From an uncultured Acidobacteriota bacterium (lineage in GTDB: Bacteria > Acidobacteriota > Thermoanaerobaculia > Multivoradales > SZUA-115), in contig CAWDVR010000003.1 in assembly GCA_963805975.1 (NCBI GenBank), positions 864,001 to 928,000 of the forward strand: a stretch of 64,000 nt of DNA, in the 5' to 3' direction. The notes beneath the pieces were generated by a model. It saw only the letters and a list, made by a program, of their open reading frames with translations. It ran no database searches and had not been told where the DNA came from. Position numbers and translations under genes: made by a program. Shown here piece by piece: positions 1 to 64,000 of the stretch. How positions within the stretch are numbered: the stretch's first letter is position 1; the number at the start of each line of letters is the position of its first letter.

Positions 1-523
1 CGTTCTCGCCCCGCACCGTGGCGAGGAGCAGCACCGGGATCTCGAGCGGCGAGAGGGAGGGCGCCGCGGTCGCCGCCTGGGCCTCGGCCCGGGCCAGGCG
101 CTCCTCGAGCTCGGCCCGCGCGGCGAGGTGGCGCTCCTCGGCCGCCGCGATCTCGCGCTGCAGGGCCTCGGCGCTCTGCACGCCGCCGGTGATCTCCTGG
201 CGCAGCGCCGCCGCCGCTCGTTCGAGCCGCCGGTTCTGGGACGAGAACCAGAGCGCCGGGAGCGCGGCGAGCGCCAGGAGGCCGAGCGCCGCTCCCCACC
301 GCGCCGCCCGGCCGTGCCGCGCCAGCCAGCCGAGCAGACCGGAGACCACCACCGCCCGGCCGGCGGCGGGGCGGTCGGGGAGGATGCCGATGCCGCGGCC
401 GTAAGCCCGGACCAGGCGGTCCTCGGCTCCGGGCGCGTCGGTGAGGATCGCCGCCACCAGCTCTTGCGGCGGCTCTCGATCCGGGTCGACGCCCGGGTTC
501 CGCGAGCCCTCGTCCCTGGCCAG
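1..523 (-). CDS. Partial ORF running off the window edge: ECF-sigma-like N-terminus joined to an anti-sigma-like TM/coiled-coil region (possible deletion chimera or pseudogene)
   Basis: Manual translation of the minus strand gives ...ELVAAILTDAPGAEDRLVRAYGRGIGIL-PDRPAAG...WGAALGLLALAALPALWF-SSQNRRLERAAAALRQE...PVLLLATVRGEN. No in-frame ATG; a CTG at 523 follows AGAGGG. Confidence 0.5.
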   Translation of the reverse strand, partial: MARDEGSRNPGVDPDREPPQELVAAILTDAPGAEDRLVRAYGRGIGILPDRPAAGRAVVVSGLLGWLARHGRAARWGAALGLLALAALPALWFSSQNRRLERAAAALRQEITGGVQSAEALQREIAAAEERHLAARAELEERLARAEAQAATAAPSLSPLEIPVLLLATVRGEN

Positions 524-621
524 ATGATCCCTCTTTCTCGAATGGTGACGGAGACGATCCTAGCAGCCCGTGCGAAGCCGTTCGCTGGCAACCCTCCGGC
601 CTTCGCTGTAGTGTTCGGCTC

Positions 622-2661
622 GTGCCGCCTCGTTCCGCCGCCTCGCTCCGCGTGCTCGACAACTGCTCCCCGCCTGGCGCCAAGAAGGGGCCCCCGAAGA
701 TGGGGGAGTCGCGCATGGGGAAATGGCGTGCGGCGGCACTCCTTGCCGTCCACGCCGTCATCGCGCTCCACATCGCCCACTGGCTGACCGCCGGCTCGAC
801 CGTCACCCCGGTCGAGCCTTCCGAGGCCATGGCCTTCGGCAAGGCCGGCGTGGTCAACGCCGGCCTGATCTTCTTCGCCGCCGTCATCCTGCTGACCGCC
901 GTCTTCGGCCGCTTTTTCTGCGGCTGGGCCTGTCACCTGGTGGCGCTGCAGGACTTCTGCGGCTGGCTGATGAGCAAGATGGGCATCCGGCCGCGTCCGC
1001 TGCGCTCGCGGCTGCTGCGCGTGGTGCCGGCGCTCGCTTTCTTCTACATGTTCCTGTGGCCGGCCGCCTACCGGCTGTGGATCGGCGACTCCTTTCGCAT
1101 CACCGCGTTCGAGTACACCACCAGTCACTTCTGGTCCACTTTTCCCGGCTGGGTGATCGGCGGCCTGACCTTCCTCACCTGCGGTTTCGCCTGCGTCTAC
1201 TTCCTGGGCGCCAAGGGCTTCTGCACCTATGCCTGCCCCTACGGCGCGATCTTCGCCGCCGCCGACAAGGTGGCGCCGCTGCGCATCCGGGTCACCGACG
1301 CCTGTGTGGGCTGCGGCCATTGCTCCTCGGTCTGCACCTCGAACGTGCGGGTGGCGGAGGAGGTGCGGGACTTCAAGATGGTGGTCGACAGCGGCTGCAT
1401 GAAGTGCCAGGACTGCATCAACGTCTGCCCCACGAACGCCCTCTACCTGGGCTTCGGCGCACCGTCGCTCTTCGCCCGCCCGCGGGTCGAGGCCCGCACG
1501 CCGCGCCGCCCGGTCCTCTCCTGGGGCGAGGAAGCGATCCTCGGCGTGGGCTTCCTCACCGCTTTCGCCACCTTCCGGGGCCTCTATGGCATGGTGCCTT
1601 TCCTGATGGCCCTGGGGCTCGCGGGCGTGCTCGCCTACGTGGTGCTCACCACGGTCCGGCTCGTTCGACAGCGCGACGTCCAGCGCCAGGGCCTGGCGCT
1701 CAAGAGCGAGGGCAAGCTGCTGCCGGCGGGCCGGGGCTTCGTCGCGGTGGCGCTCCTCATCGCCGTCTTCTGGGCCCACAGCGCGGCGGTACGGGCGCAG
1801 AGCTTTCTCGGCGAGCGCTCCTACGCCGGCACCGCCGCTCTGCGCCAGCGGGCACTGGACCCCGCCGCGGCGCCGGGCGGCCTGACCGCGGCCGACAGTG
1901 CGCTGGTGGGCGAAGCCCTCGGCCGCTTCGAGCGCGTCCGCTCTTGGGGTCTGTTCGATACCTACGGCGCCGCGTCGAAGCTCTCCTGGCTGTATTTCCT
2001 CGCCGGCTCCTCCGAGCGCGCCGCGGACTACGCGCGGCAGGCGCTGGAGCAGGAGGAGGCGCCCGCCGAGATGCACCAGCTCCTGGCCCGGGCCGCGCTC
2101 GCGCGCGGTGATCTCCCGGTGGCTATTTCCTCGTATGAACAAGCGATTGCCGCCCAGCCGGGCGCGCCGCAGCCCTATATGGCGCTCGGCATGGCGCTCG
2201 CCGGCCGCGGCGAGCTCGCCGCCGCCGGCGCGGTGTTCGACCGCGGGCGCAGAGCGGTGCCGGGTGCGGTGGACTTGGTCTACAATGCAGGACTCGTACG
2301 AGCTCTGCAAGGCCAGACCGACGCGGCGATCACGCTCTTTCAACAAGCCCTGATGGTCAATCCCCGCTATCTCCCGGCGAGAGAGAACCTCGCCGGCGTG
2401 CTGGCCTCCGCCGGCCGCTACGAGGAGAGCGTGGCCCAGTACCGTGCCGCCCTCGAGCAGGCCGGCAACGACTCCGAGACCCGGTTCCTCCTCGCCCGCG
2501 CCCTCGTCGAGCTGGGCCGGCGGCAGGAAGCCGAGGCCGAGCTCCGGCGCGCGCTGGCGATCGACCCCGGCAACGAGAACGCGCAAACCTTGCTCGCAGA
2601 GCTCCACGCCACCGGCGGCGAGCCGCGAGACAACGCCCTATCGCAGGACGGAGCCCAATGA
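622..2661 (+). CDS. Membrane 4Fe-4S binding protein (NapH/RdxA-like polyferredoxin) with C-terminal TPR repeats
   Basis: GRFFCGWACH and FCTYACPYG motifs, two CxxCxxCxxxC ferredoxin motifs, several TM helices, C-terminal TPR repeats. The start may be the ATG near 699. Confidence 0.85.
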   Translation: MPPRSAASLRVLDNCSPPGAKKGPPKMGESRMGKWRAAALLAVHAVIALHIAHWLTAGSTVTPVEPSEAMAFGKAGVVNAGLIFFAAVILLTAVFGRFFCGWACHLVALQDFCGWLMSKMGIRPRPLRSRLLRVVPALAFFYMFLWPAAYRLWIGDSFRITAFEYTTSHFWSTFPGWVIGGLTFLTCGFACVYFLGAKGFCTYACPYGAIFAAADKVAPLRIRVTDACVGCGHCSSVCTSNVRVAEEVRDFKMVVDSGCMKCQDCINVCPTNALYLGFGAPSLFARPRVEARTPRRPVLSWGEEAILGVGFLTAFATFRGLYGMVPFLMALGLAGVLAYVVLTTVRLVRQRDVQRQGLALKSEGKLLPAGRGFVAVALLIAVFWAHSAAVRAQSFLGERSYAGTAALRQRALDPAAAPGGLTAADSALVGEALGRFERVRSWGLFDTYGAASKLSWLYFLAGSSERAADYARQALEQEEAPAEMHQLLARAALARGDLPVAISSYEQAIAAQPGAPQPYMALGMALAGRGELAAAGAVFDRGRRAVPGAVDLVYNAGLVRALQGQTDAAITLFQQALMVNPRYLPARENLAGVLASAGRYEESVAQYRAALEQAGNDSETRFLLARALVELGRRQEAEAELRRALAIDPGNENAQTLLAELHATGGEPRDNALSQDGAQ

Positions 2662-3962
2662 TGAACGAGAACCAGAGTATCGATGCCCGGCGCCGCAAGC
2701 GGATCCTCGTCGCCTGTGCGGCGGTCGCGGTGATGGTAGCCGCCACGGCGAGCCTCACGGTCGGGGCCGGCTCCACCGGGCCTGATGTCACCGTGTTCAG
2801 CCTCCCCGCCGCCTTCAACTGGGGATCGAGCGGCGGAGTTCGCGGCTACTCGATCGGCACCACCTCGTGCAACATCGGCGATGCGCCCCTCAACTGGTGC
2901 GACAACGGCGGCGGCTGCGGCGCGGGCACCACGGACGAGGACCATCCCGCCATCGCGCAGAACCTCTACCGGCTGAAGGATGGCCGTTTCGAGCAGCTCG
3001 GCATGAGCTGGCTGAAGCACGGCTTCGTCTCCCTCAACACCAGCTCCGCTGGCTGCGGCGACGGGAGCTGCGACCCTCCGCCGCTCGGCGGCAACCAGCT
3101 CGGCGTGGGCTGCACCGATCCCTATGGCTCGAGCAAGAATGGCGGCCGTCCGCTCGGCCGGCGCTCGGAGGTCAACGCCACGACCGGCGAGTTCCCCTTC
3201 CCCTACGGCACGGGAGGTACTGAGAGCGCGCCTGGCGATCAGCGGGTAAAGGTCCTCGAATCGGAGCTCGACCCGGCGCTCAACGCCGGCGCGCGGTACT
3301 TCCTCGAGGGCCAGTACGTGGCCCCGGACGACGCGGCGGCCGGCAACGGCCTCAACAATGCCTCCTACCGCGAGGTGAGCGTGCAGGCCGGCAGCTTCAA
3401 TCTCAGCAACGTGGGCAGCACCGTGCGCGAGGTGCCGGCGATCGCGGTATGGCCGGTGATCGACCCCACGGTCGAGCTGGTCAACGCGGACACCGCCACC
3501 ACGCCTGTCGAGCGCTTCCACGTGGCGCGGAAGGTGACCACCCCCTCGCCCGGCACCTGGCACTACGAGTATGCGATCCACAACATGAACTCGGACCAGG
3601 GGGCGCGCTCCTTCACCATCACCTTCCCCGGCGCGACCACGATCACCAACGTCGGCTTCCGCGACGTGGACCATCACTCCGGCGAGCCCTACGCGACCAC
3701 GAACTGGGTATCGACCGTGGGAGCCAACGGTGTCTCCTGGGCGACCGACGACTTCGCCACCAACGCCAATGCCAACGCGCTGCGCTGGGCGACGCTGTTC
3801 AGCTTCTGGTTCGACGCCAACGCGGGGCCGGGCAGCGTCTCGCACGCGCTCGGACTGTTCAAGAGCGGCGGCACGCTGGCGGTCTCCTTCCCGTTGCAGT
3901 CGGTCTTCGACGACGGCTTCGAGACCGGTGACACCAGCGCCTGGACCCTGATCGTTCCGTAA
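2658..3962 (+). CDS. Secreted Cys/Gly-rich protein with C-terminal 'VFDDGFETGDTSAW' tail (paralog 1)
   Basis: Signal peptide (RRRKRILVACAAVAV...), 4-nt ATGA overlap with the upstream gene, strong similarity to the next gene. Confidence 0.8.
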   Translation: MMNENQSIDARRRKRILVACAAVAVMVAATASLTVGAGSTGPDVTVFSLPAAFNWGSSGGVRGYSIGTTSCNIGDAPLNWCDNGGGCGAGTTDEDHPAIAQNLYRLKDGRFEQLGMSWLKHGFVSLNTSSAGCGDGSCDPPPLGGNQLGVGCTDPYGSSKNGGRPLGRRSEVNATTGEFPFPYGTGGTESAPGDQRVKVLESELDPALNAGARYFLEGQYVAPDDAAAGNGLNNASYREVSVQAGSFNLSNVGSTVREVPAIAVWPVIDPTVELVNADTATTPVERFHVARKVTTPSPGTWHYEYAIHNMNSDQGARSFTITFPGATTITNVGFRDVDHHSGEPYATTNWVSTVGANGVSWATDDFATNANANALRWATLFSFWFDANAGPGSVSHALGLFKSGGTLAVSFPLQSVFDDGFETGDTSAWTLIVP

Positions 3963-3976
3963 AGGGGGACGAGGAA

Positions 3977-5281
3977 ATGAGACCGCTCTCGCACCTGCTG
4001 CGCCGGCCCGCGTTCGTCTCCGTGCTCGGGCTCCTGGTGGCCGGTGCGGCCGCGGTCTCGATCCTCCCGGCCACGGCCGGTACGACAGGCCCGGACGTCA
4101 CGGTCTTCACCCTTTCCGGGACCACCAACTACGGGTCGAGCGCCGGGGTGCGCGGCTACTCGATCGGCACCGTCTCCTGCAACCAGGGCGATGCCCCCCT
4201 CAACTGGTGTGACAACACGGGCGGCTGCGGGCAGGGCACCAAGGCCGAGGACCACCCGGTCATCGCCCAGAACCTCTACCGGTTGAAAGGTGGGCGCTTC
4301 GAGCAGATCGGCATGAGCTGGCTGAAGCACGGCTTCACCTCGCTCAACCAGAGCGCGAGCGGCTGCGGCAGCGGCGGCTGCACCGGGCCGCCGCTCGGTG
4401 GCAACCAGCTCGGCGTGGGCTGCACCGATCCCTATGGCTCCAGCCTGAACGGCAGCCGGCCCCTGGGCAAGCGCTCCGAGGTCAACGCCACCACCGGCGT
4501 CTTTCCCTTCCCGTACGGGGGCGGCGGCAGCAGCCAGTCCCAGCCCGCCGACCAGCGGGTACGGGTGCTGGAGTCGGAGCTCGACCCGGCGCTCAACACG
4601 GGCGCGCGCTACTTCCTCGAAGGCCAGTACGTGGCCCCGGACGATGCCGCGGCCGGCAACGGCCTGAACAACGCCTCCTACCGCGAGGTGAGCGTCGAGG
4701 CCGGCACCTTCAACCTCGGCTTCGTGGGCAACACGGTCCGCGAGCAGTCGGCGATCGAGGCCTGGGCGGCGATCGATCCGGGCGTCGAGCGGCTGAACGT
4801 CGACCGCGCGGGGAGCATCCTCCAGCGCTTCGAAGTGGCGCGCAAGGTGACGCACCCCTCGCCCGGCACCTGGCACTACGAGTACGCGATCCACAACTTG
4901 AACTCGGACCACTCGGCGCGCGCTTTCGCCCTGAGCTTCCCGGCGCCCACCGCCGTCACCAACGTGGGCTTCCGGGACGTGGACCACCACTCGGGCGAGC
5001 CCTACGCGGGGACGGATTGGGCCTCGACGGCGGGAGCGCAGGGCGTCACCTGGGCGAGCGAAGACTTCGCCACCAATGCCAACGCCAACGCCTTGCGCTG
5101 GGGCACGATGTTCAGCTTCTGGTTCGACGCCGGCACGGGCCCGAGCGGCATCCAGCACACCCTCGAGCTCTTCAAGCCGGCGGGCGGAGCGCCGCTGCCC
5201 TTCGCCTTCGCGACCGACATCTTCGCCGACGGTTTCGAGACCGGCAACACCAGCGCCTGGACCGAGACGATCCACAAGTAA
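3977..5281 (+). CDS. Secreted Cys/Gly-rich protein with C-terminal 'IFADGFETGNTSAW' tail (paralog 2)
   Basis: GAGG RBS, signal peptide, same length (434 aa) and shared blocks with paralog 1 (QNLYRLK, MSWLKHGF, LGVGCTDPYG, NNASYREV). Confidence 0.8.
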   Translation: MRPLSHLLRRPAFVSVLGLLVAGAAAVSILPATAGTTGPDVTVFTLSGTTNYGSSAGVRGYSIGTVSCNQGDAPLNWCDNTGGCGQGTKAEDHPVIAQNLYRLKGGRFEQIGMSWLKHGFTSLNQSASGCGSGGCTGPPLGGNQLGVGCTDPYGSSLNGSRPLGKRSEVNATTGVFPFPYGGGGSSQSQPADQRVRVLESELDPALNTGARYFLEGQYVAPDDAAAGNGLNNASYREVSVEAGTFNLGFVGNTVREQSAIEAWAAIDPGVERLNVDRAGSILQRFEVARKVTHPSPGTWHYEYAIHNLNSDHSARAFALSFPAPTAVTNVGFRDVDHHSGEPYAGTDWASTAGAQGVTWASEDFATNANANALRWGTMFSFWFDAGTGPSGIQHTLELFKPAGGAPLPFAFATDIFADGFETGNTSAWTETIHK

Positions 5282-5317
5282 CGTGCCCCCCGCCGCTTTG
5301 GGCGGCGGGATCGCCAA

Positions 5318-6256
5318 ATGGGCGAGCCCAACCCCGAGCTCCTCGTCCTCGCCGCCGGCCTGGGCTCGCGCTATGGCGGCCTGAAGCAGCTCGAGCCCCT
5401 GGGGCCGGGGGGCGAGGTGCTGATGGACTACGGCGTCTTCGACGCGGCACGGGCCGGCGTCGAGCGCGTGGTCTTCGTGCTGCGCCGCGAGATGGAGCGC
5501 GAGTTCCACCAGCGCCTCGGCCGGCGCTATGCGCGCCGGCTCGAGGTGGCCTACGCGTTCCAGGAGATCGACGACCTGCCGCCGGGGTCCGCCGTGCCCG
5601 CGGCGCGCACCAAGCCCTGGGGCACGGCACACGCGGTGCTGTCCGCGGAGCAGGCCCTGCGGGCGCCCTTCCTGGTCGCCAACGCCGACGACTTCTACGG
5701 TGCCGAGGGTTTCCGCCTGTTGGTGCAGTTCCTGCGCCGGGGGAGTGGAGGAGGGGCGGGCGAGGGGGCACTGCGCTTCGCCATGGTGGGCTTCGAGCTG
5801 CGGCGCACCCTTTCCGAGCACGGGCCGGTGTCGCGCGGGGTCTGCGAGGTGACCGCCGAGGGGTTGCTCGCCTCCGTGGTCGAGCACACGGCGCTCGAGC
5901 CCTGGGGCGATGGTGCCCGCGAGGCGACCGCCGGCGGCGGCTGGCGCACCTTCACCGGCCGCGAGCCGGTGTCGCTCAACCTCTGGGGCCTCACTCCCGG
6001 CATCTTCCCGGAGCTCAGCGAGCGCTTCGAGCGCTTTCTGGCGGCGCGCTCCGCCGACCCCAAGGCCGAGCTCTACCTGCCGGCGGTGGTCGACGAGCTG
6101 ATCCGTGAGCGGCGGTCCACCGTGACCGTGCTGCCGTCGTCGGCACAGTGGTTCGGGGTCACCTACCGCGAGGACCGCGAGCGCGTGGCGCGGCACCTCG
6201 CCGCTCTGGTCGAAGCGGGGGAGTACCCGGCTCCGCTCTGGGACGGAGCGGCGTGA
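5318..6256 (+). CDS. Sugar-phosphate nucleotidyltransferase (NTP_transferase family)
   Basis: LAAGLGSRYGGLKQ, KPWGTAHAVL, ANADDFYG and WFGVTY motifs. Confidence 0.88.
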   Translation: MGEPNPELLVLAAGLGSRYGGLKQLEPLGPGGEVLMDYGVFDAARAGVERVVFVLRREMEREFHQRLGRRYARRLEVAYAFQEIDDLPPGSAVPAARTKPWGTAHAVLSAEQALRAPFLVANADDFYGAEGFRLLVQFLRRGSGGGAGEGALRFAMVGFELRRTLSEHGPVSRGVCEVTAEGLLASVVEHTALEPWGDGAREATAGGGWRTFTGREPVSLNLWGLTPGIFPELSERFERFLAARSADPKAELYLPAVVDELIRERRSTVTVLPSSAQWFGVTYREDRERVARHLAALVEAGEYPAPLWDGAA

Positions 6257-7356
6257 TCGCGCGTCCTCTCGCGACCGTGGGGGCAGGCTTCGAGCTCGAA
6301 GGCCGCTTCGTCCATGCCACGCCCCACGGCAGCGGCCATATGAACGAGACCTACGCGGTGACCCTGGAGCAAGGCGGGGCGCGCTGCCGCTACGTTCTGC
6401 AGCGCCTCAACAGCCACGTCTTCACCGACCCGCAAGCCATGATGGCCAACGTCGAGCGGGTGACGCGGCACCTCTCGGCGCAGCTCGAAGCCGAGGGCGT
6501 GCCGGACGTCGACCGGCGAGTGCTCAGCTGGGTCCCGGCGCGTGGCGGCGGCCTCCTCTTCCGTGATCCGGAGGGCGCCGCGTGGCGTGCCTGCCGCTTC
6601 GTCGAGGGGGCCCGCTCGGTCGACGTGCCGGAATCTCCACGCCAGGCCTACGAGGCGGCGCGTGCCTTCGGCCTCTTCCAGCTCCGTCTGCTGGAGCTGC
6701 CGGCGGCGAGCCTCGGGGTGACGCTCCCCGGCTTCCACCACACCGTCGAGCGCCTGGGCCACTTCCGCGCCGTGCTGGCCGCGGACCCCGCCGGGCGCGC
6801 CGCCTCCTGCGGCCCCGAGATCGAGCTCGCCCTGTCGCGCGAGGAGCTGGCCGCGAGCCTCCTCGACCTGGCCGCCGCCGGCGCCATGCCCTGGCGCGTC
6901 ACCCACAACGACTGCAAGGTGAACAACGTGCTGCTCGACGACGCCACCGGTGAGGGCCTGTGCGTCGTCGACCTCGACACCGTGATGCCGGGGCTCGCGC
7001 TCTGGGACTTCGGCGATCTGGTGCGCACCGCCACCTGCCGGGCCGCCGAGGACGAGCGCGCTCTCGGCCGGGTGGAGGTGGAGCCGGAGCTGTTCGCGGC
7101 CGTGGCCCGCGGCTACCTCTCGGCCATGGGGCCGTACCTCACCGCCGCCGAGCGGGATCACTTGGTGACGGCGGGCCAGCTCATCACTTTCGAGACCGGC
7201 CTGCGGTTCCTGACCGATCATCTGGATGGCGACCGCTACTTCCGCATCCACCGGCCGGGCCACAATCTGGACCGTTGCCGCAGCCAGTTCGCGCTGCTCG
7301 CCTCGCTCGAACGGCGCGAGGCGGAGCTCTCGCGGCTGGCCGCGGGCCCGTTCTGA
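6253..7356 (+). CDS. Aminoglycoside-phosphotransferase-fold sugar kinase (N-acetylhexosamine 1-kinase-like)
   Basis: GSGHMNETY, YVLQRLN, THNDCKVNN, VVDLDTVMPG and DFGD motifs. The GTG start overlaps the upstream stop (GTGA). Confidence 0.85.
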   Translation: MIARPLATVGAGFELEGRFVHATPHGSGHMNETYAVTLEQGGARCRYVLQRLNSHVFTDPQAMMANVERVTRHLSAQLEAEGVPDVDRRVLSWVPARGGGLLFRDPEGAAWRACRFVEGARSVDVPESPRQAYEAARAFGLFQLRLLELPAASLGVTLPGFHHTVERLGHFRAVLAADPAGRAASCGPEIELALSREELAASLLDLAAAGAMPWRVTHNDCKVNNVLLDDATGEGLCVVDLDTVMPGLALWDFGDLVRTATCRAAEDERALGRVEVEPELFAAVARGYLSAMGPYLTAAERDHLVTAGQLITFETGLRFLTDHLDGDRYFRIHRPGHNLDRCRSQFALLASLERREAELSRLAAGPF

Positions 7357-7367
7357 TCTCCTGACCG

Positions 7368-8315
7368 CTACAGGTCCACGACTCTCGAGCCCTGCTCCTG
7401 GTCGGTGTCGAGCTCGCCGCTGACCGTGAAGCCCAGCCTGGGAGGGCTCACCAGGCGCAGGCCATAGGTGTCGCCGATCGAGCCTTCCACCAGCCACTGC
7501 ACCAGGTGCTGGCCGGGCTCGATCGTCACCGGCAGTGACTCGTCCTCCCGCCAGGAGAGCATGCGGCCGTCGATGTCGACGTCCAGCCGCCGCGCCGTGC
7601 CGAAGCGGCGGACGACCACCTCGACTCCGGCTGGACCAGGCGATGGGGCGGCGGTGGCTGCCGCCGGCGCCGCGGGAGCCTCGGCAGGAGCTGGCGTGGG
7701 GGCCGGAGCGGGAGTCTTGGGCCGAGCCGGAGCCTTGGTGGGCGCAGGAGCCTTGGGCTTCGGACTGGCCGGGGTTGCCGCCTTGGCTACGGGAATCGGC
7801 TTGCGCTTCATAACCGGCTTCGGGGCCGGCCTGGGCACGGGCTTGGGAGACCGCTTGGGGGCGGCTTTGGGTTTGACCGCAGCTCGGGCTCGGCTCGGCG
7901 CCTTCGACTTCGGGGCCGGCTTGGTGGCGGCCTTCGGCCGGGCCGCCGGCTTCGCTGCCTTGGCCGAGGTCTTGGCCTTGCCGGCGGCGACCTTGGTGAC
8001 GGGCTTCTTCGCCTTGGCGGCCGGCCGCTTGGCCGCGGCCTTCGCGGCTCCGCGCCCGGTCTTGACGGCGGTCGCGCGGGCTGCCGGCTTCGCCTTGATC
8101 GGGGATTTCTTTGCGGGGGCCTTCTTGCCGGCGGCAGGCTTGCGAGCCGCGGGCCGCTTGGCGGCAGCGCCCTTCTTCGGCGCCGGGGTCTTCGGTGTCG
8201 GCTTCTTCGTCGTCGCCTTCTTCTTGGCCGCGGTCTTCTGAGCCTTGGCGGCGGGCTTGCCCGCTCCGCTGGTCCGGCCGGCCTGCTTCTTAGCGCTCTT
8301 CTTCACAGTTGCCAT
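7368..8315 (-). CDS. Lys/Ala/Pro-rich histone H1-like protein with a small C-terminal globular domain
   Basis: ATG at 8315 after GGAGGG. About 230 aa of KPAAK/AKK repeats, then an approximately 85 aa beta-rich domain. Confidence 0.75.
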   Translation of the reverse strand: MATVKKSAKKQAGRTSGAGKPAAKAQKTAAKKKATTKKPTPKTPAPKKGAAAKRPAARKPAAGKKAPAKKSPIKAKPAARATAVKTGRGAAKAAAKRPAAKAKKPVTKVAAGKAKTSAKAAKPAARPKAATKPAPKSKAPSRARAAVKPKAAPKRSPKPVPRPAPKPVMKRKPIPVAKAATPASPKPKAPAPTKAPARPKTPAPAPTPAPAEAPAAPAAATAAPSPGPAGVEVVVRRFGTARRLDVDIDGRMLSWREDESLPVTIEPGQHLVQWLVEGSIGDTYGLRLVSPPRLGFTVSGELDTDQEQGSRVVDL

Positions 8316-8429
8316 GGCTTCCCTCCGTGGACGGTTTCGACTCCGCGACCGAGCGCCGGAGGCGGCCGGCGGAACCTTTCGGCCGCACCACCCGAGCCCA
8401 GGTTTTCGTTCGCGCAAGCATAGCCGCAG

Positions 8430-8457
8430 TTCCACACCCAAGGCGCTGGTGTAATAT
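8430..8457 (+). promoter_or_regulatory. Putative sigma70 promoter of tRNA-His
   Basis: TTCCAC-N16-TAATAT about 12 nt upstream of the tRNA. Confidence 0.45.
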
Positions 8458-8469
8458 CCCGGCCCCTGG

Positions 8470-8546
8470 GCCGGCTTAGCTCAGTTGGCAAGAGCGCCTG
8501 ACTGTGGATCAGGAGGTCTCCGGTTCAAGTCCGGAAGCCGGTACCA
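8470..8546 (+). tRNA. tRNA-His (GUG), CCA encoded
   Basis: Acceptor stem GCCGGCT/AGCCGGT, D arm AGCTCAGTTGGCAAGAGC, anticodon arm CCTGA-CT GTG GA-TCAGG, T arm GGTTCAAGTCC, 3' end ACCA. Confidence 0.96.
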
Positions 8547-8824
8547 TTTTGCTTTGGCGTGCTTCGAGAGCTGTAAGTCCTTGAAAAGTAAGCAGGTAGC
8601 GGCGGTTTTAAAACCCTCCTGCTGATAGGCGAGCCCTTGAGGGAAGATGGTTGCCTGGAGGCGCTGCTTCTGCTCGGGAGCCGCCTCCCGCCAGAGACCG
8701 CCGGGTCGCTCCGCACTAGGGTGGCGAAGTTGAGCAGGCCCTCCAGATCCACGGGTTCCTCGATTTCCTCCGCCAGCCCAGCCTTGCCCTCCATCTCCAG
8801 TAGGGAAGGTCGCGAGCGAGGCAC
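8481..8824 (-). pseudogene. Frameshifted C-terminal remnant of a site-specific (large serine-type) recombinase reading into the tRNA
   Basis: Two frames join to give VDLEGLLNFATLV..GGLWREAAPEQKQRLQATIFPQGLAYQQEGFKTAATCLLF, which resembles recombinase C-terminal tails. The frame runs antisense into the tRNA 3' end. Confidence 0.55.
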
Positions 8825-8866
8825 GCCGCAGTACGCGAGGCCTGCTCCGAGCCAACTTGGGTCAGT

Positions 8867-9381
8867 CTAGGCACTCTCGGCGCGTGCCAGCGCAGCTTTC
8901 AGGTCTCTGCGCAGCACAGGCTCTGCCTCGTACTGGCGAAGAACGGTGAGGTGGCCGTCTGTCTCGAGGGTGGCGAGCTTGATATCGGGGAGGTCTTTCT
9001 CTTCGAGGCCAACGCGCCGCAACTCCGCCGACAGCTCCGCCTCGTTGATGCGTTCGCGAGCCAGGCCAGGGTATTGTACGGTGCCGTCTTTGATGACCAC
9101 CACGGGATTTCCCGACAGTATCCTCTCGATAGTCGGCTCCTGTAGGTGATGAGGGAGTTCAGATAGTGAAGGCCGGCTGCCGTGCCGCTGGCCACTGCTC
9201 CCTTGGCCAAGGTGATGTTACCGAAGATCACCTCGTCGGCGAGCTCTCCCAAGATCAGAGCTACGACGAAGTCGAAGGCCGAGAAGGCGCCGATCTCACG
9301 CTTGCCGAGGAGACGGACAAGCACCAAGAGATAGGCATAGACGACCAGGGCACGCAGGGCGATGGATAGGAGCTCGTTCAT
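8867..9381 (-). pseudogene. DUF421 (YetF-like) membrane protein, frameshifted near 9130
   Basis: MNELLSIALRALVVY...GKREIGAFSAFDFVV in one frame; VVIKDG...LETDGHLTV in another. Confidence 0.8.
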
Positions 9382-9527
9382 GTGGGCCTCCCTGTGGGCA
9401 GAGCGGGCTGATGGGCAGGAGCAGTCCGCACACAGCAACAAAGGTGCCATGAAAACCTTGCCCTGATGCGCTGAGGGGGATCACCGTCCACTGGCAATGG
9501 CTAGCTGATGAGCTGCCGGGCGCCACC

Positions 9528-10472
9528 TCACTTGTGCCGCGCCGCGGTCTTCGCCTCTCGAAGCCGATGCTCACGAAAGAATGCCCACATCTGGCCCGTG
9601 GCGTCAACGCCGTGGCTGGTGGGTCCGACCCACCATTCCGGCAGCAGCGGCTTGCCGCCGGGCCAGGTGTGGCCTCCCCCTTCGATGGTGTAGAGCACCA
9701 CGTCCGCGTCGTCAGCGCAGTCCGTGTACACGCTACGGCTGACATCCGTCGCCACCGCAGAATCAATGGGGCCGAGCGAGCACCGGTTTCTTCGTGCCCA
9801 ATTCGCCGCCCATGTCGGCACGTCCGGAAACCGACTGTTGGCCGCCCAGGACGTCCCGCCCTTGTAGGGAACCTGGCGATCGGCCGTACCATGAAACGAA
9901 ATCATCGGCACCGCTCGACGGTCGGTGCACCAGCTCCATGGCACCATGTGCGCAGCCGCCACCATCCCGACCGCGGCAATTCGATCGGATAGCATGCAGG
10001 AAAGAACGAACGCCATACAGCCACCGTTGGACAGCCCATCCGCGTAGATGCGAGTCGGGTCGATGTTGTAGGCTGCCCCCACCGTGTCGATCAGCTCCGA
10101 AATGAATTGGACCTCCTTCCTCTGACCTGTCTCGCTATTCACCCGCCATCCACGGGGTCCAGACCCTCGCATTCCTGACGGGTAGACGACAATGAAACCG
10201 TACGTATCGGCCACCGTGTTCCACTCACTCGTTTCCTTCTGAGCGGCCCCCCACATCGCCCCGCCATGCATGCTGATGACGAGCGGTGTGGGTTTGGTTG
10301 GGTCATAGCTCTTCGGGACGTACAGCAAGTAGTCCCGTGTCTCCCCCGAGGACACGAACGAACCGTTGGATCGATTCGAGACGAAAAAAGAAACGGCCTC
10401 GAACAGTACCAACAAAACCGGCAGGCTGATGAGCACCAGCACGGCGGCGATGACTCCCCTGCGGCTCTTCAT
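9528..10472 (-). CDS. PHB-depolymerase/LpqP-type alpha/beta hydrolase (esterase)
   Basis: PLVISMHG, GLSNGG nucleophile motif, FHGTAD, GGGHTWPG. ATG 10472 overlaps the upstream stop. Confidence 0.85.
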   Translation of the reverse strand: MKSRRGVIAAVLVLISLPVLLVLFEAVSFFVSNRSNGSFVSSGETRDYLLYVPKSYDPTKPTPLVISMHGGAMWGAAQKETSEWNTVADTYGFIVVYPSGMRGSGPRGWRVNSETGQRKEVQFISELIDTVGAAYNIDPTRIYADGLSNGGCMAFVLSCMLSDRIAAVGMVAAAHMVPWSWCTDRRAVPMISFHGTADRQVPYKGGTSWAANSRFPDVPTWAANWARRNRCSLGPIDSAVATDVSRSVYTDCADDADVVLYTIEGGGHTWPGGKPLLPEWWVGPTSHGVDATGQMWAFFREHRLREAKTAARHK

Positions 10473-12109
10473 CGATGCCGATTCCACGCGAGCGCCAGCG
10501 GTGCCGCCGAGAGCCGCGCCAGCGGGATCGCCAGGATCGCGACGAGCGCGAGCACGTAGCGCGGAAAGAACGGCGTGGAGAAAAACCAAACGAGCACGCC
10601 GTAAAGAGCGAGCACGACGACGCACCAGCAGGCCGCTCCGGTCACCAGCGCGCGGTCGCTCAGCAGACGGCTGCGATAGAGGCGCGTGGCGACCCAGCAA
10701 GCCGCGGACGTCTTGAGGCAGACCAGAATCGCCAGGAGCAAAGGCAGCGCGTCCCACAACGCACCCTGCACTCTCCTGCTATCGATGATCCATTGGGCGA
10801 TCGGCCCGATGAGGAAAAGCAAGGCCAACGTGACAAATACGCTTCCTTTGATGAGCCGCTCGCGGCCGGTGAGGCCGATGTAGAGACTCTGTACGAGCTG
10901 CTTCCAGGTCGAAGCGATGAATCCCGCGAGGACGAGCAGCACGAGCACGGCCGTGCGGAGCGTGCCGATTTCCTCAGCGAGCCGACGCGCTCGGTCCATA
11001 ACCACGGGCCAGGTGCCCGACCACTCGAGCGCCAACGGGACGGCGACGAGCACGAGCAGCCACGTGGCCAGGGTGCTCCACATCGTCGCCTTGAGTTTGG
11101 CGGCGATGAGCTCTGCGTCGGTCAGCGGCCGTGTCGCGATGAAGGGCGTCACCCCGCCGTGTCCATCGCTGATGGGAGGACTCGACTTGCGGACCGTCGC
11201 AGCGACCAGGGCGCCCATGAGGACGGGCGTGAACACGACGCCGAGCAGGATGACGAAGACGAGCCCGAATACGTTATCGGCGGTCCAGAGCAGCGCCAGC
11301 TCGAAAGGCAGCAGGATCGCGATCAGCGCGGGGAGGGACCACCCATGACGCCGCCACTCGAACCACGTGTGCGCACGAGCGGGCGAGGCAAAACGCCGTA
11401 GTTGCGGCGGCCGGTCGTTCGCGATGGCCGCTACGCGAGCGAACGCTCGCCGCCCATCGGGCACGTCGCCGCGACGAGCGCGCGCCAGAGCGAGGCGCGC
11501 GGCGACATACGCGAGCGGCACGTGCGGCGCCAGGATCGCCACCATGACAGCCTCGGGCGCCTTGTAGTGGAGGGCCAGCATGACGACCGAGTCGATTGTG
11601 ACCAGCCACAGCACGGTGACGATGACTCGCAGTCCCCTGAGACCATACGGCATCCAGGTCAGGGCCTGGGTCCATGCGAGCAGCGACGCGGCGAGGAGCG
11701 CCGGCCAAATGGATGGGATGTCGAACCCCGATGGCCAGACGACGAAGAGCCGCGTTGCCACCCACAGGACCGCCATGGCCACGGAGCCATAGAGCATCGG
11801 CCAGCCGGCCAATGCGGCGGTCGTCACCGGCAGTGTGAACATGCGTGCCGGGTACATCGATTGGCGCGCGGCGAGGTCACCGGACAGGCCGAAGCTGAAC
11901 ACCGCCAAGAAGTACGTGAACGTCGCCGTCAGCGGCACGACCACGACGAATGCGAAGCTTTGCGGCGTGTCCATGCGGATCGCCTGTCCCGACGCAACGA
12001 CGAGGACCTTGATCGTTCCGAGGACGACCAGGTAGACGGTCAGAGCGATCAGACCCCAGCGATGCCGCCGGCGAAATTCCCAGCCGATCGCGAAAGCAGT
12101 GGAGCGCAC
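10469..12109 (-). CDS. ABC-2-type transporter permease (multi-TM, internally duplicated)
   Basis: About 12 TM helices, repeated 'WEFRRRH/FEWRRH' starts, adjacent to an ABC ATPase. Confidence 0.75.
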   Translation of the reverse strand: MRSTAFAIGWEFRRRHRWGLIALTVYLVVLGTIKVLVVASGQAIRMDTPQSFAFVVVVPLTATFTYFLAVFSFGLSGDLAARQSMYPARMFTLPVTTAALAGWPMLYGSVAMAVLWVATRLFVVWPSGFDIPSIWPALLAASLLAWTQALTWMPYGLRGLRVIVTVLWLVTIDSVVMLALHYKAPEAVMVAILAPHVPLAYVAARLALARARRGDVPDGRRAFARVAAIANDRPPQLRRFASPARAHTWFEWRRHGWSLPALIAILLPFELALLWTADNVFGLVFVILLGVVFTPVLMGALVAATVRKSSPPISDGHGGVTPFIATRPLTDAELIAAKLKATMWSTLATWLLVLVAVPLALEWSGTWPVVMDRARRLAEEIGTLRTAVLVLLVLAGFIASTWKQLVQSLYIGLTGRERLIKGSVFVTLALLFLIGPIAQWIIDSRRVQGALWDALPLLLAILVCLKTSAACWVATRLYRSRLLSDRALVTGAACWCVVVLALYGVLVWFFSTPFFPRYVLALVAILAIPLARLSAAPLALAWNRHR

Positions 12110-12112
12110 GAC

Positions 12113-12862
12113 CTAGGCGCCCGAGACTGAGGCTGGCATCCCGACCCGTGTGACGAAGATCTCATCAAGGGAGGGCACGCGTCCGGCGATGCTGTGCGAT
12201 TCCTTGATCGCGCCGAGCGGCGCGCTCAGTAGGATCCTGCCGTGGCTGATCATCGTCACATGATCGGCAACCTGCTCTACTTCATCCAATAGGTGCGACG
12301 AGAAGAGCACGGTGCGGCCTTCATCGGCGATGGTGCGAATGACGGCACCGAGAATGTCGCGTCGCACGATCGGGTCGAGGCCGGACGACGGCTCATCCAG
12401 CACCAGTAATTCCGGCCGATAGGCCAGCGCGAGGAGCAGCCCTAATCGCGCCTTCTGCCCCTTGGAGAGATGCCTGATTCTCGCTGAGGGGTCGAGCGCG
12501 AACGTCTGCCGCAGCTCCTCGGCGTACGCATCGTCCCAGGCCGGATAGAAGGAGCGCGAGTACCGGATGAGCTCGTCGACGCGCATCCAGCCGGGGAGGT
12601 CGTTTTCCTCGGAGAGATAGCCGATCCGCGACAGAACGCCGACCGGATCGGCGACGGGATCGAGGCCGAAGACACGCACGGATCCGCTTTCCGCACGCAG
12701 CAGACCCAGGATGTGCTTGATGAGCGTTGTCTTGCCCGCTCCGTTTGCGCCGACGAGGCCGTAGACCACGCCACAGGGCAGGGCCAGTGTCACCGAGGCC
12801 AGGGCCGTGGTGGCGCCGAAGCGGCGCGTCAGGTCCGAGACGCTGATGACCGATTCACTCAC
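12113..12862 (-). CDS. ABC transporter ATP-binding protein
   Basis: Walker A GANGAGKTT, signature LSKGQ, Walker B LLVLDEP, SSH switch. GTG start chosen at 12862. Confidence 0.92.
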   Translation of the reverse strand: MSESVISVSDLTRRFGATTALASVTLALPCGVVYGLVGANGAGKTTLIKHILGLLRAESGSVRVFGLDPVADPVGVLSRIGYLSEENDLPGWMRVDELIRYSRSFYPAWDDAYAEELRQTFALDPSARIRHLSKGQKARLGLLLALAYRPELLVLDEPSSGLDPIVRRDILGAVIRTIADEGRTVLFSSHLLDEVEQVADHVTMISHGRILLSAPLGAIKESHSIAGRVPSLDEIFVTRVGMPASVSGA

Positions 12863-12910
12863 TCTCGAAGCACCTGCTCCAGGGCCAGTCCTCAATTCGC
12901 TTGCCCGTCT

Positions 12911-13170
12911 TCACGATCGCCCACCCGTGGGGTTGCCTGGCGAGGAGGCTTTCTCGGCTGCCGCATGGAGGATCATGGTCTGTCCGACCGCCAGTCGACC
13001 GATGTGAGTGACCGCGCCATAGATTCCCGCGGTGTTCTGGTTCGCACGAACGACCGCCTTTAGCACTTCTGGAGCAGGGCTCGCGGAATCGGGATCAAGG
13101 TTCACCATCGAGCAGCGAACGTCGCGCATCGTCACGGTGACGGCGGGGGCGTCGCCATCGCCTCTACATG
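12911..13170 (-). pseudogene. C-terminal fragment of a MOSC-domain protein
   Basis: RDVRCSMVNLDP...VLKAV...AGIYGAV..GRLAVG motif; the N-terminal part is missing. Confidence 0.6.
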
Positions 13171-13254
13171 TCCGATTTCTAAAGGCATTCTCGATCCGAT
13201 TCCGTCCAACGTTCGAGCTAACCAACCTGCCGTGGCGGGTCCGTTGAGCTAGGG

Positions 13255-13830
13255 CTAGGCGCTGCCTCTAACATTTGCACTGCCTGCGTGCGCGGCGCCA
13301 ATCCTGCGGATGATCCGGTCCATGCGCCCGCGGGCATGGCGCAAGTGGAGTATTGGGTAGGCATTGACGAGCACCTGCGCCGCCGAAAACCAAGCTACGA
13401 CGTTCCACATGCCACTTAGTCCAGCGAGCATGACATACGGTGTGAACAGAACGGCTGCCCAGAAGTGAGTGGCTTCTGCTGACTCAGCCTGAAGGCGAAC
13501 CTGGAGAGGTTGTCTGCACTCTCGATCGAGGTACACGGTGGAGTTCAGGTAGCGAAGTGGAGTCTGGCGAAGTAGTTTGCCAAAGCTAAAAACTCCAAGC
13601 CGACGATACACATTGCCCTCTAGCTCCCAGTGGCGAAGTGGGCGAAGCGCGCTCGGCATTTTCAGTATGAACAGGGGCTCGGCAACTTTGGCGATGCCGA
13701 GAAAGTAGAACATGAGAAGCAGTACCAGCCATGGCGAAGTGACGCCAATGACCCTCCTAAGTAATACGAACGAAACACCAAACGCAAGCATGACGGCCAG
13801 CAGGGCCAGTGCATGCAGCCACAGACGCAT
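13255..13830 (-). CDS. Membrane protein, CrtO-like (glycosyl-carotenoid acyltransferase family)
   Basis: WELEGNVYRRLGV, AEATHFW and NAYPILHLRHARGR motifs; TM helices. Confidence 0.6.
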   Translation of the reverse strand: MRLWLHALALLAVMLAFGVSFVLLRRVIGVTSPWLVLLLMFYFLGIAKVAEPLFILKMPSALRPLRHWELEGNVYRRLGVFSFGKLLRQTPLRYLNSTVYLDRECRQPLQVRLQAESAEATHFWAAVLFTPYVMLAGLSGMWNVVAWFSAAQVLVNAYPILHLRHARGRMDRIIRRIGAAHAGSANVRGSA

Positions 13831-14029
13831 AGGACACTCCTTGCGACTCCCGACTAGCGCTTCTTATTTCGACGGCTCCACCCCTTCGGCATCCTTGAGA
13901 CGCTTCCCCCGTCCGCTGAAGTTTTCGAAGCCACCGCGTGCCGGCCCGCCTAATGCTTTCGGATGCCAGTAGTTTGAGCGATTCTAGTCGAATTGCAATG
14001 GGAGTCAAAGCGGCCAGGCAGGCCGGTGA

Positions 14030-14205
14030 GCAGTCGCCTAGAATCGCCGCAGACCGATGCTCTACGAGAGGCTCAATAAGACATGCAGCGAACGGTGGAC
14101 GAGCTCGCCGAGCGAATCTGTCCCCTCCCGTGGGCGCGGAGGAGCGATCTGTTGATAGAGGCCTCTCAGCCCTTGGCGGACCAGCTCGAGGGTGACGCGG
14201 CACCG
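14030..14205 (+). pseudogene. Degenerate paralog fragment of the hypothetical gene at 24719-25108
   Basis: Reads MLYERLN/DMQRTVDELAERICPLPWARRSDLLIEASQPLADQLEGDAA versus VLYEKLNSDMQRTVDEFTERIRLLPWARKSDLLVEASRPFADQFEGDAA; frameshifted and truncated. Confidence 0.75.
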
Positions 14206-14244
14206 TAGTAGAGTGAGAAGAGAAGCCCCAAAAGGAGAGACAAC

Positions 14245-14517
14245 ATGAAGGCTCCGCACGCTCTCGTCTTCGCCTTGCTGGCGCTCGTTGTGATGGCTGC
14301 CGCGCCCGGCCCGACCGAGAATGCACCTGAGCTCGCCCTGCCGGGCCTCGCGCCAGCCGATCCTAGCGAGATCGACGCGCCGGCTCCGCAGCCCTTGATC
14401 AATCCCTGCTTCGCACAGTGTCTCGCGATCCGCGAGGAGTGCGATGCCGGCTGCTCGACTAGCCAATGCCACCGCGAGTGCCGGGACTCCGCGATCGAGT
14501 GCATTAGCCACTGCTGA
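14245..14517 (+). CDS. Small secreted Cys-rich peptide precursor (signal + Pro-rich spacer + 8-Cys core)
   Basis: AAGGAG RBS, signal peptide, core CX3CX6CX3CX4CX3CX6CX3C. Confidence 0.75.
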   Translation: MKAPHALVFALLALVVMAAAPGPTENAPELALPGLAPADPSEIDAPAPQPLINPCFAQCLAIREECDAGCSTSQCHRECRDSAIECISHC

Positions 14518-14639
14518 GCCCAGCCCAGAGGCGCCTTGCGGTCGGTCCCGCCGCGCGCACAGCTGGCGGGACGGCGATACGAAGGCCACCGCCGGCGCCA
14601 CCCGCGCTCCGCCCCGGGGGGACCGTCCCTGCGACGTCG

Positions 14640-14728
14640 TTGCCGCCGTGTCGTCCGACACCGAAGATCGCCAGAATGTTGGGGTGAGATAGCGCCGCGA
14701 GAACCTTCGTCTCGCGCTCGAAGCGCAC
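14640..14728 (-). pseudogene. Fragment of a Hanks-type Ser/Thr protein kinase
   Basis: RFERETKVLAALSHPNILAIFGVG corresponds to kinase subdomains III-IV, isolated from the rest of the domain. Confidence 0.65.
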
Positions 14729-15039
14729 CTGGCCGCTGCGTCGGACGGTAGGAGGTCGCTCCCGGCGAGCTGCTCCAGGCTAGGCTGGTCGACGTGGGCG
14801 CCACGGTCCGGCGCCAGCGGATGCCGGCTCGCTTGGCTGACCGCCCGCAGCTCGCCCCCTGGAGATGACCTCGAAGGCGCCCTGGCAATGGTCGGGAAGC
14901 GTGAGAACCTGCCCGGCACCAGGCAGCTTCTCCGGCCTGAGGAAGAGGACGTAGGACCGGGCAGGGGTCAGCTCGACGACCGCGTGCTCCATCATGTCGA
15001 GATCCGCAACCGGCGGGCCGCCGGCCCGGTTCCATCGGA

Positions 15040-16356
15040 GTGAGCCGCTGCTACCATTGCAGGATGGTGGCCTCGAGGTCTGCCCCCAGATGTACAGATT
15101 GGCGGAGCGAGGACTGTAGCTCACGGTTGCGGACCATCGCCCTCTTCTTTCTGACCCTGGTCGCGATCTCGTGCGCAAGACCGCACGAGTCGGCGCCGAC
15201 CCTCGCTCTGGTTGGTGGTGTGATCGTCGACCCGGGCGCGGACGGGCGGCCGCAGCCCGCGGATGTCGTGATCCGGGGCGACCGCATCATTTCGGTGGGA
15301 CCGCGCGGCGTGGTGCCCCGCGGCGCACGCATCTTCGACGCCCACGGCAAGTTCCTGGTGCCCGGCCTCTGGGACATGCACGCCCATCTTGCCGCGCTCA
15401 CCGAAATCGGCGTCGCACCGGAGCGCTACATAGGCCACGGCGTGCTGGCATTGCGTGATTGCGGCGGCCATCTCGACCAACTCCTCTCTTTGCGCCGAAG
15501 TATCGCCGCCGGCCTGCGGATAGGGCCGGAGCTCCTCATCGCCGGCCCGACGCTCAACGGCGAGCAGTTCGCTCCGTTCCAGCGCGTCGTGCGCGATGAG
15601 GCCGAGGCGCGCGCCGCCGTGCGTGAGCTTGCGACCGCCGGCGTCGACTTCATCAAGACTCACCGCGCCACCTCGCGCGAGGCATTTTTCGCGCTGCTCG
15701 ACGAGGCGCCGCGTCACGGCCTCCACGTCGCAGGCCATGTGCCCCTGGTGGTGAGCTGGATCGAGGCCGCGGACGCGGGCATGCGCTCGATGGAGCACGC
15801 GCAGACGCTGCCCGAGAATGAGATGAGCGATGCACGAGCACCGGCGCCAGACGTCGAGGCGGCGATCGCCCGCATCGACGGCGAGCGCGGCGATGCGATC
15901 TTTGCCGCGCTCGCGCGTACCGGCGCGATGTTCGATCCCACGCTCATCGCCTACGAGGAATCGATCGACGTCCGGCCCGAGCTCGCCGCGCGCAGGCGCG
16001 AAGCCTATGGGCACCTCAAGTCCTACGTCCGGCGGGCTCATCGCACCGGAGTAGCGATGCTCGCCGGCACCGACGTGCTCGAGCGCCACGGGGACATGCT
16101 ACTCGTGGAGCTGGAGCGCTTGGTCGAATGCGGACTCTCACCGCGCCAGGCCTTGGCCGCTGCCACGACCAATCCGTCACTGCTGATGGACCGGCCCGAT
16201 CTGGGACGCATCGCGCCGGGCGCCACCGCCTCGCTGCTCGTTGTGGACGCCGATCCGACGGTCGACATCCGCAACCTACGGGGCCTCGCGGCCGTGATGC
16301 TGCGTGGACGGTTGATCGAGGAGGAAGTGCTGGCGAGGTTGCGGGCGGCGAATTGA
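15040..16356 (+). CDS. Secreted amidohydrolase family protein
   Basis: PGLWDMHAH, VDFIK, AGH, MEH and AGTD motifs. The true start is probably later, near 15127 before the signal/lipobox-like FFLTLVAISC. Confidence 0.85.
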   Translation: MSRCYHCRMVASRSAPRCTDWRSEDCSSRLRTIALFFLTLVAISCARPHESAPTLALVGGVIVDPGADGRPQPADVVIRGDRIISVGPRGVVPRGARIFDAHGKFLVPGLWDMHAHLAALTEIGVAPERYIGHGVLALRDCGGHLDQLLSLRRSIAAGLRIGPELLIAGPTLNGEQFAPFQRVVRDEAEARAAVRELATAGVDFIKTHRATSREAFFALLDEAPRHGLHVAGHVPLVVSWIEAADAGMRSMEHAQTLPENEMSDARAPAPDVEAAIARIDGERGDAIFAALARTGAMFDPTLIAYEESIDVRPELAARRREAYGHLKSYVRRAHRTGVAMLAGTDVLERHGDMLLVELERLVECGLSPRQALAAATTNPSLLMDRPDLGRIAPGATASLLVVDADPTVDIRNLRGLAAVMLRGRLIEEEVLARLRAAN

Positions 16357-16841
16357 GCGGTTGCAGGGCGACGGCCCTCAGAGTCCCCTATCCTGCAGCG
16401 GTGGGACGGTCGTCGGTGAAGTCGAAGACTACGGCGGGCGAGCGGCGCGCCGCGAGCACCGCCAGGAACTCGCTCTTGCTACGCCTGCGTTTTTGACGCG
16501 CGACCGCCAGCGAGATGCAGGGCACGGGTGGCCGACTGGTGGAGTGCCTTTCATTTCAGGTCCCTTTCCTGGGCGATAAACGGCACGATACGGAACTGCA
16601 ATCCAGGAGCCTGGCTCTCTGAACCGTAAAGAAGTGAACTCGGAAGGAAGTGCATGAGACAGCAGCAACTTCTGCTGGTTGCGCTTCCCCAATGCGGGTT
16701 CTGAATTGGCGCAAGTCTTGCTGTCGAGGCCGGGAGGTCTTGTCGGAAGCCTAGGGTGTGCGCTCTTGAGCGCCCGCCGTCAACGTCAGTCACCACAACC
16801 CGCGAGCAGCTCCGCTGTCACCGCATCCAGGAGAGAACTTC

Positions 16842-17498
16842 ATGGAGCTCAAAAGCTTACAAGATCTTTATGTCCATGGCCTAAAAGACGTCTACAGCGC
16901 CGAGAAGCAGATCACCAAGGCCCTCCCGAAGATGATCCGGGTCGCTTCGAGCCCGGACCTGCAGAAGGCTCTCGAGAAGCATCTCGCCGTCACCCACCGG
17001 CAGGCCGCGACGGTCGAAGCCATCTTGATGGAGCTCGGTGAGTCGACCCGCGGCCCCAAGTGCAAGGGGATGGAGGGCTTGCTCGAGGAAGGTTCCGAGA
17101 TGCTCAAGGAAGAAGCCGACTTTGATGTGCTTGATGCCGCGATCATTGCGGCGGCGCAGCGTGTGGAGCACTACGAGATCGCGGCCTATGGCACCCTGCG
17201 CACCTATGCCGAGACGCTGGGCTACTCGGGCGCCGCGCAAGTGCTCGACGCCATCGCCAGCGAGGAAGGCGTGGCCGACCAGACGCTTTCCGGGCTCGCC
17301 GAAAGCGCGGTGAACCTGGTTGCCGCAGAAGGCGAGGGCAGCGAGGGAGCTAAGGAAGCCGGTATCTGGGGACGCACCTCGTCGTCGGCGAAGCCACGCC
17401 GCACCGCGAGCCGCGCCTCTTCCTCGGGGCGAGGCTCCAAGCAACGGTCGACCTCGGGGAGCGGGTCTCGTAAGGCGACGGCCTCCGGGAGCAGGTAG
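16842..17498 (+). CDS. yciF: Ferritin-like DUF892 protein (YciE/YciF family) with basic tail
   Basis: LKDVYSAEKQI, KCKGMEGL, AAQRVEHYEIAAYG; AGGAG RBS. Confidence 0.9.
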   Translation: MELKSLQDLYVHGLKDVYSAEKQITKALPKMIRVASSPDLQKALEKHLAVTHRQAATVEAILMELGESTRGPKCKGMEGLLEEGSEMLKEEADFDVLDAAIIAAAQRVEHYEIAAYGTLRTYAETLGYSGAAQVLDAIASEEGVADQTLSGLAESAVNLVAAEGEGSEGAKEAGIWGRTSSSAKPRRTASRASSSGRGSKQRSTSGSGSRKATASGSR

Positions 17499-18028
17499 CC
17501 ATGAGAAAGACCTAGTCGCAAGATCGCCTCGGGGCGAGGAGTGCCCATGGGCTCCGCCTGGGCTCCCGTTGAACCCACGGAACCAGGCACTGGTGCCACT
17601 GCCGTCCCCGAGCGGTGCTCTCTACCCCGCCATTTTCCAGGCGAGGCCCACGAGGCCTGCTACCGCCCCGAAGACCATGAGCAGTCTGGTCAGCAACCGC
17701 GGTCCCGGTTTCCGTATCCAGTTGTGGCTACGCACACGCTGGTAGGCGATCGCGCGCGGCAGCACTGCAAGGTTGGGCTCCTCGGCGCCTTCGGGATGGC
17801 TTGGGGTCCACATGGCGATTCCTCCGTCCACAATGACGTTGGCTCTCGACCTCTGGGTCGCAGGCTACGAGGTGTCAACGACGGCGGGGTGTCGGGCGCG
17901 TGACCAATGCTCGACGGCACGCCGTCCGTCCACCATCGGGAAGAGGTTTCCTCGACTTCGCTTGAGCGCCCTGATACCATCTCGCGAAATTCTTGATCTG
18001 CCCGCTTGGCGGGATCTGGGGGACACCT

Positions 18029-20356
18029 ATGCAGTCGTCACGGACTGTAGGCTTTGTCGTTCGTCTGACCGTTACCGGCGCCCTGGTCCTCGTTGCACCG
18101 AGCTTCGCCGAGGATGCCGTGAAGCCTCCTTTCGAGATCACCGAGGACCGACCCCGGTGCAGCAACTACAACCCCCAGCGCCAGGCCCTCTTCGGCACCA
18201 CCCACCTGCACACCGGCCTCTCTTTCGACGCCAGCATCCGCTTCGTCGACTACGCGAGCGGCAACGATCCCCGAGGCGCCTACCGCTTCGCCCAGCGCAA
18301 GGCGCCGATCCGTATCCCCGAGCCCTCGGGCTTACAGCCCAGGCGGCGTGACACCTGCAACGACCCGGCGGCCGAGCCGGTCGGCGGTGGCCCGAGCCGC
18401 ACGCCCTGCATCGATGTGCCGCTCGACTGGGGCGCCGTGACCGACCACTCCGAGCACTTCGGGGTGATGGGTTTCTGCAAGGACTTCCTCGGCAAGAACC
18501 TGCCCGAGAGCCTGTCGATGGAGTGCCGGATGATCAACGGCTTCTTCTACGAGCCGCTCAGGGCCCTGAACCCCGTCCTGGGGAGCACTCTCGCTTCGAA
18601 CGCCTTCACCCAGCTCACCATCATGAACGACGGCGCGATCAGCAAGAACACCAACCTGCCGGTGTGCAACAACAACCCGGAGCTCTGCGCCAAGGCTGAG
18701 CTGGAGGTGTGGGGCGAGGTACAGAAGGCCGCCGAGGAGGCCTACGACCGCAGCAGCGCCTGCACCTTTACCAGCTTCATCGCCTACGAGAACACCTCGA
18801 CGCCGCTGCTCAACAACTGGCACAGGAACGTGATCTTCCGCAACGACCGAGTGGTCAAGAAGCCGGTCAACGCCATCGACATGGCGGTGGTGCTCAACAC
18901 CGACCCCACCAAGGAGCCGATCAACACTCTCCTCGCCGTGGTGCCCGATGAGCCGCGGGTGTGGCCGGTGCCGCCGGGCATCAAGGTCAACCATCCGCTG
19001 CCGCAGCCCTTCTGGAACAAGCTCGAGGAGGACTGCACGAACGGCAAGAACGTCACCGGCGGCAAGGCCCGGCGCTGCGACTTCATCACTATCCCGCACA
19101 ACTCGAACCTGGGCGGCGGCGGCGAGTTCTTCCCGCCCATGTTCCTCGAGCCCTACAACGTCGCCGACGCCAAACGGCACCAGCAGATGGAGCCCCTGGT
19201 GGAGATCTACCAGGACAAGGGCGCCAGCGAGTGCCGCTACGACCCGCGCTTCCTGGCCGGCACGGACACCATCGACGAGTTCTGCGCCTTCGAGATCCTC
19301 GACGGCAAGACCTTGGGCTCGGCCTCGGGCGTCGGCTCCTCGAGCTCCGGTGCCCCCCAAGCGCCCGACACCTGGGGCGAACGCGCCTACGTGCGCAACG
19401 TGTGGAAAGACGGGCTCGCGTACGCCGCGGCCAAGGACCACGAGGGCATCAACCCCTTCAAGATGGGGGTAGTGGCCGCCTCCGACTCGCACACCGGCGT
19501 GATGGGCTGGCATCCGGAAACCGACCAGTGGCCGGGGCACCTCGGCATCGACGATGCCTACCCCATGTCGAGCGCCTCGCACATCCAGAACGGCACTGGC
19601 GGCCCGTCGGTGGTGTGGGCCGAGGAGAACACCCGCGACTCGATCTTCGAAGCCCTGAAGCGCAAGGAGACCTACGGCACCAGCGGCCCGCGCATGAAGG
19701 TGCGCTTCTTCGGCGGCTGGGACTACCCGGCCGACGCCTGCGGCAAGGACTTCGTCGATCTCGGCTACCGGGGCGGCGTGCCCATGGGCGGCGACCTGCC
19801 CGCCCGCGCCGGGAAGGCCGGCTCTCCCACCTTCATCACCGCCGCCATCTGGGACGACAACCTCAAGACCAAGCTGCAGCAGATCCAGATCGTCAAGGGC
19901 TGGGTCGACAAGGCCGGCGACACCCACGAGCGGGTCTACAGCGTGGCCGGCGACCCCGGCAGCCCGTTCAACGCCGAGGCGGCGATCGACCCCACGACCT
20001 GCAAGGCCCGGCCGGACCTCGGCCGCGAGCGCCTGTGCGCGGTCTGGAAGGACCCGTTCTTCGACCCGAAGCAGCACGCCTTCTACTACGTGCGCGTGCT
20101 CGAGCAGCCGGTCTGCCGCTACAGCACCCTGTGGTGCCGCAAGTGGATCGGAGTCGATCCGCTCGATACCGGCACCTGCAACACCCAGCTCGCCGCTCTC
20201 CAGAGCGGCAACCCCGAGCAGAAGATCAAGGCGGCACAGGGCGCCATGTGCTGCTCCAACCAGACCACCGACACCTTCGTGCAGCCGGTGATCCAGGAAC
20301 GCGCCTGGACCTCGCCGATCTGGTACGAACCGGCGAGCAGCGTCGCCCAGAAATGA
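18029..20356 (+). CDS. DUF3604 domain secreted protein (PHP-like metallohydrolase)
   Basis: FGTTHLHTGLSFDA, VTDHSE, HRNVIFR, IPHNSN, SDSH and QERAWTSPIWY motifs; signal peptide. Confidence 0.9.
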   Translation: MQSSRTVGFVVRLTVTGALVLVAPSFAEDAVKPPFEITEDRPRCSNYNPQRQALFGTTHLHTGLSFDASIRFVDYASGNDPRGAYRFAQRKAPIRIPEPSGLQPRRRDTCNDPAAEPVGGGPSRTPCIDVPLDWGAVTDHSEHFGVMGFCKDFLGKNLPESLSMECRMINGFFYEPLRALNPVLGSTLASNAFTQLTIMNDGAISKNTNLPVCNNNPELCAKAELEVWGEVQKAAEEAYDRSSACTFTSFIAYENTSTPLLNNWHRNVIFRNDRVVKKPVNAIDMAVVLNTDPTKEPINTLLAVVPDEPRVWPVPPGIKVNHPLPQPFWNKLEEDCTNGKNVTGGKARRCDFITIPHNSNLGGGGEFFPPMFLEPYNVADAKRHQQMEPLVEIYQDKGASECRYDPRFLAGTDTIDEFCAFEILDGKTLGSASGVGSSSSGAPQAPDTWGERAYVRNVWKDGLAYAAAKDHEGINPFKMGVVAASDSHTGVMGWHPETDQWPGHLGIDDAYPMSSASHIQNGTGGPSVVWAEENTRDSIFEALKRKETYGTSGPRMKVRFFGGWDYPADACGKDFVDLGYRGGVPMGGDLPARAGKAGSPTFITAAIWDDNLKTKLQQIQIVKGWVDKAGDTHERVYSVAGDPGSPFNAEAAIDPTTCKARPDLGRERLCAVWKDPFFDPKQHAFYYVRVLEQPVCRYSTLWCRKWIGVDPLDTGTCNTQLAALQSGNPEQKIKAAQGAMCCSNQTTDTFVQPVIQERAWTSPIWYEPASSVAQK

Positions 20357-21303
20357 AGTGGCTTGCAGCGCCGGCGCTGCACATGCTGGCGCTCGGGACC
20401 CTGCTCTTCGGCTTCACCGAGCTTCGGGGCGGAGCCTTCCTGGCGCAGAAGAAGCGCATCGAGATCCCCGCCCATCGCCTCGAGCGGATGCTCGAGGAGT
20501 TTCTCTCCGACACCGGCCGCACGCCCACGCGGCCCGAGTGGGAGCAGATGATCGACATGCAGGTCGACGACGAGGTGCTCTTCCAGTATGCGATCGCCCT
20601 GGGGATGCACGAGAACACCGCCGCCCAGGCGCGCCTGGCGCAGATCGCCGAGTTCGTCGAGGCCAACCCTCACGAAGCGACCGAGGCCGGGAAGGCCGAG
20701 GCAGCCATGGACCTCGGCCTTCACGAGGGCGACCTGGTGGTTCGGCGCATCCTCGCCGACAGCGCGAAAAGGCTGATTCGCGGCGTCGTGCTCCTCCAGG
20801 AACCCGCCCCCGAGATCGTCCAGCAGTTCTATGCCGCCCACGCCGCGGAGTTCACGCGGCCGGCGCGCATCCGCATCTCGCAGATCGCGGTCAATGGCTT
20901 CGTGCGGCCGGACTCCGAGGAGAGAGCCCGCCGGCTGCTCGCGCGGATCCGCGCCGAGGAGCTCGACCTCGAGGCCGCGCTGGCGCTCGCCGACGAAACG
21001 CCGGCATCGGTGCACCTGGCGCTGCAAACCGCGCAGGGCCTCCAGTCGCAGCTCGGTGGCGACTTCGCCACCGCGGTCATGGCGCTCGAGCCCGGGCGCT
21101 GGTCGGGCCCGATCCCGTCGGACTACGGGCACCATCTGGTCTGGGTCCACGAGCTCCAGAAAGCCGACGTCCTGCCGCTCGAGTCCGTGCGGGATCAGGT
21201 CGAACAGGCGCTGCTCCAGAAGCTGGCCGACGACTGGCTCAGGCTGCGGCTGCGCGAGCTGCGCACCGAGTTCGAGATCGTCGTGCCGGGGAGGGCTTCG
21301 TGA
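20353..21303 (+). CDS. PpiC-type peptidyl-prolyl isomerase-like protein
   Basis: PALHMLALG N-anchor, DLVVRR, WSGPIPSDYGHHLV; ATGA overlap with DUF3604. Confidence 0.82.
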   Translation: MKWLAAPALHMLALGTLLFGFTELRGGAFLAQKKRIEIPAHRLERMLEEFLSDTGRTPTRPEWEQMIDMQVDDEVLFQYAIALGMHENTAAQARLAQIAEFVEANPHEATEAGKAEAAMDLGLHEGDLVVRRILADSAKRLIRGVVLLQEPAPEIVQQFYAAHAAEFTRPARIRISQIAVNGFVRPDSEERARRLLARIRAEELDLEAALALADETPASVHLALQTAQGLQSQLGGDFATAVMALEPGRWSGPIPSDYGHHLVWVHELQKADVLPLESVRDQVEQALLQKLADDWLRLRLRELRTEFEIVVPGRAS

Positions 21304-22301
21304 TGGGCCGGCTTCGACGCGGCCTGCTCGTGTTGCCTCTCTTGGCCCTGGCTGCCGCCGCTCCGGCCGCGGCGCACCAGTTCGCGCCCGCCCTGCTCGA
21401 GATCGAGGAGCTTTCGGCCGCCGAGGCCCAGGTGAGCTGGAAGCAGCCGGCGGTCCGGGTGCAGGGAAGCCAATTGCGCCCGGTGTTGCCGGTCGAGTGT
21501 GAAGGCATCGGCGATCCGGAGGTGCAGAAGGAAGGCACCGGCATCCGTGCCCGCTGGCGGATCCGGTGTCCGGGCGGGCTCTCCGGCAAGTCGGTAGGAG
21601 TCGAAGGCATTGCCGGCAGCCAGGCCGACGTGCTGCTGCGCGTCACTCTCCGCGACGGCCGTCGGATCCGCCATGTGCTCAAGGCCGAAGCACCCAGCTT
21701 CCGGATCGACGCCGACAGCAGCCGCGCCGGGGTCTTCAAAGACTACGCCCTGCTGGGAGTGGAGCACATCCTGCTCGGCTGGGATCACCTGCTCTTCGTG
21801 CTGGCCCTGGTGCTGCTCGTCGGCTGGGGAAGATCCCTGGTGTGGACGATCACATCCTTCACCGCCGGCCACAGCATCACCCTGGCCCTGGCTGCGCTGG
21901 GAGTGGTGCACGTGCCGCAGGCCCCGATCGAAGCCGCCATCGCGGGGAGCATCTACTTCCTCGCGGTCGAGCTCACCCGCGTGCGCTTAGGGTCCAAGAC
22001 GCTGACGCAAAGGGCCCCCTGGGCGGTCGCCGCCGGCTTCGGCCTGCTGCACGGCCTCGGCTTTGCCGGCGCCCTAGCCGAGGTCGGCCTGCCCACAGAG
22101 GAGATCCCGCTGGCGCTCTTCTCCTTCAACGTCGGGCTCGAGCTGGGCCAGCTCGCCTTCGTCGGTGCCGTGCTCCTCGTCGCCGCGGCGCTCCGCAGGG
22201 TACCGGTCGCCTGGCCGCAATGGTCGAAGGCCGTGCCGGCCTACGGCATCGGCGCGATGGCCACTTTCTGGTTCCTGCAGAGGGCCGTCTCGCTGCTGTG
22301 A
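21303..22301 (+). CDS. HupE/UreJ family membrane protein
   Basis: LGVEHILLGWDHLLF, FTAGHSITL, GLLHGLGFA and FNVGLELGQ motifs. Confidence 0.9.
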   Translation: MGRLRRGLLVLPLLALAAAAPAAAHQFAPALLEIEELSAAEAQVSWKQPAVRVQGSQLRPVLPVECEGIGDPEVQKEGTGIRARWRIRCPGGLSGKSVGVEGIAGSQADVLLRVTLRDGRRIRHVLKAEAPSFRIDADSSRAGVFKDYALLGVEHILLGWDHLLFVLALVLLVGWGRSLVWTITSFTAGHSITLALAALGVVHVPQAPIEAAIAGSIYFLAVELTRVRLGSKTLTQRAPWAVAAGFGLLHGLGFAGALAEVGLPTEEIPLALFSFNVGLELGQLAFVGAVLLVAAALRRVPVAWPQWSKAVPAYGIGAMATFWFLQRAVSLL

Positions 22302-22336
22302 TCAGCGCTTCGGACTGCTGTCATCGAACGACGCCG

Positions 22337-24013
22337 TCAGTCCAACCCCTCGACGCAAAGGAAGGGCCGATCTGATCCCGAGCCGCCCGACCCCGAAACA
22401 GAGCACGGTTCGAGGTAAGGCGCCCAGGGGGTAGCGCCGGGAGTGAGGACCGTGCCGTGCCACTCCCGGCCGGCGCCTCGGTTCAGCTCCAGGAAGCCGA
22501 ACTCCTCGACCGAGAAGCCGCTCGCCTGGGCGCCGTCGACGGTCTGCTGGAAGCTCCCCTGGGGCGGCTCGGTGTCCTGCTGCACGCCACTGTTGCCGAC
22601 CACCAGCGCCTGCGGCCTGCCGGCACCCTCAGCGAACGTCAGCGACTCGAAGCGGTGCATGTGGCCGGCGAGGAGCAGGTCCAGCTCGGCCAACAGGGCG
22701 GTGCCGGACTCCCGCGCGAAGGCGCATTGCAGGGTGCGGTTGAGAACCGCATAGGGAGCCGGTGCGCCGCTGCCCGGCTGGCCGTCGCAGCCGTAGGGAG
22801 GGCCGTCGGCCTCGCCTTCCACCGCCCACACCGGGCGGTGGCTCATCAGCCAGGCCGGGGAGCCATCGATGCGCGCGGCGACCGCCGCCAGTTGGCCGGC
22901 ATAGAGGTCGGTGAAGTTGGGCAGCTCGTCGCAGGCGTTGGCCGAGTCGAGCACCGCCAGCGTCAGGCCCTCGAGGGCGAGCACACGGGGAGGCACGAAG
23001 GCGAGATGCGGCAGGGCCGGCCCGGGTCCGCCCTGGGGACTGTCCTGGGGTGGGCAGGCGAGCTGAGTGCCGCCGCCCTCGGCGAGCTCGGAGCTCGAGT
23101 CGAGGAAATAGAACCAGCCCGGGCCGGCGTGGCTGCACAGCTCGTGGTTGCCGCGCGCGAGAACCCACGGCGCCGCCGCCAACAGCTCCGCCGCCGGCTG
23201 GAAGAAGTCCAGCCACCACGCCGGCCAGGCGTCGGCGTCCGGGTTGCCGGTGGAGTTCTGGCTGTAATAGGGGCCCGGCATCTCGCAGCGCTCCGCAGGA
23301 TCGGCGCCGTCGCCGGCGTCGTAGTACCACTGTTGGACTTTCTGACCACCGACCGTCTGCTCGAAGCCTGAAGGCGTGCCGCGGTAGTTGTAGTCACCCA
23401 CGTGGAGGACGAGGTCCGGCCGCCGGCCGGCGGCGGCCTGAGCGAGCGCCGGGAAGGGCCACGCCGGATCGTCGAGGCCGCATCCTTCCTGGTTCTTGGG
23501 CTTGCATCCTGTGTCCCCCAGCACCGCCACCCGCCGCACTTCTCGCCGCGCCACCGGCAAAGCCGGCCCGCCGTCGTCCACTGTGAAGCGCCGATCGAAC
23601 GGCACGACCGCCTCGCAGACGTCGACCTCGAAGCCATGGGGGTTGAGGCGCTTGCGCATCGCGACGGCGCCGCCACCGCCGACCAGCTCGGGACAGCTCT
23701 GCCCGGAGGCCACGACCACCCGCGCGAAGGCCACCGGCTCGCCGCCGGGCGACTCGCCCAGCAGCACGTAGAAAGCCAGCGACGACGGCGCGCCCTCCCT
23801 ACCGAGAGCTGGTGCCAGCCCGGACGTGGCGCAGCCGGTGGCGGCGCAGCCGACGAGGGCCAGCAGCATCAGCTCTGGCAGCCCGAAGCGATGGCGAAGC
23901 GCAGTCACGATTCTGCGCTCCAGTCTACCAGGCCGGCGCGTCGGCGCACCCGCGGCGGCGGTAAAGGCGCCCAGTGCCTGGAGCCTCTCAGGAGAGACAA
24001 GTTGGCTTGACAT
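22337..24013 (-). CDS. Calcineurin-like metallophosphoesterase (probably exported or lipoprotein)
   Basis: GDTGC, HVGDYNYR, RGNHE, SHRP and AGHMH motifs. Start uncertain (24013 or near 23869). Confidence 0.85.
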   Translation of the reverse strand: MSSQLVSPERLQALGAFTAAAGAPTRRPGRLERRIVTALRHRFGLPELMLLALVGCAATGCATSGLAPALGREGAPSSLAFYVLLGESPGGEPVAFARVVVASGQSCPELVGGGGAVAMRKRLNPHGFEVDVCEAVVPFDRRFTVDDGGPALPVARREVRRVAVLGDTGCKPKNQEGCGLDDPAWPFPALAQAAAGRRPDLVLHVGDYNYRGTPSGFEQTVGGQKVQQWYYDAGDGADPAERCEMPGPYYSQNSTGNPDADAWPAWWLDFFQPAAELLAAAPWVLARGNHELCSHAGPGWFYFLDSSSELAEGGGTQLACPPQDSPQGGPGPALPHLAFVPPRVLALEGLTLAVLDSANACDELPNFTDLYAGQLAAVAARIDGSPAWLMSHRPVWAVEGEADGPPYGCDGQPGSGAPAPYAVLNRTLQCAFARESGTALLAELDLLLAGHMHRFESLTFAEGAGRPQALVVGNSGVQQDTEPPQGSFQQTVDGAQASGFSVEEFGFLELNRGAGREWHGTVLTPGATPWAPYLEPCSVSGSGGSGSDRPFLCVEGLD

Positions 24014-24058
24014 AAGGGAAAGTGCACTGTACTCTCCGTGTGTCAAGCAAGCTTGGCC
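23995..24058. promoter_or_regulatory. Sigma70 promoter with two imperfect palindromic operators (TGTCAAG-N4-CTTGACA type)
   Basis: TTGACA(24007)-N17-TACTCT(24030). AGACAAG-ttgg-CTTGACA and TGTCAAG-caag-CTTGGCC flank it, upstream of an XRE operon. Confidence 0.6.
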
Positions 24059-24080
24059 TAATGACAAGGAGATAAGACCT

Positions 24081-24506
24081 ATGAAATCGACTGAAGACTC
24101 TCTTCCCGGCCTCTGCGCCAGCCCCCAGCGCGATCGACGCAACCAGCAGCGTGTCGCGCTGTGGGCCTCCGTCTGGGCCTTCTCCTTCCTCGCCGTCACG
24201 CTGGCGATCAGGAAACAGTGGCTGCCCTTCGAGGTGACCCTCGCGGGGGTGATCGGCCACTCGCTCCTCGGCATCGCGACCGTTCTGGCGTATCAGCGAT
24301 TCCTGCACGAAACCGACGAGCTGCGGCGCAAGATCGAGGTGGAGGCGCTCGCCCTGGCGTTCGGGGTCGGTATGGTCGGAGGCCTGACCTACTGGCTCCT
24401 TGCGGTGAGCGGCGCCGTGCCCGTATGGGGATTCGCCTTCGTCTTCGCCGTGATGCTCCTCAGTTACTCCTTCGGAGTCATGGCCGGCCGCCGGAGGTAC
24501 GCGTGA
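24081..24506 (+). CDS. Small 4-TM membrane protein
   Basis: AAGGAG RBS; 'DELRRKIEVEALALAFG' motif typical of proteins encoded next to XRE regulators. Confidence 0.75.
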   Translation: MKSTEDSLPGLCASPQRDRRNQQRVALWASVWAFSFLAVTLAIRKQWLPFEVTLAGVIGHSLLGIATVLAYQRFLHETDELRRKIEVEALALAFGVGMVGGLTYWLLAVSGAVPVWGFAFVFAVMLLSYSFGVMAGRRRYA

Positions 24507-24703
24507 AGAACCGGTTGAAGGTGCTGCGAGCCGAGCGCGACTGGACGCAGGCCGACCTAGCCCATCGACTGGAGGTCTCGCGTCAGACGGTCAACGCCAT
24601 CGAGAAGGGCAAATACGACCCCAGCCTGCCCCTGGCCTTTCGCATCTCACGAGTCTTCGCGACGCCGATCGAGGAGATCTTCGATCCCGAGGAGGCAAGA
24701 TGA
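24503..24703 (+). CDS. Cro/C1 (XRE) helix-turn-helix regulator
   Basis: VKNRLKVLRAERDWTQADLA..VSRQTVNAIEKGKYDPSLPLAF. Confidence 0.92.
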   Translation: MKNRLKVLRAERDWTQADLAHRLEVSRQTVNAIEKGKYDPSLPLAFRISRVFATPIEEIFDPEEAR

Positions 24704-24718
24704 ACCGACATGGGCGGT

Positions 24719-25108
24719 TCAGGCGAACCCGTCCCTCTCCAGCAGCTCGCGCACCTCGGGGTGGGCTGCCAGGTAGCTGTCGGCCATGGCTCGGTGCTCC
24801 GCGTTGAGAGAGAGGGCAAACAGGCAGGCCTGGCGCGGGTCCTCGACCTGCTCGGGTCCGAGGCGCTCGATCACGGCGGTCAAGAAGCCCATGCTGGCGA
24901 GGCGCGCCGCGTCGCCCTCGAACTGGTCGGCGAAGGGCCGAGAGGCTTCCACCAGCAGATCGCTCTTCCGCGCCCAGGGGAGCAGGCGGATGCGCTCGGT
25001 GAACTCGTCCACCGTCCGCTGCATGTCGGAATTGAGCTTCTCGTAGAGCACTGTGCGCTGGATTGTAGGCGATGCCGGAAGCCACGTAGGGAGTGACGTT
25101 TCCCACAC
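24719..25108 (-). CDS. Hypothetical protein (has a decayed paralog at about 14.1 kb)
   Basis: 129 aa ORF with host-like codon usage and a homologous fragment elsewhere in the window. Confidence 0.6.
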   Translation of the reverse strand: MWETSLPTWLPASPTIQRTVLYEKLNSDMQRTVDEFTERIRLLPWARKSDLLVEASRPFADQFEGDAARLASMGFLTAVIERLGPEQVEDPRQACLFALSLNAEHRAMADSYLAAHPEVRELLERDGFA

Positions 25109-25132
25109 CTGAGCTTCGCCAAAAGATGGGTA

Positions 25133-25161
25133 TTGACTTCTTGGTAGGCGCTAACTAGCAT
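25133..25161 (+). promoter_or_regulatory. Sigma70 promoter of the Cys-rich peptide gene
   Basis: TTGACT-N17-TAGCAT in an AT-rich patch, with AAGGAG RBS downstream. Confidence 0.65.
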
Positions 25162-25203
25162 TCTTCTATTCGTCGTTACTTTACGAATCGTAAAGGAGAT
25201 GCT

Positions 25204-25590
25204 ATGGAGCTGAAGCGCGTCGCGTGTCTTCTGTCGATGCTGGCCCTGGTCCTGCTGGCGGCCCCGGTGTTCGCCGAGCCCGCCCTGGAGGTCCCGGCCG
25301 CTCCCGCCCTGCAGGGCTCCCCGCCCCAGGAAGCTGCCCAGGTTTCGCTCGAAGCGCTCCTTGGCCTCGATCCGAAGCCGCTCTACGCCGCCGCCGGCGC
25401 GGGTGGCCGCGGCCGGACGCAGGGCGGCCTCAGCTTCTCGCCGGGCCGCAGCAGCGAAACCTGTGAGTGGTACTGGATCCAGTGCAGCAACGGCGCCTCC
25501 GACTCCTGCTGTGCGGACCTCTGGAACTGCTGGGACTACTGCGAGAGCTTCTGCGGAGGCCCTTGCGTGTACGTCCCGAACGAGACCTGA
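25204..25590 (+). CDS. Secreted Cys-rich peptide precursor (signal + propeptide + 8-Cys core)
   Basis: Signal ending VFA, Ala/Pro spacer, core CX6CX7CCX5CX3CX3CX3C. Confidence 0.8.
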   Translation: MELKRVACLLSMLALVLLAAPVFAEPALEVPAAPALQGSPPQEAAQVSLEALLGLDPKPLYAAAGAGGRGRTQGGLSFSPGRSSETCEWYWIQCSNGASDSCCADLWNCWDYCESFCGGPCVYVPNET

Positions 25591-25796
25591 GTTTCCCGCA
25601 CAAAGCTCCCTTCGTCCTCGGCCTTCTCCCAGAGGCCGAGGACGAACCCGCACCGCCACTGTAACGATTCCTCCCCGGCTCCCGACCAACCTTTCCAGCC
25701 AACGACGAGTGGGCGGCGTGCCGCCGGCGGCGGCCCCGCGCGTCGAGCGCTCGTTCCCCAGCTCCTTGGGCGAACGTCACTAAAAGGGAGCCGACC

Positions 25797-27770
25797 ATGC
25801 CGACTGCCCCCACGTATCCCGGTGTCTACATCGAGGAGGTCCCCAGCGGGGTGCGGACCCTGGTCGGTGTCGCCACCTCGATCGGCGCATTCGTCGACTC
25901 GTTCCGGCGCGGGCCGGTCGACGAGGCGCTGCGCATCACGAGCTACGCCGACTTCGAGCGCGACTTCGGCGGCCTCGAAGCCACCAGCGAGGCGAGCTAC
26001 GCCATCCAGCAGTTCTACTTGAACGGCGGCACCGAGGCGCACGTGGTGCGGGTGGGGACGGCACCGCTCGCCGTCGCGGAAGAGCTGCTGCTGCCGGGCG
26101 ACGCTGCCGAGATGCGCGTTTTCGCCGGGCGTCGCATGCGGGGCGCGGCCGTCGAGGACCCCGGCACCTGGGGCAACTTCCTGCGCCTGGAGGTGGACTA
26201 CGACACCGCCACCCTCCCCAACGCCGGCCTGGACCCGAACGGCACCCTCACCCAGGACGAGCTCTTCAACCTCACGATCTCGGAGGTCGAGCTCCGCGAC
26301 GGCCGCACCTTCGTGCGCCAGAGCGAGACCTTCCGCAATCTGACGCTGCGCCCCGGCGCGCGCACCAACCTGCTGGCGGTGGTCAACGAGGGCTCGAAGC
26401 TGGTGCAGATCGCGCAGACGGGAGCGGGGCCGATCCCCGATCCGCCGCCGCGGCCCGAGGCCACCGGCACGCTCTCCGACGCGCTGGTCCAGCCAGCGTT
26501 CCTCCCCGCGGACGGGACCACGCTGACCTTCGACCTCGATCCGGGCGGTGGCGGCGCCGTGCTGGCGAACCAGGTGGCCACCGTGGACTTTGGCGGTGTC
26601 GCGCCGACCACCTACGTGGGCCTGCGGCCGTTCCTCGAAGCGGCGATCCGCGCCGTCGACCCGAACGACCCGCTGCTCTCGGGCGCCGTGGTGCAGCTCG
26701 CCGGCAACCGCTTCCGGGTGCTGCTGGGCCGGAGCGGGCGCGACTTCCACGCCGACGCCACGATCACCTTCCAGGCCGGCGCCAACGAGGACGGGCTCCT
26801 GCTCTCGGCCGCCGCCACCGTCGGCCCGCAGCAGATCCCGCTCGGCGGCGGCGATGACAGCGGCGCGCTCACCGACGCGGCGCTGCGGGGCGTGCGGGCG
26901 GCGAAGACCGGGCTCTTCGCGCTGGAAGATGCGGACCTCTTCAACATCCTCTGCGTGCCGGCGGCGGCCGAGCTCGCCGCCAACGACATGCGTGCCTTCT
27001 ACACCGCCGCCACCGCCTACTGCGAGGAGCGGCGCTCGTTCCTCATCGTCGACATCCCGCCGACCACCGACGACCTCGACGGCATGGAGACCTGGCTCAC
27101 CGAGAACGCCACTCTCCGCCACCGGAACGCCGCCGTCTACTTCCCGCGCCCGCGGATCGCCGATCCCCTGCAGCAGAACCGGCTGCGCAGCGTGGGCGCG
27201 AGCGGCACCCTGGCCGGCCTCTACGCCGCCACCGACGCCTCGCGCGGCGTGTGGAAGGCACCGGCCGGCACCGAGGCGCGGCTGCGCGGCGTGCAGGACC
27301 TGGACGACGTGCTCACCGACCGCGAGAACGGCGTGCTCAACCCGCTGGGCGTCAACTGCCTGCGCAACTTCCCGGTATTCGGCAACATCGCCTGGGGTGC
27401 GCGCACCCTCGACGGCGCCGACCAGCAGGCCTCGGAGTGGAAGTACATCCCGGTGCGCCGGCTGGCGCTCTACCTCGAAGAGAGCCTCTACCGCGGCACC
27501 AAGTGGGTGGTGTTCGAGCCCAACGACGAGCCGCTGTGGTCGCAGATCCGCCTCAACCTCGGGGCTTTCATGCAGGGCCTCTTCCGCCAGGGCGCCTTCC
27601 AGGGACGGAGCGCCCGCGAGGCCTACTTCGTCAAGTGCGACACCGAGACCACCACCCAGGCCGACATCAACCTCGGCATCGTCAACGTCGTGGTGGGCTT
27701 CGCGCCGCTCAAGCCGGCGGAGTTCGTGATCCTGAAGATCCAGCAGATGGCGGGACAGATCCCCACTTAA
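25797..27770 (+). CDS. Contractile tail sheath protein (Afp2/3/4-like)
   Basis: TYPGVYIEE, RGVWKAPAG, WGARTL, WKYIPVRR, WVVFEPND and APLKPAEFV motifs. Confidence 0.95.
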   Translation: MPTAPTYPGVYIEEVPSGVRTLVGVATSIGAFVDSFRRGPVDEALRITSYADFERDFGGLEATSEASYAIQQFYLNGGTEAHVVRVGTAPLAVAEELLLPGDAAEMRVFAGRRMRGAAVEDPGTWGNFLRLEVDYDTATLPNAGLDPNGTLTQDELFNLTISEVELRDGRTFVRQSETFRNLTLRPGARTNLLAVVNEGSKLVQIAQTGAGPIPDPPPRPEATGTLSDALVQPAFLPADGTTLTFDLDPGGGGAVLANQVATVDFGGVAPTTYVGLRPFLEAAIRAVDPNDPLLSGAVVQLAGNRFRVLLGRSGRDFHADATITFQAGANEDGLLLSAAATVGPQQIPLGGGDDSGALTDAALRGVRAAKTGLFALEDADLFNILCVPAAAELAANDMRAFYTAATAYCEERRSFLIVDIPPTTDDLDGMETWLTENATLRHRNAAVYFPRPRIADPLQQNRLRSVGASGTLAGLYAATDASRGVWKAPAGTEARLRGVQDLDDVLTDRENGVLNPLGVNCLRNFPVFGNIAWGARTLDGADQQASEWKYIPVRRLALYLEESLYRGTKWVVFEPNDEPLWSQIRLNLGAFMQGLFRQGAFQGRSAREAYFVKCDTETTTQADINLGIVNVVVGFAPLKPAEFVILKIQQMAGQIPT

Positions 27771-27783
27771 GGAGGCGAGCGCC

Positions 27784-28299
27784 ATGGCGCAGTTCACGGT
27801 CAACGCGACCCGATTCGATCCGTACAAGAACTTCAAGTTCCGCGTCAAGTGGGATGGCCGCTACGTCGCCGGGATCAGCAAGGTCGGTGCGCTCAAGCGC
27901 TCGACCGAGGTGGTGGAGCACCGTGAGGGTGGCGACCCCTCGACCAGCCGCAAGTCGCCCGGCCGCACCAAGTACGAGGCGATCACCCTCGAGCGCGGCG
28001 TGACCCACGACCTCGAGTTCGAGAACTGGGCGAACAAGGTGTGGAACTTCGAGGGCGGGGCGGGCCTCGAGTCCTCGCTCGCCGACTTCCGCAAGGACGT
28101 CATCATCGACGTCTTCAACGAGGCGGGGCAGAAGGCGATCTCCTACAAGGTCTACCGCTGCTGGGTGTCGGAGTTCCAGGCCCTGCCGGACCTCGACGCC
28201 AACGCCAACGCTGTCGCCATCCAGACGCTCAAGCTCGAGAACGAGGGTTGGGAGCGCGACGCGGACACTCCGGAGCCGGCGGAGCCGACCTTCCCCTAG
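27784..28299 (+). CDS. Tail tube protein (T4 gp19-like, Afp1/5)
   Basis: DPYKNFKFRV, HREGG, PGRTKYEAITLERG motifs. Confidence 0.95.
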   Translation: MAQFTVNATRFDPYKNFKFRVKWDGRYVAGISKVGALKRSTEVVEHREGGDPSTSRKSPGRTKYEAITLERGVTHDLEFENWANKVWNFEGGAGLESSLADFRKDVIIDVFNEAGQKAISYKVYRCWVSEFQALPDLDANANAVAIQTLKLENEGWERDADTPEPAEPTFP

Positions 28300-28302
28300 G
28301 GC

Positions 28303-29157
28303 ATGAGCGTCGAGGTCGCCCTACCCGGTGGGTTCGAGCACGGCGGAAGCTGGCGCCGGCGGGTGGCGCTGCGGCCTCTCTCGGGCCGGGACCAGGCGTT
28401 CCTGGCCGACGAGCTCGCCGGTGCCCGGCCGGCGGCCCGCACCACCGCGCTCCTCGGGCGCTGCGTGACGCTCGATCCGGGCCTGCCGCCGGCGGGCGCA
28501 GAGCTGGTGCGCGCGCTCACCATCGGGGACCGCGAGGCGCTGCTCTTGCACCTGCGCCGGGCGATGCTCGGCGAGCGCCTGTCGGCGGTCGCCACCTGCG
28601 CGGCCTGCGGCGAGAAGCTGGACCTGGACCTCGAGGTCGGGAGCCTGCTGCTGCCGCCCTATCCGCACGAGGGCGCCCTCCACCTGGCCGAGATCGAAGC
28701 GCAGGGCCGACGCTACCGCACGACCTTCCGGCTGCCCACGGGCGCCGACCAGGAATGGGCGGCGCCGTTCGCCGCCGACCGAGGCGAAGGCTGCGGCCCA
28801 GGGCTGCTCGAGCGCTGTGTGCGCTCCGTGGAAGACGAGGCCGGCATTCTTCTCCCGGGCCTGCCGCCCGCCGTGGCAGAGGCGTTGCCGGAGCTCATGG
28901 CCGAGCTCGACCCGCAGGCGGAGATCGAGATCGGCGCCGCCTGCCCGGCCTGCGGTGTGGGCTCGAGCACGCTCTTCGACGCCGGCCAGTACGTGTGCCA
29001 GGAGCTTCTGGAGCAGGGCGACCGCCTGTGGCGCGAGGTCCACCTGCTCGCCTGGCACTATCACTGGAGCGAGCGCGAGATCCTGCGGCTCTCGGCCACC
29101 CAGCGCCGGCGCTACCTTCGCCTGTTGTCCGAGGCACTGGCGGGAGAAGCCGCGTGA
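28303..29157 (+). CDS. eCIS tail-assembly/baseplate-associated protein with two CxxC motifs and a DUF6760-like C-terminus
   Basis: LTIGDREALLL, CAACG, CPACG, EVHLLAWHYHWSEREIL. Confidence 0.75.
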   Translation: MSVEVALPGGFEHGGSWRRRVALRPLSGRDQAFLADELAGARPAARTTALLGRCVTLDPGLPPAGAELVRALTIGDREALLLHLRRAMLGERLSAVATCAACGEKLDLDLEVGSLLLPPYPHEGALHLAEIEAQGRRYRTTFRLPTGADQEWAAPFAADRGEGCGPGLLERCVRSVEDEAGILLPGLPPAVAEALPELMAELDPQAEIEIGAACPACGVGSSTLFDAGQYVCQELLEQGDRLWREVHLLAWHYHWSEREILRLSATQRRRYLRLLSEALAGEAA

Positions 29158-29310
29158 GCCGCTTCCTGGAGAACCTCGTGCTCCGCGCCGCGGGCCTGCC
29201 GGCAGAGATCCGGCCGCGGGCGCTGCCGGAGGCGGCCGAGGCGGGGGAGGGGTGGAAGGGTTTGCACGAAACGGCTCGGCCCGAAACGGCTGGCACCTCG
29301 GAGCCGGGCG

Positions 29311-29709
29311 CCCCTCACCCTAGCCCTCTCCCCGCAAGCGGGGCGAGGGGACCGGAAAAGGCAAGCTCTCCGCCTTCTGTGGCTGGGCGGGGACGGGGTG
29401 AGGGCGGCCTGGAAGCCGCGTGCTTCCTCCTCCGCCCCTCACCCTAGCCCTCTCCCCGCAAGCGGGGCGAGGGGACCGGAGAAAAGGCAAGCTCTCCGCC
29501 TTCTGTGGCCGGGCGGAGACGCCCTCTCCCGCTCGCGGGGGAGGGCCGAGGTGAGGGTGGCCTGGAACCGCGTGCTTCCTCCGTCGCCCCTCACCCTAGC
29601 CCTCTCCCCGCAAGCGGGGCGAGGGGACCGGGAAAAGGCAAGCTCTCCGCCTTCTGTGGCTGGTCGGGGGCGCACTCTCCCGCTCGCGGGAGAGGGACGG
29701 GGTGAGGGG
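29311..29709. repeat. Three tandem BoxC-like palindromic doublet units
   Basis: CCCCTCACCCTAGCCCTCTCCCCGCAAGCGGGGCGAGGGGACCGG starts at 29311, 29435 and 29587; each unit closes with an inverted GGTGAGGG. Confidence 0.92.
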
Positions 29710-29743
29710 ATAGCTCACGAAACCGCGAGCCCACCGACTCGTC

Positions 29744-29853
29744 CCCCAGGTCCTTCGCTTCGCTCAGCACGACAGGTTCGAGCGCTGGAGCCTCCGGGGG
29801 CGGATGCGAAGACCGCCCGCCCTCGTCATCCTGAGCGCAGCGAAGGACCTGGG
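29744..29853. repeat. CGTC/GTCATCC-type REP doublet
   Basis: CCCAGGTCCTTCGCTTCGCTCAGCACGAC ... GTCATCCTGAGCGCAGCGAAGGACCTGGG (inverted pair). Confidence 0.85.
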
Positions 29854-30112
29854 CGGGGGAGCGCCAACGAGCACACGCCGGCCCGCCTGCTGCCCGCACC
29901 CGCCCCACTTGTGGAGCTTTCTTCGCCGAAGGCCGCGGCGCCCGCACCACCGCGCATCGAGGTCCACATCGGCCGGGTGGAGCTCCGCGCACCACAGCCC
30001 GTGATCGAACCCGAGCCCGAGCCTGCTTTCTATCGTCCACCGCGCGGCTTCGAAGGCCTGGCCCTGGCGCGGCGTCACCTGGACCGGCGCTGGTACTAGC
30101 GAGGCTTGCGCT

Positions 30113-31344
30113 ATGGCCAACTTCATCGCCCTCGCCGGAGTGAGCCTCACGCTGCGGAACCTGCTCGAGGACCGCATGGAGCAGCCGGTGGACGTCACCA
30201 TCGCGCCGCCGGACGTGCAGGTCTCGGGCTTCACCGAGCGCCGCGTGAACCTCTACCTCTACCAGTTGGCCGAGAACCCGCACTTGAAGAACCAGGAGCT
30301 TCCGGGCCAGGGCCATGCCGGCACCCTCGGCCGGCCGCCGCTGTCGCTCGACCTCAACTATCTGGTGACCGCCTACGGAGCGAGCGAGACCGGTCCGCAT
30401 GCGGACCTCGATGCGCAGCAGATCCTGGGCGACGTGATGCGCGCTTTCCACGAGTTCCCGCTGATCACCCCCGGTCTCCACCGCGGGGACCTGCCGGCCA
30501 ACCCGCAGATCCTCGACGTGTCCCTCTTGGGCGAGCTCGAGCGCATCAAGATCACCCTCCATCCCACCAGCGTCGACGAGCTGTCGAAGATCTGGACGGC
30601 GCTGCCGCAGGCGAGCTTCCGCCGCTCCGTGGCCTACAACGTGTCCGTGGTGCAGATCGACAGCCGCCGGCGCCGCGCCAGCGTGCTGCCGGTGCAGGAG
30701 CGCCGGGTCTACGCCTTCCCGATCGCCATGCCGCGCATCACCGAGGTGCGGCGCGATCCGGCGTTCCACGACGTCGAGGGAGGGATCACGGAGGTTGGGG
30801 ACACGATCCTCGTCCTGGGTGAGAATTTGGGCGCAACGGGCACGCGGGTGCGCATCGGCGAGGTGCTGGTGGCGGTGGCCGCGCCGCAGGCGACCCGCCT
30901 GGAGCTGATCGTGCCGGCCGGCCTGCCCGCCGGTGTGGCGCCGTTGCAGGTGGTGCAGGATCTGCTGCTCGCCGGCGCGCCCGGTGACCCGCCGGTACCG
31001 CACCGGGGAAGCGAGTCGAACACCGTGCCGCTCCTGGTGCTGCCGCGGCTCACCCTGCTCAACCCGGCGGCAGGCAGTGCGGGAGACTTGATCACCGCGA
31101 CGGTCTCGCCGCCGGCCCTCGCCCGCCAGAGGAAGAGCCTGCTGCTCGGCCCGTTCGAGATCCCGGCGCTGCCGGTCGAGCAGGACGAGCCGCCCTCCGC
31201 CACGGTCCAGTTCCGGTTGCCCGCGGCAGCAGCGGCTCTGCCGGCCGGCAACTATCTCGCCCGCGTGCGCATCGATGGTGCCGAGAGCCGCCTCGACTTC
31301 GACACCAACACCATGCAGTTCACCGGCCCGAGCTTCACGGTGAT

Positions 31345-31348
<4 letters not shown>
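30113..31348 (+). CDS. DUF4255/Pvc16(Afp16)-like tail terminator with IPT/TIG-like C-terminal domains
   Basis: VNLYLYQLAENP, PPLSLDLNYLVTAY, LSKIWTAL, SVAYNVSVVQI. Confidence 0.88.
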
Positions 31349-33566
<2,218 letters not shown>

Positions 33567-33570
<4 letters not shown>

Positions 33571-33767
33571 GCACGCCCTTCGAGGACAGCCTCGCCGCGG
33601 CGCTCCGGGCGCGGTTCGGCGCCGGCGAGGCGCTGCGGCGCTTCGCCGACCTGCACCTGGACCAGCTCACGGTCGACCTGCCGGCGGGCACCGACGCGGT
33701 GGATCACGGCGCGCTGGCGGACGCCATCGCCACCGCTCTCGACGACCTGCTGCGGGGTGAAGCATGA
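33567..33767 (+). CDS. Small hypothetical eCIS protein
   Basis: 66 aa ORF overlapping both neighbours by GTGA/ATGA. Confidence 0.6.
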
Positions 33768-35647
33768 GCGCGGTACAACGGCAGAGCGCGGCCAAGCAGG
33801 CGAGCGCGCAGCAGACCGCGCAGGAGCGCCCGCCGGTGCGCGAGGCGGAGCCGGAGGACGCGCTCGGCACCCTCCTCGGCTTGCAAGCGGGCTTCGGCAA
33901 CCAGGCGGTGAAGCGCGCCGGGGACGCCTGCCCCAACCTCGCCGCCTGCCCCACCGGCGGCGCGTGCCACGAGTGCGCTCAGAAGGCGGCGAGCGGGAAT
34001 GGAGTGGAGCACGCCGGGGCGAGTGGTGGCCCGGCCCCTCGTGAGGCCGCCCCCGCCCAGATCCTTCGCTCCGCTCAGGATGACAGTGTCGAGACGGCTT
34101 CCAGCCCCGATGTCATCCCGAGCGCAGCGAGGGATCTGGAGGCTGGGGACACCGCTGCGGCCGAGACCCCGGGCTCCGCTCAGAGCACTGCCTTCCTAGT
34201 CGACGACCCCGCGAGCGCCACCGAGCCGGCCCAGATGTCCAAGGAGCTGTTCCTTTCCGAGCTGCGATCGCAGGTCTCCGTCGCGGCCGAGGAAGAGCTC
34301 GCCGGCACCGGCCGCACGGCCCGCGACTGCCCGTGGATCGAGCACTGGTTCGGCTACTTCGAGCACCGCAGCGCCGAGCGGGTGGAGAGCGCCCTGCGGC
34401 GGTACGCACCGGAGACCACGACGGCCCAAAGCGCCGGTGAGTACATGTCTCCGGTGGTCGAACGGGTGCGGCGGTCCGTGGCGCACTGGGCCGCGACCGG
34501 CGAGGTCACCGGGGTGCCCGCCGAGGGCCTGGCGGCGGGGGCCGCGGGCGCGACGCTCGCGAGCGCCAGCCAGGGCCTCTCGGCCGGGCTGATGTTCAAG
34601 GCGCGCGAAGGCGGCGCCCGCACCCCGCAGGACCTGCACACCCTACAAGCCCGCCTCGGAGAGGGCGAGGCGCTCGACGCCCCCGTGCGCTCGCGCATGG
34701 AGTCGGCCTTCGGGGCGAGCTTCGGCGGCGTGCGCGTGCACCGCGACGCCAACGCCGCGGTGCTCTCTTCCGAGGTCAACGCCCGTGCCTTCGCGCTCGG
34801 CGACCACATCGCCTTCGGCGCCGGCGAGTACCGGCCCGGCAACGTGGTGGGAGATGCGCTCATCGCCCACGAGCTGGCGCACGTGATGCAGCAGCAGGGA
34901 AGCGGCGCGGGCGGCGGGGGGAGCGCCGACTACGGCTCGCTGGAGAAGGATGCGGACCGTGGAGCCGCGGGCGCGGTGGCCTCGCTGTGGGCGGGGGCGC
35001 GCGAGGGCCTAGCGAACCTGGCGGCCAGGACCGGCCCTGCGCTGCGCTCGGGGTTGCGGTTGCAGCGGTGCAACAGCCCGGCTCCCCGTACCGACGGCTG
35101 TGTCACCGGAGATCTGACGGCGAAGACCTCCGGAGCCTTCCAGGGCGGGTGGGATGCCAACAGCTATCTGACGGGAGGAGCTAACTGGGGGGCTGTGGCC
35201 AGTCCCGGAACGGCCGGCCGAGACGGGCGCGGATACAAAGTTCAGACCACGGCTCCCTACTCGGGTCAGGAGAATCTTGGCGTCGCTCAGACCATGACTC
35301 ACACTGGAGCGAACCAAGCCTTTCTAGATGGCACCGCCGGCTACCTGGGTCTGCCTGCTGGAAGCGTCACGAATGGTACGACTTACAACGAACCAGTGCT
35401 GGATGCCGGTGACCCCTTTGCCGCCAGACCGTGGATCCTTCGCTACCAGGATGGAATCGTGTCCTTCTGTGATGTCCCCAGGGCTGGAGCAGGAGAGCAA
35501 GGCAGCATCGACTTCGTCACCAGCTTCCACTCGAGGGGTGCGCCGTGCTCGAAGCGCTGGTATTCCGTTACCTGGAGGTGGACGATCGACTTCACGCCCG
35601 GCAATGATGTGAATACAGTCACGCAGCAGTCCCAATCGTCCGGCTGA
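33764..35647 (+). CDS. DUF4157 (eCIS core) effector with a variable C-terminal domain
   Basis: LQAGFGNQAV leader, CPTGGACHEC, MESAFGASFGGVRVH...ARAFALG...LIAHELAHVMQQ, then SGLRLQRC and an AT-richer C-terminus. Confidence 0.88.
   Translation: MSAVQRQSAAKQASAQQTAQERPPVREAEPEDALGTLLGLQAGFGNQAVKRAGDACPNLAACPTGGACHECAQKAASGNGVEHAGASGGPAPREAAPAQILRSAQDDSVETASSPDVIPSAARDLEAGDTAAAETPGSAQSTAFLVDDPASATEPAQMSKELFLSELRSQVSVAAEEELAGTGRTARDCPWIEHWFGYFEHRSAERVESALRRYAPETTTAQSAGEYMSPVVERVRRSVAHWAATGEVTGVPAEGLAAGAAGATLASASQGLSAGLMFKAREGGARTPQDLHTLQARLGEGEALDAPVRSRMESAFGASFGGVRVHRDANAAVLSSEVNARAFALGDHIAFGAGEYRPGNVVGDALIAHELAHVMQQQGSGAGGGGSADYGSLEKDADRGAAGAVASLWAGAREGLANLAARTGPALRSGLRLQRCNSPAPRTDGCVTGDLTAKTSGAFQGGWDANSYLTGGANWGAVASPGTAGRDGRGYKVQTTAPYSGQENLGVAQTMTHTGANQAFLDGTAGYLGLPAGSVTNGTTYNEPVLDAGDPFAARPWILRYQDGIVSFCDVPRAGAGEQGSIDFVTSFHSRGAPCSKRWYSVTWRWTIDFTPGNDVNTVTQQSQSSG
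34057..34139. repeat. GTCATCC-type REP doublet inserted in frame in the DUF4157 gene
   Basis: CCAGATCCTTCGCTCCGCTCAGGATGACA ... TGTCATCCCGAGCGCAGCGAGGGATCTGG, encoding QILRSAQDD...VIPSAARDL. Confidence 0.88.
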
Positions 35648-35664
35648 CAGGTGGGAGAGGATTC

Positions 35665-36012
35665 GTGGTGGAGACATCGAAGCGGCTCGAGGGTCTTTTG
35701 CATCGGCTTCGAGAGCTCAAGGTCGAAGGAGTGGGCCGTGGTGGGCCCTTCCTGGGAGTCGTTCACAACGAGGTTACGCGTGAGCTTCTGGCAGAAGGAA
35801 TGGGAATCGTGCCCTTGCTTCTCGAACGGATCGGGAGCAGTGAGCTCGATGAGACGATCTTCCTCGTCTTTCTCCTCCGTGAGCTGCGATCCATCAATGC
35901 TAAGGGTGCAATAGAAAAACTGCTGGATTCCCCTAGATTTCGTGGCAAGCCGCGAGACCTGACGCTCGAGATGCAGGTGCAGTTCTACCTGCGTGATGTG
36001 GACTCGTGGTGA
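35665..36012 (+). CDS. Small helical protein, candidate immunity protein
   Basis: Directly downstream of the effector C-terminus with the same atypical codon usage; GGAGAGG RBS. Confidence 0.6.
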   Translation: MVETSKRLEGLLHRLRELKVEGVGRGGPFLGVVHNEVTRELLAEGMGIVPLLLERIGSSELDETIFLVFLLRELRSINAKGAIEKLLDSPRFRGKPRDLTLEMQVQFYLRDVDSW

Positions 36013-37253
36013 GTCGCTGGACAGCCGAGCGCCGCAGACTGGAGGCGATCAAAATGGAGGCGAGAAGCACACCCTTTCGCGGATCGGCTGTGTGGCTGCA
36101 GGCAAGGGCCTCGAGTGGTCTAAAGCGCTTGGCTCGGCCTGGGCTCCGCTTCGGCTCGCGCTCCATCTCCTCCTTCCACCTCTGCGGCATCGTCGGCTGG
36201 GTCACCGGCATCGCGCTCGCCTGCTTCCTCACCGCGCACCAGGGCCTGCCGCTGTGGGTCACGGGGGTCTTGGCCGTGGGGTCGATCGTCACCTTCCTCG
36301 CCCTGGTGATGGCGATGAAGATCGCCACCGGCGAGGAGAACATCGTCTACTACCACCACGAGATCGCGGTGGTGGCGGTGTCGGCGCTCACGCTGTGGCT
36401 CCTCGGCCAGCCGGTGCTGCCATACCTCGACGCGGTGCTCCTGGGGCTCGGGCTGTTCCTCGCCTGCGGGCGCGTCGGCTGCCTGATGGTGGGCTGCTGC
36501 CACGGGAGGCCGCATTCCTGGGGCGTCTGCTACGGCCACGAGCACGCCGCGGCCGGCTTCACGCCGCACCTGGTGGGCGTGCGGCTCTTCCCCATCCAGC
36601 TCGTCGAATCGGTCTACGTGCTGGCGACAGTCGCGGTGGGCACGGCGATGGTGCTCCGCGGCGCCGCGCCGGGCTCGGCGCTGGCTTTCTACTCGATCGC
36701 CTACGGCCTGGCCCGATTTTCCTTCGAGTTCTTCCGCGGCGACGCAGCGCGGCCCTACCTGCGTGGCTTCTCCGAGGCGCAGTGGACCACGCTGGGTCTC
36801 ATGATCGGCACCGCCGCGGCCGAGCTGGCTGGCTTCCTACCGCTCGCCTGGTGGCACGTGGGCGCCGCCGCGGCGCTGGCCGTGGCGATGGTCTTCGTGG
36901 GCCTGGGCGAGAACCGGCAGCGAGCCCTGTTCCGGGCCCGGCACATGGAACAGCTCGCGGCCCTGGCCCAGGCGGCGAGCCAGGAAGCCGGGGCCGGTGG
37001 CGCGGTGGCGATCGGCCAGACCGAGCTCGGCATCCAGCTCTCGGCGAGCCGCGTGCACGAGGAGGCGGGAGAGCTCGAGGTGCTGGGGTTCTCCTCGCCC
37101 CGTGAGCCCCTGCCGGACCGCGCCACCTCCCGCCTCACGCGGCTGCTCGCCCGGCTGCGGCGCGTGGAGAGGCCGGAGCGGGTCCTGGCCTCGAGCGGTG
37201 GCGTGGTGCACCTCGTCCTGCCGGCGCCGGCCGCCGGAGCGGAGAGCCCGTGA
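36006..37253 (+). CDS. Divergent prolipoprotein diacylglyceryl transferase (Lgt)-like membrane protein with an extra C-terminal domain
   Basis: GRVGCLMVGCCHG, FPIQLVES and YGLARFSFEFFRGD Lgt motifs; about 7 TM helices. The start may be 36054. Confidence 0.82.
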   Translation: MVSRWTAERRRLEAIKMEARSTPFRGSAVWLQARASSGLKRLARPGLRFGSRSISSFHLCGIVGWVTGIALACFLTAHQGLPLWVTGVLAVGSIVTFLALVMAMKIATGEENIVYYHHEIAVVAVSALTLWLLGQPVLPYLDAVLLGLGLFLACGRVGCLMVGCCHGRPHSWGVCYGHEHAAAGFTPHLVGVRLFPIQLVESVYVLATVAVGTAMVLRGAAPGSALAFYSIAYGLARFSFEFFRGDAARPYLRGFSEAQWTTLGLMIGTAAAELAGFLPLAWWHVGAAAALAVAMVFVGLGENRQRALFRARHMEQLAALAQAASQEAGAGGAVAIGQTELGIQLSASRVHEEAGELEVLGFSSPREPLPDRATSRLTRLLARLRRVERPERVLASSGGVVHLVLPAPAAGAESP

Positions 37254-38062
37254 AATCGCGTGCGCTCGACCCCTCGCTCGAGCCCGCCTCGAAGCGCCCC
37301 GAGCCTGCGGTGCCGAGCCGCGCTCCGGTGGAGCCGGAAGGTGCCGAGAAGGCACTGTTCGACGCGGGAGCCATGGGCAACCAGGCATTTCAGCAGCGCA
37401 ATCGGCCGGGGGCCTCGGCTCGCGAGGGTGTGGTGGACATGTCGCCCGCCGCCGGCGGGGCCCCGGCGGCCTCGCCCTCTGCGGCGACCTCGCCGGGACC
37501 GCCTGTCGTCGACGGGATCACAATCGTTGACAGCCCCGCGGGTGCCGTCACCGGGTTCCCTACCATCCTCGGCCGCGCCAGCCACGACGTGCCGGGCCCG
37601 TTCAACGATCAGGCAACCGGCGAGTGCCGGAACTCCCATCAGGTCCACTTCCACCTCGCAAGCGGCAGCTCCGGCAACCTGACGCCGCGGCGCGAGGTGA
37701 AGCGATCAGTGTTCCAGGCTGGGGCCGAGCACAGGAAACCGACCGATCTGCCGGGACAGCCCGGTGGGTTCGGTGGCACGAGGACAGGCCCGGACGGGCC
37801 AGGACCGCACGTCCTGCAACCTTCGGCCGACCTGATCGCCATCGCCGATGCCCCCGGAACACTGGCTCTCACGCCCGCCCAATATCCGTTCGTCTATTCA
37901 GCGGCCTTCACGCTCACGGTGGCCAGCGGCGGGCTCGACATCGCCCGCACCAGGTACTACGTCTTCATCGAGAAGAACAGCGCCACCAGTATCCCCAACG
38001 AAGAGAACACGGTCTTCCCGATCGAGAAGAAAGATCTCATCAACAATAGGGACCTCCCATGA
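37250..38062 (+). CDS. Putative eCIS cargo protein (shared N-terminal leader, no DUF4157)
   Basis: First ~50 aa nearly colinear with the next gene (EPAVPSR...AGAMGNQAFQ). Confidence 0.7.
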   Translation: MKSRALDPSLEPASKRPEPAVPSRAPVEPEGAEKALFDAGAMGNQAFQQRNRPGASAREGVVDMSPAAGGAPAASPSAATSPGPPVVDGITIVDSPAGAVTGFPTILGRASHDVPGPFNDQATGECRNSHQVHFHLASGSSGNLTPRREVKRSVFQAGAEHRKPTDLPGQPGGFGGTRTGPDGPGPHVLQPSADLIAIADAPGTLALTPAQYPFVYSAAFTLTVASGGLDIARTRYYVFIEKNSATSIPNEENTVFPIEKKDLINNRDLP

Positions 38063-38087
38063 CGCTCGCCCAAATCCGTTTCCACTC

Positions 38088-39317
38088 ATGAAATCCCAAT
38101 CGTCGGACACCTCGCGCGAGCCCGCCGCGAAACGCTCCGAGCCTGCCGTGCCGAGCCGCGTCCCGGCGCAAGCCGGGGGCCCGGACAAGGCGCTGAACGA
38201 GGCCGGCGCGATGGGCAACCAGGCGTTCCAGCGGCGCGGGCGAGCCTCCAAGGAAGCCGGGGGATCAGCCTCAGCCGCCGCCGAGCCGGCGCCGGCACCG
38301 CTGACGCGGGACGATCCGGAGGCGATCCTCGCCCGGCTGGGCGAGGGCAAGCCGCTCGACTCCGAGGCCCGCCGCCGGATGGAGGCGGTCTTCGGTGAGG
38401 ACTTCTCCGGCGTGCGCCTGCACGACGACGCCACCGCCGCGCTCCTGGCCTCGGACTTCGACGCCCGCGCCTTCACCGTCGGCGAGCACGTGGCCCTGGG
38501 CGGTGGTGGGCTCGAGCCCGGTACCGCGGTGGGCGATGCCGTGCTGGCCCACGAGCTGGCGCACGTGCTGCAGCAGCGCGGGGGGGCCCCCGGCGCGGAG
38601 AAGGAGGACGCGGCTGGCAGCAGTTTCCTCGAACGTGACGCCGATCAGGCCGCGGCGTCGGCCACGGCCTCCCTCTGGACGGGCGCCCAGGGTGCCGGCA
38701 CCGGCATCACCCCGGTGGACAAGCCGAGCGGACGGTCCGGGCTGCGCCTGTCACGCTGCGATGGTGGCAAACCGAAGCCGGCCCCGCCGGCCAAGAAGTC
38801 GGTGACCGTGAAGCGCTCCAAGCTGCATGGCAGCACCTACGACATCGACTCGGGGTTCGACTACGCCAACACCAAGGTCTACAACCAGGTGAACGTGGAG
38901 GTGAAGAAGGGGAAGGAGGAGAACCTCGACGAGGCGAAGACGACACCCATCCTCGGCGACGACCTGATCCTCGAAGAGTTCAGCGACCCCAAGGCGCCGA
39001 CCGAAGAGGAGAAGAAGCTGTTCAAGGTCAACCAGGCCACGGACGAGATCACCGCCTACTTCGTCAAGGGCCTCTCCGCCGGCAGCACCGGCGAGCAGTT
39101 CCGACCGGCCCACGGCCACAGCTTCGTCGGACTGGTGGTGAGCAACGACGGCAACGACCCGACCTTCGCTCACGAGCTCGGCCACATCCTGCTCGACGAC
39201 GGCGGGCACGACGTGCCGGACGACACCTACCTGATGTTCGGCTCCAAGACCGCCGGCAAGCACAAGCTCACCGAGGATCAGAAGACCAAGATCCTGGCGA
39301 GCAAGTTCGTGAAGTGA
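38088..39317 (+). CDS. DUF4157 effector with a C-terminal zinc metallopeptidase (metzincin-like) domain
   Basis: DUF4157 (MEAVFGEDFSGVRLH...LAHELAHVLQQ), SGLRLSRC, then AHELGHILLDDGGH...YLM. Confidence 0.85.
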   Translation: MKSQSSDTSREPAAKRSEPAVPSRVPAQAGGPDKALNEAGAMGNQAFQRRGRASKEAGGSASAAAEPAPAPLTRDDPEAILARLGEGKPLDSEARRRMEAVFGEDFSGVRLHDDATAALLASDFDARAFTVGEHVALGGGGLEPGTAVGDAVLAHELAHVLQQRGGAPGAEKEDAAGSSFLERDADQAAASATASLWTGAQGAGTGITPVDKPSGRSGLRLSRCDGGKPKPAPPAKKSVTVKRSKLHGSTYDIDSGFDYANTKVYNQVNVEVKKGKEENLDEAKTTPILGDDLILEEFSDPKAPTEEEKKLFKVNQATDEITAYFVKGLSAGSTGEQFRPAHGHSFVGLVVSNDGNDPTFAHELGHILLDDGGHDVPDDTYLMFGSKTAGKHKLTEDQKTKILASKFVK

Positions 39318-39330
39318 GGGCGAGAAGAGA

Positions 39331-40228
39331 ATGGTGACCCCGGCCCCCGGCTCGCTGCAACTCGCCCTGTCCGTGGATCGCGAGTCCTTCTCCATCGGCC
39401 AGGCGGTGCGGCCGCGGCTGGTGATCCGCAACACGCACGGGCGAGCGCGTGAGCTTCCCGTCGTTCATCTTCTCGGAGGAGAAGCTGGCGTTCGCGGCGC
39501 CTGGTGGGCCCCACCTGCTAGCACCGGATGGCCGCGACCTGCTGGCTCCGTACCGGCTCACCGCCGCGGTGGCACCGGGGCTCGGTATCGAGGTCGAGCC
39601 CGGGAGGGACGAGCACCGCATCCTGCCCCTCTCACGGTTCGCCGACCTGCGACGGCCCGGCCGGTACCGCTTCTGGCTCGAGCTCCAAGACCATGCGGGG
39701 CGGCTCCACGAGAGCAACAGGGTCCCCTTCGAGATCACCGAGGTCGAGTCGGTGGCGCCAGCCGGGCCGATCGTTCTGAGCCTTCACCTCCCGTCCCCTG
39801 CTCCGGCCCCGTACCCCGTCGAGGCCGAGGTGCGCTTCGAGAACCTGTCGCCGGAACCCGTCGTGATCCTGCGCCCGCAGGAGGACTCGTTCGACGGCTG
39901 GGTCAACCCGGCCTATCTCTTCACCGTGACGGACGGGCAGGGCCGGCTGCTGCCCCCGGCCCCCAGAACCGGCTCGATGGCCGAGCCGGTCTATGACGAG
40001 GACGCGTTTCTCCATCTTCCCCCCGGCGGGTCCGCGCTTCTCGATCTCCGCCTGCCTCTGCTTCCCGACCTTTCCGCCGCCGGGCCGGTTCGGGTTCGGC
40101 TGGACTACATCGTCCGCCAGCACGCCGTGGGCAAACTCGGCGTGCTCCTGGAGCGGCGGGTGATCTGGCCCCGCAACACCTTCGTCGGCAGGCTGGAATC
40201 CAACGAGGCTTCCCTTGCGCTCGGCTGA
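39331..40228 (+). pseudogene. Two-domain Ig-like protein, candidate peptidase inhibitor/immunity; apparent frameshift near 39445
   Basis: LQLALSVDRESFSIGQAVRPRLVIRN lies in one frame and the remainder (…PGRYRFW…ESN; …VRFEN…LESN) in another. Confidence 0.55.
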
Positions 40229-41114
40229 GCGGCCTCCCGGGCCCGGAGTGTTGTCACCGGAACAATCCACCACCGCCCACGTCCGCGCCAGCCGGGCCCT
40301 GATCGCCCGCGCGGCAGCGCTGGCGCCGGCCGGCTTCGCCGCCGTGCTGGGAAGCGGCGCGGCGACCGAGATCCCCATCGCCGAGCTGGCCGACCATTTC
40401 GACGCGGTGGAGCTCGTCGACTGCGACGGCGCCGCGCTCGCCAGGGCCCGGCAGCGATACGGGCGCTCGGGCCAGCTCCGACGCTCGCTCTGGTTCACCG
40501 AGGCCGATCTGACCGGCACGATCCGCGCAGCGCGGTCAGCCAGCCAGGAGATCGTGGCCCGGGCCACCGGCCCCGGCGCCTGTCTGGAGGAGCTCGTCGA
40601 CCTCCTGGACCGGACCCGGCCGAGCTTTTTCCGGCCAGGCAACGGGCAGGGCTGTGCGCTGGTGGTCTGCTCCGGAGTCCTCAGCCAGCTCCAGTCCGGT
40701 GTCCGCCGGGCCGTCCGCGAGCCGTTCGTAGAGCGCTTCGCCGACGCCGGTGCGACGGAGGCTCAGTGCCAGCCGTGGAAGCGGGCCTGGTGGCGGCTCG
40801 CGCGCCGCCTAGAGAGCTCGTTTCTCGACCACGTGGCGGCCCTGCTCCAGCCGGGGGGCGTGCTGTACCTCGCAGACACCGTTCACGCCTGCTGGCTGGA
40901 GGAGGTCGAGCCCGGCACGCTCGGCAGTACCGGTGCATGGCTCGCGTTGCGCTCGCCGCGCCTCGCGGACTATGTCCACGAAGACTGCGAGGTTCTCGTG
41001 GAGCGTGGCTGGCCCTGGTACCGACTCGGGCGCGACGGTGCCTACCTGGGCCGGCTCTACGGCGTCCAGGCCCTGATCTGCCGCCCTGCCCGCCGATCTC
41101 CGGCCTCCGGGTAA
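40215..41114 (+). CDS. Class I SAM-dependent methyltransferase-like protein
   Basis: AVLGSG...EIP, VELVDCD, EADLTG, SGVLSQL, LQPGGVLYLAD. Confidence 0.72.
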   Translation: MRSAERPPGPGVLSPEQSTTAHVRASRALIARAAALAPAGFAAVLGSGAATEIPIAELADHFDAVELVDCDGAALARARQRYGRSGQLRRSLWFTEADLTGTIRAARSASQEIVARATGPGACLEELVDLLDRTRPSFFRPGNGQGCALVVCSGVLSQLQSGVRRAVREPFVERFADAGATEAQCQPWKRAWWRLARRLESSFLDHVAALLQPGGVLYLADTVHACWLEEVEPGTLGSTGAWLALRSPRLADYVHEDCEVLVERGWPWYRLGRDGAYLGRLYGVQALICRPARRSPASG

Positions 41115-41208
41115 CGAATCCTCTCCGCTCCCGCCTACCTCCCTCGTAGGCCCGAGTGTCGGTCCCGCGCCGGGCGCTTCCGCCCTGCGCCGCCGGGAAG
41201 GGTGCGCG

Positions 41209-41871
41209 ATGCCCTCGGAGTTTCCCAGGAGCCCCAAGCTGCTCAAAGGCGCGCTGGTGGTCTTCGAGACCGTGGCGCCGGTGCCCACCAATCTCATCGT
41301 CTTCCAGTACAACCCGGAGAGCGTGGCGCGGAGCTTCCAGTCCGCGGGCGGCACGCGGAGCCGGTCGGGCGGCGCGGACACGGCCCCGGCCCTGCCACCG
41401 CTCGAGACCTTCAGCCTCAAGGTGGAGCTCGACGCCGCCGACCAGCTCGAGAAGCCGGGGAGCAACCCGCTGGCGGTGGCGGTGGGCCTTCATCCCACGC
41501 TCGCCGCGCTCGAGCTGCTGCTCTACCCGGCGTCCAGCATGCTGATTCTGAACAAGGTGCTGTCGCTCGCCGGCTCGGCGCTCTTGACCCCGGCGCGGGC
41601 GCCGCTGGTGCTCCTGGTGTGGGGGCCGCTCCGGGTGGTGCCGGTGCGGCTGGCCTCGATCTCGATCGCCGAGCAGGCGTTCGACACGCTGCTCAACCCG
41701 ATCCGCGCCGAGGTGACGCTGTCGTTGCGCTCGCTCACCGCGCCCGAGCTGGCGCAGGCCGGGCCGCCGTTCGACACCCTGGCGATCGTCAACCAGGTGG
41801 CGAAGGAAGTGCTGGCGCGGAGCAACCTCTTCAACTCCGCGGCACAGATCGGCGGACAGATCTCGTTCTAG
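41209..41871 (+). CDS. CIS tube initiator-like protein (Afp7 N-terminal type)
   Basis: LLKGAL, FQYNPE, LVWG...PVR, FDTLLNPIRA. Confidence 0.8.
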   Translation: MPSEFPRSPKLLKGALVVFETVAPVPTNLIVFQYNPESVARSFQSAGGTRSRSGGADTAPALPPLETFSLKVELDAADQLEKPGSNPLAVAVGLHPTLAALELLLYPASSMLILNKVLSLAGSALLTPARAPLVLLVWGPLRVVPVRLASISIAEQAFDTLLNPIRAEVTLSLRSLTAPELAQAGPPFDTLAIVNQVAKEVLARSNLFNSAAQIGGQISF

Positions 41872-41897
41872 CGGGCCGTCCACGGCAGGAGGAAGCG

Positions 41898-42173
41898 ATG
41901 TTCGACAAGGGAAGCCGATACGAGACCGTGCCGGAGGCGATCCATCGCGATGCTTCCGGCCGCGAGATCCCCTACAAGCGGCTGCGCAAGCTGCCGTCGC
42001 CGGCCTCGGCCACCACGCGCACGGTCGAGCGTGGCGACCGGCTGGACCGCGTCGCCTACGGGCTCTACCGCGACCCCGAGCAGTTCTGGCGGCTGGCGGA
42101 CGCCAACGCCGCCACCCGCCCCGAGGAGCTGACCGAGGAGCTGGGCCGGGTGCTCGCCGTGCCCCTCCTCTAA
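41898..42173 (+). CDS. LysM domain baseplate protein
   Basis: GGAGG RBS; SRY, GDRLDRVAY..YRDPEQFWRLADAN. Confidence 0.85.
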   Translation: MFDKGSRYETVPEAIHRDASGREIPYKRLRKLPSPASATTRTVERGDRLDRVAYGLYRDPEQFWRLADANAATRPEELTEELGRVLAVPLL

Positions 42174-42182
42174 AGAGCGCTC

Positions 42183-43298
42183 ATGACGCCGATCGCGTTC
42201 ACGCTGCTCTTCGGCCCCGTGCCCGCGCCACCGGACGTGGTGGAGGCGGTGGAGGAGATCGAGGTCGAGAGCTCGCTCGAAGAGGCGAGCGTCTTCCGCC
42301 TGCGCCTCGCCACCAGCCAGACGGCGATCGGCGACTGGACGCTGCTCGAGCGCGACTACTTCCGCCCGCTGCTGCCGCTGTCGATCCGCGTCGGCGGCGG
42401 CCTGGGCCTGCCGGAGGCGCTGATCAACGGCTACGTCTCCGGGCTGGAGGCGAGCTGGGGCGAGGAGCCGGGAACCTCGGTGCTCGAGGTAACGGGAATG
42501 GACGCCACCCTCCTAATGAACATGCAGGAGAAGGTGATGCCATGGCCCAACCTACCCGACTCCGCGATTGCCGCCGCCGTCTTCGGGCAGTACGCCCTGG
42601 TGCCGCGGGTCTCGCCCACCTCGCCGGCGCTGATCGAGCCCGAGGGCACCACCACGCAGCGCGGCACGGACATCCGCTTTCTGAAGCAGCTCGCGCGGCG
42701 CCAGGGATTCGAGTGCTACGTGCAGCCGGAGCCGGCGACCGGTCTCGACCAGGGCTTCTTCCAGCGCCGCCCGCCGCCGCTGGGGCTGCCGCAGGCGGTG
42801 CTGAACGTGGCCGCGGGGCCAGAGACCAACGTCACGGGCTTCTCGGTGCACTACGAGATGACCCGGCCCACGACCGCCGTGGCGGCCGGGCTGGACGTGG
42901 CCACCAAGGCGATCGTGCCGATGCCGGTGCCGGTTGCGACCGAGCTGCCGCCGGCGGGCCTCGAACCGGCGCTCACCCGCGTGCTGCCACCGGGGATCGT
43001 GCGCCCGGCGGGCCTGGGTCTCGCGACGGCGGCCGAGCTGCAGCCGGCGGTGGCGGCGATCGTCAACGAGTCGAGCTGGGCGGTGGTGGCGCAAGGCAGC
43101 ACGGGGCCGGAGGTGGGCATCCTGCGGCCCGGTGGCTACGTCAACGTGCGCGGCGCCGGCCGGCTGTTCAGTGGCTCGTACTACCTCACGCGGGTGGCCC
43201 ACTCGATCCGCCGCGACGGCTCGCACACGCAGCAGTTCTCGGCGCGCCGCAACGCCGTGGGGCTTACCGGCACCGAGATCTTCCTGGATCTGCCCTGA
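42183..43298 (+). CDS. Baseplate hub, gp27/late-control-D-like (N-terminal half of VgrG/Afp8)
   Basis: [38 protein letters not shown]. Confidence 0.85.
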
Positions 43299-43317
43299 TC
43301 CCCTGGGAGTGAGCTCG

Positions 43318-44031
43318 ATGCCGCCACAGAGCACCCCCGCCTTCGAGCCGCCGGCCGACACCACGCAGCGCTTCTACGGCAAGTACCGCGGCCTGGTGGC
43401 GATCAACGTCGACCCGCTCTCCCGCGGGCGCTTGAAGGCCATGGTGCCGGAGGTGCTGGGCGAGGTGCCGTCCTCCTGGGCCCTCCCCGCCTCGCCCTAC
43501 GCCGGCATGGGCGCCGGCTTCTTCGCCGTGCCGCAGGTGGGCGCCGGGGTGTGGATCGAGTTCGAGGCCGGCGACCCCTCGCGACCGATCTGGAGCGGCG
43601 CCTGGTGGGCGAGCGGCGAGCTGCCGATGACCGAGAAGGGCGTGCCGGTGCAGCCCACGGTGAAGATCCTGAGGAGCGACTTCGGCCTGCTGGTGGCGCT
43701 CGACGACCTGGCGCAGACCATCACGCTGGCGGACGGCATGGGCCTCAATCTGATGACCATCAAGGTGCTCGAGGGCACGGTCGAGGTGAAGAGCGCGGTG
43801 CGCGTGGTGCTCGAGGCGCCGCTCATCCAGCACGGGCAGGGCGCCGCGCACCCGGCGGTGTTCGGCGACCAGCTCCTCACCTATCTGACGCAGATCGTCA
43901 CCATGTTCAACACCCACGTCCATCCGGGCGAGCTGGCGGCCGGCTTCCTGCCGGTGACGCCGGCGCCGCCGGTGGCGCCGATGCCGCCGCCCACCCCGGC
44001 GCTGCTCTCGATCAAGGTGCTGGTGGAGTAG
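43318..44031 (+). CDS. Spike protein, gp5/gpV OB-fold with a C-terminal HxH motif
   Basis: [38 protein letters not shown]. Confidence 0.9.
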
Positions 44032-44035
44032 GGCG

Positions 44036-44311
44036 ATGGCGAACGAGCTCAAGGCGGGCGGTCTCGACGATTTCGGCTCCAGCATGGCGCAGGCCATGGA
44101 GCAGGCCCTGAACACCATCCTGGTGGCCGAGGGCAAGCCGCCGCTCGACACTTCCGACACCGCCGAGGTGCGCGACCGGCGCACGCTCTTCGTGGCCATC
44201 GCCCAGGGCGTGGTCAATCACCTGGTGGCCAACCACGACGCCTTCGACGTCACCGAGAACGACGGCACGACGGCCCTCGGGAACCATCGCGTGGTGATCC
44301 GGAAGGAATAG
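44036..44311 (+). CDS. Small hypothetical eCIS protein between spike and gp25
   Basis: 91 aa, tight spacing, SMAQAMEQA...LFVAIAQGVVNHL; no PAAR motif. Confidence 0.7.
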   Translation: MANELKAGGLDDFGSSMAQAMEQALNTILVAEGKPPLDTSDTAEVRDRRTLFVAIAQGVVNHLVANHDAFDVTENDGTTALGNHRVVIRKE

Positions 44312-44320
44312 GACGGCGCG

Positions 44321-44698
44321 ATGAACGACCCGCTCGCTCGCCCCTACCTCGACGTGCCGTTCCACTTCGACGGCCGGGGCCGGACCGCCACCACGGACCG
44401 GGACGACCACATCCGCGACATGATCTTCTCCGTCCTCTTCACCGATCCCGGCGAGCGGGTCAACCGGCCGGACTTCGGCTGCGGCATCCGCTCGCTGCTC
44501 TTCATGCCGGCCTCGGACGCGCTGGCCGCCGCCACCCAGGTGCTGGTCAAGGGCTCGCTCCAGAAGTGGCTCGAAAACGAGATCCAGGTCGAGAAGGTCG
44601 AGGTCAAGGCCGAGGACTCGAAGCTCCTGGTGACCGTCGCCTACGTCCACCGCGCGAGCGGCCAGGGCCGGGTCGAGGTGTTCAGTGCGTCCCTCTAG
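44321..44698 (+). CDS. GPW/gp25 baseplate wedge protein (Afp9-like)
   Basis: LFTDPGERVNRPDFGCG. Confidence 0.93.
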   Translation: MNDPLARPYLDVPFHFDGRGRTATTDRDDHIRDMIFSVLFTDPGERVNRPDFGCGIRSLLFMPASDALAAATQVLVKGSLQKWLENEIQVEKVEVKAEDSKLLVTVAYVHRASGQGRVEVFSASL

Positions 44699-44722
44699 CG
44701 GGTTTGCCGGGCGGGGAACGGC

Positions 44723-47299
44723 GTGAGCGCCCTCGAGCTCCCGGTCTGCCGGGACGACGAGCAGCGGCGGGCGGACGTCCTCGCCCATCCCACGGCCAAC
44801 GGCATCGACTTCGTGGAGGTCGCCGCCGCCGACCACCGCCAGCTCACGGTGACGTTCCTGAAGCCGCTGCCGCCGGCCAACGCGCTCGATCCCGCGGACC
44901 CGGACGACGCCTACGGCATCACCGCGGACCTCGCCCGCATCACCATCGAGGGCGGCGCCCGCATCGTGGGCATCACGGTGGTGGCGGCCGAGCGCCAGGC
45001 GGACGGCCGCCTCGCCCTCACGACCAGCGCCCCCGGCGACTACTCGCGCTACCGGCTCACCATCTCGGTGCCGGCCCTCGACCCGGTGCTCGACACCGTC
45101 GAGCTCAACTTCATGGCCACCTGCCCGGTGGACTTCGACTGCCGGCAGCCCGCCTACTGCCCCCCGGGCGAGGTGGAGGGGCCGCAGCTCGACTACCTGG
45201 CCAAGGACTACGGCAGCTTCCGCCGCATGCTGCTCGAGCTGGCCTCGGGCCTCAACCCCAAGTTCAGCGAGCGCAACCCTGCGGACCTCGGCGTGGCGCT
45301 GGTGGAGCTCCTGGCCGCGACCGGCGACCAGCTCTCCTACTTCCAGGACGCGGTGGCCAACGAGGCCTACCTCGAGACGGCGCGGCAGCGCCTCTCGGTG
45401 CGGCGGCACGCGCGGCTGGTCGACTACCGCATGCACGACGGCCGCAACGCCTGGACCTGGGTCCACCTGGCGGTCAACGTGCCCCACAACCTCGGCAACC
45501 CGGCCCTGCCGCAGCCGCCGGTCGCCTTCGTCACGCAGCTCTCGGCGCCGCTCGCCGGCACCATGCAGGCGCCGGGCACGGTGATCGACCCCGCTCTGAT
45601 CACCGCCGAGCGGCTGGAGAGGGACCCCGCGCTCGCCGGCGCGGTGGTCTTCGAGCTGGCGCACCCGGTGGCGCTCGACCCGCGCCACAACGCCATCCGC
45701 CTCCACGCCTGGGGCAACGAGGAGTGCTGCCTGCCCGCGGGCACGCGCGTGGCCTACCTCTACTCGGTGCCGGACGGCACCCACGCCGTGCGGCCGGCGC
45801 TCGCCAAGGGCGACTTCCTGCTGCTCGAAGAGGTGAAGGGCCCGGCGACCGGCCTCGCCGCGGACGCCGACCCGGCGCGGCGGCAGGTGGTGCGGCTGGA
45901 CGAGGACCCGCAGCCCACCGAGGACCCCGTGTATCAGGACGCGCTGGCGGGCGACGCCTTGCAGCGCCGGGGCGCCCTCGACCCACCGCTGCCGCTGCTG
46001 CGTGTGCGCTGGCGGCGGGAGGACGCGCTCACGGCGCCCTTCTGTATCTCCACCCGCCGGCCGGACGGCGAGCGCCACCGCAACGTATCGCTCGCCCGCG
46101 GCAACATGGTGCTGGCCGACCACGGCCTGACGGTGGCGGGGGAGGAGCACCTCTTCGACCCGCCTGTGGCGGCCGATCAGCCGTTCCGCCTGCCGCTCGC
46201 GCGCCGGCCGCTCACTTTCGAGCTGCGGCCGGCCGGCGAGAGCTTCGGCGCCGCTCTCTCCCGCACCGACCTCGCCGGCGAGCCGCGGCAGGCGCAGCCG
46301 GCGGTGGCGGTGGTGGCCGAGTTCCCCACCGGCCCGGAGGACTGGACCGCGGTCCCGGACCTGCTCGACAGCCCGCCCCTCGCCCGCCACTTCGTGGCCG
46401 AGACCGGCAACGACGGCGGCGCCGTGCTGCGCTTCGGCGACGGCGAGCACGGCCGCGAGCCGGCCGGTGCCACGCGCCTCGTGGCGAGCTACCGGGTGGG
46501 CAACGGCGCGGCGGGCAACGTGGGCCGCGAAGCCTTCGCCCACCTCGTGCTGGCGGGCGGCGCGCCGTGGCTCGACCAGGTGCGGAACCCGCTCGCCGCC
46601 GCCGGCGGCACTCCACCGGAGACTCTGGAGGAAGTGCGGCGCCGGGCGCCCCAGGCCTTCCGCGCCGAGCAGTTCCGGGCGGTCACCGAGGCGGACTACG
46701 CCGCCGCCGCCAAGAAGATGCCGGAGGTGGCCGGCGCCGTGGCCACCTTCCGCTGGACGGGGAGCTGGTACACGGTGTTCGTCGGCGTCGACCCGCGCGA
46801 CCCGGCGGACCTGCTGCGCCAGGGCCGCGGCCTCGCCCGCCTTTCGCCGCGGCTCGAAGAGCGCGTGCGCGCCTTCCTCACCCGCTATCGCCTGGCGGGC
46901 TACGACCTCGAGATCCGGCCGCCGCGCTTCGTGCCGCTGGCCGTCGCCATCGACCTCTGCGTCTCGCGAGACCACTTCCGGGGCGACGTGGCGCGGGCGG
47001 TGGCCGAGGCGCTGTCGAGCCGCCGGCTGCCCGACGGCCGCCTGGGCTTCTTCCACCCGGATCACTTCACCTTCGGCCAGCCGGTCTACCTGTCGCGCCT
47101 CTATGCCGCGGTGGAGGCGGTCGAGGGTGTCGAGTCGGCGGAGGTGCGCACCTTCCGCCGCGCCGGCGCACGCGACAACGGCGAGCTGGAAAAAGGCGTG
47201 CTGCCGATCGGGCCCTGGGAGATCGCCCAGCTCGACAACGATCCCAACTTCATGGAGAACGGCGTGCTCGAGCTCAAGCCCCGGGGAGGGAAGGCATGA
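44723..47299 (+). CDS. Baseplate J-like protein (Afp11-like)
   Basis: NGIDFVEV, DYLAKDYGSFRR, EAYLETAR, LRFGDG, RAVTEADY. Confidence 0.9.
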   Translation: MSALELPVCRDDEQRRADVLAHPTANGIDFVEVAAADHRQLTVTFLKPLPPANALDPADPDDAYGITADLARITIEGGARIVGITVVAAERQADGRLALTTSAPGDYSRYRLTISVPALDPVLDTVELNFMATCPVDFDCRQPAYCPPGEVEGPQLDYLAKDYGSFRRMLLELASGLNPKFSERNPADLGVALVELLAATGDQLSYFQDAVANEAYLETARQRLSVRRHARLVDYRMHDGRNAWTWVHLAVNVPHNLGNPALPQPPVAFVTQLSAPLAGTMQAPGTVIDPALITAERLERDPALAGAVVFELAHPVALDPRHNAIRLHAWGNEECCLPAGTRVAYLYSVPDGTHAVRPALAKGDFLLLEEVKGPATGLAADADPARRQVVRLDEDPQPTEDPVYQDALAGDALQRRGALDPPLPLLRVRWRREDALTAPFCISTRRPDGERHRNVSLARGNMVLADHGLTVAGEEHLFDPPVAADQPFRLPLARRPLTFELRPAGESFGAALSRTDLAGEPRQAQPAVAVVAEFPTGPEDWTAVPDLLDSPPLARHFVAETGNDGGAVLRFGDGEHGREPAGATRLVASYRVGNGAAGNVGREAFAHLVLAGGAPWLDQVRNPLAAAGGTPPETLEEVRRRAPQAFRAEQFRAVTEADYAAAAKKMPEVAGAVATFRWTGSWYTVFVGVDPRDPADLLRQGRGLARLSPRLEERVRAFLTRYRLAGYDLEIRPPRFVPLAVAIDLCVSRDHFRGDVARAVAEALSSRRLPDGRLGFFHPDHFTFGQPVYLSRLYAAVEAVEGVESAEVRTFRRAGARDNGELEKGVLPIGPWEIAQLDNDPNFMENGVLELKPRGGKA

Positions 47300-49953
47300 G
47301 CGCCGGCTGCGGTTGCGCGGTCTCCGGCAGCTCCTGCGGCTGCTGCGAGGGCGCGGCGCGCCCGACCCCTCGGCGCATCGCGAACCGGCCCTCGCTCAGG
47401 GCGGTGGCCTACCGGATCGGCACCTACGCGGACTTCCGGCAGTCGATGCTCGCCGGCATCGCCCGCCGGCCCGAGCTTCTGGGGCTGAACACCCGGGCGA
47501 GCGACGACTACGGCATCAACCTGCTCGAGCTGTGGGCGGCGGTCGGCGACGTCCTCACCTTCTACCAGGAGCGCTACGCCAACGAGGCCTTCCTCGGCAC
47601 CGCCACCTTCCGCGAGTCGGTGGCGAAGCTGACCGCGCTCTTGGGCTACGAGCCGCGGCCGGGCATGGCGGCCCGCACCTGGCTGGCCTTCACCCTCGAC
47701 GCCGGCAAGAGCCTGACCGTGCCGGCGGGCCAGAAGGTGCAGAGCGTGCCGGGGGAAGGCCAGCTTCCGCAGACCTACGAGACGCTCGCTCCGGTGGCGG
47801 CCGACGCACGCTTCAACCGGCTGCGGGTCTACCCCTGGCCGCTGCCCTGGAACCACCTCCACGTGGGCCGCACCTCGGCGGTGCTCGACCGCCTGGAGGG
47901 CCCGGCCCTGGCGGGCGGTCTCGCGCCCGGAGACACGTTGGTGCTCTTCAACGGCGGGCAGGCGGACGCTCTCGAAGAGAAGAAGATCGCCTCGATCGAG
48001 CGCCAGGACGACCGCGTGCTGCTCACCTGGACGGAGCCCGTGGAGCGGACCACCTGGCTGGGCTCGACGCGCGTCTTCGAGCGCAAGCGCAGCTTCCGTC
48101 TCTTCGGCCACGACGCGCCGCCGCACTTCATGGTGCCCACCGAGAACCCGCCCGGCCGCTTCACCTGGTCGATGCTCCACATCACGGACTACGGGCTCAT
48201 CTCGAGCAACGTCCTGTACCTCGATGGCCGCTACGAGGGCCTGGCGCCGGGCAGAAAGCTGCTGGTGGCCGACACCCGGCCGACCGGCCGGAAGTTCCTG
48301 GTGACGGTCCAGTCCGTGGCCCAGGCGAGCGCCGCCTTCGGCTCGGTCGCGGCCACGGTGACCACGCTCACGGTCGCCGTCGATCCCGGCCAGGGGACCA
48401 ACACCCTGCCCGCCATCCCGGACCGGCGCGCGGCCGTGATCGTCGAGCTCGAAGGGCCGCCGGTGCGCTTCTGGAACGGCGCCTACTCGCCGAAGCTCCA
48501 GGGTGACGAGGTCTACCTGCCGGGCGTGGTGGTCGAAACCGCGCAGGGCCTGGCCCTGGAGGTGGGGCGCACGGCGCTGGCCAACGGCTTCGCGCCGGGC
48601 GTGGTGATCGCGCCGGCCGACCTGGTGAAGCGCCGGACCGTGCTGATCGAGAGCGCCACGGCCGAGCCCCTGCTGGCCACGGTGAAGCCCACGCCGCGCA
48701 TCGAGCCCGCGGACGCCCCGCCCGGCAGCTTCGCGCACCTGGTGGTGCCGCTGGAGCTCGACGGCGCGCTCAACACGCACGCCACGGCCTCGGCGGTGCT
48801 CTCGGGCAACGTGGCCGAGGCGAGCCACGGCGAGACCGTGTCCACTGAGCCGCTGGGGAGCGGCAGCGCCACCGCCGCCTTCCAGCGCTTTGTGCTGCAG
48901 AAGAGCCCGCTGACTCGCCTGCCCGCCGCCACCGCCGAGGGCGCGGCGCCCAGCCTCGAGGTGTGGGTGAACGGCGTGCGCTGGAACCGGGCGACGCAGC
49001 TCTTCGGCCAGCCGGCCGGGGCCGCGGTCTACGAGCTGCGCCAGGCGGAGGACGGCGCCGCGATCGTGCAGTTCGGCGACGGCGAGACCGGGGCACGGCT
49101 GCCCACCGGCCGCGGCAACGTCACCGCCACCTACCGCCAGGGCTCGGGCCTCGCCGGGCGGGTGGCGGCGCGCTCGCTCACCACGCTCCTCGCCAAGCCC
49201 GTGGGCCTGGCGGCGGCGGTCAACCCGCTGGCGGCCGAGGGCGGCGCCGACCCGGAGACCGCGGCCTCCGCCCGCCTGAGCGCGCCGGCCTCGGTGCGCA
49301 CCTTCGGCCGGGCGGTGTCGCTCGAGGACTTCGAGTCCCTGGTCAAGGCCTCGGGGGAGGTGGCCAAGGCCGCCGCCACCTGGGTTTGGGACGGCCTGGA
49401 GCGGGCCATCCACCTCACCGTGGCGGGCCAGGCCGGCGGCAGCTTCTCCGAGCAGGCGCAGCGGGACCTGGTGGCGAACCTCGGTGCGGTGCGCGACCCC
49501 AACCACCGGCTGCGGATCGACAACTACCATCCGGTGTCGGTCGAGCTCGAGGCCGGCCTCGGGATCGAGCCCGACCACGATCCGGACACGGTCCTCGAGG
49601 CGGCCCGGGCGGCGGCGCTCGCGGCCCTCTCCTTCGACGCGCTGGAGCTCGGCCGGTCGCTCCACCTGTCCGACCTCTACCGCGTGCTGCAGGAGGTGCC
49701 GGGGGTGCGCTTCGTGGACGTGGGCAAGTTCCTCTTCAAGCGGCCCACGGGCATGCTGGGCTGGCTCTTCCCCTTCTTCCTCAAGGCGCGCGGCGTGACC
49801 TTCCTGGCGCCCCTCGTCCCGGCGCCGGTGCAGGGCCACCTGCGGATCTTCGCGGCGCGGCCATGGGTGGGGCAGCCGGGCCGCGTGCGCCCGGCCGAGC
49901 TGGCGGTGCTCGAGTCGCCGGACGACCTCGTGCTCACGGTGCGGGAGGGCTAG
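47296..49953 (+). CDS. Second baseplate J-like protein
   Basis: N-terminal CGC...CGCCEG, DVLTFYQERYANEAFLGTA, VQFGDG..GARLPTG, RAVSLEDF; ATGA overlap. Confidence 0.9.
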   Translation: MSAGCGCAVSGSSCGCCEGAARPTPRRIANRPSLRAVAYRIGTYADFRQSMLAGIARRPELLGLNTRASDDYGINLLELWAAVGDVLTFYQERYANEAFLGTATFRESVAKLTALLGYEPRPGMAARTWLAFTLDAGKSLTVPAGQKVQSVPGEGQLPQTYETLAPVAADARFNRLRVYPWPLPWNHLHVGRTSAVLDRLEGPALAGGLAPGDTLVLFNGGQADALEEKKIASIERQDDRVLLTWTEPVERTTWLGSTRVFERKRSFRLFGHDAPPHFMVPTENPPGRFTWSMLHITDYGLISSNVLYLDGRYEGLAPGRKLLVADTRPTGRKFLVTVQSVAQASAAFGSVAATVTTLTVAVDPGQGTNTLPAIPDRRAAVIVELEGPPVRFWNGAYSPKLQGDEVYLPGVVVETAQGLALEVGRTALANGFAPGVVIAPADLVKRRTVLIESATAEPLLATVKPTPRIEPADAPPGSFAHLVVPLELDGALNTHATASAVLSGNVAEASHGETVSTEPLGSGSATAAFQRFVLQKSPLTRLPAATAEGAAPSLEVWVNGVRWNRATQLFGQPAGAAVYELRQAEDGAAIVQFGDGETGARLPTGRGNVTATYRQGSGLAGRVAARSLTTLLAKPVGLAAAVNPLAAEGGADPETAASARLSAPASVRTFGRAVSLEDFESLVKASGEVAKAAATWVWDGLERAIHLTVAGQAGGSFSEQAQRDLVANLGAVRDPNHRLRIDNYHPVSVELEAGLGIEPDHDPDTVLEAARAAALAALSFDALELGRSLHLSDLYRVLQEVPGVRFVDVGKFLFKRPTGMLGWLFPFFLKARGVTFLAPLVPAPVQGHLRIFAARPWVGQPGRVRPAELAVLESPDDLVLTVREG

Positions 49954-49958
49954 GAAAA

Positions 49959-52247
49959 ATGGCCGACAATTCCTCGAGCTCTTCTGGGGGCCGCCTCTAC
50001 GAGCTGCTGCCCGCGGTCTACCGCCAGCAGGACGCCGAGCAGGGCTATCCGCTCCGCGGTCTGCTCGCCCTGGTCACCGAGCAGGCGGACCTCCTGGACG
50101 CCGACATCGCGCGGCTCTGGGACGACCTCTTCATCGAGACCTGCCAGCCCTGGGTGATCCCCTACATCGGCGAGCTGGTGGGCAACCGCCTGCTCTCGGA
50201 CGGCGGCCGGGCCGCGATGGTGGACCGCGCCCGCGAGGCCTTCCCGGACCTCCTCGGGCCGGACCTGCTGCCGCCGCCCGTGGTGCGCACCCGCACCGAC
50301 GTGGCCAAGACCATCTACTACCGCCGGCGGAAGGGCACGCCGCCGATGCTCGAGGAGCTGGCCCGCGACGTGACCGGCTGGCCGGCGCACGCGGTGGAGC
50401 TCTTCGAGCTCCTGGGCTGGCACCAGCACCTGGAGCATTACCGGCCGCAGAGCGCCTGGGTGGACGTGCGGCGGGTGGACCGCATGGAGCGGGTGGAGGG
50501 CGCCTTCGACGAGGCCAGCCACACCGTGGACGTGCGGCCGATCTCGACCTCCGAGGGCTGGCACAACCTGCGCAACGTGGGCTTCTTCCTCTACCGGCTG
50601 GGCGCCTACGAGCTCCGCCGCGTGCCGGCCCGCCGCGGTGCCCAGCCCTGGCAGTTCCACTCGAGCCCCCTGGGCAACCCGGCGCCGCTCTTCTCCCGCT
50701 GGCGGCGCGAGGGCGACGAGGCCGGCCTGGCGACCGAGCTCCACGTGCCGGCGCCGATCCGCCGCGGCCTCTTCTACGAGGACCTGCAGCGCTACAAGAA
50801 CCTGCCGCCCACCCGGCCGGCCTCGACCGACCTCTACGGCTTCGACCCGGACCGCAGCCTGGCGATCGAGCGCAACGGCGTCCCCGTGGCGCCCAGCCAG
50901 GACCCGACCGCACCGCTCGGCTCCTATGAGCCGGAGGTCGTCTGCCGGCGGCTCGATCCGTGGCCGGCAGTGCAGCCCAGCGGCCGGGTGATCGCCGTCG
51001 ACGTGGCCAGCAGCCGCCTGGCGGTGGGGGACGGCTGGGCGGACGCCACGGACTCGCTCGACGTCTCCTACCACTACGGCTTCCCGGCCGAGATCGGCGG
51101 CGGCCCCTACGAGCGGGCGCGCTGGCGGATCGCGCCCGAGGTGGAAGCGCACCGCATCTTCGTCCAGGAGGGCGTGATCGGCCCCACGACCTTCCCGGAC
51201 GTGGTGCAGGCCCTGGCCCATTGGGCCGGGCCGCTCGCCCACGAGCGCACGATCATCACCCTGCTCGACAGCCGTACCTACGAGCTGCCGGCCTCCATCA
51301 CACTCTCGAACGAGGCCTTCCTCGCCCTCGAAGCGGCGAACGGGGAGCGGCCCCTGCTGCAGACTCAAGGCCCGGGCCTCGAGGTCCGGGTCAGCCCGCC
51401 CGCCAACCCGGCCGACCCCGACCGCCAGGGCAGCTTGACGTTGGGCGGCGTGGCGGTCGAGGGCCATGTGCGGGTGACGGGCGACCTCGGCTTCCTGCGT
51501 TTGATTCACTCGACCCTGGTGCCGGGCCGCCGCCTGGCCGACGACGGCAGTCCGTCCGTGCTCGCGCCCAGCCTGCTGATCGCGGCCGGGCCGGCCGGCG
51601 CACCGCTCAACACCCAGCTCGAGGTGCAGATCGCGGCCAGCATCCTGGGCGCGATCGAGGCGCCCGCGCACTGCCGCGTCTTCGCCATCGACTCGATCCT
51701 CGACGCCCTGGGCGACGGCCGGCGCGCGGTCGCTGCCGCTGCCGGGCGGCCTGGCCCGGCCCTCGATCTCGAGCGCTCGACGGTGCTCGGCGCGCTCCAC
51801 GTGCGCGAGCTCGCGATGAGCGAGTCGATCGCCACCGGGCACGTCGAGACCGTGCGCACCCAGGAGGGCTGCGTGCGCTTCAGCTTCGTACGCGCCGGCT
51901 CGCGCACGCCGCGCCGCTTCCGCTGCCAGCCGGACCTGGCCGTGGCCAAGGCGCTGGAGGAGGCGCTCGCCAGGAACCCGCTTCTTTCGCCCGCCCTCCA
52001 GGCCCAGATCCGGGCCGCGCAGGTGGCGCGGGTGGTGCCGGGCTTCACCAGCCGGAGCTACGGCCGGCCGGCCTACGCCCAGCTCGCCCTCGCCGCGCCG
52101 GTCGAGATCAGGAAGGGCGCCGAGGACGGCGCCGAGATGGGCGTCTATTCGCACTTGAAACAGCCGCAGCGCGAGAGCAACCTGCGCCTGCGGCTCGACG
52201 AGTACCTGCCGTTCGGGCTCGAGGCGGGCCTGATCTACGTCACCTAG
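49959..52247 (+). CDS. Phage tail/baseplate protein (P2 gpI-like N-terminus)
   Basis: LYELLPAVYR..D, FIETC..WVIPYIG, YRRRKGT, C-terminal GCVRFS...EYLPFGL. Confidence 0.85.
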   Translation: MADNSSSSSGGRLYELLPAVYRQQDAEQGYPLRGLLALVTEQADLLDADIARLWDDLFIETCQPWVIPYIGELVGNRLLSDGGRAAMVDRAREAFPDLLGPDLLPPPVVRTRTDVAKTIYYRRRKGTPPMLEELARDVTGWPAHAVELFELLGWHQHLEHYRPQSAWVDVRRVDRMERVEGAFDEASHTVDVRPISTSEGWHNLRNVGFFLYRLGAYELRRVPARRGAQPWQFHSSPLGNPAPLFSRWRREGDEAGLATELHVPAPIRRGLFYEDLQRYKNLPPTRPASTDLYGFDPDRSLAIERNGVPVAPSQDPTAPLGSYEPEVVCRRLDPWPAVQPSGRVIAVDVASSRLAVGDGWADATDSLDVSYHYGFPAEIGGGPYERARWRIAPEVEAHRIFVQEGVIGPTTFPDVVQALAHWAGPLAHERTIITLLDSRTYELPASITLSNEAFLALEAANGERPLLQTQGPGLEVRVSPPANPADPDRQGSLTLGGVAVEGHVRVTGDLGFLRLIHSTLVPGRRLADDGSPSVLAPSLLIAAGPAGAPLNTQLEVQIAASILGAIEAPAHCRVFAIDSILDALGDGRRAVAAAAGRPGPALDLERSTVLGALHVRELAMSESIATGHVETVRTQEGCVRFSFVRAGSRTPRRFRCQPDLAVAKALEEALARNPLLSPALQAQIRAAQVARVVPGFTSRSYGRPAYAQLALAAPVEIRKGAEDGAEMGVYSHLKQPQRESNLRLRLDEYLPFGLEAGLIYVT

Positions 52248-52256
52248 GGGGACATC

Positions 52257-55200
52257 ATGCCCGGCGACCACACTCGCTTCTCCTTCGACCCGTTCGACGA
52301 CCACATCGGCGTGCGCATGCAGCAGGGCCGCGTCATGCTCGACGCGGACTTCAACGAGCTGGTCGAGATCCTCGACCGCCGCACCCGCGCCGGCACGCTC
52401 GACACCCTGGGCCGCGCGGTGGTGCCCGCCGAGACCCCGGACGGCTTCGAGATCGCGATCGGCGGCGCCTCGGTGACCATCGGCCCCGGCCGCCTGTACG
52501 TGGACGGCCAGCTCGCCGAGAACCACGGCCTCGTGCCGCGCGTCTGGGAGCGGCACCTCGCCGAGGAGCGGGGCACCCTGCCCGTGCCCTACGAGGAGCA
52601 GCCCTACTTCCCCAACGTGGCCGTCGAGGCGCCCTTCCCGGCGGCCGGCGGCCCCCACCTGGTGTACCTCGATGTCTGGCAGCGCGAGCTCACCCATCTC
52701 GAGGACCCGGAGCTTCTCGAGAAGGCCCTGGGCGTCGACACCGCCACCCGCCTCCAGACCGTGTGGCAGGTGAAGGTGCTGGCGGACGTGGACGGCAACT
52801 GCGCCACTCCCGACGGCCAGATCCCGGCCTGGGTGGCCGCCACCGCGCCCTCGGCAGGCCGGCTCACCACCGCGGCGGTCGGCGTGCCGACCTCGAACGA
52901 CCCCTGCGTCGTCAACCCCGCGGGCGGCTACCGCGGCACCGAGAACCGGCTCTACCGCGTGGAGGTCCACACGCCCGGACTGCTGGGCGACGCGACCTTC
53001 AAGTGGTCCCGCGACAACGGCTCGGTGGGCGCGGCAGTCACCGCGATCAGCGCCGGGCGCGACCGCCTGACCGTGTCGCGCACCCGCCGGGATGCCGTGC
53101 TGCGCTTCTCGGCCAACGACTGGGTGGAGGTGACGGACGACTGGACCGAGCTCGCCGGCCGCCCCGGGGTGATGGCCAAGGTGCTCTCCGTGGACGACGT
53201 GGCCGAGACCCTGACGCTCACCGCGCCGCTGCCGGCCGGGGCCTTCGACGAGGCGGCGCCGGCCGGCCGCCGCACTCGGGTGCGGCGCTGGGACCAGAAG
53301 GGCGTGGTGCTCGACTCGGCCAACAACATCGTGGCCAACGTCGATGTCGGAGGTGGCACCATCCCGGTCGACGCCGCGGCCGCGATGGTGCTCGAAGACG
53401 GCATCGAGGTGAGCTTCGGCGTGGACCCCGCGGGCGGCTCGTTCCGGGTGGGGGACTTCTGGGTGTTCGCCGCCCGCACCGTGGACGCCTCGGTCGAGAT
53501 CCTCACCCAGGCCCCGCCGCGGGGCATCCACCACCACTACGCGCGGCTCGCCATGGTGACCTTTCCGGGCAGCGTCGAGGACTGCCGAGTCCCCTGGCCG
53601 AGCTTCGGCCGGAGCTGCTGCACGCGCGTGGTGCGGCCGGGAGAGAGCATCCAGGCGGCGATCGACTCGCTGCCCGCCGCCGGCGGCTGCGTGTGCCTGA
53701 AGGTGGGGGTCCACGAGATCCGGGACACGATCCGCATCGCGAGGTCGAACATCCACTTCCACGGCGAGAGCTCGGGCGCGGTGGTGCGAAGCCGCGAGTT
53801 CATCACCTTGCTGCGGATCGGTGATGCCGAGGGCCGGCCGGTGACCGACGTGAAGGTCGAGAGCCTGGGCTTCGAGCTCGCGGTGCCGGGCGACAACGTC
53901 GTGGCACTGATCGACGTGGTGCGCGCGGCGGACGTCACCATCACCGACTGCCGCGCCGCCTGTCTCGAGTCCCGTGCCGTCTCCGGCATCCGCCTGGTGC
54001 GAGCGGACCGCACCGTGCTCGACCGGCTGGAGGTCTCCGGTGTGCGCCTGGGGGTGTGGGCCACGGAGCGCTCGCGGTCGGTCGAGGTGCTGGACTGCCG
54101 GCTGACCAACCTCGTCGTCCGCCAGGACCCGCCGGGCGACTGCGGCATTCTCCTCGAGGAGATCGTCGACACGGGCGCGCTCCAGGGCTCGCGCGTCGAA
54201 GGCAACCGCATCTCGGGCTTCCTGCTCGGCATCGTGGTCAACAACAACTCGCTCTTCGGCATACCGACCTCGCTGGCCGAGGGCGCGCTGGTCCTGCGCA
54301 ACGAGATCTTCCGCTCCCGGCTCGACGCGGAGGAAGGAGGCCCCAGGCTCTGGGGCATCGACGTCGCCGCGGCGCGCTGCCTGGTCGAGGGCAACGTGCT
54401 GCTCTACGACGGCACGGCGTACGGCGGCATCCGCATGGCCGGAGACCAGGGCCGGGTGGAGGGCAACCTGCTCGTGGCCCCGGTCCGCGACCTGGCCGGT
54501 TCCCTGCCGCTCGCCATCCTCGTGGGTACCGAGGAGCCCGGGGAGGTCGGCTTCGGCGACGGCGCCGTGGTCTCCGGCAACCGGGTCCTCGGTGCGCAGG
54601 ACGGCATCCTGCTCCGCGAGGTGGTGGAGGTCGAGGTGATCGGCAACCAGATCGGCGGCGAGAACACCGGCCTCCGCGTCGCGCTCGGTCTGTTGAAGGC
54701 GCGGGCGGCGACGATCGCCGGCAACCGAATCCGTGGGGCTGCCTTCGCGCTCCTCGCCACGGGCGGGGTGGGCAACCGCCTGCTGGACAACCGGATCACG
54801 GACTGCCAGATCGCGATCTGGACGGTCTCCGAGACCGACCTCGAAGTGCGCGGCAATCACGTGGAGAACGTCGCCTGGGCAGGGTTCATGGGCTTCTCCG
54901 CCCTGGGCGTCACGCGGCTCGTGGACAACCGCTTCCTCCACTGTGCCTACGGCGCCCCGTCCAACGCCTCGGCCGCGGTGCTGGCGACCTCGCTGGCCTT
55001 CCTGCCGCAGAGCGAGGTGATCGTCGACTCGTGCGAGATCCGCGATGCCGGCGTGTCCCCCGGCGGCGCTCCCATCGCCCAGGCGGTCTCGGGCATCTGG
55101 GTCTGGGCCCTCTCCGCAACCGTGCGCGGCAACCGGCTCCATTTCACCGACGTGGCCAAGGTCGCCGCCAACCTCGAGCACCGGGCGATCTTCCTCGCCG

Positions 55201-55604
55201 GCGGGCCCGGCCTGCTCGAGAGCCGGACGACCTTCGGCTCGGCGCACGTGGTCGACAACCGGGTGACCGGTGCCGCGCTCACCTTCCTGATCCAGGTGCT
55301 GCGCCTGCCGCTCGCCAACAACATCGCCCTGGTCTTCGATCGCGTCACCTTCAGCCAGAACGCGTGCGAGCACATCGGCTCGGCCGGGGCCACTGGCACC
55401 ACGCAGGCCACGGTCTCTCTTGCCGGCATGCGGATGATCGTCTCCGGCAACCACGTGCGGGCCTTCCCGCAGCAGTTCAACTCGTTCCACCTCAACAACG
55501 CGACCTCGACGTTCCTCGGCAACGCGCACGACGGCAAGGTCATCGGCATCGGCCTCGTCAAGCCTCTCAACCCCAACGGCAACGATTTCAACGTCCTCGG
55601 CTGA
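52257..55604 (+). CDS. DUF6519 protein with a right-handed beta-helix (tail fibre/receptor-binding)
   Basis: QQGRVMLDADFNE, GYRGTENRLYRVEVH, FKWSRDNGS, HHYARLA, followed by PbH1-type repeats. Confidence 0.88.
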   Translation: MPGDHTRFSFDPFDDHIGVRMQQGRVMLDADFNELVEILDRRTRAGTLDTLGRAVVPAETPDGFEIAIGGASVTIGPGRLYVDGQLAENHGLVPRVWERHLAEERGTLPVPYEEQPYFPNVAVEAPFPAAGGPHLVYLDVWQRELTHLEDPELLEKALGVDTATRLQTVWQVKVLADVDGNCATPDGQIPAWVAATAPSAGRLTTAAVGVPTSNDPCVVNPAGGYRGTENRLYRVEVHTPGLLGDATFKWSRDNGSVGAAVTAISAGRDRLTVSRTRRDAVLRFSANDWVEVTDDWTELAGRPGVMAKVLSVDDVAETLTLTAPLPAGAFDEAAPAGRRTRVRRWDQKGVVLDSANNIVANVDVGGGTIPVDAAAAMVLEDGIEVSFGVDPAGGSFRVGDFWVFAARTVDASVEILTQAPPRGIHHHYARLAMVTFPGSVEDCRVPWPSFGRSCCTRVVRPGESIQAAIDSLPAAGGCVCLKVGVHEIRDTIRIARSNIHFHGESSGAVVRSREFITLLRIGDAEGRPVTDVKVESLGFELAVPGDNVVALIDVVRAADVTITDCRAACLESRAVSGIRLVRADRTVLDRLEVSGVRLGVWATERSRSVEVLDCRLTNLVVRQDPPGDCGILLEEIVDTGALQGSRVEGNRISGFLLGIVVNNNSLFGIPTSLAEGALVLRNEIFRSRLDAEEGGPRLWGIDVAAARCLVEGNVLLYDGTAYGGIRMAGDQGRVEGNLLVAPVRDLAGSLPLAILVGTEEPGEVGFGDGAVVSGNRVLGAQDGILLREVVEVEVIGNQIGGENTGLRVALGLLKARAATIAGNRIRGAAFALLATGGVGNRLLDNRITDCQIAIWTVSETDLEVRGNHVENVAWAGFMGFSALGVTRLVDNRFLHCAYGAPSNASAAVLATSLAFLPQSEVIVDSCEIRDAGVSPGGAPIAQAVSGIWVWALSATVRGNRLHFTDVAKVAANLEHRAIFLAGGPGLLESRTTFGSAHVVDNRVTGAALTFLIQVLRLPLANNIALVFDRVTFSQNACEHIGSAGATGTTQATVSLAGMRMIVSGNHVRAFPQQFNSFHLNNATSTFLGNAHDGKVIGIGLVKPLNPNGNDFNVLG

Positions 55605-55627
55605 GCGCCCGAGACCCGGAGACACCC

Positions 55628-55984
55628 ATGGCCATCGACACCATCCGAGAGCTGCTGAAGAATCACCAGGAGCTGCTGGAGCGCAACCGGCCGCGGCTCG
55701 ACGCGGTGCGCGAGGGCGGCAGGCTGCCACCGGAAGAGGTGCGCAAGCAGAAGGACGAGGAGATCGCCGCGCTCCGCGAGCGGCTGACCGAGACCGCAGC
55801 GGCCCGCCGCAAGGCGCTCGAACGCTATGACAGCGAGATCCAGCGCCTCAAAGACGACCTCGCCCGCCTGGAAGAGGGTGGCAAGAAGGTCGACGAGGTG
55901 CTCAGCGGCAAGCCAAGGCCCATCGCCAAGCCCAAGGCCAAAGCCAGTGGTGCGAAGAAGGAGCGGGTGGGTAGGAAGAAGTAG
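55628..55984 (+). CDS. Small coiled-coil protein with basic tail (last gene of the eCIS operon)
   Basis: GGAG RBS, heptad-rich 118 aa. Confidence 0.65.
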   Translation: MAIDTIRELLKNHQELLERNRPRLDAVREGGRLPPEEVRKQKDEEIAALRERLTETAAARRKALERYDSEIQRLKDDLARLEEGGKKVDEVLSGKPRPIAKPKAKASGAKKERVGRKK

Positions 55985-56000
55985 GACGATTTTGCAGCGA

Positions 56001-56140
56001 AGGGCGCCACCCCCCGACTCCGCCGAACAGAGCCGCCTCTCTCCGGCCCCCTCTCCCGCTCGCGGGAGAGGGCTGGGGTGAGGGCGCGTTACGAAGGCCG
56101 CTGACGCGACAAGCAAGGAGAGGGCTGGGGTGAGGGCGCT
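56001..56140. repeat. BoxC-like palindromic repeats left of DUF559
   Basis: CCCCCTCTCCCGCTCGCGGGAGAGGGCTGGGGTGAGGG plus a half copy GGAGAGGGCTGGGGTGAGGGCGCT (56117-56140). Confidence 0.9.
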
Positions 56141-56160
56141 GCGCATGCGAGGATCATCCA

Positions 56161-56538
56161 GTGAAGGCGCGCAGCGGTTCCGTGACTCGAGCCCGAGAGC
56201 TGCGGCGGGTCGCCACTGAGGCGGAGAAGGCACTGTGGGAGGAGCTGCGAGATCGCAAGCTCGGCGGGTTCAAGTTTCGCCGTCAGGTCCCCGTCGGAGC
56301 CTTCGTGCTCGACCTCTACTGCGCCCAGTCACGCCTCGCCGTAGAGGTGGACGGCGGCGGTCACGCCGAGGCCCAGCAGGCGGCCTACGACGACGAGCGC
56401 ACACAGCTCCTGGCTCGACGAGGCATCCGGCTGCTGCGATTCTGGAACGACGACGTGATGAGGCACCGCGAGGCGGTATTGGAGAGGATTCTGCGCGAGT
56501 TGGAGGGAGGCAGCAGCCGCGACGGCGAGGAATCTTGA
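56161..56538 (+). CDS. DUF559 (YcjD/Vsr-like) endonuclease domain protein
   Basis: ARELRR..TEAE..LW..LR, KFRRQ, DLYC, VEVDGGGH, LRFWN. Confidence 0.92.
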   Translation: MKARSGSVTRARELRRVATEAEKALWEELRDRKLGGFKFRRQVPVGAFVLDLYCAQSRLAVEVDGGGHAEAQQAAYDDERTQLLARRGIRLLRFWNDDVMRHREAVLERILRELEGGSSRDGEES

Positions 56539-56659
56539 GCGCCCTCACCCCGACCCTCTCCCGCGAGCGGGAGAGGGCGCCACCGCCCGACCCCGCCGAA
56601 CAGAGCTGCCTCTCTCCGGCCCCCTCTCCCGCTCGCGGGAGAGGGCTGGGGTGAGGGGG
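56538..56659. repeat. BoxC-like palindromic doublet right of DUF559
   Basis: GCCCTCACCCCGACCCTCTCCCGCGAGCGGGAGAGGG-spacer-CCCCCTCTCCCGCTCGCGGGAGAGGGCTGGGGTGAGGG. Confidence 0.9.
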
Positions 56660-56675
56660 CGCTACGCAGGCCGCC

Positions 56676-58820
56676 TCAGCTCGCAACCTTGCGAGCGAGA
56701 ACCCGCGAGCGCAAGCCCCTCACCAGGCGGGCCATGCCGCGCCGGAACCACCGCCCCTCGAGCGCGTCCCGCATGTTGGCGCAGTCGGCGTGCATCTGTC
56801 GCAGATAGGGGTACGGTTCGGTGGGCAAAGTCCCTTCGACCAGCGGGAAATGGTTGCCGGTCAAGATGCTCTGCGTGCGGCCGTCCATGTAGCAGACGGT
56901 GAAGGCGCGGCGCGGCGCGGGGGTCGGGTTCACGCCCGAGCGATGGATCAGCCAGTTGTGGAGCAGCACGGCATGGCCTTCCTCGACCTCGAGGTGGCGG
57001 ACGCGCTCGGCGGGGCAGTGGCGTTCCACGTCCTCCGGCTGCACCGTGCTGCCGTAGGTGGAGAGCAGCCCCAGGCGGTGCGACCCCGGGATCACCTGGA
57101 GGCAGCCGTTGGCCTGGGTCGCGGGGTCGAGCGCAACCCAGACGGTGACCAGCGGGTCGCGGTCGAGGGCCCAGACGGCGCCGCCGTCCTGGTGCCAGGG
57201 AAGCACGGTGCCCTGGCCCGCCGGCTTGTTCATGACCATGGCGCGAAAGATCGAGATCGGGGCATGCGCGCCGTACGCGTGTGCGCAGATCTCCCGGCAG
57301 AGAGGGTGCCGGACCAGGCGTGAGTAGTGCTCGTCGGTCTCGAGCCCCTGGATCTTGCGGTAGAGCATCGTGGGGCGCTCGAAGCTGCGGACGGCTTGCG
57401 GCAGCTCTTCGTAGACCCCTCCGGTGTCGAGCTGCATCTGCACGGCCGGGTTCTCGACGGCGCCCATCGCCAGGTCGTCGGCCCGCTGGCGGAGCTGCTC
57501 CAGCTCTGCCGGCTCCAGCAGCTTCCCGAGGTTCAGAAAGCCGTCACGCAAATATTGGTGCCACTGCTCTTCAGTCACCACCTTGCTCACCTCCGGCATG
57601 CGCTCTTCTTCGTAACGGGCGGCCTGGCCGGCGGGGTCGGCCGATCCCTCGCTGCCAGCCTGCCCCACGAGGGATGGTAGATCAGGCTCCTCGCCAGATT
57701 CGTCGTCAGGCTCATCGTGCCAGCCGAGCAGCGCTTGCAGGCGCCGCCATCTTTGCGCGTCCTCGACCACCAGCCGCTCGCGGGCCCGGATCATCGTGGC
57801 CCTCACCTCGTCGCGCCGGCTCCAGAGATCGCGGCAACCCGCCAACAGGCCCCCGCTCGAGGCGGCCGGCAGGGAGAGGCACCAGGGCTCCATCCCGACC
57901 TGCGCGAGGGCGCCCTGGAGCTTGATCCGCGTGTAGTCGTCGCGATAGAGCCCCAGGCACGGAACGGAGCCGGCGGTGCCGAACACCAGCGGGTGATAGC
58001 GCGACGACACTACCAGGGCCGCCCGCTGGGTCACCCACGCGGTCGCCGCCGGGGGCATCACGGGCAGGGACCCACAGTCCACACCCTCGGCGAAGAGCAG
58101 CCTGCGCAGCGCCATTCCGGCCTCACCGTCCTCGCTTCCCAGGCCGCCGAGCGGCCCGACATGGGACACGAACACGGGATGCAACCCGCTCTCGGAGGCG
58201 ACCCTCGCGAGCTGCGAGGCCAGCCTGCCGAGCTCGGCATGGGAGCCTGGCACGCCGAACGACGGATCGAGGGTGATGGCGAGAAACGGCTCTTCCAGCT
58301 CGGCGTAGTCGGGGGCCTCCTCCTCGGTCGGCGGGCGCCCCGCGAGCAGGAACGCATCGTCGGCCTGATAGCAGAGCCGCTCCGGCGGCACGCCGAGCTC
58401 CAGCGCCAGCCTCTCCGACGGACGCTCGCGGACTCCCAGGAGCTCGACCTCGGCCAGCGCTGCGGCCAGCGCGGAACGCTCGACGGCTGAGAGCTCGGGC
58501 CCGAGGGTCTGGCCGCCGGTGACGATCGGGAGCTGCCGGCGCCGGGCCTCGCGCATCCACAGGAGCCGCTGGCGAACGAGGTCGGGCCATGAGGAGGAGA
58601 GGTTGCCGCCTCCCGAGATGAACAACCCGCTGGCCCCGGCAAGCACCGCCCCACAGAGCTCTTCCTCGCCGGCGGCCGGACGGCGCCCGATCACCGTCAT
58701 CTGGCCGCCCGGGTGGTGCCGGCGGAGGGTCTCGAGGTTGGCCTCGAGCATGGCCTCGTCCCCGACGTGGAACGGCCTGGCGCCGACGTCCGCCACGATC
58801 ACCAAGGAGGCTTGCGGCAT
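56676..58820 (-). CDS. Fusion of polysaccharide pyruvyltransferase and phytanoyl-CoA dioxygenase (PhyH) domains
   Basis: N-terminal HVGDEAM, ISGGGN, GVRE and SSRYH. C-terminal WHQD, WVALD..ANGCLQVIPGSH and HRSG.N....RR. Confidence 0.82.
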   Translation of the reverse strand: MPQASLVIVADVGARPFHVGDEAMLEANLETLRRHHPGGQMTVIGRRPAAGEEELCGAVLAGASGLFISGGGNLSSSWPDLVRQRLLWMREARRRQLPIVTGGQTLGPELSAVERSALAAALAEVELLGVRERPSERLALELGVPPERLCYQADDAFLLAGRPPTEEEAPDYAELEEPFLAITLDPSFGVPGSHAELGRLASQLARVASESGLHPVFVSHVGPLGGLGSEDGEAGMALRRLLFAEGVDCGSLPVMPPAATAWVTQRAALVVSSRYHPLVFGTAGSVPCLGLYRDDYTRIKLQGALAQVGMEPWCLSLPAASSGGLLAGCRDLWSRRDEVRATMIRARERLVVEDAQRWRRLQALLGWHDEPDDESGEEPDLPSLVGQAGSEGSADPAGQAARYEEERMPEVSKVVTEEQWHQYLRDGFLNLGKLLEPAELEQLRQRADDLAMGAVENPAVQMQLDTGGVYEELPQAVRSFERPTMLYRKIQGLETDEHYSRLVRHPLCREICAHAYGAHAPISIFRAMVMNKPAGQGTVLPWHQDGGAVWALDRDPLVTVWVALDPATQANGCLQVIPGSHRLGLLSTYGSTVQPEDVERHCPAERVRHLEVEEGHAVLLHNWLIHRSGVNPTPAPRRAFTVCYMDGRTQSILTGNHFPLVEGTLPTEPYPYLRQMHADCANMRDALEGRWFRRGMARLVRGLRSRVLARKVAS

Positions 58821-58884
58821 GGAGGCGGAAGTTTATACGCCGAGGCGCGAGAACCTCGCCGGGGCTCCTGCGTACCTGAGCACC

Positions 58885-59391
58885 ATGAGAAAGTCTGGCA
58901 GTCTCGGGCGCCCGTTCATCGTTTCTCTGCTAAGCCGCTTCGCCTGGTGGGCCTTCTGCGCCGGCCTGGCGATCGGCGCACCCGGCGGGCGTCTCCATGC
59001 CGCGGAGGCCCCCCGGCCGGCGCCGCCGAGTGTCGAGCTGCCGCGCGAGCTGGCCCGTGTGCTGACGGACTACGAAGCTGCCTGGCAGAGCCGCGACGCG
59101 GCGGCCTTGGCCCAGCTCTTTGCCGAGGATGGGTTCGTGCTCTCGAGTGGTGCTCCGCCGGTGCGCGGCCGGTCCGCCATCCAAGAGCACTACGCCGGCG
59201 CCGGCGGCGCATTGGCCCTGCGAGCCCTGGCGTTTGCGACCTCGGGCGACCTGGGCTACATCGTCGGCGGCTACGGGCGCCGAGCCGGCGAGCCGGACAT
59301 CGGCAAGTTCACCCTCACTTTGAAGAAGGGCGCCGACGGCCGCTGGCTCATCTTTTCGGACATGGACAACGGCAACCAGCGGGACCGCTGA
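58885..59391 (+). CDS. Exported NTF2-like (DUF4440/SnoaL) protein
   Basis: Signal peptide, DAAALAQLFAEDG, PVRGR.AI, GKF...DGRWLI..D. Confidence 0.8.
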   Translation: MRKSGSLGRPFIVSLLSRFAWWAFCAGLAIGAPGGRLHAAEAPRPAPPSVELPRELARVLTDYEAAWQSRDAAALAQLFAEDGFVLSSGAPPVRGRSAIQEHYAGAGGALALRALAFATSGDLGYIVGGYGRRAGEPDIGKFTLTLKKGADGRWLIFSDMDNGNQRDR

Positions 59392-59482
59392 AGCTGCTTT
59401 GCCGCTCCATAGAGGCTCGAGCATCACCTGCTCGCGGGCTCTATCGAGGAGGCCTGCAGCCCTGGACTGGTATGCCGGATTG

Positions 59483-59504
59483 CATTATGCTGTTCGGCAT
59501 AATG
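59483..59504. promoter_or_regulatory. Perfect inverted repeat overlapping the ATPase start codon (putative operator)
   Basis: CATTATGC-tgttcg-GCATAATG in an AT-rich patch; no RBS evident. Confidence 0.45.
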
Positions 59505-60980
59505 TTGTTCGTCAATCGTCAGGAAGAGCTGCTCCGACTGGACCGCTTCGCGGCGCGCGAGGAAGGTGGGCTGGCCGTTCTCTACGGCCGGCGGCGGGTG
59601 GGGAAGACCCGCCTCCTGCTCGAGTGGGCGAGCCGGCACGACGGGCTCTACACCGTTGCCGATCAGTCGGCACCCGAGCTTCAGCGGCGTTACTTCGCCG
59701 AGGCCGTCTCGGGCCGGCTTCCGGGTTTCGCGGAGGTCGAGTATCGAGACTGGCGGAGCTTGTTCTCCCGCCTGGCGCGGGAGGCGCAGCTTGCAGACTG
59801 GCGTGGGCCGCTGATCTTCGACGAGCTACCCTACCTCGCTCTCGCCTCGCCTGAGCTGCCGAGCGTCCTCCAACGCTGGATCGACCACGAGGCGCGGGCA
59901 GCACGGTTGAAGGTGGCAGTCGCCGGGTCCAGCCAGCGCATGATGCAGGGCCTGGTGCTCGACCGGCAGGCCCCTCTCTTCGGCCGTGCGCAGGAGATCT
60001 TCGAGGTCCAACCGCTGGCACCGCGGGTCCTGCCGCAGGCGTTTCCTGGCAGTTGGGGAGCACACTGGGCCGAGCTGTACGCCGCCTGGGGTGGCATTCC
60101 CCGCTACTGGGAGCTGGCGCGGGAGATTCCCGGCGACGTCGCCGCGCAGATCGAGCAGTTGGTGCTCGATCCGCTCGGACCCCTGCACCGCGAGCCCGAC
60201 CGGTTGCTGCTCGAAGAGATCCCTTCGGCTCTCGAGGCCCGGCCATTGCTCGATGCGATCGGCGCGGGGGTCCACCGCGTCTCGGAGATCGCGGGCCGCC
60301 TCGGTCGTCCGGCGACGTCGATGGCCCGGCCTCTGGAGCGGCTTCTCGGTCTCGGCCTGGTGCGCCGAGAGGTGCCGTATGGTGAGAGCGAGAAGGTCAC
60401 CAAGCGGGCGCTCTACAAGATCGAGGACCCCTTCTTCCGCCTCTGGTTCCGTGTCGTGGCTCCCCACCGCGCGCAGCTCGCGAGCGGCACCGGCGAAACC
60501 CGGCGGCAGATCCTGGAGCGATTCTGGGAGGGTCTCCGATCCGAAGCTTGGGAAGAGCTTTGCCGCAAGAGCCTGCCGGTGTTGACCGCGGGCAGCGCCA
60601 TCGCCGGCCTCGGTCCGTGGGGCACGGCCTCTCGCTGGTGGCAGGGTGGTCTTCCGGAGTGGGACGTGGTGAGCGAGTCCCTCGACGGCAAACGGCTCCT
60701 CTTGGGCGAGGTCAAGTGGAGTGCCGAGCCTTTCGATCGGAAGAAGCTGGAGGCGGTCGGTCGTGAGCTGGCGGCCAAGCCCGAGCCACCACTGCCGCCC
60801 CGATTTCTCCGGCACTCCACGGTCCGGGCGCTCTTCGTGCCCGAGGTCGCGCCACGCTCCCAGGCCCTGCTCGCGCGGCATGGCGGTCCGATCGTCGTGA
60901 CGGCGGACGATCTGCTCGGCTCTGCCAAGCAGGGCACCGCGGTCAGCACCCGCAGTCGAGCCGCGCGGCGGCGATCGTAG
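59502..60980 (+). CDS. 'Archaeal-type' ATPase with HTH and DUF234-like C-terminal domain
   Basis: FVNRQEEL, YGRRRVGKT, IFDELPYL, GGIPRY, DPFFRLWF, GEVKW. Confidence 0.88.
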   Translation: MLFVNRQEELLRLDRFAAREEGGLAVLYGRRRVGKTRLLLEWASRHDGLYTVADQSAPELQRRYFAEAVSGRLPGFAEVEYRDWRSLFSRLAREAQLADWRGPLIFDELPYLALASPELPSVLQRWIDHEARAARLKVAVAGSSQRMMQGLVLDRQAPLFGRAQEIFEVQPLAPRVLPQAFPGSWGAHWAELYAAWGGIPRYWELAREIPGDVAAQIEQLVLDPLGPLHREPDRLLLEEIPSALEARPLLDAIGAGVHRVSEIAGRLGRPATSMARPLERLLGLGLVRREVPYGESEKVTKRALYKIEDPFFRLWFRVVAPHRAQLASGTGETRRQILERFWEGLRSEAWEELCRKSLPVLTAGSAIAGLGPWGTASRWWQGGLPEWDVVSESLDGKRLLLGEVKWSAEPFDRKKLEAVGRELAAKPEPPLPPRFLRHSTVRALFVPEVAPRSQALLARHGGPIVVTADDLLGSAKQGTAVSTRSRAARRRS

Positions 60981-62982
60981 TAGTGCCCACCTCCCACAGC
61001 TCGTACCCTCGGCATCGGCTCAGGAGCCGCAGCGCCCCCGAGGTGCCAGCCGACTCGGGCTGTGCGCCGCCGATGCTGCCGGCCGGGGCCAGCAGCAGCT
61101 CGGCATCCATGGCCCGGAGCTCGGCGGCGAGAGCTGCGGGATCGCCGAGCAGCGGTGCGACGCGCGCGAAGCGGTAGGGTCCGTTCCAGTCTCCCAGGAG
61201 CCTGCCCGGCGAGTAGTGCTGGAGCTGCTCGGTGCCGATGCCGTAGACCGTGATGCCGGGCCCCAGGGTGCGGCCGGCGCAGGCCAGGAGCGCGTGGCCG
61301 GGGAGCCAGCGGTCGAGGTAGCGCTGGCGCGCCGCCTCGCTCGCCGGCGGCAGGCCCCGCTTCGCCACCCGTAGCGCACCGAAGGCCCAGGCGGGTGCGA
61401 GCAGCACCGCGATCAGCAGAACCAGCACCGAGCGCAGTCGCCTCGGGGTCCACCGTGCAGCCCAGCCGGAAGCCGTCACCGCCACCCGCGCCAGGGCCGG
61501 CGCGGCGAGCACGGCCATCAACGCCGCGGCCGGAGCCAGGTAGCGCGCGTCGCGCACGTGAGCGAGCCAGAGCGTGAGATAGATGCAGGCCGGCGCCGCC
61601 AGCCGGCGGGTTTCGCGGCGGGCGAGCCCGAGCGCCGCGGCCACGGGCAGCAGCAGCGCCGCGAAGGGAGACAGCGGGGGCACGCTCCGCGGGCGCAGCG
61701 AGTCCTCGAGCAGCAGGAGCGGCGAGCGCAGGAGGTCCCAGGCCAGCGTCGTCAGACCACGGAGCGCCGGGCCCCACCCCGGCCAGGTGGGCTCGGCCAA
61801 GCTCCAGCCCTGCGGCCCATGCAGGCCGTCGACGAGCCCGGCCGGCGCGCTCCAGGGACTGTTGCCGAACACGGCGCCGAGGAAAGGAAAGACCGGGTTG
61901 CCGGTGGCCAGGGCGTTGCGCAGATACCAGGGGCAGGCCGTCAGGAGAGCGGCTGCGGCCAGCGCTGCCGCCGCGGCCGGCCGCCGCTCGCGCCAGGCCG
62001 ACCAGGCACCCAGGAGCACGACCATGCCGAGGAAGAACAGGCCGTGGTACTTGACCGCCGCCGCCGCTCCCGCCAGGCCGCCGGCAAGGGCCAGCCAGCC
62101 GGCCAGAGAGGCCTCATGCCTGCCGCCGCGATTCGTTCTCGCGAGGTCCAGCGCCCAGAACGCGCCGGCGACGAAGAGGGCGAGGGCAAGGTCCACGTAG
62201 GCCGTGCTTCCCAGCCACACGAGGAGCGGGCAGCCCAGGAGCAGGGCCGTCGCCAGCGCGGCCGACTGCGCGCCGGCGTGCCGGCGCGCCCAGAGCGTCA
62301 CCACAGCGGCCAGCAGCAGGAGCTGGGCGGTGGAGAGCAGATGGACACTGGTCTCGCCTCCTCCCAGGGCCAGGAGCACCGCCATCAGGATCTCCTGGAA
62401 CAGGGGGAAGACAGGGAACCGCAGGTGGGGCTCGAAGATGGGGCCGCCGTGCGCTACCAGGCTCTCGGCGAGCGGCAGGTGGTACATGGTGTCGTCGAAG
62501 GCGGCCGGCGGATAGGCCGCGAGCAGCAGGACCACCGGCAGCGCACCGAGCCAGGGCAGCGCGCCGGTCAGGAATGGATTCCCGCTTGCGCAGGAAGGAC
62601 GACTGGATCCTGGGTGGAACGGTAGAAAGCCCTCGCCGGCTCCCGGCTGGTCATTTCCGCGAAAGCGGGAATCCAAAGGCTCGTGGACCGGAACCTCTGC
62701 CTCGAGCCTCGGGCGGCGTAGCACGGGATACCAGGCGGCCTGCGCGAGCACCAGGACAGCCAGGACGCGCGGCCGGTCGAACCCTCCCGCCAGCGCCAGC
62801 AGCCCGAGGAGGGTTCCGAGAGCCGCCAGGCCGGCGATCAGCGCCAGCACCCGGCGCTCGCTGCTGCCCAGGCCGGGCAGCTTTCCGACCAGGGCCAGCC
62901 CGGGCCCGAGGCAAGAGGCGACCAGCAGCAGGACCCGCAACCCATCGAGGGCGAAAGAGGCGAGGAGCGAGAGGAGGGGCAC
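60943..62982 (-). CDS. GT-C fold membrane glycosyltransferase (ArnT/PMT-like)
   Basis: DDTMYHL, AYVD, KYHG, PWYLRN...GNPVFP and RYLAP motifs; many TM helices. Confidence 0.8.
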   Translation of the reverse strand: MPLLSLLASFALDGLRVLLLVASCLGPGLALVGKLPGLGSSERRVLALIAGLAALGTLLGLLALAGGFDRPRVLAVLVLAQAAWYPVLRRPRLEAEVPVHEPLDSRFRGNDQPGAGEGFLPFHPGSSRPSCASGNPFLTGALPWLGALPVVLLLAAYPPAAFDDTMYHLPLAESLVAHGGPIFEPHLRFPVFPLFQEILMAVLLALGGGETSVHLLSTAQLLLLAAVVTLWARRHAGAQSAALATALLLGCPLLVWLGSTAYVDLALALFVAGAFWALDLARTNRGGRHEASLAGWLALAGGLAGAAAAVKYHGLFFLGMVVLLGAWSAWRERRPAAAAALAAAALLTACPWYLRNALATGNPVFPFLGAVFGNSPWSAPAGLVDGLHGPQGWSLAEPTWPGWGPALRGLTTLAWDLLRSPLLLLEDSLRPRSVPPLSPFAALLLPVAAALGLARRETRRLAAPACIYLTLWLAHVRDARYLAPAAALMAVLAAPALARVAVTASGWAARWTPRRLRSVLVLLIAVLLAPAWAFGALRVAKRGLPPASEAARQRYLDRWLPGHALLACAGRTLGPGITVYGIGTEQLQHYSPGRLLGDWNGPYRFARVAPLLGDPAALAAELRAMDAELLLAPAGSIGGAQPESAGTSGALRLLSRCRGYELWEVGTTTIAAARLDCGC
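62575..62675. repeat. dRS3-like (GGATTCCCGC...GCGGGAATCC) REP doublet inserted in frame in the glycosyltransferase
   Basis: TGGATTCCCGCTTGCGCAGGAAGGAC ... GTCATTTCCGCGAAAGCGGGAATCCA, encoding LDSRFRGND...SCASGNP. Confidence 0.8.
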
Positions 62983-63165
62983 TCCGGAAGCCTACCAGGC
63001 GGTCTTTTCTTGAGCCCTTGCTTGGCAGGTTTCGGTGGCGCCCTCCGAACCCTGAGCGCGATCCTGCCGAGATGCCAGTTTCGCGGCCGGCACGAGCTGG
63101 TGGTGCACTCGAAAGGCCGCGCAAATAGTGGTTCCACTGGACGCGCTCGAAGCTATGATCCCCGC

Positions 63166-64000
63166 ATGGACCCAGAGCAGAGCGACACCGCGCGCGCGCC
63201 GCGGCTCCGGCCGAAGGCTGCGCCTCCGAAGGCCCCTCGAAAGGCGGCCACCGGCAAGACGAACGGCGCCCTCAACCCTGGGGAGCAACCGGTTCCCGTG
63301 TCCGGCCCCTCTCTCAACGTTCTCCTGCAATCTCTGCAACGGATGAGCGACGGAGACTTCTCGGTGCGCCTGCCCGGAGACTGGGTAGGCCTCGAAGGCA
63401 AGATCGCCGACACCTTCAACGAGATCGTCGCCGCCAACCAGCGCATCGCCCAGGAGCTCTCCCGGGTGGGCCAAGTGGTGGGCAAGCAGGGCGAGACCCG
63501 CGAGCGCACCCGCTTCGGGCGCGCCGGCGGCGCGTGGGGAGAGATGGAGGTCTCGGTCAACTCCCTGATCGACGACCTGCTGCGGCCGACCACCGAGGTC
63601 ACCCGCGCCATCTCGGCCGTGGCCCAGGGCGACCTGCTGCAGACCGTGCGCACCGACGTGGACGGCCGGCCGCTCGAAGGCGAGTTCCTGCGCTCGGCGA
63701 TGATCGTCAACACCATGATCCAGCAGCTCCGCGTCTTCACGTCTGAGGTGACGCGCGTGGCGCGCGAGGTGGGCAGCGACGGCAAGCTCGGCGGCCAGGC
63801 CCAGGTGCGGGACGTGTCCGGCGTGTGGAAGGACTTGACGGAGAGCGTCAACTCGATGGCCAACAACCTCACCGCCCAGGTGAGAAACATCGCCGACGTG
63901 ACCATCGCCGTGGCCTCCGGCGACCTGTCGAAGAAGATCACGGTCGACGTGCGGGGCGAGATCCTGCAGCTCAAGGAAGCCATCAACACGATGGTCGATC
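63166..64000 (+). CDS. Poly-HAMP domain sensor histidine kinase (N-terminal part, truncated by the window edge)
   Basis: Manual translation: [67 protein letters not shown]. Confidence 0.9.

Follow-up and report, generated by a model that had tools for sequence, protein, structure and literature searches.

Enzymes dedicated to the lipidation of toxins are known from type I secretion, where HlyC and CyaC, the RTX toxin-activating acyltransferases co-encoded with their toxins, modify them in the cytoplasm before export; these are soluble, acyl-ACP-dependent enzymes that act on Lys. Lgt, as described, modifies exported substrates that bear a signal peptide, at the outer side of the cytoplasmic membrane, and every characterised Lgt covered by the available parts of two reports has a periplasm-facing active site (PMC8048626, PMC4728403). 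We found no published description of a dedicated Lgt or lipidation step for eCIS cargo. The available sections of PMC8213781 and PMC11297309 make no mention of a modifying enzyme for DUF4157/eCIS_core cargo, and in the accessible part of the supplement to the 2021 eCIS survey LGT is not enriched (odds ratio 0.35, 2 copies). As far as the available text of the respective reports goes, Alg15, a relative of the eCIS AAA+ ATPase, has a role in loading cargo into the tube (10.64898/2026.05.27.728243), and the toxicity of Cgo1 is independent of its HExxH motifs (PMC8894135).

The window analysed here, 64,000 nucleotides from an uncultured Acidobacteriota bacterium, contains a complete eCIS operon, in which Pfam identifies sheath, tube, Pvc16, AAA+ ATPase, spike hub, gp25 and baseplate J genes together. 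The cassette of interest lies where the initial annotation had placed it, between the AAA+ ATPase gene (31345..33570; Pfam AAA and WHD) and the CIS_tube/GPD/gp25/Baseplate_J genes, and all features given here are on the plus strand. Two of its genes do encode DUF4157 proteins, as had been proposed; both match Pfam eCIS_core/DUF4157 and have the features of eCIS DUF4157 cargo, namely PF13699 with HExxH, a variable C-terminal domain and an eCIS locus, and by analogy with Cgo1/Cgo2 (available sections of PMC8894135) their products would be loaded into the tube and injected. Cargo 1 (33764..35647) consists of a disordered N-terminus, a helical domain of ~110 aa that we call the X domain (34190..34531; LIVED..GQM..CPY..YAP..TGE), the zinc-peptidase-like DUF4157/eCIS_core domain with HExxH (34673..34903, Pfam), the motif SGLRLQRC (35048..35071) and a 192-aa variable tail; the predicted lipid acceptor is the Cys of this motif (TGC at 35069-35071), residue 436 of 627. 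Cargo 2 (38088..39317, probably starting at ATG 38088) lacks the X domain and has DUF4157 (38352-38585), the motif SGLRLSRC (38736..38759; Cys codon TGC at 38757-38759) and a 186-aa tail that holds a second HExxH. Both motifs read exactly as first reported.

A third cargo-like gene (37250..38062) has neither DUF4157 nor the Cys motif despite its Cys-class tail, which matches residues 576-778 of a protein from another locus (L031; E 8e-46) and stands elsewhere behind a Cys motif; its N-terminal peptide recurs as a near copy in the first 57 residues of cargo 2. The 115-aa orphan 3' of cargo 1 (35665..36012) has no Pfam match and no relative in the loci searched, and from its position we would guess at an immunity protein. 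Downstream of cargo 2, an accessory gene (39331..40228) is split over two frames near 39430-39460, forms a single open frame of 299 aa in another locus (L009) and travels with cargo-2-type tails; the next gene (40215..41114), which also recurs beside such tails, has no Pfam match, and its product looks methyltransferase-like by eye, from a single motif.

The gene between the two cargo genes (36054..37253) encodes an Lgt paralogue of 399 aa with eight helices, predicted to be inverted in the membrane. Its reported overlap with both neighbours exists, but the partners are the small genes 35665-36012 and 37250-38062, not the DUF4157 genes, and the former overlap depends on a GTG start at 36006 (415 aa), the database gene call being the ATG at 36054 (P0001). 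The Lgt motifs noted initially are present: the 36006-37253 protein matches Pfam LGT (PF01790; E 4.7e-17, 62.6 bits against a cut-off of 24.9), and structural comparison assigns its model to the Lgt fold (best match 5azc with Z 16.6, rmsd 3.7 and 232 positions aligned, the second at Z 6.6; Foldseek 5azb, E 2e-4). An HlyC-type acyltransferase was ruled out, this being an eight-helix membrane protein of the Lgt fold. The extra C-terminal domain (36906..37250) is likewise there, an alpha/beta domain and candidate for cargo docking, but its position needed correcting: since the added eighth helix precedes it, it lies on the active-site side. Its best structural match (PscP switch domain, Z 6.5) is not decisive, and type III secretion chaperones of the CesT/SycE type appear only at a non-significant Foldseek E of 1.6-1.9 with the whole-protein model.

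Is this simply the housekeeping enzyme? That identity was rejected, because the source genome has a second, ordinary Lgt and the paralogue falls on a separate branch; it also scores far under the NCBIfam cut-offs (68.7 of 334 bits; 25.2 of 118.9) of the housekeeping profiles (TIGR00544/NF000778). The family comprises about 1,000 proteins from about ten phyla and forms its own branch, with 32 paralogues on one side and 42 other Lgts on the other in a quick tree (SH-aLRT 100), and an ordinary Lgt is also present in 4/5 and 7/7 further paralogue-bearing genomes checked. In E. coli numbering, the donor-side residues R143, G145, G154, R239 and R246 are kept in 80/80 relatives and Y235, E243 and E202 in 79/80; at each position of the catalytic and lipid-binding set (R143, G142/G145/G154, Y235, R239, E243, R246) conservation is 78-80/80. 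Lost are G104/G105/L106, R73, H196 and arm-2, while Y26 has become Phe in 71/80 and H103 Tyr in 74/80, and Cys stands in place of N146. Judged from these alignments, the phosphatidylglycerol-binding residues are kept and the peptide-binding parts are remodelled. Y26F and H103Y each inactivate E. coli Lgt (PMC4728403, available sections); the ordinary Lgt of the source genome has both changes too, H103Y is a natural variant in Firmicutes according to the accessible text of PMC13251419, and each of Y26F, H103Y and N146C is found in ordinary Lgts as well. The YYHHE segment described as replacing HGG does align with E. coli F102-H103-G-G-L106 but is not invariant (H101 64/80, H102 64/80, E103 53/80). 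Three Cys and two His at the signature motif are near-invariant among the paralogue relatives (C143, C148 and C149 80/80, H150 74/80, H164 75/80). Its GCCxG form is shared by one ordinary Lgt, encoded in an lspA-lgt operon (L292).

The main obstacle to lipidation of such cargo, that ordinary Lgt acts at the periplasmic face on signal-peptide substrates, had not been raised in the initial annotation. By eye, neither the paralogue nor the cargo has a signal peptide. Ordinary Lgts carry a mean of 5.7 Lys and Arg on the active-site side versus 13.4 on the far side (42/42), and the paralogues 15.2 versus 2.8 (81/81); the paralogue of the window has 15 versus 1, and the reversal recurs in 11/11 copies from other loci and in 81/81 sequences under nine settings. 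Judged by charge bias only, the paralogue thus does not have the housekeeping topology, with N-terminus and active site periplasmic and C-terminus cytoplasmic. The reversed bias and the added eighth helix lead us to predict a cytoplasm-facing enzyme, an orientation that the positive-inside rule leaves in little doubt, and with this inversion the lack of a signal peptide on the cargo would cease to count against its lipidation. Among unrelated Lgt paralogues 2/9 are also inverted by charge bias, one of them overlapping a phosphatidylserine-decarboxylase gene, and inversion may therefore also go with lipid reactions of another kind.

In the cargo that we call Cys-class, the conserved part ends in G-L-x-L-x-x-C. 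When metagenomes were searched with a pattern in which the final three residues, the Cys included, were free, 113/114 distinct matches had Cys there, -2 and -1 being variable; the motif occurs in 0/51 DUF4157 domains from genomes without the paralogue and is missing from all four other DUF4157 genes of the source genome, and it is therefore beyond chance. Its forms are LQRC (72/110), LSRC (10/110) and the lipobox-like LQGC/LQSC/LQAC/LSGC (11/110), with Arg at -1 in 94/110. A true lipobox ([LV][ASTVI][GAS]C after an N-terminal signal peptide) was rejected on account of this Arg and the missing hydrophobic h-region, and the helix upstream of the Cys is too weakly hydrophobic for a membrane span (best 15-residue KD mean 0.9). 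The three residues after the Cys are 35% Gly/Ser and 12% hydrophobic, whereas behind a plain QR motif these shares are 13% and 28%; such Gly/Ser-rich, hydrophobic-poor stretches resemble lipoprotein tethers. The Cys segment has no confident position in the cargo model (pLDDT under 50). The X domain, modelled at pLDDT 84-98 and matching no Pfam family, is found in 91/109 Cys-class and 1/42 other DUF4157 proteins, that one being cut by a locus edge; on sequence grounds it is a previously undescribed marker of Cys-class cargo. In the DUF4157 domain of this class the zinc ligands and a Glu downstream of HExxH are invariant, and by fold it comes closest to the VgrG2b peptidase (6h56; Z 8.5, rmsd 4.3, 126 aligned), which depletes lipoproteins from membranes (available text of PMC6899460). 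Some Cys-class tails are nuclease- or deaminase-like, and there a membrane anchor is not obviously useful.

Enzyme and motif co-occur tightly. The association with eCIS proposed at the outset held: DUF4157 is present at 69/80 paralogue loci, 66 of these 69 having Cys-class cargo, and eCIS genes at 74/80. Genomes drawn blind to the presence of either gene gave 7 with both paralogue and Cys-class cargo, 0 with one alone and 145 with DUF4157 only, and none of the genomes without the paralogue had the Cys motif. Of six paralogues with no adjacent cargo, five come from genomes that encode Cys-class cargo at another site; a divergent paralogue on a Rhodococcus plasmid adjoins genes for sheath and tube, and a cargo with GLRLQGC lies 9 kb from it. 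There are exceptions. One complete eCIS operon (L197/L198) has three Cys-class genes, yet the paralogue is missing from the roughly 22 kb around them; in one genome with the paralogue no Cys-class cargo was found (G683); and among 19 metagenome loci that extend at least 3 kb to either side, five have no paralogue.

What, then, would the paralogue do? That it catalyses the transfer of a lipid of some kind to the motif Cys appears highly likely, and we think it rather probable that this lipid is diacylglycerol, added to the injection cargo by an inverted Lgt dedicated to the task. The enzyme, inserted upside-down with its active site towards the cytoplasm, would move diacylglycerol from phosphatidylglycerol to the invariant Cys of G-L-x-L-x-x-C, the expected product being a thioether diacylglyceryl group on that Cys. 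A prediction of the paralogue-cargo complex lends weak support, its score of 0.41 (best of 3 controls 0.00) being read against a mark that 116/157 solved pairs attain but just 2/215 mismatched ones, with only 18 solved pairs and both mismatches at 0.60 or under; the runs agreed in at least 25% of contacts, with partner pLDDT of at least 36. The cargo's own DUF4157 peptidase might later cut just before the Cys, in the role of Lsp, so that the tail with the toxin would come free as a finished lipoprotein and anchor in a target membrane. This is the least certain step, to which we give not quite an even chance, and we found no literature report of DUF4157 self-cleavage. Alternatively, the lipid may keep the cargo at the inner face of the producer membrane until the AAA+ ATPase loads it; tethering of whole particles to the membrane, also suggested initially, found no support here. 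A full inside-out lipoprotein maturation, in which the flipped Lgt is joined by an X domain that shields the lipid or docks the enzyme and DUF4157 replaces signal peptidase II, strikes us as doubtful.

The same inverted pair could perform other chemistry, placing a phosphatidyl group, a single acyl chain (as thioester) or another lipid on the Cys, and the remodelling of Y26, H103, the HGGL region and arm-2, the three Cys and two His near-invariant at the signature motif, and the unrelated inverted paralogue overlapping a phosphatidylserine decarboxylase gene all fit such a scheme; we consider it unlikely, since every glycerol- and gate-binding residue of Lgt is kept and GCCxG is shared with the lspA-lgt operon enzyme. 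The loss of residues essential in E. coli, the weak complex score and the faint likeness of the C-terminal domain to type III secretion chaperones and the PscP switch would suit a non-catalytic membrane dock or chaperone that transfers no lipid but binds the motif, perhaps with its own cysteines bridged to it by a disulfide or a metal, and passes cargo to the AAA+ ATPase. However, it is hard to see why the buried catalytic arginines and the network around them should be kept almost perfectly in about ten phyla if there were no catalysis, and the majority of eCIS manage to load DUF4157 cargo with no dock of this kind (145 genomes), which makes this reading quite unlikely.

Two further explanations separate the Cys from a cytoplasmic lipidation step. 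The Cys might be structural or a zinc-blocking 'cysteine switch' of the DUF4157 peptidase, with the paralogue doing a separate job or being a same-lineage passenger; the invariant zinc ligands, the unplaced Cys segment, the L197/L198 exception and a co-occurrence inflated by shared descent speak for it, but the pair is linked in trans too, persists where the cargo has otherwise changed (Bacteroidota without the X domain, G836, Rhodococcus), and the motif is missing from DUF4157 domains without the paralogue, so we regard it as very unlikely. Least credible of all is a paralogue in the ordinary orientation, lipidating cargo or immunity proteins at the outer leaflet: although this is how every characterised Lgt lies in the available parts of PMC8048626 and PMC4728403, all 81/81 sequences would then have about 15 Lys/Arg exposed outside against about 3 inside, and it would require export of a 110-aa domain with no signal peptide on enzyme or cargo.

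If diacylglyceryl transfer by an inverted Lgt is correct, the reversed clade would show how an enzyme with many helices can, as rarely happens in nature, be turned over in the membrane to reach new substrates, providing a route to lipid-anchored proteins at the cytoplasmic side, and contractile injection systems would gain a cargo modification step that we have not found described. Cys-class cargo is a recognisable class in about ten phyla, and its Cys marks a likely cut site that makes DUF4157 function directly testable. Were the inside-out pathway also true, DUF4157 would acquire a function, cutting at its QR motif, and bacteria a signal-peptide-free, cytoplasmic diacylglyceryl modification of proteins.

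With E. coli Lgt (5azb/5azc; PF01790; TIGR00544) the paralogue shares the fold, the G-R-x-G signature, R239/E243/R246, Y235, D129 and, in the predicted substrate, a Cys acceptor with Leu at -3; it differs in its separate clade, deleted arm-2, eighth helix with C-terminal domain and reversed charge bias, and that substrate, unlike those of Lgt, lacks a signal peptide and carries its Cys internally, in most cases behind Arg at -1. In contrast to HlyC/CyaC, it is an eight-helix membrane protein of the Lgt fold with a predicted Cys target that would serve a contractile tail. AlgoCIS Cgo1/Cgo2 and the EATs, as the available sections of PMC8213781 and PMC11297309 present them, share with Cys-class cargo the disordered N-terminus, HExxH domain, toxin-like variable tail and position next to the AAA+ ATPase, to which Cys-class cargo adds the X domain, an extended helix and the invariant Cys. 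Private lipidating enzymes beside their substrates recur in the predicted Skillet-1 Lipocone with its serine lipobox (PMC12419801) and in plasmid-borne second lgt copies (PMC13251419); in the accessible parts of these reports the substrates, unlike the cassette cargo, are lipobox-type or exported lipoproteins, and we found there no report of inversion or of a link to injection cargo. The VgrG2b C-terminal metallopeptidase (6h56), nearest in fold to the DUF4157 part, also acts near lipoprotein anchors (available text of PMC6899460), but there the peptidase is the toxin and its targets are lipoproteins of the prey, whereas the DUF4157 domain would act on its own chain.

The eCIS operon runs on the + strand from ~25,800 to 55,600 and opens with genes for a sheath, a gp19 tube, a T4-baseplate-like protein, Pvc16 and an AAA+ ATPase, its later genes (+) being CIS_tube, GPD hub, gp25, Baseplate_J and a DUF6519/beta-helix gene. 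Seven genes lie between the ATPase and CIS_tube: cargo 1 (33764-35647), a 115-aa orphan, the gene for the Lgt paralogue (36054-37253), a cargo-like gene of 270 aa, cargo 2 (which probably starts at 38088), a gene divided between two frames and an accessory gene of 299 aa. The initial annotation had proposed that the Lgt-like enzyme lipidates a Cys at the end of the DUF4157 part of both cargo proteins, and its motifs SGLRLQRC and SGLRLSRC, with both Cys codons, proved correctly placed. The third cargo (37250-38062) has a tail of the Cys-class type, yet without the Cys. A near-identical 57-residue N-terminus bearing a GNQA motif is shared by 37250-38062 and 38088-38260, and GNQA is present in cargo 1 too; this N-terminus is a candidate loading signal. 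The frame split in the accessory gene at 39331-40228 lies near 39430-39460 and could be a real lesion or an assembly error, the gene being intact at locus L009. The gene at 40215-41114 belongs to no Pfam family and recurs at eight other loci, mostly adjoining cargo-2-type tails; its product, which by eye we take to be methyltransferase-like, may act as a further modifying enzyme or as an immunity factor. Elsewhere the genome (5.36 Mb, 96% complete) carries one ordinary Lgt and four further DUF4157 genes, all without the Cys motif. Those four (contig C1 at 445406, C2 at 474417, C5 at 409051 and C6 at 159001) have a common post-HExxH segment, GRVRNxxGxGxxVxQDP, unlike that of the Cys class.

A protein search with the Lgt paralogue gave 997 matches out of 7,999 candidates scored, and the top 120 are 42-81% identical to it (the query itself aside); the closest named relative is a Thermoanaerobaculia record (80% identity), and two partial matches were all that phage records contained. 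Its AlphaFold2 model (mean pLDDT 92.9) matches E. coli Lgt 5azc at Z 16.6 (rmsd 3.7, 232 aligned; next Z 6.6), with 5azb as a second fold match (E 2e-4). Searching solved structures by sequence with the paralogue alignment gave no match, so the link to Lgt is made by Pfam and fold. For the C-terminal domain there was no usable Atlas match, and its fold matches, taken from the whole-protein model, were middling. In the maximum-likelihood tree, 32 paralogues fall on one side of a long branch and 42 other Lgts on the opposite side (SH-aLRT 100), the tree being a quick, unrooted one on columns filled mainly by paralogues, with nine stray paralogues left out. The 32 come from about ten phyla and their taxa are intermixed, as expected for horizontal transfer. 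One further candidate, in G643, was rejected as a paralogue because it is an ordinary Lgt behind a gene that, by eye, is signal-peptidase-II-like.

Is such a protein still an active transferase? Residues on the lipid-donor side and those of the gate are conserved (E. coli numbering): R143, G145, G154, R239 and R246 in 80/80 relatives, Y235, E202 and E243 in 79/80 and D129 in 76/80. Changed in the paralogues are Y26 (mostly Phe), H103 (mostly Tyr) and G104-G105-L106 (mostly H-H-E), while Cys stands at the N146 and E151 positions and arm-2 is deleted. The YYHHE segment, considered as a catalytic signature, was rejected because it varies among paralogues. According to the accessible text of PMC4728403, Y26F and H103Y inactivate E. 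coli Lgt, which counts against activity; the same two changes occur in the only other Lgt of the window genome, and the accessible text of PMC13251419 gives Tyr at position 103 and Cys at positions 146 and 151 as natural variants. For peptide recognition by Lgt, these two sources propose the HGGL region and arm-2. With donor residues kept and those parts altered, the pattern fits an enzyme that has retained the old chemistry and would act on a new acceptor.

The pairing of this clade with DUF4157 cargo is real and widespread. Within the DNA covered, DUF4157 is present at 69 of the 80 best GTDB loci (80 of 201 confirmed loci) and at least one match to the eCIS core genes of the window at 49 of the 80, in some cases the ATPase alone; one or the other is found at 74/80, and several of the misses are contigs of 2-10 kb. 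The homologues of the paralogue thus lie mainly at eCIS or DUF4157 loci. The Cys motif occurs in 110 of the 173 DUF4157 domains at those loci, and at 66 of the 69 DUF4157 loci. Since this count presupposed the Cys, metagenomes were scanned with a DNA pattern that stops at G-L-x-L and leaves the last three residues free; such a pattern reaches no further than the core of the class with fixed spacing. Among the matches listed, Cys holds the third open position in 113 of 114 distinct matches, and the two preceding residues differ between matches (QR 72, SR 28, QG 4, others 9). Again among the matches listed, which include a few duplicates, the paralogue was found at 44 of 123 metagenome loci, 47 of them of at most 719 bases. 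Where the flanks reach 3 kb or more on both sides the share is 14 of 19, and where they reach 5 kb or more it is 6 of 8.

The Cys-class proteins are also set apart by the X domain ahead of DUF4157, present in 91/109 of them versus 1/42 others (that one truncated by the locus edge), and absent from cargo 2 and the Bacteroidota variants. In cargo 1 (34190-34531) it is confidently folded and helical, with its own conserved Cys (CPY); it has no Pfam family, all its Atlas matches were below 0.9, and in the sets searched it is confined to Cys-class cargo. Many Cys-class proteins (at L019, L054, L044, L031, L027 and L022) have DUF4157 twice, and the first copy closes with a plain QR motif ahead of the X domain. 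Bacteroidota cargo (L058, L069, L075, L077) ends L-x-x-R-[R/S/M]-C, without the X domain, and in the tree the paralogues from L058, L069 and L077 group in a supported subclade of their own, which hints at co-evolution. The tails are polymorphic, with a Pfam match in 21/111 (transglutaminase-like, metallopeptidase, peptidoglycan-related, nuclease and deaminase). The AVGAVVSLW helix was rejected as a transmembrane segment; it bears an invariant Glu, presumably, by motif, the third zinc ligand.

Does the Cys motif track the paralogue in genomes drawn by taxonomy? In four samples, centre genomes left out, DUF4157 was found in 21 of 300 genomes of the own phylum, with Cys class and paralogue in the same two; in 79 of 250 Myxococcota, with both in the same four, a result for the matches listed, with 29 weak matches outside them; and in 41 of 250 Chloroflexota, with neither. 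The own-class sample (n=150, overlapping that of the phylum) added 11 DUF4157 genomes and one double positive (G660); one ordinary Lgt in it scored above the paralogue threshold. Pooled, seven genomes have both, none is discordant and 145 have DUF4157 only, although related genomes among them are not independent, one of the 145 (G024) is unpublished, and for most of them class was judged by profile coverage, which divergent members such as those of G836 can miss, sequences being read for 51 domains and about 20 more. The motif was in 0/51 of the domains read from genomes lacking the paralogue. Near the QR motif, paralogue-free genomes have other Cys contexts: LLQC (five domains), QRAC (two), QRHC (one) and VAQC (one). 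A Chloroflexota family (L139, L143, L144, L145, L147) ends LLQC-YRV, a different context, in such genomes. Where a paralogue has no adjoining cargo, Cys-class cargo lies elsewhere in 5/6 genomes (G305, G680-G682, G684) and was not found in the sixth, G683. A Rhodococcus plasmid paralogue, detected by protein similarity alone, has sheath, tube and DUF4255 genes as neighbours and a GLRLQGC cargo ~9 kb off. Carriers that can be cultured include Calothrix sp. NIES-4105 (L014) and, on a plasmid, Rhodococcus opacus strain 9 (L338). L197/L198 stands out as the clearest exception: its operon is complete and holds three Cys-class genes, yet there is no paralogue within about 22 kb. One myxococcote, G834 (L350, L362, L378-L380), has about ten Cys-class cargo genes over different contigs and a single paralogue.

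How could the enzyme meet its cargo? The N-terminus, arms, head and active-site opening of ordinary Lgt are periplasmic and its substrates are signal-peptide proteins (PMC8048626, PMC4728403, in their accessible parts). On inspection, the cargo sequences lack both a signal peptide and any stretch ahead of the Cys that could span the membrane, which puts them out of reach of a canonical Lgt. We summed the Lys and Arg residues of the loops on either side of the membrane, taking helix limits from the model and alignment. Ordinary Lgts have a mean of 5.7 on the active-site side versus 13.4 on the far side (42/42 in that direction), whereas the paralogues have 15.2 versus 2.8 (81/81 reversed); the window protein has 15 versus 1 and the ordinary Lgt of its genome 8 versus 13. 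With the N-terminal flank and six shared loops only, under nine settings, the paralogues were reversed in 81/81 throughout, while 34-41 of the 42 ordinary Lgts went in the opposite direction and 0-5 were reversed. Copies from other loci were reversed in 11/11. By the positive-inside rule, an established principle of membrane-protein topology, the paralogue is predicted to face the cytoplasm, and its eighth hydrophobic helix (mean KD 1.87) would place the 110-aa C-terminal domain on the active-site side. Two of nine stray paralogues, picked without regard to eCIS, are also reversed, so inversion is not confined to the eCIS-linked clade. One of the two (L343:777-2838 in G683:C24; L342:1839-3890 in G279:C1) overlaps a gene for phosphatidylserine decarboxylase and the other stands before a gene for a PLP-dependent enzyme; they may represent additional families of Lgt-fold enzymes that face the cytoplasm and take part in lipid synthesis.

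The analysis establishes the Lgt fold, the separate clade, the linkage to the cargo, the near-complete invariance of the Cys and the reversed charge bias. Beyond these, we consider it rather likely that a dedicated, inverted Lgt attaches diacylglycerol to injection cargo. The flipped enzyme would draw diacylglycerol from inner-leaflet phosphatidylglycerol and place it on the cargo Cys, the basic R-S-G-L-R-L-Q-R stretch standing in for a signal peptide by bringing that Cys to the anionic membrane surface. The complex of enzyme and DUF4157-to-Cys segment, whose modelling the initial annotation had suggested, scored 0.41 versus 0.00 for the best control, with runs agreeing in at least 25% of contacts and partner pLDDT at least 36; it lends weak support. 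Of 157 solved pairs 116 reached the mark, as did 2 of 215 mismatched ones, but at scores up to 0.60 these were only 18 solved pairs and both mismatches.

What the lipid would be for is a further question. Less certain than its attachment is a later step, a cut just before the Cys that would yield a lipoprotein-like toxin. The DUF4157 zinc ligands and catalytic Glu are invariant, the nearest fold to this part is the VgrG2b peptidase (Z 8.5), which strips lipoproteins from membranes (PMC6899460, accessible text), and the stretch after the Cys is Gly/Ser-rich and polar. Against cleavage we count the Cys-less tail of the third cargo, the resemblance of some tails to cytoplasmic nucleases, and the dispensability of DUF4157 for cargo loading and Cgo1 toxicity (10.64898/2026.05.27.728243 and PMC8894135, as far as accessible); the accessible eCIS cargo literature reports no DUF4157 cleavage of this kind. 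Alternatively, the lipid may serve to stage cargo, or to sequester it, inside the producer.

The pairing is apparently undescribed. No description of it was found in the accessible literature on Lgt with eCIS, DUF4157, inverted topology or effector lipidation, although subscription papers or bioRxiv supplements could mention one, and the accessible parts of PMC8213781, PMC11297309, PMC8894135, PMC11566945, PMC11126660 and PMC12419801 make no mention of such an Lgt. In the supplement of the eCIS survey (PMC8213781, 12 of 15 files), LGT is without enrichment in eCIS (odds ratio 0.35).

We conclude that the paralogue belongs to the Lgt fold family but does not qualify as a housekeeping Lgt, and that its putative substrate does not qualify as a bacterial prolipoprotein. 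Its inversion, if true, would be surprising in its own right. In its mode of working the system would resemble a private Lgt, and in its logic HlyC, the acyltransferase of RTX toxins.

Follow-up and report, generated by a model that had tools for sequence, protein, structure and literature searches.

In four sets of cellular loci, repeats bracket DUF559 genes much more frequently than they bracket control windows, and this pairing of gene and repeat is general, occurring across several phyla. The window analyzed here, a stretch of 64,000 nucleotides from an Acidobacteriota genome, contains one such gene, and by sequence the repeat around it is BoxC (also PIT or TMECO), with a core as in E. coli. 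The gene product is a predicted PD-(D/E)XK nuclease of the Vsr/EDxHD type, not of the HUH type, and its active site is predicted to be intact. We infer that the enzyme acts on the repeats, and consider it somewhat probable from sequence comparisons that it nicks BoxC hairpin units and that through host recombination these units, and at times the complete cassette with the gene, are copied elsewhere in the genome.

The repeat and the protein family were each known already (PMC1189080, PMC3424549; available text). BoxC/PIT/TMECO has been known since the 1990s, from over 260 proteobacterial genomes, as a repeat with unstable sites and no known mobilizing enzyme in the available text of PMC4666352. 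Full-text searches found no link between DUF559 and BoxC in the papers covered, with CIR represented through PMC2229807; older BoxC, PIT and CIR papers could mention one, and the supplements of PMC4666352 list neighboring genes and may include ycjD. If DUF559/YcjD is the partner, the orphan BoxC repeats would gain an enzyme that is testable in E. coli K-12 and Caulobacter, for which mutants exist, and the enzyme-plus-repeat design would extend beyond HUH transposases to a Vsr/homing-type nuclease. It would also account for the DUF559 domains and the repeat-coded peptides that unrelated proteins contain, and the VsrA phenotype could be read in another way.

Organization of the DUF559 cassette and its product

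The cassette occupies a convergent gap, bounded by the final eCIS gene, which it directly follows, and by a pyruvyl-transferase/PhyH gene (Table 1). Each BoxC unit consists of a C-box CCCTCACCC, a 3-nt linker and a hairpin, and the boxes on both sides aim at the DUF559 gene. The right doublet is complete and spans 116 nt (56542–56657); as single-stranded DNA it folds at -56.8 kcal/mol (z -7.7, with 0 of 200 shuffles equally stable, Watson-Crick folding only). The initial annotation had placed doublets of about 120 bp on both sides, which holds on the right; on the left there is a spacer and one unit, plus a partial unit, and the outer (leftmost) unit of the doublet is absent from this genome. 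The inverted repeat that it described across the gene is reproduced on recomputation, and a long direct repeat, absent from that annotation, is present in addition. Units flank both sides of just 1 of the 4063 other called genes at a distance of up to 150 nt, and 2 of 4063 at up to 200 nt, the genes being those of a simple in-house gene caller. No sigma-70 promoter or terminator consensus is present in 55900–56800, and in 55500–57200 no Rfam family reaches gathering level, with sub-threshold hairpin matches only. A gene combining an AAA ATPase (ATPase_2) with DUF234, an archaeal-type architecture, lies 3 kb downstream of the cassette (59535–60980).

Table 1. Coordinates of the DUF559 cassette, its neighbors and a related array in the window
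Feature	Position	Strand	Remarks
DUF559 (YcjD/VsrA-like) nuclease gene	56161..56538	+	125 aa, GTG start; Pfam 126 bits
Left copy of 101-nt direct repeat, spacer and BoxC unit	56001..56101	+	95/101 identical to 56574-56674
Left BoxC unit, gene-facing	56049..56084		Hairpin 56049-56072, G-box 56076-56084
Partial BoxC unit, G-rich boxes only	56117..56140 (unit part 56117-56136)	-	22/24 complementary to 56538-56561
Gene-facing BoxC unit	56542..56577	+	C-box CCCTCACCC, linker CGA, hairpin 56554-56577; fits TMECO consensus
Doublet spacer	56578..56621	.	Second copy left of DUF559 gene
Second BoxC unit of right doublet	56622..56657	-	Hairpin 56622-56645, G-box 56649-56657
Last small eCIS-operon gene, outside cassette	55628..55984	+	G001 orthologue precedes different gene, no cassette
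Polysaccharide pyruvyl-transferase/PhyH fusion gene, convergent	56676..58820	-	Pfam
Gene-less BoxC array within small eCIS gene (about 29154-30099)	29311..29709	.	

The eCIS operon (25797–55984) looks complete, with sheath, tube, Pvc16, AAA ATPase, two eCIS_core, gp25, baseplate J and DUF6519 beta-helix proteins, and a congener (G001, contig C73) has an orthologue about 77–80% identical. The cassette does sit at the eCIS boundary as the initial annotation stated, but a functional tie is not borne out: the orthologous eCIS end in G001 is free of the cassette and its two DUF559 genes are elsewhere, so the position is incidental. A small eCIS gene at 29154–30099 (L069) is swollen by BoxC units; its frame, containing several units, is intact in G001 and interrupted within the array here, which could reflect decay or an assembly error.

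Empty-site alleles were looked for among relatives, and no clean one of the window locus was found. G001 does not serve as one, having a different downstream gene. A joint from 55995 to 56541 in a relative about 95% identical (X1) was rejected, since its short side is 28 letters and X1 also has a contig (56064–56570) over the DUF559 gene; a unit starts right after 55995 at this short joint, and an intact left doublet is, tentatively, the more likely interpretation than an empty site. For a second region, none of the joints listed from aligned contigs was usable as evidence of a skipped doublet. Nor are ycjD-negative E. coli strains empty sites, as the place is occupied by eefRABCD.

The window protein is the only DUF559 copy in the source genome (G000; 5.36 Mb in 6 contigs, 96% complete). 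It matches PF04480 at full length (profile positions 5–109 of 109, with a cut-off of 20.6 bits), with the conserved residues intact. Among its acidic and His residues (E22, D51, E62, D64, H68 and D77), D51, D64 and H68 are invariant in 115 aligned sequences, as is G65, and E22, E62 and D77 are near-invariant; the D..E.DG..H motif is intact at 95 of 100 DUF559 loci. A structure model (pLDDT 83) matches 3HRL (Z 17.6, rmsd 0.8, 94 aligned), 3R3P, which is the I-Bth0305I homing endonuclease domain (Z 12.9, rmsd 2.7, 95 aligned), and Vsr itself (1CW0; Z 10.1, rmsd 2.4, 100 aligned), and by this model 3R3P is the closest characterized fold. The description of the protein as Vsr-like, and as an enzyme different from RAYT, is thereby upheld at the level of the predicted fold. 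The 125 residues comprise the nuclease domain and one helix, with no NUMOD/HTH DNA-binding region.

BoxC units and their association with DUF559 genes

The 21-nt core CCCTCACCC-N3-CCCTCTCCC is the same as that of E. coli BoxC/TMECO, in agreement with the resemblance to enterobacterial BoxC remarked in the initial annotation, and the genome-wide count proposed there yields 120 exact copies (reversed control 0). With one mismatch allowed there are 132 units in 83 clusters: 44 box-out doublets, which hold 88 of the units, 36 singlets and 3 others. The repeat is multicopy, mostly extragenic (31 of 134 units lie within called genes) and found as singlets and inverted pairs, as are BoxC elements, and the TMECO consensus CCCTCNCCC-N3-6-GGGNGAGGG-N3-GGGNGAGGG is fitted by the window units at 56049–56084 and 56622–56657. 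Exact cores number 20 in a K-12 derivative, including one between ycjD and fabI; at E. coli ycjD, BoxC is downstream only.

The doublets are heterogeneous, with lengths of 87–206 nt and unique spacers (5 of 703 spacer pairs are alike). A T-type linker is paired with a C-type linker in 35 of the 44 doublets, where shuffling predicts 21 and 0 of 20000 shuffles reach 35, and no doublet pairs T with T; the two ends of a doublet are therefore non-equivalent. Target-site duplications at 45 doublets are no longer than at shuffled pairs, and a MITE, or an IS with terminal inverted repeats, was rejected for want of such duplications and of a conserved interior. Convergent intergenic gaps are favored, accounting for 29 of 64 repeat sites versus 226 of 2059. 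The array at 29311–29709, proposed to match the right doublet including a related spacer, does consist of the same units; a special kinship of the spacers falls away, since the spacer there ranks 7th–8th when all other doublet spacers of the genome are compared, and a score as good is reached by 51 of 990 spacer pairs (115 of 990 with arms trimmed).

Six sites were aligned and compared between G000 and G001. Two doublets are common to both, with diverged spacers; at two further sites G001 has a singlet where G000 has a doublet, and one of these is within hrpB, a place without any unit in four genomes that are more distant; one partial unit lies at a deletion junction; and one doublet is missing from G001 along with a second family of repeats, so that the ends are not those of the doublet. 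BoxC units are also translated, with an in-frame unit in HrpB and in-frame units in 7 of 30 NRPS A-domain loops; the latter probably derive from one insertion, with spacers diverged by local duplication. The large NRPS cluster concerned (contig C5 of G000, 179521–270146) has doublets translated in-frame in these 7 loops and in several linkers. A second palindromic family, with core GTCATCCTGAGCG, has 73 exact copies genome-wide (e.g. window 29745–29850), and there are 22 exact GTAG-type REP-like units in G000, 8 of them at most 200 nt from a BoxC unit. No RAYT, and no enzyme gene between copies of either family, was found in G000, and repeats can thus outlast or do without a partner enzyme.

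Flanking was scored as a motif-free inverted-repeat score of at least 30 between the two flanks of a DUF559 gene, at 64 cellular loci (including that of the window) kept from 80 with a DUF559 match after 16 partial or short-flanked ones were dropped. Inverted flanking repeats are present at 46 of the 64; of 165 pairs of control windows taken at these loci, 3 have them. Both flanks carry hairpins at 34 of 64 loci and in 0 of 165 control pairs. By set the counts are 16/20, 18/23 and 12/21 (the last being the phylum sample), and 12 of 15 loci on viral contigs are likewise flanked. The same code applied to a fresh alphaproteobacterial sample, of which the 30 best-scoring loci were taken, gives 23 of 30 against 2 of 82 controls, and 21 of 30 against 0 of 82 for hairpins on both sides. 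The controls are mostly coding DNA, which favors the contrast; the within-genome gene count (1/4063) is free of that bias. The initial annotation allowed that DUF559 genes might be flanked no more often than random genes, and the opposite is seen.

Repeat abundance and DUF559 also go together across genomes, with counts that are inflated by kinship and repeat patterns that were drawn from DUF559 flanks. Repeat-rich genomes were defined by a net repeat count of at least 15, a threshold taken from the first two samples and then fixed; they make up 11/14 of the genomes with DUF559 versus 8/46 of those without in the order sample, 5/17 versus 7/183 (the 7 including unpublished G082) in the phylum sample, and 32/48 versus 10/152 (9/151 without unpublished G282) in the alphaproteobacterial sample, where DUF559 copies and repeat count correlate with a Spearman coefficient of 0.45. 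A CCTT-AAGG variant, whose pattern was supplied by four of the five high-copy genomes, is present at 10 or more copies in 5/17 genomes with DUF559 and 0/183 others. The association has exceptions in both directions: G036, G050 and G054 in the order sample and G415 and G372 in the alphaproteobacterial one are repeat-rich with no full-length DUF559 match, and hairpins that fit the tested pattern are few in 16 of the 48 DUF559-positive alphaproteobacteria. In E. coli, ycjD is carried by 3378 of 5426 genomes; a spread of rows, in which ycjD is confounded with phylogroup (PMC12817139, available text), has 18–37 BoxC-like places (median 25) in 37 genomes with ycjD and 3–22 (median 6.5) in 22 without it.

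Repeat variants track the protein clades as well, in a tree of 90 proteins with hand-made repeat labels, many unlabeled rows and unsettled bootstrap. Proteins of G001 and G006 that have the same short-loop unit in their flanks form a group (97/88) with the window protein, and the third paralogue of G006 joins (99/96) a G002 protein whose flanks carry the long-loop variant. G006 alone has paralogues in more than one clade, with a different repeat variant for each. The co-variation across genomes that the initial annotation asked about is therefore seen in abundance, in three samples, and in variant, among kin that are not independent.

A proposed nicking model and its alternatives

DUF559 cassettes sit at changing sites and are often flanked by duplicated doublets. 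Two to six DUF559 copies are present in 17 of the 48 positive alphaproteobacterial genomes, close paralogue pairs occur within single genomes in the tree, and cassettes are found in unrelated operons. Direct repeats scoring at least 75 across the gene occur at 12/64 and 4/30 loci (controls 1/165 and 0/82), including a unique spacer at L001, L008, L011 and L029, and long inverted identity (score at least 75) at 20/64. From these sequences we infer that the duplicated doublets flanking cassettes point to nick-initiated recombination. At L165 (47/53) and L173 (45/63) the 5' end of the host gene carB is also duplicated, on the upstream side of the cassette; this duplication is not significant at 3 of the 5 loci tested. 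When repeats were masked and host DNA was searched for duplications, 6/90 loci against 2/81 controls had one, which is not convincing.

A nuclease with no strand-joining chemistry cannot transpose, and the simplest route would thus be a nick followed by host recombination. The enzyme would see a structured unit, that is a hairpin, often with a mismatch, plus the third box, as suggested by the lack of a separate DNA-binding domain and by the co-variation of clade with unit variant. Resolution of the nick would proceed through strand invasion guided by homology, or through a template switch from one unit to another, in place of cut-and-paste. An L-gene-R cassette entering a resident R-spacer-L by two template switches would give R-spacer-L-gene-R-spacer-L, and the window has this layout minus the leftmost unit, which the relative about 95% identical appears, tentatively, to keep. 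The same process would add or remove single units beside existing ones, giving doublets with unique spacers, and the cassette would be the autonomous form with the roughly 120 gene-less units as passengers. Unique spacers, toggling between singlet and doublet, local duplications and the absence of target duplications all fit nicking plus recombination. The SOS response caused in vivo by a Caulobacter DUF559 protein (PMC12907096) speaks for this model too.

The alternative that weighs most, rather unlikely in our estimation, takes DUF559 for a homing-type parasite that enters BoxC doublets, with the repeats spreading unaided through triplex or hairpin instability and host recombination, or by another enzyme. 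A doublet duplicated around the gene does show entry into a pre-existing doublet, repeat-rich genomes with no DUF559 occur, E. coli BoxC sites are intrinsically unstable and form triplexes in vitro (PMC4666352, available text), and IS110-family elements such as ISPpu9 are reported to target REPs for insertion. Against a parasite, variant-specific abundance follows the gene (5/17 versus 0/183), most genomes with no DUF559 are nearly repeat-free (median net count 1 in the order sample), and the cores are near-identical from E. coli to Acidobacteriota, which suggests selection by a protein. It is improbable that DUF559 is instead a Vsr-like T:G mismatch-repair nuclease for cytosine methylation, as proposed for VsrA, with the repeats passive or serving as transfer aids. 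This would account for the Vsr fold (1CW0, Z 10.1) and for the spacing of E22/D51/D64/H68, which equals that of VsrA E73/D102/D115/H119, and it accords with the VsrA-dependent SOS response seen in vivo in a Caulobacter cytosine-methyltransferase mutant (PMC12907096, available text). G000 has one C5 methyltransferase, on another contig and unlinked to DUF559; the VsrA gene is likewise reported to be unlinked to a methyltransferase (PMC12907096). Yet none of 100 DUF559 loci has a C5-methyltransferase motif in about 1.5 kb on each side, the window protein has no Pfam Vsr match, and the repair role of VsrA is itself proposed from genetics, with a predicted activity (PMC12907096); oriented flanking units, clade-specific variants, multicopy cassettes and in-frame insertions would be left unexplained.

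The initial annotation described a REPIN/RAYT-like system with a different enzyme, and the layout conforms to this; a fixed transposing doublet and a single-copy domesticated enzyme find no support, given the variable doublets with their unique spacers, toggling and lack of target duplication, and the multicopy DUF559 genes (17/48) at differing sites. Likenesses to REP/REPIN-RAYT systems as described in the available text of PMC3116915 and PMC3733652 include an enzyme gene flanked by a genome-wide repeat, inverted hairpin doublets, a tie between variant and clade, and a preference for gene ends. The differences are that the enzyme is of the PD-(D/E)XK Vsr/EDxHD type where RAYT is an HUH Y1 enzyme, that BoxC here has no GTAG tag and neither length nor spacer of the doublet is conserved, and that DUF559 is often multicopy, with near-identical paralogues at changing sites, whereas RAYTs are described as single-copy and immobile. 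The flanked gene is DUF559, and no Y1 transposase or RAYT was found, PF01797 and NF047646 having no match in the 96% complete G000. As for the doublet as replicating unit, the variable length (87–206 nt), unique spacers and toggling seen in the contigs speak against it and the heterotypic ends for it. A reading in which DUF559 literally takes the place of RAYT, excising and inserting whole doublets as single-stranded intermediates in the manner of a domesticated transposase, is in our view very improbable. The box-out inverted doublets (44/83 clusters) with their T-type plus C-type linkers (35/44), the one G000 doublet site that is empty in G001 and the REP-like preference for convergent intergenic sites (29/64 versus 226/2059) would agree with it, but there is no HUH/Tyr strand-joining chemistry, doublet length and spacer are not conserved (5/703 spacer pairs alike), two orthologous sites are singlet in G001 and doublet in G000, and the G001-empty site also lacks a second repeat family, so that its ends are not those of the doublet.

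Other comparisons are also partial. As in the BoxC/PIT/TMECO elements of Holder et al. 2015 (PMC4666352), there is a three-box consensus with a near-identical core, two paired linker types and a patchy copy number; the available text of that paper reports no mobility gene and has 0 mentions of ycjD or an endonuclease, and the E. coli K-12 copies are all intergenic, whereas units here are also in-frame within genes (HrpB, NRPS A-domains). EDxHD homing endonucleases such as I-Bth0305I (Taylor et al. 2011, PMC3239194, available text) share the catalytic domain with its conserved acidic and His residues, a fold-level match (3R3P, Z 12.9), and spread by break-induced recombination would be a further likeness; DUF559 differs in having no NUMOD/HTH, intron or intein, and in entering many unrelated places that carry the repeat, where a homing enzyme has a single cognate site in a gene. 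VsrA (Matthey et al. 2026, PMC12907096), E. coli YcjD and N. gonorrhoeae NGO0050 (3HRL) are DUF559 proteins that the available sources treat as repair-related or uncharacterized, with flanking repeats unmentioned in that text; the Vsr feature of a linked C5 methyltransferase is absent here. The DUF559 system is REP/RAYT-like in layout and probably homing-like in chemistry, and a member of neither. We entertain more tentatively, as possible though short of probable, a pan-bacterial selfish system of its own formed by DUF559 cassettes and BoxC units. In such a system a structure-specific nickase of 13 kDa, lacking recombinase and transposase activity, would seed hundreds of triplex-forming repeats, together with its own gene, via host recombination; it would co-evolve clade by clade with the repeat variant, insert in-frame into proteins and be SOS-induced in Caulobacter; and YcjD and VsrA would be misread members.

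Locations of other DUF559 cassettes

Cassettes lie directly before carB, in both orientations, at eight proteobacterial loci (L042, L164–L166, L169, L171, L173 and L174), and the 5' side of carB is a possible insertion hot spot. Two type I HsdM proteins that come from different families have a repeat-flanked DUF559 inserted in-frame at one and the same loop, and UvrA of a Bacteroidales genome also contains one in-frame (L013, L100 and L050). The second DUF559 gene of G001 (L009, contig C23) has a different repeat variant, and its contig may be foreign to the assembly; its insertion site is one that we take, from the translation, to be a sucC-sucD operon. At E. coli locus L057 (1420–1470) an unrelated 43-nt palindrome with perfect arms replaces BoxC upstream of ycjD and overlaps the gene start region.

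A clade from viral contigs (L079, L081–L092 and L096) has a GAAC-N7-GAAC LexA-type box about 100–120 nt upstream of the gene, with units on both sides; of 92 loci, 15 have such a box, and 14 of these 15 are on viral contigs. In L085 the DUF559 gene lies on the opposite strand between frames that, reading their translations, we presume to be terminase-like and portal-like. The layout of L085 is that of Caulobacter CCNA_02876, which is induced with SOS genes.
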